A stretch of DNA of 25,353 nucleotides from a virus. Taxonomy: Duplodnaviria > Caudoviricetes. The notes beneath the pieces were generated by a model that had not been told where the DNA came from, made no database searches, and was given only the letters and a program-made list of their open reading frames with translations. The stretch covers positions 1 to 25,353 of the IMG/VR virus record IMGVR_UViG_3300025818_000167, one strand, 5' to 3'. Below are positions 1 to 25,353 of this stretch, one piece after another. A program made the position numbers and the translations under genes. Numbering within the stretch: position 1 is the first letter of the stretch; each line of letters begins with the position of its first letter.

Positions 1-1
1 T

Positions 2-100
2 TTTGTTACTAAAAGAGATTTTTCACTGAATGAAAAATTTTTTAAAAACAAAAAAGAAGCGGAACGCTTTTATAACAAAATAAAGAAAAAAATAAATTAA
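2..100 (+). CDS. 3' end of a hypothetical phage protein (partial; ...FVTKRDFSLNEKFFKNKKEAERFYNKIKKKIN*)
   Basis: Open frame from the window edge to TAA at 98-100, same strand as the next gene; translated by hand. Confidence 0.55.
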   Translation, partial: FVTKRDFSLNEKFFKNKKEAERFYNKIKKKIN

Positions 101-107
101 GTATTTA

Positions 108-151
108 TGAATACCTGCTCAGTCGGGTATTCACCAATACTTAAGTATTGG
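108..151 (+). promoter_or_regulatory. Two abutting hairpins in the leader of the DUF932 gene
   Basis: TGAATACC (108-115) pairs with GGTATTCA (126-133); directly followed by the perfect 18-bp palindrome CCAATACTTAAGTATTGG (134-151). Confidence 0.55.
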
Positions 152-183
152 ATTACATAAACAATAATAATGGAGAAATAAAT

Positions 184-1287
184 ATGTCTAATAAAATAAA
201 GACGACTATGAACGTAGAACAGTTGCTGACAAGCCTTAGAGATTTGTCTCAACAAAAGCAAGACTACATCGTAAGGACTAACGCTATGCATATGCATGGT
301 GGTGAGAATGGTTTGATTTTAGATTTAAATAAATCAAATCATGATGGAACACTATACGCGCTTAACAGTCATGCTCTCGGACAAATGTCTACTACGTTCC
401 AAGTTCCTCGACCCTATGTCGATAGAATGATGGCTTCCGATCCTCAAATCGTAGCAACCAATTTTAACCATTGGTTTAAAAATGCGGATGACAATCAAGC
501 TAAGATGATCCGTACCCATGAATTAAAAGATGGTGCTAAATTCTTAGTTAGAGCATTTTTATCGGACAAGTATCGCAGAGTAGATAATGATGAGATTGCC
601 TCTACTGTACTGCCAATACTTCTTGATAAAAATAACGATTGGGAAATAACCGAATGTCAGATAACTGACACCAAGTTATACATCAAGGCAGTTGCAACCA
701 ATTTAATAGCAGAAGTTAAAAAAGGTGACGTTGTAAAATACGGCGTGATCATTTCTAATTCTGAAGTTGGAAGTGGTGCAATCAATGTTAAGCCTTTTCT
801 ACATAGATGCGTCTGTGATAATGGATTAATCATTGCAGACAATTCTATGAGAGCAACCCATCTCACCTCATCTCAAGCTGATGACAAACTTTGGTCAATG
901 CTATCGGATCAAACAAAGACCGATGACAACAGACTACTACTTCAAAAAGTTAAAGACGTAGTTTATCACACCGCAGACAAATCTAACTTTGAAGTGCAAG
1001 TGGATAGACTCAAAGAAGCAGATGGAGTGATCATCCACAAGCCTCAAGAAGCAGTGAAAGTTTTAAAACAAACTTTTAATTTTACTGAATTGGAGCATGA
1101 CTCGATTTTAACAAACTTAATTAATCGAGTGGATGAAGTTGCGGGAAACAATGTCACCAAGTGGACATTGGCAAATGCGGTGACTCATTTAGCGCATGAG
1201 ACTGAGGACTACGATAGAGGAATTGAGTACGAGACAATTGGTGATAAAATTTTAAATTTACCAAACTCAATATTGCAAGTCGCTTAA
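184..1287 (+). CDS. DUF932/DUF945-family phage protein
   Basis: Motifs VRAFLSDKYRRVDN, GVIISNSEVGSGA and CVCDNGLI are typical of DUF932. Start reassigned to ATG 184, preceded by GGAG at 172-175. Confidence 0.8.
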   Translation: MSNKIKTTMNVEQLLTSLRDLSQQKQDYIVRTNAMHMHGGENGLILDLNKSNHDGTLYALNSHALGQMSTTFQVPRPYVDRMMASDPQIVATNFNHWFKNADDNQAKMIRTHELKDGAKFLVRAFLSDKYRRVDNDEIASTVLPILLDKNNDWEITECQITDTKLYIKAVATNLIAEVKKGDVVKYGVIISNSEVGSGAINVKPFLHRCVCDNGLIIADNSMRATHLTSSQADDKLWSMLSDQTKTDDNRLLLQKVKDVVYHTADKSNFEVQVDRLKEADGVIIHKPQEAVKVLKQTFNFTELEHDSILTNLINRVDEVAGNNVTKWTLANAVTHLAHETEDYDRGIEYETIGDKILNLPNSILQVA

Positions 1288-1355
1288 TGATTGAAGTAAT
1301 ACTTTTAATTGTAGTACTTCAGATTGTTCTCAAGATAACAGACAGAAAAAAATAA
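1287..1355 (+). CDS. 22-aa hydrophobic peptide MIEVILLIVVLQIVLKITDRKK
   Basis: TAATG stop/start overlap with the DUF932 gene; ends just before the terminator hairpin; hydrophobic stretch plus basic tail. Confidence 0.5.
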   Translation: MIEVILLIVVLQIVLKITDRKK

Positions 1356-1360
1356 TTTTA

Positions 1361-1402
1361 TTGGAGCGGGATATTCTTCCGCTCCAAACTAAAAATTTTT
1401 TT
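1361..1402 (+). terminator. Probable intrinsic terminator ending the left operon
   Basis: GC-rich stem TTGGAGCGG (1361-1369) / CCGCTCCAA (1379-1387) in AT-rich flanks; T-run at 1396-1402 is a few nt downstream of the stem. Confidence 0.65.
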
Positions 1403-1440
1403 AAAGAAAAAAATTCTATAAAAAGAACAGTAATATTTTA

Positions 1441-1479
<39 letters not shown>

Positions 1480-1503
1480 CGGGGGGTTTTTTCAAAAATT
1501 GAA

Positions 1504-1598
1504 TTTTCGGTTATGCATTTGGAAAGTTTTTTCATTTTTCGGTTATGCATTTGGAAAGTTTTTTCATTTTTCGGTTATGCATTTGGAAAGTTTTTTCA
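1504..1598. repeat. Three tandem 32-bp direct repeats (TTTTTCGGTTATGCATTTGGAAAGTTTTTTCA), iteron-like
   Basis: Exact 32-bp period (CGG at 1508, 1540, 1572), no spacers; GTTTTTTCAAAAAT occurs at both 1486-1499 and 1590-1603. Confidence 0.95.
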
Positions 1599-1607
1599 AA
1601 AATAAAG

Positions 1608-1637
1608 TTGTATTTTTAGAAATATTTATTATATATT
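1608..1637 (+). promoter_or_regulatory. Putative sigma70-type promoter
   Basis: TTGTAT (1608-1613), 18 nt, TATATT (1632-1637), upstream of RBS GAAAGGAAG and ATG 1659. Confidence 0.4.
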
Positions 1638-1658
1638 ATCATATAGAAAGGAAGAAAG

Positions 1659-1925
1659 ATGGAAACTAATTATAATCCTACGAACTTAAACTACATAGAC
1701 GATGATTTTGATATTACTATTTTAGAGACATCAAAAGGTGTTTACTCTGCATATAATAATGGAAAGTATTTATTCAAAGTCCGCGATCCGCGAGTCGATG
1801 GTCGCTACATATCGAACATAAGAGAACTACAAAAGGCTAGAGCAAATGTTGTTCTTCAAAAGGCAATGCGCTTTATTAGAAACGGAGGGTTGAGCGATGA
1901 AAATCATATCGGCAAAAGAAGCTAA
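1659..1925 (+). CDS. Hypothetical protein
   Basis: 88-aa ORF with AAAGGAAG RBS; no recognisable domain. Confidence 0.65.
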   Translation: METNYNPTNLNYIDDDFDITILETSKGVYSAYNNGKYLFKVRDPRVDGRYISNIRELQKARANVVLQKAMRFIRNGGLSDENHIGKRS

Positions 1926-2448
1926 AAAAAGAAAGTTAAGCAGATACTATACGGGAGTTCCCTGTGTCCACGGTCACCTGTCCGAGAGGATCGTAAGAAA
2001 TAGACGCTGTCGTGAGTGTGCGGTAAAGGAAGACAGAGAAAGAAAGGCATCTCTTAAATATCTCACTAACATAAAAAACATTGTTAGGCAAAGAAGGCGA
2101 GACTTTAAAAAGAGAGATCAAAGAAGATTTGGACATGATTGCGTTAAATCTTTGGCGTCTCTTAAAGATTTAATGAGATTGGTAGAGTTAGCAAAAGACG
2201 ATAAAGGATTAATTCGATGTAAGGTAAGCAATGATATTATTTCTTTATTACCAAAAGATAAAAAAATTCTATCTTTCGATAGACTAGACAATACTAGACC
2301 CCATACAAAAGATAATCTGAGAGTGACTACTTGGGAAATAAACCACGCAAAGGGAGATCACTCACTAGATACTTTAATGTTAGTGGTGGTAGATGAAGTA
2401 ATTAGAGCAGGGAGAGAACATGAGTTGCGAAGAATATTGGATAGATAA
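1897..2448 (+). CDS. HNH/His-Me finger-type endonuclease (free-standing, homing-endonuclease-like)
   Basis: N-terminal YYTGVPCVHGH...CREC Zn motif and C-terminal SFDRLDNTRPHTKDNLRVTTWEINHAKG, matching the DRIDxxxGY...N...N-x-x-K pattern of phage HNH-like nucleases. Confidence 0.7.
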   Translation: MKIISAKEAKKRKLSRYYTGVPCVHGHLSERIVRNRRCRECAVKEDRERKASLKYLTNIKNIVRQRRRDFKKRDQRRFGHDCVKSLASLKDLMRLVELAKDDKGLIRCKVSNDIISLLPKDKKILSFDRLDNTRPHTKDNLRVTTWEINHAKGDHSLDTLMLVVVDEVIRAGREHELRRILDR

Positions 2449-2608
2449 GCACGCCAAAAGAAAAAGAGAAATTTTACGTCTCTTAGAAAAGTATTTGAAA
2501 GTTAGAAACAAATGCAAGATAGAGATTGTAAATGATAAGTTTGAATATCAGATAAACTCTCTAAGAGAAGAGTTGATAAATATTAATAAATTATTAGATT
2601 TAATCTGA
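2420..2608 (+). CDS. Hypothetical protein
   Basis: 62-aa ORF with GGGAG upstream, overlapping the preceding gene; helical, Leu/Lys-rich. Confidence 0.55.
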   Translation: MSCEEYWIDKHAKRKREILRLLEKYLKVRNKCKIEIVNDKFEYQINSLREELININKLLDLI

Positions 2609-2653
2609 TATTTAATATATAAATTAACATACTAACTAATGAAAGGAAGAAGA

Positions 2654-2812
2654 ATGTCCGAAGCCAGTGATAATAAAAAATGGGTATCACAGATAATTTC
2701 TGCTGAAACTCAAAAACTATTAGAGAGAATTTGTAAAGATACAATGAGAACAAAGCCAACTCAATTAGCTATTATAGTCAAGGAATACTACGATAAACTA
2801 TCAAAACAATAG
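2654..2812 (+). CDS. Putative ribbon-helix-helix DNA-binding protein (52 aa; not in the ORF track)
   Basis: RBS GAAAGGAAG at 2641; MSEASDNKKWVSQIISAETQKLLERICKDTMRTKPTQLAIIVKEYYDKLSKQ shows the beta-strand, helix, helix pattern of Arc/CopG proteins. Confidence 0.65.
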   Translation: MSEASDNKKWVSQIISAETQKLLERICKDTMRTKPTQLAIIVKEYYDKLSKQ

Positions 2813-2847
2813 TATAAATTATCTATAAATTATGATAATTTTAAAGA

Positions 2848-3057
2848 ATGTTGGAGATAATAAAAGATCATCCACACTTTTTTGAAAAGACTGTGTATCG
2901 CGTTGAGTACGTTGATGTACCTGACGAAGAAGATAATATTGTCCACAGAGTTTTAGTAGAGTTTTCCGATGGTACGGAAAAGCTTTATGATCACGTTTCT
3001 TGGAAGAAAATTGTTGAAAAAGGTAGAGAAATCTTAGACAGAAGAAGAGGACTTTAG
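2848..3057 (+). CDS. Hypothetical protein
   Basis: 69-aa ORF; no SD, possibly leaderless (TATGATAAT just upstream). Confidence 0.6.
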   Translation: MLEIIKDHPHFFEKTVYRVEYVDVPDEEDNIVHRVLVEFSDGTEKLYDHVSWKKIVEKGREILDRRRGL

Positions 3058-3180
3058 TCCCTCTGAACCTACTCTAACTGTCTCATCATACTCTAGCTTA
3101 TATTCTTTGTAAGCTGTCATCTGCGCTATGACATCCTGTAAATACGCTATAATCAGCTTGTTTTCTTGATCTTCTGTCAT
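3034..3180 (-). CDS. Small hypothetical protein (48 aa; not in the ORF track)
   Basis: Minus-strand RBS AAAGGA before ATG 3180; MTEDQENKLIIAYLQDVIAQMTAYKEYKLEYDETVRVGSEGLKSSSSV. The true end may be 3054 (see findings). Confidence 0.5.
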   Translation of the reverse strand: MTEDQENKLIIAYLQDVIAQMTAYKEYKLEYDETVRVGSEGLKSSSSV

Positions 3181-3300
3181 TTTTATGTCCTTTTCATTGG
3201 GGGCTAACTTCTACTATATCAAAGGTAGAATGTAAATATCCACCTATTTATTTTCATTTTTGTTAAATAAATTATTTGACTTTTGTGATAGTGTCGTTCA

Positions 3301-3519
3301 ATGGCAAAATTCTATTTATTCATGATTGTTTGTATATACAACCCTACATTGAGTCTTGAGGATACCTGTAAAATATTTCCTCAGACAGCTCCTTACGATT
3401 CTTTATTAAAATGTTTAGATGCTGGAGAAGCTATTAGATACAAACTGAGAGAGGGAAACAAGGATGTTTACCCTACTGCCTTTTGTTCTGAAAAAAATTT
3501 TAACTATATAAAACTATAG
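3301..3519 (+). CDS. Hypothetical small Cys-containing protein
   Basis: 72 aa, hydrophobic N-terminus, four spaced Cys. Confidence 0.6.
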   Translation: MAKFYLFMIVCIYNPTLSLEDTCKIFPQTAPYDSLLKCLDAGEAIRYKLREGNKDVYPTAFCSEKNFNYIKL

Positions 3520-3759
3520 TCTAGTAGTTTTCTTAATCCAACCTTTTGGAATTACTTGAACCCTACCACAATCAGAGTCGCCCTTACGACCCCGATCACC
3601 TGCGATAGTAATGGAGTCTTTCGTTTCTTTAACCACATAGCCAACGCTAAAGATGAGAGGTGTTGTTGCTTTTTCTGCTTCCTCAATTGTATGCCATCCA
3701 CTTTCCATCTCGTAGGCGTCTATCCATTGTATCTCTACCTTCTTAGCTAGTTCTTTCAT
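3514..3759 (-). CDS. Conserved small phage protein (VEIxWxDA...SVGY...IP family)
   Basis: Pattern common among phage hypothetical proteins; ATGA coupling to the upstream methyltransferase. Confidence 0.7.
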   Translation of the reverse strand: MKELAKKVEIQWIDAYEMESGWHTIEEAEKATTPLIFSVGYVVKETKDSITIAGDRGRKGDSDCGRVQVIPKGWIKKTTRL

Positions 3760-4388
3760 TTTTTCAAAGAGTTAATACCAGGAACAATCTTATTACACTT
3801 TGGTGACTCTACTCCCTTTGAAGCGGTAAACCACTGCTCATATCCTTGGATATAACCAATTCCACTACTTCCATTACATTTTTGTTTTCCAAAAGTATCT
3901 TGAACAGCCTGCTGTACAGAAGAGAGAGACATATCATCCCCGATCATCGATCCGCCATCCTTTAGCTTTGGCCACCAATTCAAAATATCTTCCATCACTG
4001 CCTCATATTCGTGAGCGCCATCTATAATAATTCCCTGAAAATGATTATCTTTAAATCTAGCTAAAGTATTTACGTCATCGGATCTAGATTTAATAGGAGT
4101 AACTATTCCACCCAAAAGAAATGCCTTACAGTTTTCCTTAAAGGTTTCATAGAATCCTCCATCAATGTCTAATCCACTGTGTTCCGATGATCCCTGAAAT
4201 GTATCTAAAGCATAAAGGTGTACCCTTTTACCTGAGTTAATTATGTTTGTAGCCAGATAGGCTGTAGACCTGCCCATAAAGGATCCAATCTCCAGTATCT
4301 CATCCCCATCCTGACAATTGTCCAGTAGCTGGTCGTATGCCTCATGCATATTAAACCATCCTGGTATTTTAAAATAACTATGTTTCAT
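3756..4388 (-). CDS. Class I SAM-dependent methyltransferase (Methyltransf_24-like)
   Basis: ILEIGSFMGRS SAM-binding motif, IIDGAHEYE and LKDGGSMIGDD motifs. Confidence 0.85.
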   Translation of the reverse strand: MKHSYFKIPGWFNMHEAYDQLLDNCQDGDEILEIGSFMGRSTAYLATNIINSGKRVHLYALDTFQGSSEHSGLDIDGGFYETFKENCKAFLLGGIVTPIKSRSDDVNTLARFKDNHFQGIIIDGAHEYEAVMEDILNWWPKLKDGGSMIGDDMSLSSVQQAVQDTFGKQKCNGSSGIGYIQGYEQWFTASKGVESPKCNKIVPGINSLKK

Positions 4389-4594
4389 ATCTTTAATACC
4401 CTCTTAAATGAAGAATGTTGCATTTTTTTTTCCTCTGCTAATTTGTTAGCAATTATTTCTTGTATGTTAGTAAAATAATTCCTACCCATCTTTTTTTCAG
4501 CAATACGTCTTTCTTTTCTTCTTTGACCTTCTTCTATTTGATGTTTGTAGGATGCTCTCTTATCTGAGTAATCCCAGACAGGTTTATTTTTCAT
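4385..4594 (-). CDS. Hypothetical protein
   Basis: 69-aa basic ORF with AGGAG RBS, coupled within the operon. Confidence 0.6.
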   Translation of the reverse strand: MKNKPVWDYSDKRASYKHQIEEGQRRKERRIAEKKMGRNYFTNIQEIIANKLAEEKKMQHSSFKRVLKI

Positions 4595-4826
4595 TTATTC
4601 TCTCCTTTGTTGCCCAAAAATAATCTAAGGTAAAATACCAAATAGAATTAATGAGCGGTTCAACTAAAGCATCAACAGTAGCCAATGTCCAATCGGCTCC
4701 CGTAATGATCCAATTACATGTTATTGCAATTAGAATATGTCCTAAAGTATAAATAGCCGTTCTTACAATAGAACCGTGTAAGGCTATGGTTTTTACTGAA
4801 TAAATTAATCCTTTTAATAGTTCCAC
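4584..4826 (-). CDS. DUF2061-like small membrane protein
   Basis: Two hydrophobic segments and the EPLINSIWYFTLDYFW pattern typical of DUF2061. Confidence 0.65.
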   Translation of the reverse strand: MELLKGLIYSVKTIALHGSIVRTAIYTLGHILIAITCNWIITGADWTLATVDALVEPLINSIWYFTLDYFWATKERINEK

Positions 4827-5017
4827 TAAAACCCTACATAAAACTTTTCGTTTCTCTCTATTAGACTTTCCACAGATTTAATCCTTGCCTCTGTTATTCT
4901 AATATTTCTATCATCCCAATTATTTATTTCATTTCTCCACTTTGTTAATTGTCTGTTATACAAACCTAAAAGTTTTTCGTGATATTTTCTAATGGGAAAT
5001 ACTTTTCTTTTTCTCAT
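4826..5017 (-). CDS. Hypothetical protein
   Basis: 63-aa ORF with start/stop overlaps on both sides. Confidence 0.6.
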   Translation of the reverse strand: MRKRKVFPIRKYHEKLLGLYNRQLTKWRNEINNWDDRNIRITEARIKSVESLIERNEKFYVGF

Positions 5018-5196
5018 CTTAGTTTGTTGGCTATTTCCTCTGCAAGTTCCATTGCAGTTTCATGTATAATTAAAGCATGAGTATATTGTTCTTGTTCATG
5101 TAAGTTTTTATGCATTTCAATTAATGCATTAAAACAGTCGCAGGCTTCCGTTAATTTCCTGTGATCTATTTTTGTTTCGTCAGGAAAATGTATCAT
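5014..5196 (-). CDS. Hypothetical protein
   Basis: ORF 5014-5205; ATG 5196 preferred (AAGGAG upstream, ATGA overlap with the helicase stop). Confidence 0.6.
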   Translation of the reverse strand: MIHFPDETKIDHRKLTEACDCFNALIEMHKNLHEQEQYTHALIIHETAMELAEEIANKLR

Positions 5197-6653
5197 ATTA
5201 ACCACTCCTTAAATTCTTCGCCTAGTATCTCACTGGCGATGTTAATTTTAGAACGAAGACTTTTGATAATGTTTTCGTCTACAGTTCCTTCACAGACCAA
5301 ATCTACATATGTCACTTTATCTTCTGTTCCTATTCTATGATTTCTAGCTTCAGCTTGCTCTCTGATCTCTAAATCATAATCGTTAGAATAAAATATCATA
5401 GTTTTAGCTATATTCAAAGTAAGACCGTATCCGCCTGTTCTAGGGTGTCCTACCAAGAATCTCATATGATGATCAGGGTTTTTAAATTTCTCTAGTATTT
5501 TAGGTCTTTCTGTTGATGGAGTCTCTCCGTAGAAACCCTCCGCTGACCCCGATCCGTATTTATCGTCTAGCGCCCCAATAACTTTTTTTATGTTATGGCG
5601 ATAGGAACACCAAATAATCACTTTCCCATCTACTTCCTCAATTGTATCCAATAATTCCTTTAATCTATTTTCTGAGAAATCAATTAATCCACCCTCATCC
5701 GTTGTCATGTAACCACATGCAATTTGATGGAGTCTTTTTAATTGAGCAATCAGTGTTGCCGTGGTCAGCTGTTCGCCGTCAATCTCAGCGAGAGCAACAT
5801 TCTTCATCATCACATACGCCTTCAATTGTTTATCAGTCATCGGCACGCGTCTCTTCATATAAATTTTATCAGGCAAATCTAACGCTTCCGCCTTTGTTAC
5901 ACGATAAGAAAAGTTTCTAATTTTATCTGTTAACTCATCTAATCTTTTATACCCTGTGACTTTATTAAAACTTCTTCCACCAAAATTTAATTTAACTTGA
6001 TTACAGTAGCGTGCCTTAAAAGAATAAATAGAACTAAAGCCTAATAAGTCTTCACTTAAAAAAGCACACTGTCCGTATAAATCCTCAGGTGACTTAGTAA
6101 TTGGTGAACCTGTTAAGATAACTCTGTACTTGGCTGCCGTTCCTATTTTAATGCATCTCTTTGTTCTTTGTGCTGACATATTTTTGATAATAGTAGACTC
6201 ATCTACACACATTAAAGTTTTATCTACGAGAGTAAATTTATCGGCAACACTTGATCCAAACTTAGTAATGACTGAGTCTATATTCATGACTAAAACTTTT
6301 AATCGATTATCTACTGCGAACAAGACCTGCTTAATTTGATTTTGTTCTTTTTTTGTTTTAGCTCCCTCCCACACATGAACATCATAATCAATATGTTCGG
6401 CTAAATGTTTTTCTAATTCTTCTTTCCAATTGTATTTAATTCCATTAGGACAAATAACTAAAAGTTGATTTATTTTTCCGTTGTCAAATAAAATAGAAAC
6501 ACCATCAATTAAAACTTTTGTTTTACCGCATCCCATTTCCATAAACAAAGCATACTCAGGAGAGTTTTTTTCAAACTGATTAAGCATACCAGCTAGACCA
6601 ACCAGCTGATGTTCCATAGGCTTAGTTTTAAACTTGTATTTATCTAATAACAT
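5193..6653 (-). CDS. SNF2-family (SF2) helicase/ATPase
   Basis: Walker A MEMGCGKTK, Walker B DEST, LTGSP (motif III), GGYGLTL and QAEARNHRIG (motif VI). Confidence 0.92.
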   Translation of the reverse strand: MLLDKYKFKTKPMEHQLVGLAGMLNQFEKNSPEYALFMEMGCGKTKVLIDGVSILFDNGKINQLLVICPNGIKYNWKEELEKHLAEHIDYDVHVWEGAKTKKEQNQIKQVLFAVDNRLKVLVMNIDSVITKFGSSVADKFTLVDKTLMCVDESTIIKNMSAQRTKRCIKIGTAAKYRVILTGSPITKSPEDLYGQCAFLSEDLLGFSSIYSFKARYCNQVKLNFGGRSFNKVTGYKRLDELTDKIRNFSYRVTKAEALDLPDKIYMKRRVPMTDKQLKAYVMMKNVALAEIDGEQLTTATLIAQLKRLHQIACGYMTTDEGGLIDFSENRLKELLDTIEEVDGKVIIWCSYRHNIKKVIGALDDKYGSGSAEGFYGETPSTERPKILEKFKNPDHHMRFLVGHPRTGGYGLTLNIAKTMIFYSNDYDLEIREQAEARNHRIGTEDKVTYVDLVCEGTVDENIIKSLRSKINIASEILGEEFKEWLI

Positions 6654-6693
6654 GATATCAATTATTCTACAGAGAGAATATTATATGAGTGAA
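6634..6693. promoter_or_regulatory. Overlapping divergent promoters between the SNF2 operon and the replication operon
   Basis: Only 31 bp separate ATG 6653(-) from ATG 6685(+). Plus strand: TTGTAT (6634) ... TGATATCAAT. Minus strand: TTCACT-N18-TAGAAT. Confidence 0.4.
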
Positions 6694-7035
6694 AGTAAAA
6701 GTAAAGTTTATGTTATTCAAAAAGTATTAAGAAAGCATATTGACGGAACACTAAGAGGTTTAGATTTTTCTCAAGCGGAAAGATTTGGTGAAGTTATCTA
6801 TTTATTTGATAGTCAAAAGCAAGTTGTTATGTCTCCGCAGCCCACTATTCGTAAAATAAAACAAATCCTAAAAGACTTTAAAGACAACGATTATTTGGTC
6901 TTAGTAGGAGATCCTGCACTTATAGGCTTGACATGTTCGGTTGTAAGCACTATATGTAATGGTAGATATAATATGTTAAAATATGATAGATTAGAAAGAG
7001 ATTACTTTCCTATCAGAGTTGACATACACGAATAA
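6685..7035 (+). CDS. Conserved phage hypothetical protein (alpha/beta fold predicted)
   Basis: Start moved to ATG 6685 to avoid overlap with the SNF2 gene; DYLVLVGDP...LKYDR pattern recalled from similar phage replication modules. Confidence 0.7.
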   Translation: MSESKSKVYVIQKVLRKHIDGTLRGLDFSQAERFGEVIYLFDSQKQVVMSPQPTIRKIKQILKDFKDNDYLVLVGDPALIGLTCSVVSTICNGRYNMLKYDRLERDYFPIRVDIHE

Positions 7036-7050
7036 GAAAGGCAAAAAAAA

Positions 7051-7593
7051 ATGAAACTAGACTTACGAAGAGAGAAAAGCGATTTTTTAGTAAATGAAGT
7101 CGATCCAATATCTAAGGCTTGTCAGGAATATGTTAAAACAGAACAAGAGATTGCTGACCTAGAAGCTTTAGTAAAATTAAAAAAAGAAGTATTACGTCAG
7201 AACAATGAAACAATTGTTACTCTCATGGAAGAGAGAGGCGTTAAATCAATTAAGATGTCGGATGGTAATTCTGTAGACATCAAACCATTTTATACTGGAA
7301 GCATATCTGAAGAGAAAAAAGAAGAGGCATTTGAGTGGCTCCGAAAAGAAGGATATGACGACATTATAAAAAACCAAGTTGTTATTAAGTTTGGTAGAGC
7401 GGAAGACGATAAAGCTGACAAACTATTTAGTGACTTGGCAAGTAAAGGTTTAGACGCTGATAGAAATGTCAAAGTCGAACCAATGACACTCAAGGGTTTC
7501 ATTCGTGAAATGATTGAGAATGGCAAAGACCTGCCAATGGATACTTTTGGAGTTTTTGTCGGACATAAAATAAACATCAAGAAAGGTAAATAA
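7051..7593 (+). CDS. Conserved phage replication-module protein (coiled coil plus AFEWLR...IIK...VEPMTLK domain)
   Basis: RBS GAAAGG; motif family usually found just upstream of this SSB-like gene. Confidence 0.75.
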   Translation: MKLDLRREKSDFLVNEVDPISKACQEYVKTEQEIADLEALVKLKKEVLRQNNETIVTLMEERGVKSIKMSDGNSVDIKPFYTGSISEEKKEEAFEWLRKEGYDDIIKNQVVIKFGRAEDDKADKLFSDLASKGLDADRNVKVEPMTLKGFIREMIENGKDLPMDTFGVFVGHKINIKKGK

Positions 7594-7596
7594 AAA

Positions 7597-8454
7597 ATGT
7601 CAGAGAACAGTAAAAAACAAGTAGCGAAAGAAGAAAAGAAAAGCATAGCAGTGTTTGATAATTCAATTCTCAAAAAGGCTGGATCATCACTTAGTGAGAG
7701 AGGCGCAGAAGATTATCAAATACCTTATCTATCAATTATTGCATCTACATCCCCTCAAAGAAAAAAGAACGACTCTAAATATATTGAGGGAGCAGAGGAA
7801 GGTAAAATCTTCAATAACGTAACAAACAAGTTATATGATGAGATTACAGTTCTTCCTGTTTACTATAGAAGAAGATATGTAGAGTGGCACTCTGATAGAT
7901 CAAAAGCAACATCACCTATTAATACTTACACCATCGATCAATATGAAAAACTAAAGAGAGAAGGTAAGATTGTTAGAGGTGACGACAATAAAGAGAGAAT
8001 AGTAGGCGGAGATACCTATGTAGAAAATACCGCCGAACATTATGTAATAGTGTTGGAAGATGATGGAAGTTGGAACCAAGCTATTATTAAAATGAAATCT
8101 ACTCAGTTGAAAAAATCTAGAACATGGAATTCAATAATGGCAAATCAAAGAAGAGTTGATGGTGATCAAATCTATCAACCTAAAGATTTTGCAAGATCAT
8201 ACAAACTGACCACCCACTCCGATGGAAACGATAAGGGTGATTGGTATGGTTGGGTTATTAATCAAGACAAATGGATTGATGAAATTGATAATCCTAATCT
8301 TCAAAAGATTTTTGAGGATGCCATTAAATTTGAAAAAGCAATTCATAAGGGTGACGTCTCTGGTGTTGAAGACGATTTCTCTGTTGAAACAAGTTCCCCA
8401 GTTAATGGGGAAGCCTCCAAAAGTGGTTCATCCGATGAGGATCTACCATTTTAA
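7597..8454 (+). CDS. Putative single-stranded DNA-binding protein
   Basis: IPYL...SPQ...GAEEG...YVEW family pattern, flexible acidic tail ending DEDLPF, located before the primase. Confidence 0.7.
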   Translation: MSENSKKQVAKEEKKSIAVFDNSILKKAGSSLSERGAEDYQIPYLSIIASTSPQRKKNDSKYIEGAEEGKIFNNVTNKLYDEITVLPVYYRRRYVEWHSDRSKATSPINTYTIDQYEKLKREGKIVRGDDNKERIVGGDTYVENTAEHYVIVLEDDGSWNQAIIKMKSTQLKKSRTWNSIMANQRRVDGDQIYQPKDFARSYKLTTHSDGNDKGDWYGWVINQDKWIDEIDNPNLQKIFEDAIKFEKAIHKGDVSGVEDDFSVETSSPVNGEASKSGSSDEDLPF

Positions 8455-8469
8455 ATAACGCACTAGCGG

Positions 8470-8535
8470 ATGATACGGCAGTTTTCAGGCATATTTTTTT
8501 CTCCTCGCTTAAAATAACTATAGCTGTCGTATCAT
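8470..8535 (+). ncRNA. Candidate structured RNA hairpin with anti-Shine-Dalgarno loop
   Basis: ATGATACGGCAGTT (8470-8483) pairs with AGCTGTCGTATCAT (8522-8535) using two G-U pairs that work only on the + strand; apical region ATATTTTTTTCTCCTC. Confidence 0.55.
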
Positions 8536-8553
8536 TTATTATGGAGCCAAATA

Positions 8554-10110
8554 ATGAATGATGCGTTAATAGAAAAATTTAAAAATATATTTACTGGTCT
8601 CGAAAGAGCACACGGTATTTTTGAAAAATTAAACGAGCCTCAAAAAGGTAAAAAACTTGAGGCTCGAATGACCACTGTCCACGAGCCGCCAACCATTGAT
8701 AAGTATGCTCGACACTTGAAAGGTGAATATCCTGGATTGGGTATTGTACCTATCAACGATAATAATGAATGTATATTCGGTGCAATTGATATCGATGTAT
8801 ATCCATTAAATCATCAAGATTTACAGAAAAAAGTAAAAGACAAAAAGTTTCCCTTAGTAATGTGTTTGTCTAAAAGCGGTGGAGCACACTTGTATATGTT
8901 CCTAAATAAACCAGTTCCCGCTAAAGAACTACAATTAAAATTAAGTGAAATGGCAACCGCACTTGGATACCCTAAGGCAGAAGTATTTCCTAAGCAGATA
9001 GAATTATCCGCTAGAGAGGGAGAGCAGAAAAGGGATACAGGTAGTTGGATTAATCTTCCCTATCATGGAAGAAATAGGTATGCATTAAAGGAAGACGGTT
9101 CGGGTGCTACCTTAGAACAGTTTCTTGCGCTGTACGACTCCTTCGTTATCAGTGATCTGTCTGGTATTAAGACAGATTTCAAGAATGAAGTTATCAAGGA
9201 TGGACCTCCTTGCTTACAAATACTAACAGAACAGGGTGTTTCTGATGGCTCAAGGAACAATGCGCTGTTTAATGTGGGAGTATTTTATAGGAAGTCTAGT
9301 CCTGATAACTTCAGAGAATTATTAGAAGATTATAATAGAGTCTATGTTAATCCTCCTTTAAATGCGGATGAGGTTTTAACTGTTATTAAACAAATATCAC
9401 AAAGCGATAGTAATGGCGCACCTAAGTATATGTATCGATGTACTCAGCCTCCCATTGAGTCTTTGTGTAATAAGCGATTATGTAAAAAGAGAAAGTTTGG
9501 TATTGGCGGTGACTCCGATAGAGAGCATCCTGTGTATTCTGACTTAAAAGTTTATAAGTCTGATCCACCAAGATACTTCTTAAATGTCGATGACAGAAGA
9601 GTAGAGATATCCAATACAGAAGACTTAATGAACCATCGTAAGATTATTCAAGCATGCCTAGAACAGTTGAATACAGGTATCATGAATATGAGTGCCGCTG
9701 AATGGAATAGAACTTACTCTGAGTTATTTGAAAGTATTTCAATTGATTATCCTCCCGAGGAAGTAACAAAGAAGGGTGAGTTTAAAGAATTACTGGAAGA
9801 GTTTTGCTTACATCAGGGTGAAGCATTAAGTTTTGATGATATCTTTTTAGGTAAGTCTTATACAGAAGAAGGTTTTACTTATTTTGCTTTAAAAGATTTA
9901 ATGGATCATTTAAAGAGAAATGATTTTAAAGAGGCAAGACCTTGGGTAACAGTAAGGCTAAGAGAAGAATATGCTGCTGAAGACTTAATTAAAACTGTAA
10001 AGAATGTAAGAATTCGTTTATGGAAAATAAATCAGCTTACTGTAGATGAACCCGAATTAGATATTCCTAATATGGAAAAAGAAATAAATGAAGAGGAGAT
10101 ACCATTTTGA
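8554..10110 (+). CDS. Archaeo-eukaryotic-type primase (prim-pol) with PriCT-like domain
   Basis: GAIDID (DxD), SKSGGAHLY (motif II), WINLPY (motif III), GSRNNALF PriCT motif and Cys cluster; GGAG RBS at 8543. Confidence 0.85.
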   Translation: MNDALIEKFKNIFTGLERAHGIFEKLNEPQKGKKLEARMTTVHEPPTIDKYARHLKGEYPGLGIVPINDNNECIFGAIDIDVYPLNHQDLQKKVKDKKFPLVMCLSKSGGAHLYMFLNKPVPAKELQLKLSEMATALGYPKAEVFPKQIELSAREGEQKRDTGSWINLPYHGRNRYALKEDGSGATLEQFLALYDSFVISDLSGIKTDFKNEVIKDGPPCLQILTEQGVSDGSRNNALFNVGVFYRKSSPDNFRELLEDYNRVYVNPPLNADEVLTVIKQISQSDSNGAPKYMYRCTQPPIESLCNKRLCKKRKFGIGGDSDREHPVYSDLKVYKSDPPRYFLNVDDRRVEISNTEDLMNHRKIIQACLEQLNTGIMNMSAAEWNRTYSELFESISIDYPPEEVTKKGEFKELLEEFCLHQGEALSFDDIFLGKSYTEEGFTYFALKDLMDHLKRNDFKEARPWVTVRLREEYAAEDLIKTVKNVRIRLWKINQLTVDEPELDIPNMEKEINEEEIPF

Positions 10111-11558
10111 TAAAAGTATTATTTGGAAATAGCTTTGAGAAAGTAAAAGATTTAGAGGACAACTCTATTGACTGTGTTGTCTCTTCTCCTCCCTACTTTG
10201 GTTTGAGAGATTATGGCAATGATAATCAAATGGGTTTAGAAAAGCATTATAAAGATTATATACAAAACACTGTTAATCTTTTTAGGTTAATGAAACCAAA
10301 ACTAAAAGATCAAGCAACTATTTGGTGGAATGTAGGGGATAGCTATTATAATTACAGACCGACAAGAAATAAAGAAGGTTTATATAAGTCTCCCGATTAC
10401 CATAAACAAACAATTAGTAGCAACAGACAAGACCTGCCCACTAAAGGAAGTAAAAGAGGAATTGTTTTTGAAGATATCAAAGAAAAAGATTTAATGATGA
10501 TTCCTAATAGAGTTGCAATTGCATTACAGGAAGACGGGTGGTATGTGAGATCAGAGATTATTTGGCATAAACCTAATCCGATGCCAGAGAGTGTTAGAGA
10601 TAGACCAACATCATGTCATGAAAAAATATGGTTAATCACAAAGAATAAATCTTATTACTATGATCATGAGGCAATTAAAGAGGAAGCAAAGACCTCTCCT
10701 GTTCTAAGAAACAAAATGGCAGAGGGTTATCAAGCTGACTATCCTAATGGTAAAAGATTTAGTGAGGGAGAAAGAGTTTGGGGAGCAGAAAAGAAAAACA
10801 AAAGAAATGTTTGGAGTGTTACTACAAAACCGTTTAAGGGAGCACACTTTGCAACATTTCCTCCCGACTTGATTGAGCCTTGTATCTTAGCGGGGTGTCC
10901 AGAAAAGGTTTGTGCTAATTGTGATGAACCTTATATTAATAAACCAATTTATAAATACATCAGCAAAACATCAAGCAAGGGCAATAAACATGGGAAATAT
11001 GGTAATCAAGAGATTGAATCAGCAAATAGACAAGGTTTACATTCCAACAGAGGTAATAAATTAATTGAAGTTAGAGATAATTTACCAAAACAGTCTATTT
11101 TTGTTAATTTTTTAAGAAGTAAAACTAATGCAAAAATATTGGCTGAAAATACAAATATAAAATTAACTAAAATAGAGCATTGGTTTAGAAGTGATAAATT
11201 GGGATTTGCATACCCAAGCATTGATGATTGGAAACAAGTAAGAGATTTTGTTGATGATTGGTCAAAGGAGTTTGCAGAAATAGATAATTCTTTAATGACA
11301 TACGAATTAAAATCTGATGCAGTCGAATCTAAAAAACTTATTGGCTATGAGTTAAAAAAACAATGCGATTGCCAAACTAATGAAACTAAGAGTGGAACAG
11401 TTTTAGATCCTTTTGGTGGATCTGGTACAACAGGATTGGTTGCTCATCGACATAAAAGAAATGCTATATTGATCGAACTTAACAGGGAATACAAAGAAGT
11501 AATGAAATTAAGATTTAGTAAAGAGGGAGCTTTATTATTACAGGTGCAGTATGAGTAA
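10107..11558 (+). CDS. Site-specific DNA methyltransferase (N4/N6 family, beta class) with a large internal insertion
   Basis: SSPPYFGLRDYG catalytic motif, IIWHKPNPMPESVRDR, HFATFP, and C-terminal VLDPFGGSGTT SAM motif; TTG start with GAGGAG RBS. Confidence 0.92.
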   Translation: MIKVLFGNSFEKVKDLEDNSIDCVVSSPPYFGLRDYGNDNQMGLEKHYKDYIQNTVNLFRLMKPKLKDQATIWWNVGDSYYNYRPTRNKEGLYKSPDYHKQTISSNRQDLPTKGSKRGIVFEDIKEKDLMMIPNRVAIALQEDGWYVRSEIIWHKPNPMPESVRDRPTSCHEKIWLITKNKSYYYDHEAIKEEAKTSPVLRNKMAEGYQADYPNGKRFSEGERVWGAEKKNKRNVWSVTTKPFKGAHFATFPPDLIEPCILAGCPEKVCANCDEPYINKPIYKYISKTSSKGNKHGKYGNQEIESANRQGLHSNRGNKLIEVRDNLPKQSIFVNFLRSKTNAKILAENTNIKLTKIEHWFRSDKLGFAYPSIDDWKQVRDFVDDWSKEFAEIDNSLMTYELKSDAVESKKLIGYELKKQCDCQTNETKSGTVLDPFGGSGTTGLVAHRHKRNAILIELNREYKEVMKLRFSKEGALLLQVQYE

Positions 11559-13140
11559 ACCTATTGTTGTCATCGGACCGCCAGGCACGGGAAAAACAAC
11601 ATTTATATTAAATAAAATAGAGGAGTATATAGCAGATGGTTACAGTATCGATGATATTGGTTTCTTTTCTTTTTCTAACAAGGCTGTTGACGAAGCAAAA
11701 CAAAGAGCCAGTCAGAAATTCAAAATACCGACATCACAACTAGAAAACTTTAGTACTTTACATTCGTATGCCTTACGTCAGTTAGGTTTAAGTAGAGACT
11801 ATATTATGAGTAAAAATGATTGGAGAAATGTAGAAGATGTACTTAGGATTAAAATTAATGTTAATAACGATGACGATAGTTTTTACAACAACTACGATGA
11901 TAAATATATTCAACTTATAGAGAAATCAAAAAGAAGAAACATTGACCTGAGAGATTGTTGGACAATGTTTGCTAAGGATATTATTTATCACAAGCTAGAA
12001 TACATTGATAAAGGTTTAAAAGAATACAAGAGAAAAGGATATGAATTATTTACTGATGGAGTAAAGGGTAACTTTGTTAAGGATGCAGGTCCTAAAATGG
12101 ATTTCACAGACTTGATAATGGACTTTGTAAAAAATAATAGAGTAAAACCTTTAAGAGTTGTTTTCTTTGATGAGTCTCAAGATATGTCCACGATCCAGTG
12201 GAAGATGGCAGAGATGATTTGGGATGCGTCTGAGATATCCTATATAGCAATGGATCCAAACCAAGCTATTTATACTTGGGCTGATGCCGATGTATCCAAA
12301 GCAATAGAAGTAAAGACAAAAGCAGAACAGACTATTGTTTTAGATAAATCAAAGAGAGTACCAAGAAAGATATGGGAAGTTGTAAACAGAGTAGAAGAAC
12401 AGATTATAGCCTACGATGATATTAAATGGGAGCCTGCCGAGAGAGACGGAAGTGTAGAATTTGTTAAAGGTGTTTATCATTTAAATATGTCCGATGGCAG
12501 CTGGCTGGTGATGGGTAGAACTAGAACCATTAGAGAAGACCTAGAAGAAGTTTTAAGAAAAAAGAATGTCTTCTTTCGTGTTAAGATGAGAGATAATAAA
12601 TATAGATACTCTGTCAAAGCACAGGAGAGAAACGCTATTTTAACTTGGAAAGAGTTAATGAGAAGCGAGACAAATGAAGTTCCTATTAAATTAGTTGATA
12701 ACTTATATAAAACTATTGGAAAAGAGTATGTTGCTAGAGGATTTAAAAAAGTAGTAGCAGAACAGAAGAAAGCTTTTCCTGATAAAAAAGTTTCTTTTAA
12801 AGAACTAAAAGAAAGTTTCGGACTTATATCAGAGTTTGGAACATCATGGGTGGATGTGATGACAACTATCGATACAGAAACTCGTGCATATTTGGAGAAC
12901 CTAGAATCGAGAGGCGAGGACATAGGAAACGAGCCAAGGATAACTTTGTCTACCATTCATCAACAAAAGGGTGGAGAGGCTGACAATGTTATTGTCTCTT
13001 TAGATATAGGTAAAATGGCTTACGATGATTATCGAGTCAATCCAATTAACGAACATCGATTATTTTATGTGGCGTTCTCTAGAGCAAAACATAATTTATA
13101 TATCGTACTACCACAATCAAGGGAGGCTTATAGAATATGA
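11551..13140 (+). CDS. UvrD/Rep-like superfamily 1 helicase
   Basis: GPPGTGKTT, TLHS, DESQD, DPNQAIY, STIHQQKGGEAD and YVAFSRAK motifs. Confidence 0.92.
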   Translation: MSKPIVVIGPPGTGKTTFILNKIEEYIADGYSIDDIGFFSFSNKAVDEAKQRASQKFKIPTSQLENFSTLHSYALRQLGLSRDYIMSKNDWRNVEDVLRIKINVNNDDDSFYNNYDDKYIQLIEKSKRRNIDLRDCWTMFAKDIIYHKLEYIDKGLKEYKRKGYELFTDGVKGNFVKDAGPKMDFTDLIMDFVKNNRVKPLRVVFFDESQDMSTIQWKMAEMIWDASEISYIAMDPNQAIYTWADADVSKAIEVKTKAEQTIVLDKSKRVPRKIWEVVNRVEEQIIAYDDIKWEPAERDGSVEFVKGVYHLNMSDGSWLVMGRTRTIREDLEEVLRKKNVFFRVKMRDNKYRYSVKAQERNAILTWKELMRSETNEVPIKLVDNLYKTIGKEYVARGFKKVVAEQKKAFPDKKVSFKELKESFGLISEFGTSWVDVMTTIDTETRAYLENLESRGEDIGNEPRITLSTIHQQKGGEADNVIVSLDIGKMAYDDYRVNPINEHRLFYVAFSRAKHNLYIVLPQSREAYRI

Positions 13141-13397
13141 ACTTACAAGAATTAAAAGATCGCGGTCTTTTAGATGAAGAGATAATAAAGTGGGATGGAT
13201 TTGATGAATGTGTTTTAGGAATCGGATCTAGATGTGGCATGGAAGATGTTCTTGTTTATAGCAAGAAAAAGATTGCCTACACTTTAAGAGACAGAGACGA
13301 AATGACGGTGGAGGATGCTCTAGAGTATATTGATTTCAATATATTGGGAGCATATGTGGGAGAAAGAACACCAATTATTTTGGAGGATTTTATATGA
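13137..13397 (+). CDS. Conserved phage hypothetical protein
   Basis: DGFD...VY...ALEYIDFNILGAYVGERTP pattern; ATGA overlaps on both sides. Confidence 0.75.
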   Translation: MNLQELKDRGLLDEEIIKWDGFDECVLGIGSRCGMEDVLVYSKKKIAYTLRDRDEMTVEDALEYIDFNILGAYVGERTPIILEDFI

Positions 13398-15274
13398 GTA
13401 AACAAATAGGAATGTTTAAACCTAAGTCAGAGTGGATTGCACCAATGGAATTCCCTGACATTAAAGATGCAAAAAGAATTGCAATAGACTTAGAAACAAA
13501 AGACCCCAGTATCGTGGATAAAGGACCTGGATGGGCAACAAATGATGGACACATTATTGGTGTGGCTGTTGCTGTAGATGGTTGGGAAGCATATTACCCT
13601 ATTCGACATGAGGCAGGATTTAATCACGCACCTGAGATAGTTTTTGATTGGTTAAATGAAATGCTATCGGGAGAGGGGGATAAAATAGCACACAATGCAT
13701 CCTACGACTTCGGTTGGTTAAAAGCGGAAGGTGTAAAGTGGAATGGCAGGATTATTGATACAATGATTGCCGCTCCGTTAATTAATGAAAACAAATACAG
13801 CTACGCTTTAAACTCTTTGTCTAAAGAATATTTAGAAGAAAGTAAAAATGAGTTTCTTTTAAATGAAACGGCAGCACAGTGGGGAGTTAATCCTAAAAGT
13901 GAGATGTATAAGATACCCTCTCAGTATGTGGGAGAGTATGCAGAGCAAGACGCTGTCCTCTGTTTAAAGTTATGGGATCGACTAAGTGTAGAGATAACTA
14001 AATTAAACTTAGAAACTGTTTTTAATTTAGAAACAGAACTTCTTCCTATTCTTATTGATATGAGAATGAAAGGAGTCAGAGTTGATTTAGATAAATTAAA
14101 GATTGCTGAAAAAGAACTAGTTAGTAGAGAAAACAAACTATTAAAGTTTGTCCACGATGAGACAGGCGGTAAGGTAGATATCTGGGCAGCCAGATCGATT
14201 TCCTCTATTTTTGATTTATGTAAGATAGATTATCCTAAAACAGAAAAAGGTAATCCATCCTTTACAAAATCTTTCTTAGATAATCATCCTCATCCTATTC
14301 CCAAAGCTATTGTTCAAGCGAGAGAGTTCAACAAAGCGCGAACCACTTTCCTCCAAACGATAGAAAAGTATAATCACAATGGAAGAATACACGCCAATAT
14401 TAATCAGCTACGAACAGAGAACGGCGGAACGGTGACAGGAAGATTTAGTTATTCTAATCCTAACCTTCAGCAGATACCTGCTCGAGACAGTGCCGAAGCT
14501 GATTTAAAAATAGGAACAATGATCAGAGGATTGTTTTTACCTGAAGAGGGAGAGAAGTGGGGTTCCTTTGACTATTCTCAGCAGGAACCACGATTAGTTG
14601 TCCATTATGCTGATTTTATAGGTTTAGACGGATCAGAAAAGCTCGTAGAAGCCTATAGGAGTGATAAAAACACTGACTTCCATACGATCATGGCGGAGAT
14701 TGGAAAAATCAAACGTAAGGCTGCTAAAACCATAAATTTGGGGTTATTCTATGGTATGGGGGTAGGAAAACTAGCAGATCAGCTAGGAATTGACCCTGAG
14801 GAAGCAAGAACCATTATTAATGAATATAATCAGAGAGTTCCGTTTGTAAGGAAGCTTGCAGACCGAGTCGCTGACCACGCTTCGCGGACAGGGAAGATCA
14901 AAACCTTTTTAGGTAGACGATGTCATTTTGATTTGTGGGAACCTAAAACTTTTGGAGTACACAAAGCATATCCACTCGAAAAGGCTAAAGAGGAACACGG
15001 AGAGAATATACCCTTAAAGAGAGCGGGAACTTACAAAGCTTTAAATAGATTAATTCAAGGAAGCGCAGCAGATCAAACAAAGATGGCTATGATTAATTTA
15101 TATAAAGAGGGAATTGTTCCTATGATTCAAATCCACGATGAGTTAGCCATCAGTTTTGATGGTAGCGAAGAAAAGCAAAATAAAATCATAGAGTGTATGG
15201 AGAACGCAATAGACTTAAACATACCCTCAAAGGTCGATGTGGCAGTCGGTAATAACTGGGGAGAAACTCAATGA
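13394..15274 (+). CDS. polA: DNA polymerase family A with 3'-5' exonuclease domain
   Basis: ExoI DLET, ExoII HNASYD, ExoIII YAEQD; TGRFSYSNPNLQQIP; motif A DYSQQEPR; motif B RKAAKTINLGLFYG; motif C QIHDEL. Confidence 0.96.
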   Translation: MSKQIGMFKPKSEWIAPMEFPDIKDAKRIAIDLETKDPSIVDKGPGWATNDGHIIGVAVAVDGWEAYYPIRHEAGFNHAPEIVFDWLNEMLSGEGDKIAHNASYDFGWLKAEGVKWNGRIIDTMIAAPLINENKYSYALNSLSKEYLEESKNEFLLNETAAQWGVNPKSEMYKIPSQYVGEYAEQDAVLCLKLWDRLSVEITKLNLETVFNLETELLPILIDMRMKGVRVDLDKLKIAEKELVSRENKLLKFVHDETGGKVDIWAARSISSIFDLCKIDYPKTEKGNPSFTKSFLDNHPHPIPKAIVQAREFNKARTTFLQTIEKYNHNGRIHANINQLRTENGGTVTGRFSYSNPNLQQIPARDSAEADLKIGTMIRGLFLPEEGEKWGSFDYSQQEPRLVVHYADFIGLDGSEKLVEAYRSDKNTDFHTIMAEIGKIKRKAAKTINLGLFYGMGVGKLADQLGIDPEEARTIINEYNQRVPFVRKLADRVADHASRTGKIKTFLGRRCHFDLWEPKTFGVHKAYPLEKAKEEHGENIPLKRAGTYKALNRLIQGSAADQTKMAMINLYKEGIVPMIQIHDELAISFDGSEEKQNKIIECMENAIDLNIPSKVDVAVGNNWGETQ

Positions 15275-15477
15275 GAATATTATATCAGGATGGTAGACTG
15301 TATGTCAGTTTAACTAGAGATGAAATAAAACAAGCTAGCGACAGCATAGGTATGCCGTTAGAACTTCCAATTGGTCAGTTAAAAATATTTCAAGAAGATA
15401 TTAACAAGGCTGTCTTACAGCACTGGACTAAAGTAGAAGTTAAAAGGGAAGTCGAAAAACATAAAAGGAAGGATTAA
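15271..15477 (+). CDS. Hypothetical protein
   Basis: 68 aa; GGGAG RBS and ATGA overlap with polA. Confidence 0.7.
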   Translation: MRILYQDGRLYVSLTRDEIKQASDSIGMPLELPIGQLKIFQEDINKAVLQHWTKVEVKREVEKHKRKD

Positions 15478-15489
15478 AAACCTTCCTTT
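15455..15489. terminator. Hairpin terminator, possibly bidirectional
   Basis: AAAGGAAGG (15464-15472) / CCTTCCTTT (15481-15489); the U-rich tail is better on the minus strand. Confidence 0.55.
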
Positions 15490-15506
15490 ATTGATTTAGC
15501 TAAGTT

Positions 15507-15633
15507 CTTAAATAAATGGTAACGACAGTTATTAGATTAATTGTTATTTGCAAGTGACACTAAACCTAATAATCTTTTTACAAACATACAACAATTACCT
15601 TCCTGTATATTTATATTTAAGGTCGTTACCATT
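15507..15633 (-). ncRNA. Candidate structured RNA, possibly encoding a 16-aa peptide
   Basis: Perfect 12-bp inverted repeat AATGGTAACGAC (15515-15526) / GTCGTTACCATT (15622-15633) enclosing nested stems; minus-strand extended -10 (TGATATATT) upstream and terminator downstream. Confidence 0.45.
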
Positions 15634-15757
15634 CTGACTAATAATATATCATATCTGATCTGCAAAATAAACACTTCTTAATTTTTTTTCTGTGGATATA
15701 TTTCTGTTATGCACGTTTATACAGACGAAGACTTACAATTTATTAACGGAGATAATA

Positions 15758-15934
15758 ATGTTTAATTTAACTAAAAGATCAATGAACCACTTCTTAAACT
15801 TTTTTAAAAAAGAAGATAAAGACAAAGAAATAAAAGACTATTGCCAAGCTGAATATAAAAAAGATTGGTATGCTGCTTATATGACCTTCAAAGAAGAAGG
15901 TAAATTCCCTAACTTTATTAGAAGAACGCTTTAG
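15758..15934 (+). CDS. Small hypothetical protein (58 aa, YCQAEYKKDW motif)
   Basis: GGAG RBS at 15748 supports ATG 15758; stop abuts the lysozyme stop. Confidence 0.7.
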   Translation: MFNLTKRSMNHFLNFFKKEDKDKEIKDYCQAEYKKDWYAAYMTFKEEGKFPNFIRRTL

Positions 15935-15948
15935 TTAAGCGTTCTCTA
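15919..15948. terminator. Hairpin at the convergent gene junction
   Basis: AGAACGCTT (15923-15931) / AAGCGTTCT (15937-15945), centred on the two abutting stop codons. Confidence 0.55.
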
Positions 15949-16396
15949 CAATTTCAGCTAAGGCTTCGCATCTCACAGGAGTTTGCGAATGCCATCTGGA
16001 ATCTTTCATTTGAGCTGCTGCTTCTTTTTTATCGCCTTTAGATAACGCTTCCCACATCTTACGGAACTTAGATACGCCATTTTGGCCAAGCTGAAAAACC
16101 ATTTCTACAATCACATGTTCAATTGCCTGTGGCAATCTTCTATCACCTTTGTACATTTGACCAATCAATTGTTCTGCACCAGCACACGCTCTATTTAAAT
16201 CTATTAAAAATAAATCTTCTATTTCATCTCTTGAAATAGTTGCTCCCTCTTTAAATCTTTCCTTTTCGTGTGGTTGTACCAAATGTCCTATTCCGACAGT
16301 GGGCAGTCCTAGCGAATCTAAATAGACGGTCTCTTCACAACCTTCATGGTCACGAATTCTAGCCTTCAGTTCATCAGTAATTTTAATTGTATTCAT
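15935..16396 (-). CDS. Phage lysozyme (GH24, T4-like endolysin)
   Basis: HEGCEETVYLDSLGLPTVGIGHL carries the E-x8-D-x5-T catalytic triad; MVFQLG and DSRW...TPVR motifs. Confidence 0.92.
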   Translation of the reverse strand: MNTIKITDELKARIRDHEGCEETVYLDSLGLPTVGIGHLVQPHEKERFKEGATISRDEIEDLFLIDLNRACAGAEQLIGQMYKGDRRLPQAIEHVIVEMVFQLGQNGVSKFRKMWEALSKGDKKEAAAQMKDSRWHSQTPVRCEALAEIVENA

Positions 16397-16482
16397 TTTG
16401 CACCTATTCCCCAGTTTTCTTCGTGGGGATCTTTTTCTACCTTTCTTTTAAATATGTTTATAATAAATTGAATTAATTTCAT
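16393..16482 (-). CDS. 29-aa peptide MKLIQFIINIFKRKVEKDPHEENWGIGAK (not in the ORF track)
   Basis: Fills the gap exactly: ATG directly follows the upstream TAA and its TGA overlaps the lysozyme ATG. Confidence 0.65.
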   Translation of the reverse strand: MKLIQFIINIFKRKVEKDPHEENWGIGAK

Positions 16483-17472
16483 TTATCTTAGTTTATAACC
16501 TAAACCAGCGTATTTGTCTACACTTCCTCCGTTTTTTGCATAATAATAATTATCTTGTTGTTCTAAATAACTGGGATTTCTACTACTCATTAAGTTATTT
16601 GATACAGGGACATCGTATCCCTGACTGTTTAAATAAATATTACCTAAAGTATTGTTAGAATCATAGTAATCAGGAACAGAACCTATTCCATAAGAATATC
16701 CCTCAGGTAAATATCCACTGCTTAAAGGGATAGAGTTTATTCCTCCGTATCCCTCAGGGATAAAACCAGTATTTAATGGAGTACTAGCAACGGGTTGAGC
16801 AATAGACACAGGAATATTCATTCCTCTATCATTTTCCACAGGAATCTGTGTATCAATTTCTTGATTGTATCCACCAAAATATCCTCTAGCTTCAGGACTA
16901 ACTCTAGGAAATTGAGTTTCAATTCCTTGAGGTGTTTGACTAGGACTAAAAAATCCTCTGACCTTGTTCCACGCATCGCTAACAGCGTTTCCTATTTTTA
17001 AAGCTGTACTAATATAAGGAATACCAAAATTTTCTAGTAAACCAGGTTGACGAACTATTTGACCACCTGTTGTAGTGGCAATTCCTTGAGCATTTGGATC
17101 ATAAGAAAGTGTATTATATCCTGAGAAAGCTCTACCTACGTCTCCCATTAATTGTTTTATAGTAGGAGCCTGCGCTGTAAAAAATCTTTCTTTTCCTGTT
17201 ACAGGGTCTTTATAGTAAGTAGAAGCTAAAGGTGTTCCTACTTTATTTACTTCCTCCCCATAAGCTTCTCTAAAGGTTGCTGGTCTATCGTATTTAACAT
17301 TAGCTTGTTTGTATTCTTTAGCTAAATCACTAAATTTTTTATCACTACCAATTTTTTCTGCAAATCTAGTAGCATCTCTTATTTCAGAAACAGCACTTTT
17401 ACTAAGGCTTTTACCTTTTCCGCCTGTTTCGCTAGCTCTTCTTGCAGCTAATCTATCTTTTACACTTGCCAT
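16483..17472 (-). CDS. Putative internal virion/ejection protein
   Basis: 329 aa, Gly/Ser/Tyr-rich C-terminal half, YAKNGG motif, position in the late operon. Confidence 0.6.
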   Translation of the reverse strand: MASVKDRLAARRASETGGKGKSLSKSAVSEIRDATRFAEKIGSDKKFSDLAKEYKQANVKYDRPATFREAYGEEVNKVGTPLASTYYKDPVTGKERFFTAQAPTIKQLMGDVGRAFSGYNTLSYDPNAQGIATTTGGQIVRQPGLLENFGIPYISTALKIGNAVSDAWNKVRGFFSPSQTPQGIETQFPRVSPEARGYFGGYNQEIDTQIPVENDRGMNIPVSIAQPVASTPLNTGFIPEGYGGINSIPLSSGYLPEGYSYGIGSVPDYYDSNNTLGNIYLNSQGYDVPVSNNLMSSRNPSYLEQQDNYYYAKNGGSVDKYAGLGYKLR

Positions 17473-19862
17473 TATGCTACCACCTGCGGTCTTTTAAATT
17501 TTTTGGACTCATAAAGATCGACTATACCACCCTCAGCTGCGTTGAAAAGAGGTAATCCTACTGACTCTAAGCTAGCCACGGTCTGCGGATTAATGGGGCC
17601 TGATATCGGAGGAACAACATCAAACCCCTGCCCGCGAGGAACATTCATAGGACTATAGTTAGATTTTTTTGGAGATGTAGAAGGAAATCTTGCTCCTGGT
17701 TTAACATCTTCTGGTTTTGTGTCTAATAAAAATTCTTGATATAAATCTTCTTCAGATGTTTTTTTATTCTCAAACTCTGATATGTAGTCAGCTAAATCTT
17801 GGTTATAGCCAGAAAAAGATTCTAGAAAATATAAAACAGATCCTAGTTGATTTTTCTTTAAGTCACTTATTTTCTTAACACCCGTTTGAATATTAATATA
17901 GTTTTCTAAACCAGCTCTGCCTTTTGGATCAAAAAGCATTTGAGCCATTTTTCTTACACCAAAAGCTCTGACCGCTAATCGTGTTGGGCTCATAAAACCT
18001 AATACAAAATCAAATAATCCCCCTCTTGTAGAGACATTAGAGAAGTCTACTCTTTGTATATATTCAAGAGTGTCTTTTACTTCCTGTAGTTCTTTTGGGT
18101 CTTTGAACAAAACTTTAATTTTATCTTCTGGTAAAATTTCATATAAATTTTTAATAAACTTATCTGGATCAAATATAGTTTTAACAGCCGTACCAAAAGT
18201 AGTTTGATCAATATTCATTTTAGTGACAGGAGCCATTGATCTTTCTAGTGCTTTTTCGAAAAAAGAAGCCTTCACTCTGTCCACTAGTTCTGGGTATCTT
18301 TTTTCTAACACCTTCATTGCTACATTTATTTCACTTGGATCTAGTTTTTGCATTTTGGTAACAATATCTTCTGTGGAAACACCTTTTTTAATATCTATAA
18401 AATCCCCTAAGAATGATTTTTCAAACTTATCAATTAACTCAGAATCTGCTTTGTAAACATCTCTTGCTTTTTTTAATGCAATAGCAACATCTCTATCCAT
18501 TGATTTGTCTAATACAGTGGCATCTAAATCATCTGCAAGTGCTTTTGATATAATTGATGATGGTCTTCTTTGAAGAGCTGTCTCTAAGTCTTTAAAAACA
18601 GAACCAGATCCTTTTGATGCTCCACCATAGGAAGTCATAAGAGATTGAAAATCATCCACCGTCATTAGGCCTTTGGGAGCCATTTCTTTTACTTGATCCA
18701 GTACAGTAATTAAATTTTGATAAAGTCTGTCATCCGTCTTACCTCTACCAGGTTTTGTTTCTTTTATTAGGTCCTCTAAGGACTTAACTAGATTATCTGT
18801 TTTAATAACAGGAAACTCTCTTAAATTAATAGGTTTACCAAAATCATCTAAAACTTCACCTATTTTACCAAAATTATCAGCAGCATTTGATTTTCTAGCA
18901 TTAATGAAACCATCTAATACAGACTCATATGCTGAAACTAAATCGTCACCCAAGGGAGTTCCTGCATCCATACCCTTTTTAATAGTAGCCATCATTTTTT
19001 GTATATTCTTAGCGGCAGCTGTAACCTGTCTATCCGTCATATCTTTTGCTATGTCTTGAGTTAAATAATAGGATCTGAGCCATCCCTCAATAGATTGAAG
19101 AGTAGAATCCCCTGTTATTTCCCCTAAGGACATTTCCCCCATTTTTTCTTGAAGTTCTCTTCCTCTTTGAACATATGCGACTCCGCCTGGTTTATCTTTT
19201 CCAGAAATTATTTTAACAGTTCTGTTTGTTAAAAAGTTTTTAAGTGGATTTGCTTTAAACATAAAATCCATGAATTTGTTTGCTCCCCACTGGGATGTAC
19301 CACCAAAAACAGCTTCGGCAGCTATTTGAGCAGCTTTTTCTTCATCTGAAATATCCATTTCACCAGGTAATGACTCAGCATACTGCTGTACTTCTGTCAT
19401 CATTCCTGCACCTAAAATAGCCGCTACCCAAGGATTAGATGTCCCAAGAGTAGGCAACGCTACTGTAGCCTCTCCTCCTAACTCAGCAATGTCTCCCACA
19501 TCAATTCCTGATGGATTAAAAGGAGCTACTGTATATCCCTCTGCCTCTCTGAATAAAAGAGTACCATCTCCCGCTCTAGTAACATTTTTTTCACCATAAA
19601 TTTCTTTTAAAAAATTTTCTTCTGCCTTAGACCCACCAACTAATTCCTTAATATCTGCTTTATATCTTTCAAAAAGACTTGCTGGATCTGTTATTCCTAA
19701 AAAATAATTTGGATCTTCTTTTAGTATTTTCTGTTGAAAATCAAAAAGAGCTTGAGGAGAGTCTAAATAAGATCGAGGTAAATTTTCTATTGACCCTCCC
19801 TCATATACTGGTTTATCCATTTCGGATATAACAGGATCTTTTACAATATTAAAATCAACCAT
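17472..19862 (-). CDS. Large putative internal virion/DNA-ejection protein
   Basis: 796 aa, mainly helical with a Gly/Ala hydrophobic segment; C-terminal FNAAEGG; podovirus core-protein position. Confidence 0.65.
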   Translation of the reverse strand: MVDFNIVKDPVISEMDKPVYEGGSIENLPRSYLDSPQALFDFQQKILKEDPNYFLGITDPASLFERYKADIKELVGGSKAEENFLKEIYGEKNVTRAGDGTLLFREAEGYTVAPFNPSGIDVGDIAELGGEATVALPTLGTSNPWVAAILGAGMMTEVQQYAESLPGEMDISDEEKAAQIAAEAVFGGTSQWGANKFMDFMFKANPLKNFLTNRTVKIISGKDKPGGVAYVQRGRELQEKMGEMSLGEITGDSTLQSIEGWLRSYYLTQDIAKDMTDRQVTAAAKNIQKMMATIKKGMDAGTPLGDDLVSAYESVLDGFINARKSNAADNFGKIGEVLDDFGKPINLREFPVIKTDNLVKSLEDLIKETKPGRGKTDDRLYQNLITVLDQVKEMAPKGLMTVDDFQSLMTSYGGASKGSGSVFKDLETALQRRPSSIISKALADDLDATVLDKSMDRDVAIALKKARDVYKADSELIDKFEKSFLGDFIDIKKGVSTEDIVTKMQKLDPSEINVAMKVLEKRYPELVDRVKASFFEKALERSMAPVTKMNIDQTTFGTAVKTIFDPDKFIKNLYEILPEDKIKVLFKDPKELQEVKDTLEYIQRVDFSNVSTRGGLFDFVLGFMSPTRLAVRAFGVRKMAQMLFDPKGRAGLENYINIQTGVKKISDLKKNQLGSVLYFLESFSGYNQDLADYISEFENKKTSEEDLYQEFLLDTKPEDVKPGARFPSTSPKKSNYSPMNVPRGQGFDVVPPISGPINPQTVASLESVGLPLFNAAEGGIVDLYESKKFKRPQVVA

Positions 19863-22176
19863 TAGGCTTCTTCAATATATCTAGAGCTTTTTCTTCGTCT
19901 TCTTCTGATGTAGTTTTTCCCATAGTATAGGGGGCTAACATCTTGTTAACTTCATCGGTGTAGTCCATAATAGAATTTTCTATGTATTGAGTAGGAAGAT
20001 TATATCCTAATGCTAAATTTTTGTATCTCATGTCTACGTTTTGCTGTACTTGCCAAGATTTTTCAAAAAGTACTCTAGCGGTATTAACAAAGTCTTCTCT
20101 AATCTCAGGAGCTAATGCTTCACCGTCTAAAGCTTTATTAAACTGTGCTCTAATTCTAGATGGAATACTTCCAGCATTTGCCGCTGTTGCATATTCGCTT
20201 TCTCTTACAACAGACTGAGGATCCAGTAATTTCATGAATTGGAATATTAATGCTACGTCTCCAGCAGCAGATGGATCTTCTGCTTTTGCCTTAATTGTTT
20301 CAAATTTATTTTTCATTTTAACAAACTCTTCAGATGCCTTAGTGTGTTCTTCTCTAATTTTATTGGACTGTTGTATAAAGAAGGCTTTCTTTTCCTCAGG
20401 GTCTTTAAAAACCATATCTAAATACTTTTGAGGATCTAATAATATTTGACTTCTCAGCTCCTCTGTTAGCTCTCCATCTTCCTCTAATTTAGTTATTAAA
20501 GTTTGAGGAATAGATTGTTTTAATTTTGTGTTACTTCTCTCTACGTCTTTTTCAGCTTTTATTTCTCCATATAAAACCTGATCAATAGGCTGCCCTGTTC
20601 TTTTATTAAGGAGCATTCCTGTATAAGGGTCGGTTATAAACTCTTCCTCTCTGAAAATAGATTTAACCATTTCACCACCTACTAACTCAGAAAACTTATT
20701 TAATCTATCCTGCTGTGCCTTTTTTTCATCGGCAGCCATACTTAACGCTGCTTTCTTGTAAGGCTCTTTTAATTGACTTACTGTTGCCCCGTATCTTCCT
20801 ACATCGCTAAATGCTTCAGGAATAACTTGACTCATTTCTTTTTCTGGGTCTAGAATATTTGCAGCAATATTTGCTAAATAAGGAGAGGCATACAATAATG
20901 CCTGATTTTTTAAATCAGCTCTATCTAATAATTGTTTTTCTATTTCGCCACTTCTTTGAACTATATCTATAGGAGCATCTCCATAACCAAAGAACTCTTT
21001 ACCAAAACCTATAAGATCCTCTCCACCAAGGTTTCTCATATCCTGTCCATCAACAAAAATACTACCTGCCGCTCTAACGATCCCACCATTTTGTGGATTC
21101 ATTAATTGATCGGATGCCATGGGAGGCATCATTGTTTGTGCCTGATCAGTAGACGCAATTCCCTCTTTTTCTTGTAATTCAAACACTGGCTGGACTAAAG
21201 CTAATACAGATAGAGGAGTATCTCTTGCGTCTTTCTCTCCAACTGTCATTGCCAGTTCTTGGACTCTTCCCTCTAAGGGAACATCATCACCGCGAACCTC
21301 GTTCATTAATTGTACATACTGCTCAGGGGAAACCTTTGCAATACCATCGTCACTCGATCCGCTTTCCGCGGTCATCGAAACTTCTTCCTCTGAATCTAAT
21401 CCATCGGCAATACCAACCGCATCCACTGTCTCGCCTTCCATGGGAGATCCCTCTGCTCTGTTTTTTAATCTATTTAAATAGTTTAATTCTTGTTCAGGAA
21501 TCTCAAAAGGTTTAGGCTCAAGAGCGCCCTTCTCTTTCATTTCGTTTGAAATTTTATAATTAGTAAACTCATTCATTAAATTTGTAAGATAACTAAAGTT
21601 ATCAGGAGTATTGCCTTGTAAAAGAAGATCTAAAATACTTAGTCCTTTATCTCCATAAGAATCCATTAAAAAACTTTGAAACTCAGGATCATTAACAATT
21701 AAAGTATATTGATCTACTTGATCTTCTGTAGGCATTTCACCTTCTCTCACTACAGAATTAGGATCAATACCTCTTTTATATTCACCTTCTCTCACTACAG
21801 AATTAGGATCTAATAGATTTAATAAACTAGACATCTGCTTTTCTGTAGGCATTTCACCTTCTCTTACTACAGAATAAGGATCAGAACTTATTAATTTATT
21901 ATATTCTTTTTTAATTGAATCAGGTACATCTATAGTATTTGCAGCAGTCATGTATTCGCCTTCTCTGACTGTGCTTCTTGGGTCTAATAAATTCATTAAA
22001 CCAGATACTTGATCCTCTGTTAATGGCTCTCCATATCTTAGACGAGAGTTAGGATCTATTTTTAAAAAATGATTATACAAGGCAGCCGATTGTGCTGGGG
22101 TCATGTATTCACCCTCCCTCATTACCATTCTAGGATCAAAAGAAAACATTGATCTATTAAAAATTGAATCTGCCAT
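19855..22176 (-). CDS. Putative DNA-transfer/ejection protein with N-terminal repeats
   Basis: 773 aa; C-terminal DVALIFQFMKLLDPQSVVRESE motif recalled from phage ejection proteins; six N-terminal DPxSVVREGE-like repeats. Confidence 0.7.
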   Translation of the reverse strand: MADSIFNRSMFSFDPRMVMREGEYMTPAQSAALYNHFLKIDPNSRLRYGEPLTEDQVSGLMNLLDPRSTVREGEYMTAANTIDVPDSIKKEYNKLISSDPYSVVREGEMPTEKQMSSLLNLLDPNSVVREGEYKRGIDPNSVVREGEMPTEDQVDQYTLIVNDPEFQSFLMDSYGDKGLSILDLLLQGNTPDNFSYLTNLMNEFTNYKISNEMKEKGALEPKPFEIPEQELNYLNRLKNRAEGSPMEGETVDAVGIADGLDSEEEVSMTAESGSSDDGIAKVSPEQYVQLMNEVRGDDVPLEGRVQELAMTVGEKDARDTPLSVLALVQPVFELQEKEGIASTDQAQTMMPPMASDQLMNPQNGGIVRAAGSIFVDGQDMRNLGGEDLIGFGKEFFGYGDAPIDIVQRSGEIEKQLLDRADLKNQALLYASPYLANIAANILDPEKEMSQVIPEAFSDVGRYGATVSQLKEPYKKAALSMAADEKKAQQDRLNKFSELVGGEMVKSIFREEEFITDPYTGMLLNKRTGQPIDQVLYGEIKAEKDVERSNTKLKQSIPQTLITKLEEDGELTEELRSQILLDPQKYLDMVFKDPEEKKAFFIQQSNKIREEHTKASEEFVKMKNKFETIKAKAEDPSAAGDVALIFQFMKLLDPQSVVRESEYATAANAGSIPSRIRAQFNKALDGEALAPEIREDFVNTARVLFEKSWQVQQNVDMRYKNLALGYNLPTQYIENSIMDYTDEVNKMLAPYTMGKTTSEEDEEKALDILKKPNG
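21715..22137 (-). repeat. Intragenic coding repeats (6 x DPxSVVREGE-like)
   Basis: 30-bp identical DNA copies at 21736-21765 and 21781-21810, a 2-mismatch copy at 21853-21882, and three more diverged copies toward the gene start. Confidence 0.9.
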
Positions 22177-23084
22177 TAGAATAGTCCCTGCAATCCGCTA
22201 AGTCCTGACAGTGCGCTTAACCCTGCAACACCGTATCCAGCAATTGTTCTGAGAGGAGAGAGACTACTTGTTGCTGCTGGTGCAGTACTTGTTTGTATAG
22301 TTTGTTGTGTTGTCGGTGCTCCCGCATAAATGTCTGATAGGAAACCAACTCTCTGATAAGGCTCATACATTTGAGAAAGAGCGTTCTGTCTTGCCACATC
22401 GAGTGTTGACTGAGCCTGCTGCTGTCCGAGTGCGCCTAAACCTAATAGTGTATTAATATCCTGTGTTCCAGCTTGCTGACCTGTGATACCTAGTTGAGCC
22501 TGCTGTGCTCCAAAGGCTCCGTATTGGGGTGCCAACGCTCCGAGTCCCGCGGCCATCGTTTGCTGTCTTGCTCCCTGCTGCTGTTGTGCATTTAAGAACG
22601 CCTGAGCTTGAGCCTGAGCTAGTGCGGATGCACGATTTCTCTCTAACTCTGCTCTTTGAATTCCCTCTCTTCCACCGCCAAATGCTCCAGCCTGTAATGC
22701 CTGAGCTGCGGCTCCCTGCTGTGCTATATTGTAAGAACGATTGATCTCATCTTGAATTGCTTGCTGATAGGGGTTCATGTATGGCTGTAGTTCTGCCATA
22801 GTGGGTGCTTGACCTAGATTGGTGTACGCTTGCGCTGCTTGACCTAGAGTTCCTAAGCCAGCTGCCTGAGATTGCAATGCGGAAGCTAAGTAGGGTTGGT
22901 ATGCTCCAATACCTTGAGATCCTAATTGAATTGCCTGTAACTGTTCGGGAGTTAAGCCTGCTACCTGTTGAGCGGGTAGAGTCAATGGTTGATCCGCTAA
23001 AGCCTTAGCGGTATCCATTAAACCTAGTTTTCTTGCTTCAATATCAGGTGCTTCCCTTGTTAAATATTCAGTAGTTGTAACCAT
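22176..23084 (-). CDS. Gln/Ala/Gly-rich putative pilot/ejection protein
   Basis: YMNPYQQ and AGAFGGGR motifs, QA-rich helices, hydrophobic Gly-rich C-terminus. Confidence 0.7.
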   Translation of the reverse strand: MVTTTEYLTREAPDIEARKLGLMDTAKALADQPLTLPAQQVAGLTPEQLQAIQLGSQGIGAYQPYLASALQSQAAGLGTLGQAAQAYTNLGQAPTMAELQPYMNPYQQAIQDEINRSYNIAQQGAAAQALQAGAFGGGREGIQRAELERNRASALAQAQAQAFLNAQQQQGARQQTMAAGLGALAPQYGAFGAQQAQLGITGQQAGTQDINTLLGLGALGQQQAQSTLDVARQNALSQMYEPYQRVGFLSDIYAGAPTTQQTIQTSTAPAATSSLSPLRTIAGYGVAGLSALSGLSGLQGLF

Positions 23085-24190
23085 TATGCCATACCCATAC
23101 TTTGTTGTGATAATCTACCACCATTTTCTAAATTTTTCATCATTTGATACATCCTTTTTGCTCCCTCTTTCCGCGATCCGCCGCCCGCGTTTCTCACTGC
23201 CTGAGCAGTCATGACAAATTCACCATCACTTAACATCGCTGGGATATCATCGGATGTTCCTGTTCCCTTACCCGCAATCTCTCCGATTCTCTTAGGGTGT
23301 TCCATTGTTCTACCATCGGGATGCTCGATCATCTGACCGCTGCCCGCGGCAAACCCTGTTATCTCTCCGCCCTTCGCTGCTAGATAAATACCAGGATCGT
23401 ATCCCTCAGGACCTGTTATATCTTTTAACTGATATCTAGACGGATCTGTATAATATAATTCATTGGGTGTCCAAGCGTAAGACTCCTCTTCTGTTTCTTC
23501 CTCAGGTTTTGAAAGTAAACTTGGTAATGTCAGCGCTGTTAAACCAGCCGCTGCCGCAGGTCCATACTGACCTAAAAAACCTCTCTCAATTTTTTCAGGA
23601 ACAATCCCTAATTGTTTTTCATATATACCTCTTTGTAAAAGATTTTCTGAAAGTAGTGTAGGATCTAATGGTTGCCCTTCAGAATTTACTAGAGGAAACA
23701 TTTTATCAATAGCCTCAGAGTACTGCTTCATTTCTGGTGCAAACTTAGGGTTTGTTTTATATTGAGACACATCACTAAAAGGATTTAATCTAGAGTCTTT
23801 AAGTTTGTCATAAACATTACTAATACCTGAAACCTGACCGCTGCCCTGTTGTACTTTAATATCTGGAGTAATACCAAATGCTCCCTGCTTAAAGCCTTGA
23901 CCAAAGGTTGCTCCCTCAGGTCTCATCATTGCTCCTCTCAGTCCTCCAATTCCTACCTGTAGTGCTAAGTCTTTTGCAATTTGAACTGGCTTTTTACCAG
24001 CAGCTAAATTTATTCCCGCTCCTAATGCATATTGATAAGGTAAAGGTATACCTGTGAAAGGAAGTATATAAGGAGCAATCGGTGCAACAGCTTTCGCTAC
24101 ACCTGTTACTGTATCTTTAACATTTTGAAAAAAATCACCAACAAGAGATCCAAGACCTAATTCATATACCTGTGGATACTCTTGATTCAT
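23084..24190 (-). CDS. Putative internal virion protein with a GTGTSDDIPAMLSDGEFV domain
   Basis: The C-terminal motif is shared with tape-measure and ejection proteins; hydrophobic Gly/Ala N-terminal segments. Confidence 0.75.
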   Translation of the reverse strand: MNQEYPQVYELGLGSLVGDFFQNVKDTVTGVAKAVAPIAPYILPFTGIPLPYQYALGAGINLAAGKKPVQIAKDLALQVGIGGLRGAMMRPEGATFGQGFKQGAFGITPDIKVQQGSGQVSGISNVYDKLKDSRLNPFSDVSQYKTNPKFAPEMKQYSEAIDKMFPLVNSEGQPLDPTLLSENLLQRGIYEKQLGIVPEKIERGFLGQYGPAAAAGLTALTLPSLLSKPEEETEEESYAWTPNELYYTDPSRYQLKDITGPEGYDPGIYLAAKGGEITGFAAGSGQMIEHPDGRTMEHPKRIGEIAGKGTGTSDDIPAMLSDGEFVMTAQAVRNAGGGSRKEGAKRMYQMMKNLENGGRLSQQSMGMA

Positions 24191-24196
24191 TTTTCA

Positions 24197-24454
24197 TTAT
24201 CCTTGTTTCGGTGTAACCGCACCTGTAAATAGTTTTGGTGCAATAACATTAACATCTCTCCTAATATCCGACTCAGTAGTAGCAGTAGAAGGATTAGCCA
24301 CGTCAGCAGCACAATGATCCTCTGACTCATACGTTTCACCAGTTCGAGTATTGGTAATGGTGGTCTCAACCTTACAACTATAGACAGGAATTTGGTTCCC
24401 TTCAATATCGTATTCATAGCGTAAGATGATCGGTTCATCTACTATTTTATGCAT
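24197..24454 (-). CDS. Hypothetical phage protein
   Basis: 85-aa ORF in the late operon with a TNTRTGETYES...DV pattern; likely leaderless start. Confidence 0.65.
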   Translation of the reverse strand: MHKIVDEPIILRYEYDIEGNQIPVYSCKVETTITNTRTGETYESEDHCAADVANPSTATTESDIRRDVNVIAPKLFTGAVTPKQG

Positions 24455-24460
24455 AGTATA

Positions 24461-24489
24461 GTTTTATAGCTGAATATCTTAGAAATCAA
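24461..24489 (-). promoter_or_regulatory. Putative internal late promoter (TTGATT-N17-TAAAAC)
   Basis: Lies in the 40-bp gap, the largest in the late operon; the -10 sits 6 nt before ATG 24454 and there is no SD. Confidence 0.35.
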
Positions 24490-24494
24490 CAGGA

Positions 24495-24854
24495 TTATTG
24501 TTGTTGTTTGACTTCTAATAGAGATATAGAGAGAACTAGCTCGTTGTTAGCGGCGGCATTAGCATAAAGAATATCACCTGATTCAAAGACATAAAGTCCT
24601 TCAAAGAGTACGTTAAACACTTCTGTTGTTTTACTTTCCCCCGCTAGAGAAATTGTTTGATTTTGACTTGCATCGTAGTGGGCTAGAGTAAAGGCAGTTT
24701 TTGTAGGAGAGGGATTACTGTGAACCAAATACATTGTTTTAGCAATATAAGTCGACACAGGAATGTTATTAGCTACATCTGCTTCAGGCACAGTAAATAT
24801 TGCTGTGTTTACAGTGTCCATAATATGAGTGAAATTTTTATATACGTCTGCCAT
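24495..24854 (-). CDS. Putative small virion/tail-associated protein
   Basis: MADVYKN...IFTVP...ESGDIL...SLLE beta-rich pattern typical of small tail-module proteins. Confidence 0.7.
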   Translation of the reverse strand: MADVYKNFTHIMDTVNTAIFTVPEADVANNIPVSTYIAKTMYLVHSNPSPTKTAFTLAHYDASQNQTISLAGESKTTEVFNVLFEGLYVFESGDILYANAAANNELVLSISLLEVKQQQ

Positions 24855-25033
24855 TAACTACCTGCACTGCTAAAAAACCATGCTCTTCTTGTTGCTTCTT
24901 CTAAGCTATCATTGGTGTAAGAAGTATTCAACTGTTGGATCAGAGCTTCTAATTGCCTGATTAATTCATAAAAGTTCCTAGGATCATACTGCTGAGGTGG
25001 ATCTGGAAATCTTTGTAAAGTTAATTTTGCCAT
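24854..25033 (-). CDS. 59-aa putative virion protein (not in the ORF track)
   Basis: MAKLTLQRFPDPPQQYDPRNFYELIRQLEALIQQLNTSYTNDSLEEATRRAWFFSSAGS; TAATG overlap with the next gene. Confidence 0.75.
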   Translation of the reverse strand: MAKLTLQRFPDPPQQYDPRNFYELIRQLEALIQQLNTSYTNDSLEEATRRAWFFSSAGS

Positions 25034-25045
25034 TATTTAAATATA

Positions 25046-25353
25046 TCACTTCAAATATAATTCGCCACCATAAACTAAACCATCTAACGGAAACTCTGTT
25101 AAAATACTCCAAGCATCCCCAAAATTAGATACCAAAGGTTTACCCATTACATTTAAGCTAGTATTTAATAAAGTATCACACCCAGTTTTATTATAATAAT
25201 TTTGTATTAATTCATTTAAAAGAGGGTTGTTATCAGTGGTGTGATGTCGACAGGTATTATCTATGTGTGCTACCGCAGGATATTTGGAGGAATCAAAATG
25301 TTCTGCAAACAACATATAGGGACTTTTCATAGCATGAGGATTAATTGTTGAAG
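25046..25353 (-). CDS. Carbamoyltransferase C-terminal domain (NodU/CmcH family), 5'-partial
   Basis: SPYML, PAVAHIDNTCR and LLNTSLNVMGKPLV motifs; the frame stays open to the window edge. Confidence 0.88.
   Translation of the reverse strand, partial: STINPHAMKSPYMLFAEHFDSSKYPAVAHIDNTCRHHTTDNNPLLNELIQNYYNKTGCDTLLNTSLNVMGKPLVSNFGDAWSILTEFPLDGLVYGGELYLK

Follow-up and report, generated by a model that had tools for sequence, protein, structure and literature searches.

A conserved hairpin behind the predicted SSB gene of a tailed-phage clade, with a loop complementary to a repeated early translation-start motif

Gene content of the window

The DNA analyzed here is a 25,353-nucleotide stretch of a tailed phage (IMG/VR record IMGVR_UViG_3300025818_000167; the window). 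From left to right, it contains putative early genes, a SNF2 helicase gene on the minus strand, and genes resembling gp32, gp33, and gp34 of Pam3; downstream of the gp34-like gene lie genes for an AEP primase, a methylase, a UvrD helicase, and DNA polymerase A, and the virion genes are on the minus strand. The label early was assigned from gene position. We infer that the gp34-like product is a single-strand-binding protein (SSB) because of its acidic tail, which ends in DLPF, and because its gene precedes that of the primase (Table 1). The window primase is 39% identical to that of DSL-LC04, which has the same gene order from helicase to polymerase, 37% identical to that of 023Pt_psg01, and 29-30% identical to those of pelagiphages HTVC027P/023P. 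The nearest record overlaps the window only at positions 11590-16548. When genome contigs were searched for a host, the single match was an uninformative 1.8-kb contig in a metagenome bin, and a promoter scan of the window gave no signal above background (29 found versus 38.6 in shuffles).

Between the DUF932 gene and the next gene (1446-1603), a run of ∼30 T residues is followed by three direct repeats spaced 32 nt apart, possibly an origin or a regulatory array. The DNA methylase gene (10107-11558) encodes 483 amino acids with a split Pfam match, and the corresponding ORF of L001 and L243 encodes 321, which suggests an insertion in the window gene. A 773-aa gene of the virion region has six imperfect 35-nt repeats (21719-22140 and 20192-20226) that encode a DPxSVVREGE-like peptide.

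Table 1. Positions of the genes and sequence elements considered in this analysis
Feature	Position	Strand	Basis
Hairpin of the extended early leader (-20.4 kcal/mol); overlaps an 18-bp palindrome (134-151)	97..151	+	Fold, repeat search, relatives
Predicted target: early start motif GGAGAAATAAATATG, shared within the clade, with codon 2; upstream of DUF932	172..189	+	Pairing, start ranking, relatives
DUF932 gene, 367 aa, putative early	184..1287	+	PF06067 (E=1e-10); phrog_1362
Pam3 gp34-like gene, predicted SSB; the hairpin would be the 3′ UTR of its mRNA	7597..8454	+	PF23977 (Pam3_Gp34)
Nine-codon micro-ORF, judged incidental	8463..8492	-	Found only in the window; Met-stop in one relative, no ATG in six
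Hairpin directly 3′ of the predicted SSB stop; candidate 3′-UTR anti-RBS RNA	8470..8535	+	Fold, pairing, relatives
Clade-conserved stem	8472-8485/8520-8533	+	Alignment of 8
Variable 5′ loop extension; here predicted to pair with the remaining spacer, AUG, and codon 2 of the target	8487..8495	+	Pairing
Conserved loop core, complement of GGAGAAATA	8496..8504	+	Alignment of 8
Tail rich in U, TTTATTAT; may be a 3′ end or leaky terminator	8535..8542	+	Sequence
AEP-type primase gene, own SD GGAG at 8543-8546	8554..10110	+	PF22548, weak PriCT_1, phrog_21866

A hairpin directly follows the predicted SSB gene

The hairpin begins 15 nt past the SSB-like stop codon. The outer stem put forward in the preliminary description (8470-8483/8522-8535) is paired at 14 of 14 positions, including the wobble pairs G8478-U8527 and U8482-G8523. 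The plus strand folds at -18.0 kcal/mol (z=-4.85), a value that 0 of 200 shuffles equaled, and the minus strand at -12.3 kcal/mol (z=-2.24), equaled by 9 of 200. The inner stem proposed earlier (8482-8490/8507-8514) is absent from both the minimum free energy and the centroid structures; a weak A-U helix (8492-8497/8511-8516) is predicted in its place, with UUUCUCCUCGCUU left open. In this predicted structure, the UUUCUCC core is open and the weak helix takes in part of the 5′ extension. A terminator scan of the window did not call the hairpin, owing to its long loop, and Rfam searches of the window (E<=5), four clade-B loci (E<=2), and nine distant loci returned nothing meaningful.

Stem and loop core are conserved in clade A

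Scans of viral and metagenome contigs recovered 121 loci with both the SSB-like and the primase gene and 37 distinct spacers, which were assigned to clade A (8, the window included), clade B (19), clade C (9), and DSL-LC04. In a quick primase tree of 34 rows, from which L239 was left out because its primase is truncated, support was 98 for clade A and 99 for clade B, and the window came first within A.

The hairpin and its complementary loop, previously seen in one sequence, are conserved across all 8 clade-A members as a long hairpin with a loop of ∼35-40 nt, and interrupted U-rich tails like TTTATTAT are present in 7 of them. In the 8-sequence alignment, 99.1% of 108 stem cells are paired, compared with 35-53% in slid controls, and none of 500 shuffles was as high. 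The stem also covaries, with 4 of 14 pairs changed on both sides, largely in one divergent sequence (L247), and 4 changed on one side. G-U pairs occupy 17 of the 108 cells and would be A-C mismatches if read on the minus strand, which fixes the plus strand; as RNA, the plus strand is favored in 7 of the 8 members.

Within the loop, 8 of the 9 core columns are invariant, compared with 2 of the 31 other loop columns (Fisher p=5e-6, computed on related sequences), and the invariant core coincides with the stretch complementary to the target motif. The core reads TATTTCTCC in 7 of the 8 members, the window being the exception.

A model built from the clade-A elements and run against 38 sources (620 kb) recovered only its two training copies and detected none outside clade A, from which we take the element to be single-copy in the loci searched. 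A hairpin pattern scan returned mostly unrelated phages and no added clade-A spacer, and with model R1 the clade-B three-stem fold was not detected.

All 9 clade-C spacers are short, terminator-like hairpins that have no anti-SD loop. Among distant relatives (73 loci, primase 36-43% identical), each of the 66 distinct spacers listed folds at -15.5 kcal/mol or below, mostly as plain terminator-like hairpins, many with U tails. The hairpins of clade C and of the distant relatives suggest that a 3′-end hairpin behind the SSB-like gene is the ancestral state.

The loop is complementary to the DUF932 start in the window

The preliminary description had noted that the loop is complementary to the start of the DUF932 gene, 8.3 kb away. 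Positions 8487-8504 indeed pair with 172-189 at 17 of 18 positions (16 Watson-Crick pairs and 1 G-U, with 1 U-U mismatch, which is due to the T at window position 8497), and the paired stretch runs from the SD through the spacer and the AUG to codon 2. After opening energies are taken into account, no other of the 27 window starts scores as well as that of DUF932 (-15.2 kcal/mol, compared with -13.6 kcal/mol for the next two). The primase start, which had been described as a poor match, pairs with the window loop at -5.9 kcal/mol, compared with -16.4 kcal/mol for a motif start; across clade A, cis pairing to the primase start is weak as well (-5 to -7 versus -13 to -17 kcal/mol).

By itself, the raw 17-of-18 match is at chance level for a search of the whole window: 27% of 300 dinucleotide-shuffled loops score equally well somewhere in it, and the predicted binding of the loop is slightly stronger at two unrelated 30-nt segments. 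When the comparison is confined to the 32 annotated starts, an equal score is reached by 2 of 300 shuffles, or by 15 of 1000 that retain the CUCC core (0.7-1.5%), so the match is unusual at a start site, though weak on its own. The seven clade-A loops with TATTTCTCC form 9-12 contiguous Watson-Crick pairs with the motif and the window loop forms 7, compensating its shorter core pairing by extending over the AUG.

A 13-nt match between the 3′ half of the window loop and methyltransferase codons 3-7 was treated as chance. The 3′ loop half is also complementary, over at least 10 nt, to sequence immediately 5′ of the gp33-like SD in the same operon in 4 of the 8 clade-A phages (window 7012-7030 was compared with the equivalents in L001, L008, L239, and L243). 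This candidate was rejected, since the target is unchanged in 3 of the 4 phages that lost the match and covariation is absent; the window is altered at both sites, and pairing is not restored.

The core matches a start motif shared by early genes of clade A

The DUF932 start is identical in 5 phages and has one A fewer in a sixth. The same motif, GGAGAAATA, precedes ∼six different clade-A early proteins, with 4, 4, 4, 3, 3, and 2 copies in the six contigs that include the early region. The window and L001 have one copy each and include only 0.2 and 1.2 kb upstream of DUF932, respectively; other copies are not visible in the window because it starts 183 nt upstream of that gene. Motif genes share upstream inverted repeats that are related to the leader at window 97..151. 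No copy was found in three clade-A records, which are 38-44% complete and whose loci stop 6.5 kb or less upstream of the spacer, before DUF932 is reached.

Among distinct GGAG-containing starts, GGAGAAATA is present at 13 of the 28 early starts of clade A, none of the clade's 21 other starts, 4 of 140 clade-B starts, and 0 of 85 clade-C starts (4 of 246 GGAG-type starts outside the clade-A early set), counts that include orthologous starts and are thus not independent. This amounts to an enrichment of ∼30-fold in the clade's own early starts. In 10 of 10 clade-A loci checked, the reversed copy of the motif is the hairpin loop; 5 of the 10 have one or two extra minus-strand copies of GGAGAAA[AT]A in the late-gene region, with no start in the 13 nt that follow.

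The fit of clade-A loops to the early starts of their own clade exceeds expectation in 39 of 40 cells. When the core is held fixed in shuffles, all 8 clade-A loops beat the mean against these starts; the window (p=0.007) and L243 (p=0.04) do so significantly, and the other 6 are not individually significant (p 0.09-0.26). Of the cognate loci, L243 includes the most early DNA. When its 21 starts are ranked against its own loop, motif genes take the first three places, the third being DUF932; in L001, DUF932 ranks second of 26. Based on these comparative data, an antisense RNA from the replication operon that would aim at early starts is supported, and DUF932 as its only target is not, because the motif at its start also precedes other genes, ∼six in all. 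The caveat in the preliminary description, that the targets may be several early genes, is the better reading. Against the antisense reading, GGAG with an A-rich spacer is a common form of phage early start and a generic strong start.

Sister clades have different spacers and different early motifs

In clade B, the spacer contains two hairpins within an invariant 7-bp stem, a three-way junction, and an alignment of 15 of the 19 sequences has two-sided changes at 9 of 21 pairs. The second loop contains CCTCCTTT in 19 of 19 spacers and fits the GGAGGC-type early starts of clades B and C better than those of clade A; it may also pair in cis with the primase RBS (-7 to -13.5 kcal/mol). By computed pairing, each of the two sister clades has a loop that matches its own, different early motif, a contrast that rests on two clades and so amounts to two independent points.

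Loop and target thus match at the level of clades, and no covariation of the two was seen between strains. In a cognate test within clade B, a phage's own targets rank at random (mean 4.25 and 4.75 of 8), and within clade A compensation is invisible because the motif is nearly invariant. A tblastn search of clade-B loci found no DUF932, nor did a search of five records run without a positive control (0 of 5).

In one clade-B phage, 25 nt of hairpin 1 are perfectly complementary to the end of an early ORF (L021:712-736 and L021:9889-9913), 18 nt upstream of a 20-codon hydrophobic ORF. Nothing comparable appeared among the matches listed for the other clade-B phages, and this one may have arisen by recent inverted copying or mark a specific target. 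The clade-B early region also contains a conserved 9-codon micro-ORF (L023:1177-1215, L036:1473, L038:948) with a strong AAAGGAGGC SD and a structured leader; the second spacer loop is complementary to 10 nt at this site.

Of the clades, C repeats its early leader most strongly. In 12-21 kb per phage, with L427 excluded, no non-coding loop complementary to this repeated motif was found; the reversed-motif matches are coding (Gln-Pro-Pro in the primase) and were rejected. The leader occurs in up to nine copies per locus, and its SD (AGGAG) lies in the loop of a 4-5-bp hairpin (L031:360-2570 and its equivalents in L080, L059, L081, and L228), which could be a protein-binding or processing site.

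Interpretation of the hairpin

The hairpin element is conserved, and the earlier antisense idea holds, as a prediction from sequence, in a multi-target form. We consider it probable (roughly 55%) that the hairpin is a 3′-UTR anti-RBS RNA that would act in trans on a set of early genes. The fold, the covariation of the stem, the conservation of the core, the repetition of the motif, and the clade-level match of loop and motif are all observed. In the proposed mechanism, the gp32-gp33-SSB transcript would often end or be trimmed at the hairpin, which would descend from the terminator-like hairpin still found at this site in relatives. Either the 3′ end itself, being abundant, or a fragment freed from it would expose the open U/C-rich core, which would seed on GGAGAAAUA and extend across the AUG or the upstream A-rich stretch, with 12-18 predicted pairs. 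Loading of the 30S subunit would then be blocked, and the early mRNAs might decay faster. Early protein synthesis would fall once the replication operon is transcribed, with DUF932 as one target among several.

A more tentative generalization is that these phages have repeatedly remodeled the terminator-like hairpin behind the SSB gene, making of it a programmable anti-RBS RNA that mirrors their own early tag, so that the replication transcript would silence the whole tagged regulon. Equally tentatively, such RNAs could take the form of one hairpin in clade A and of a two-loop junction in clade B.

The strongest competing explanation, which we regard as unlikely, is an ordinary 3′-end hairpin, a leaky terminator or stabilizer that would set the SSB:primase ratio, with a non-pairing loop that is either an old inverted copy of the leader or a protein or nuclease site. 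It draws on the hairpins in 66 of 66 distinct distant spacers, many with U tails, on the 9 of 9 clade-C spacers that are short and have no anti-SD loop, and on the inverted match in L021, which shows that loops can copy early-region DNA. A terminator role is probably true alongside the anti-RBS explanation. What the ordinary hairpin leaves unexplained is why 9 invariant, motif-complementary nucleotides persist amid a changing loop and stem, and why two clades each have a loop matching their own early motif.

We think it improbable that the element is a general anti-Shine-Dalgarno device directed mainly at host mRNAs, a host shut-off like that of the cuckoo RNAs, with the fit to phage early genes as a side effect. 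The two pyrimidine-rich loops on the clade-B junction, the second with CCUCCUUUC, and the lack of cognate preference within clade B would suit such a role, and CCUCCUUUC resembles the 3′ tail of 16S rRNA. In clade A, however, the core UUUCUCC complements GGAGAAA, not GGAGG, and matches a motif enriched ∼30-fold in the clade's early starts.

Plasmid ssi hairpins offer an analogy for a single-stranded DNA hairpin that the adjacent AEP/PriCT primase or the SSB would recognize as a priming signal or origin. The element directly precedes an AEP primase with a weak PriCT-1 match, and it still folds as DNA (-11.5 kcal/mol). This explanation is nevertheless hard to maintain: tandem G-U pairs are conserved; the DNA folds of the two strands are about equal in most clade-A members, whereas RNA favors the plus strand in 7 of 8; primases that are 75-80% identical adjoin unrelated hairpins in clades B and C; and the motif match is left unexplained.

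A dedicated antisense RNA for the DUF932 mRNA alone is very improbable. That gene ranks first of 27 in the window, and in 4 of 8 relatives the 3′ loop half can pair with ACATAAAC upstream of the DUF932 SD, but the motif precedes ∼six genes, two other motif genes outscore DUF932 in L243, and clade B has anti-SD loops with no DUF932 found in the loci and records searched. Least probable of all is a functional minus strand, either as a decoy RNA displaying the motif to titrate a protein or as an RBS and micro-ORF: the SD and nine codons (MPENCRIIR) described earlier can be read in the window, but the ORF is missing from 7 of the 8 clade members, and 17 stem cells become A-C mismatches on that strand.

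Comparison with known systems

A literature search, mostly of papers outside subscription, found no account of this hairpin element or of a lytic-phage RNA directed against a shared early RBS. P22 Sar is a phage antisense RNA that serves as one comparison. Small RNAs derived from 3′ UTRs arise as discrete RNAs from mRNA 3′ ends by processing or from an internal promoter, and the position of the hairpin just past the SSB-like stop would fit such an origin. The intrinsic terminator form (short GC-rich stem, 3-8-nt loop, and U tract) is found at this site in relatives; the clade-A hairpin has a long loop and, in 7 of 8 members, an interrupted U-rich tail. The comparisons that follow refer to the systems as described in the accessible parts of the papers cited.

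In Cluster K mycobacteriophages, the SAS/ESAS sequences are a repeated extended-SD motif found before non-structural genes at 11-19 copies per genome; some of the copies are preceded by inverted repeats, and one reversed copy lies away from gene starts (PMC3203893). That paper leaves open whether the SAS binder is RNA or protein, and its accessible part describes the reversed copy without placing it in a hairpin loop or proposing an antisense role (PMC3203893). Clade A likewise has a repeated extended SD before non-structural genes (13 of 28 versus 0 of 21) of ∼six families, with upstream inverted repeats; a reversed copy lies in the hairpin loop, and 5 of the 10 loci checked have further minus-strand matches. 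It differs in that motif sequence and phage group are unrelated, the Cluster K consensus is not matched, and there are 2-4 copies per contig.

The C4 RNA of P1/P7 is cut from a longer phage transcript, and its loops pair at a ribosome-binding site (PMC5320573, PMC12197685). The window loop similarly complements the ribosome-binding region of a phage mRNA, by computation only, and clade B has a three-way junction with two loops. Unlike C4, the elements gave no Rfam C4 match (window at E<=5, four clade-B loci at E<=2); clade A has a single long hairpin, not a three-stem fold with loops a′ and b′; and the setting is a replication operon rather than immunity, with several predicted targets, that in the window 8.3 kb away. 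C4 is processed by RNase P and represses an antirepressor operon; a scan of 31 window proteins found no antirepressor or repressor.

The cuckoo/CcsR (RSs0680) sRNAs of Alphaproteobacteria present an anti-SD motif in hairpin loops (PMC4615179). An anti-SD loop motif is shared here, and clade B has two adjacent stem-loops, but there is no CCUCCUCCC loop motif (the clade-A core is UUUCUCC and that of clade B is CCUCCUUU) and no Rfam match, clade A has a single hairpin, and the elements are phage-encoded. The T4 RegB consensus is GGAGRAYARAA, and the outcome predicted here would be similar, with early mRNAs that carry GGAG and an A-rich spacer inactivated at the translation start (PMC3014915); RegB is a protein nuclease, whereas the reader here would be an RNA. 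In Staphylococcus aureus icaR, a 3′-UTR motif pairs with the SD and blocks initiation (PMC3868564), but there the pairing is with the mRNA's own 5′ UTR, whereas the predicted targets of the hairpin are other transcripts.

Early shut-off in T4, the best-studied lytic phage, relies on a protein nuclease, and C4 controls one immunity operon. If the anti-RBS reading is true, the hairpin RNA would read one tag on many early mRNAs and so tie early shut-off to replication with no protein involved, in phages that have received little study. On the broader reading, it would represent an RNA counterpart of T4 RegB and suggest a mechanism for start-associated sequences, the function of which has been open since 2011. 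The sister clades, with their different loop and motif pairs, provide a natural swap comparison.

Other hairpins at related loci

In a distant lineage, the pre-primase spacers of L258, L263, L266, L267, L271, L273, L275, L278, L282, L285, L300, and L315 share a conserved frame, GGGCCGAA...GTAGGCC. This frame holds a variable inserted hairpin, which we take to be loop-E-like, with C-rich loops in three members; an Rfam search of the spacer from L266 gave no match. At the end of the SSB-like gene (window 8418-8452, L008:6172-6207, and L239), the final codons themselves fold as a hairpin in many relatives, and two clade-A phages have a second, similar hairpin past the SSB-like stop.
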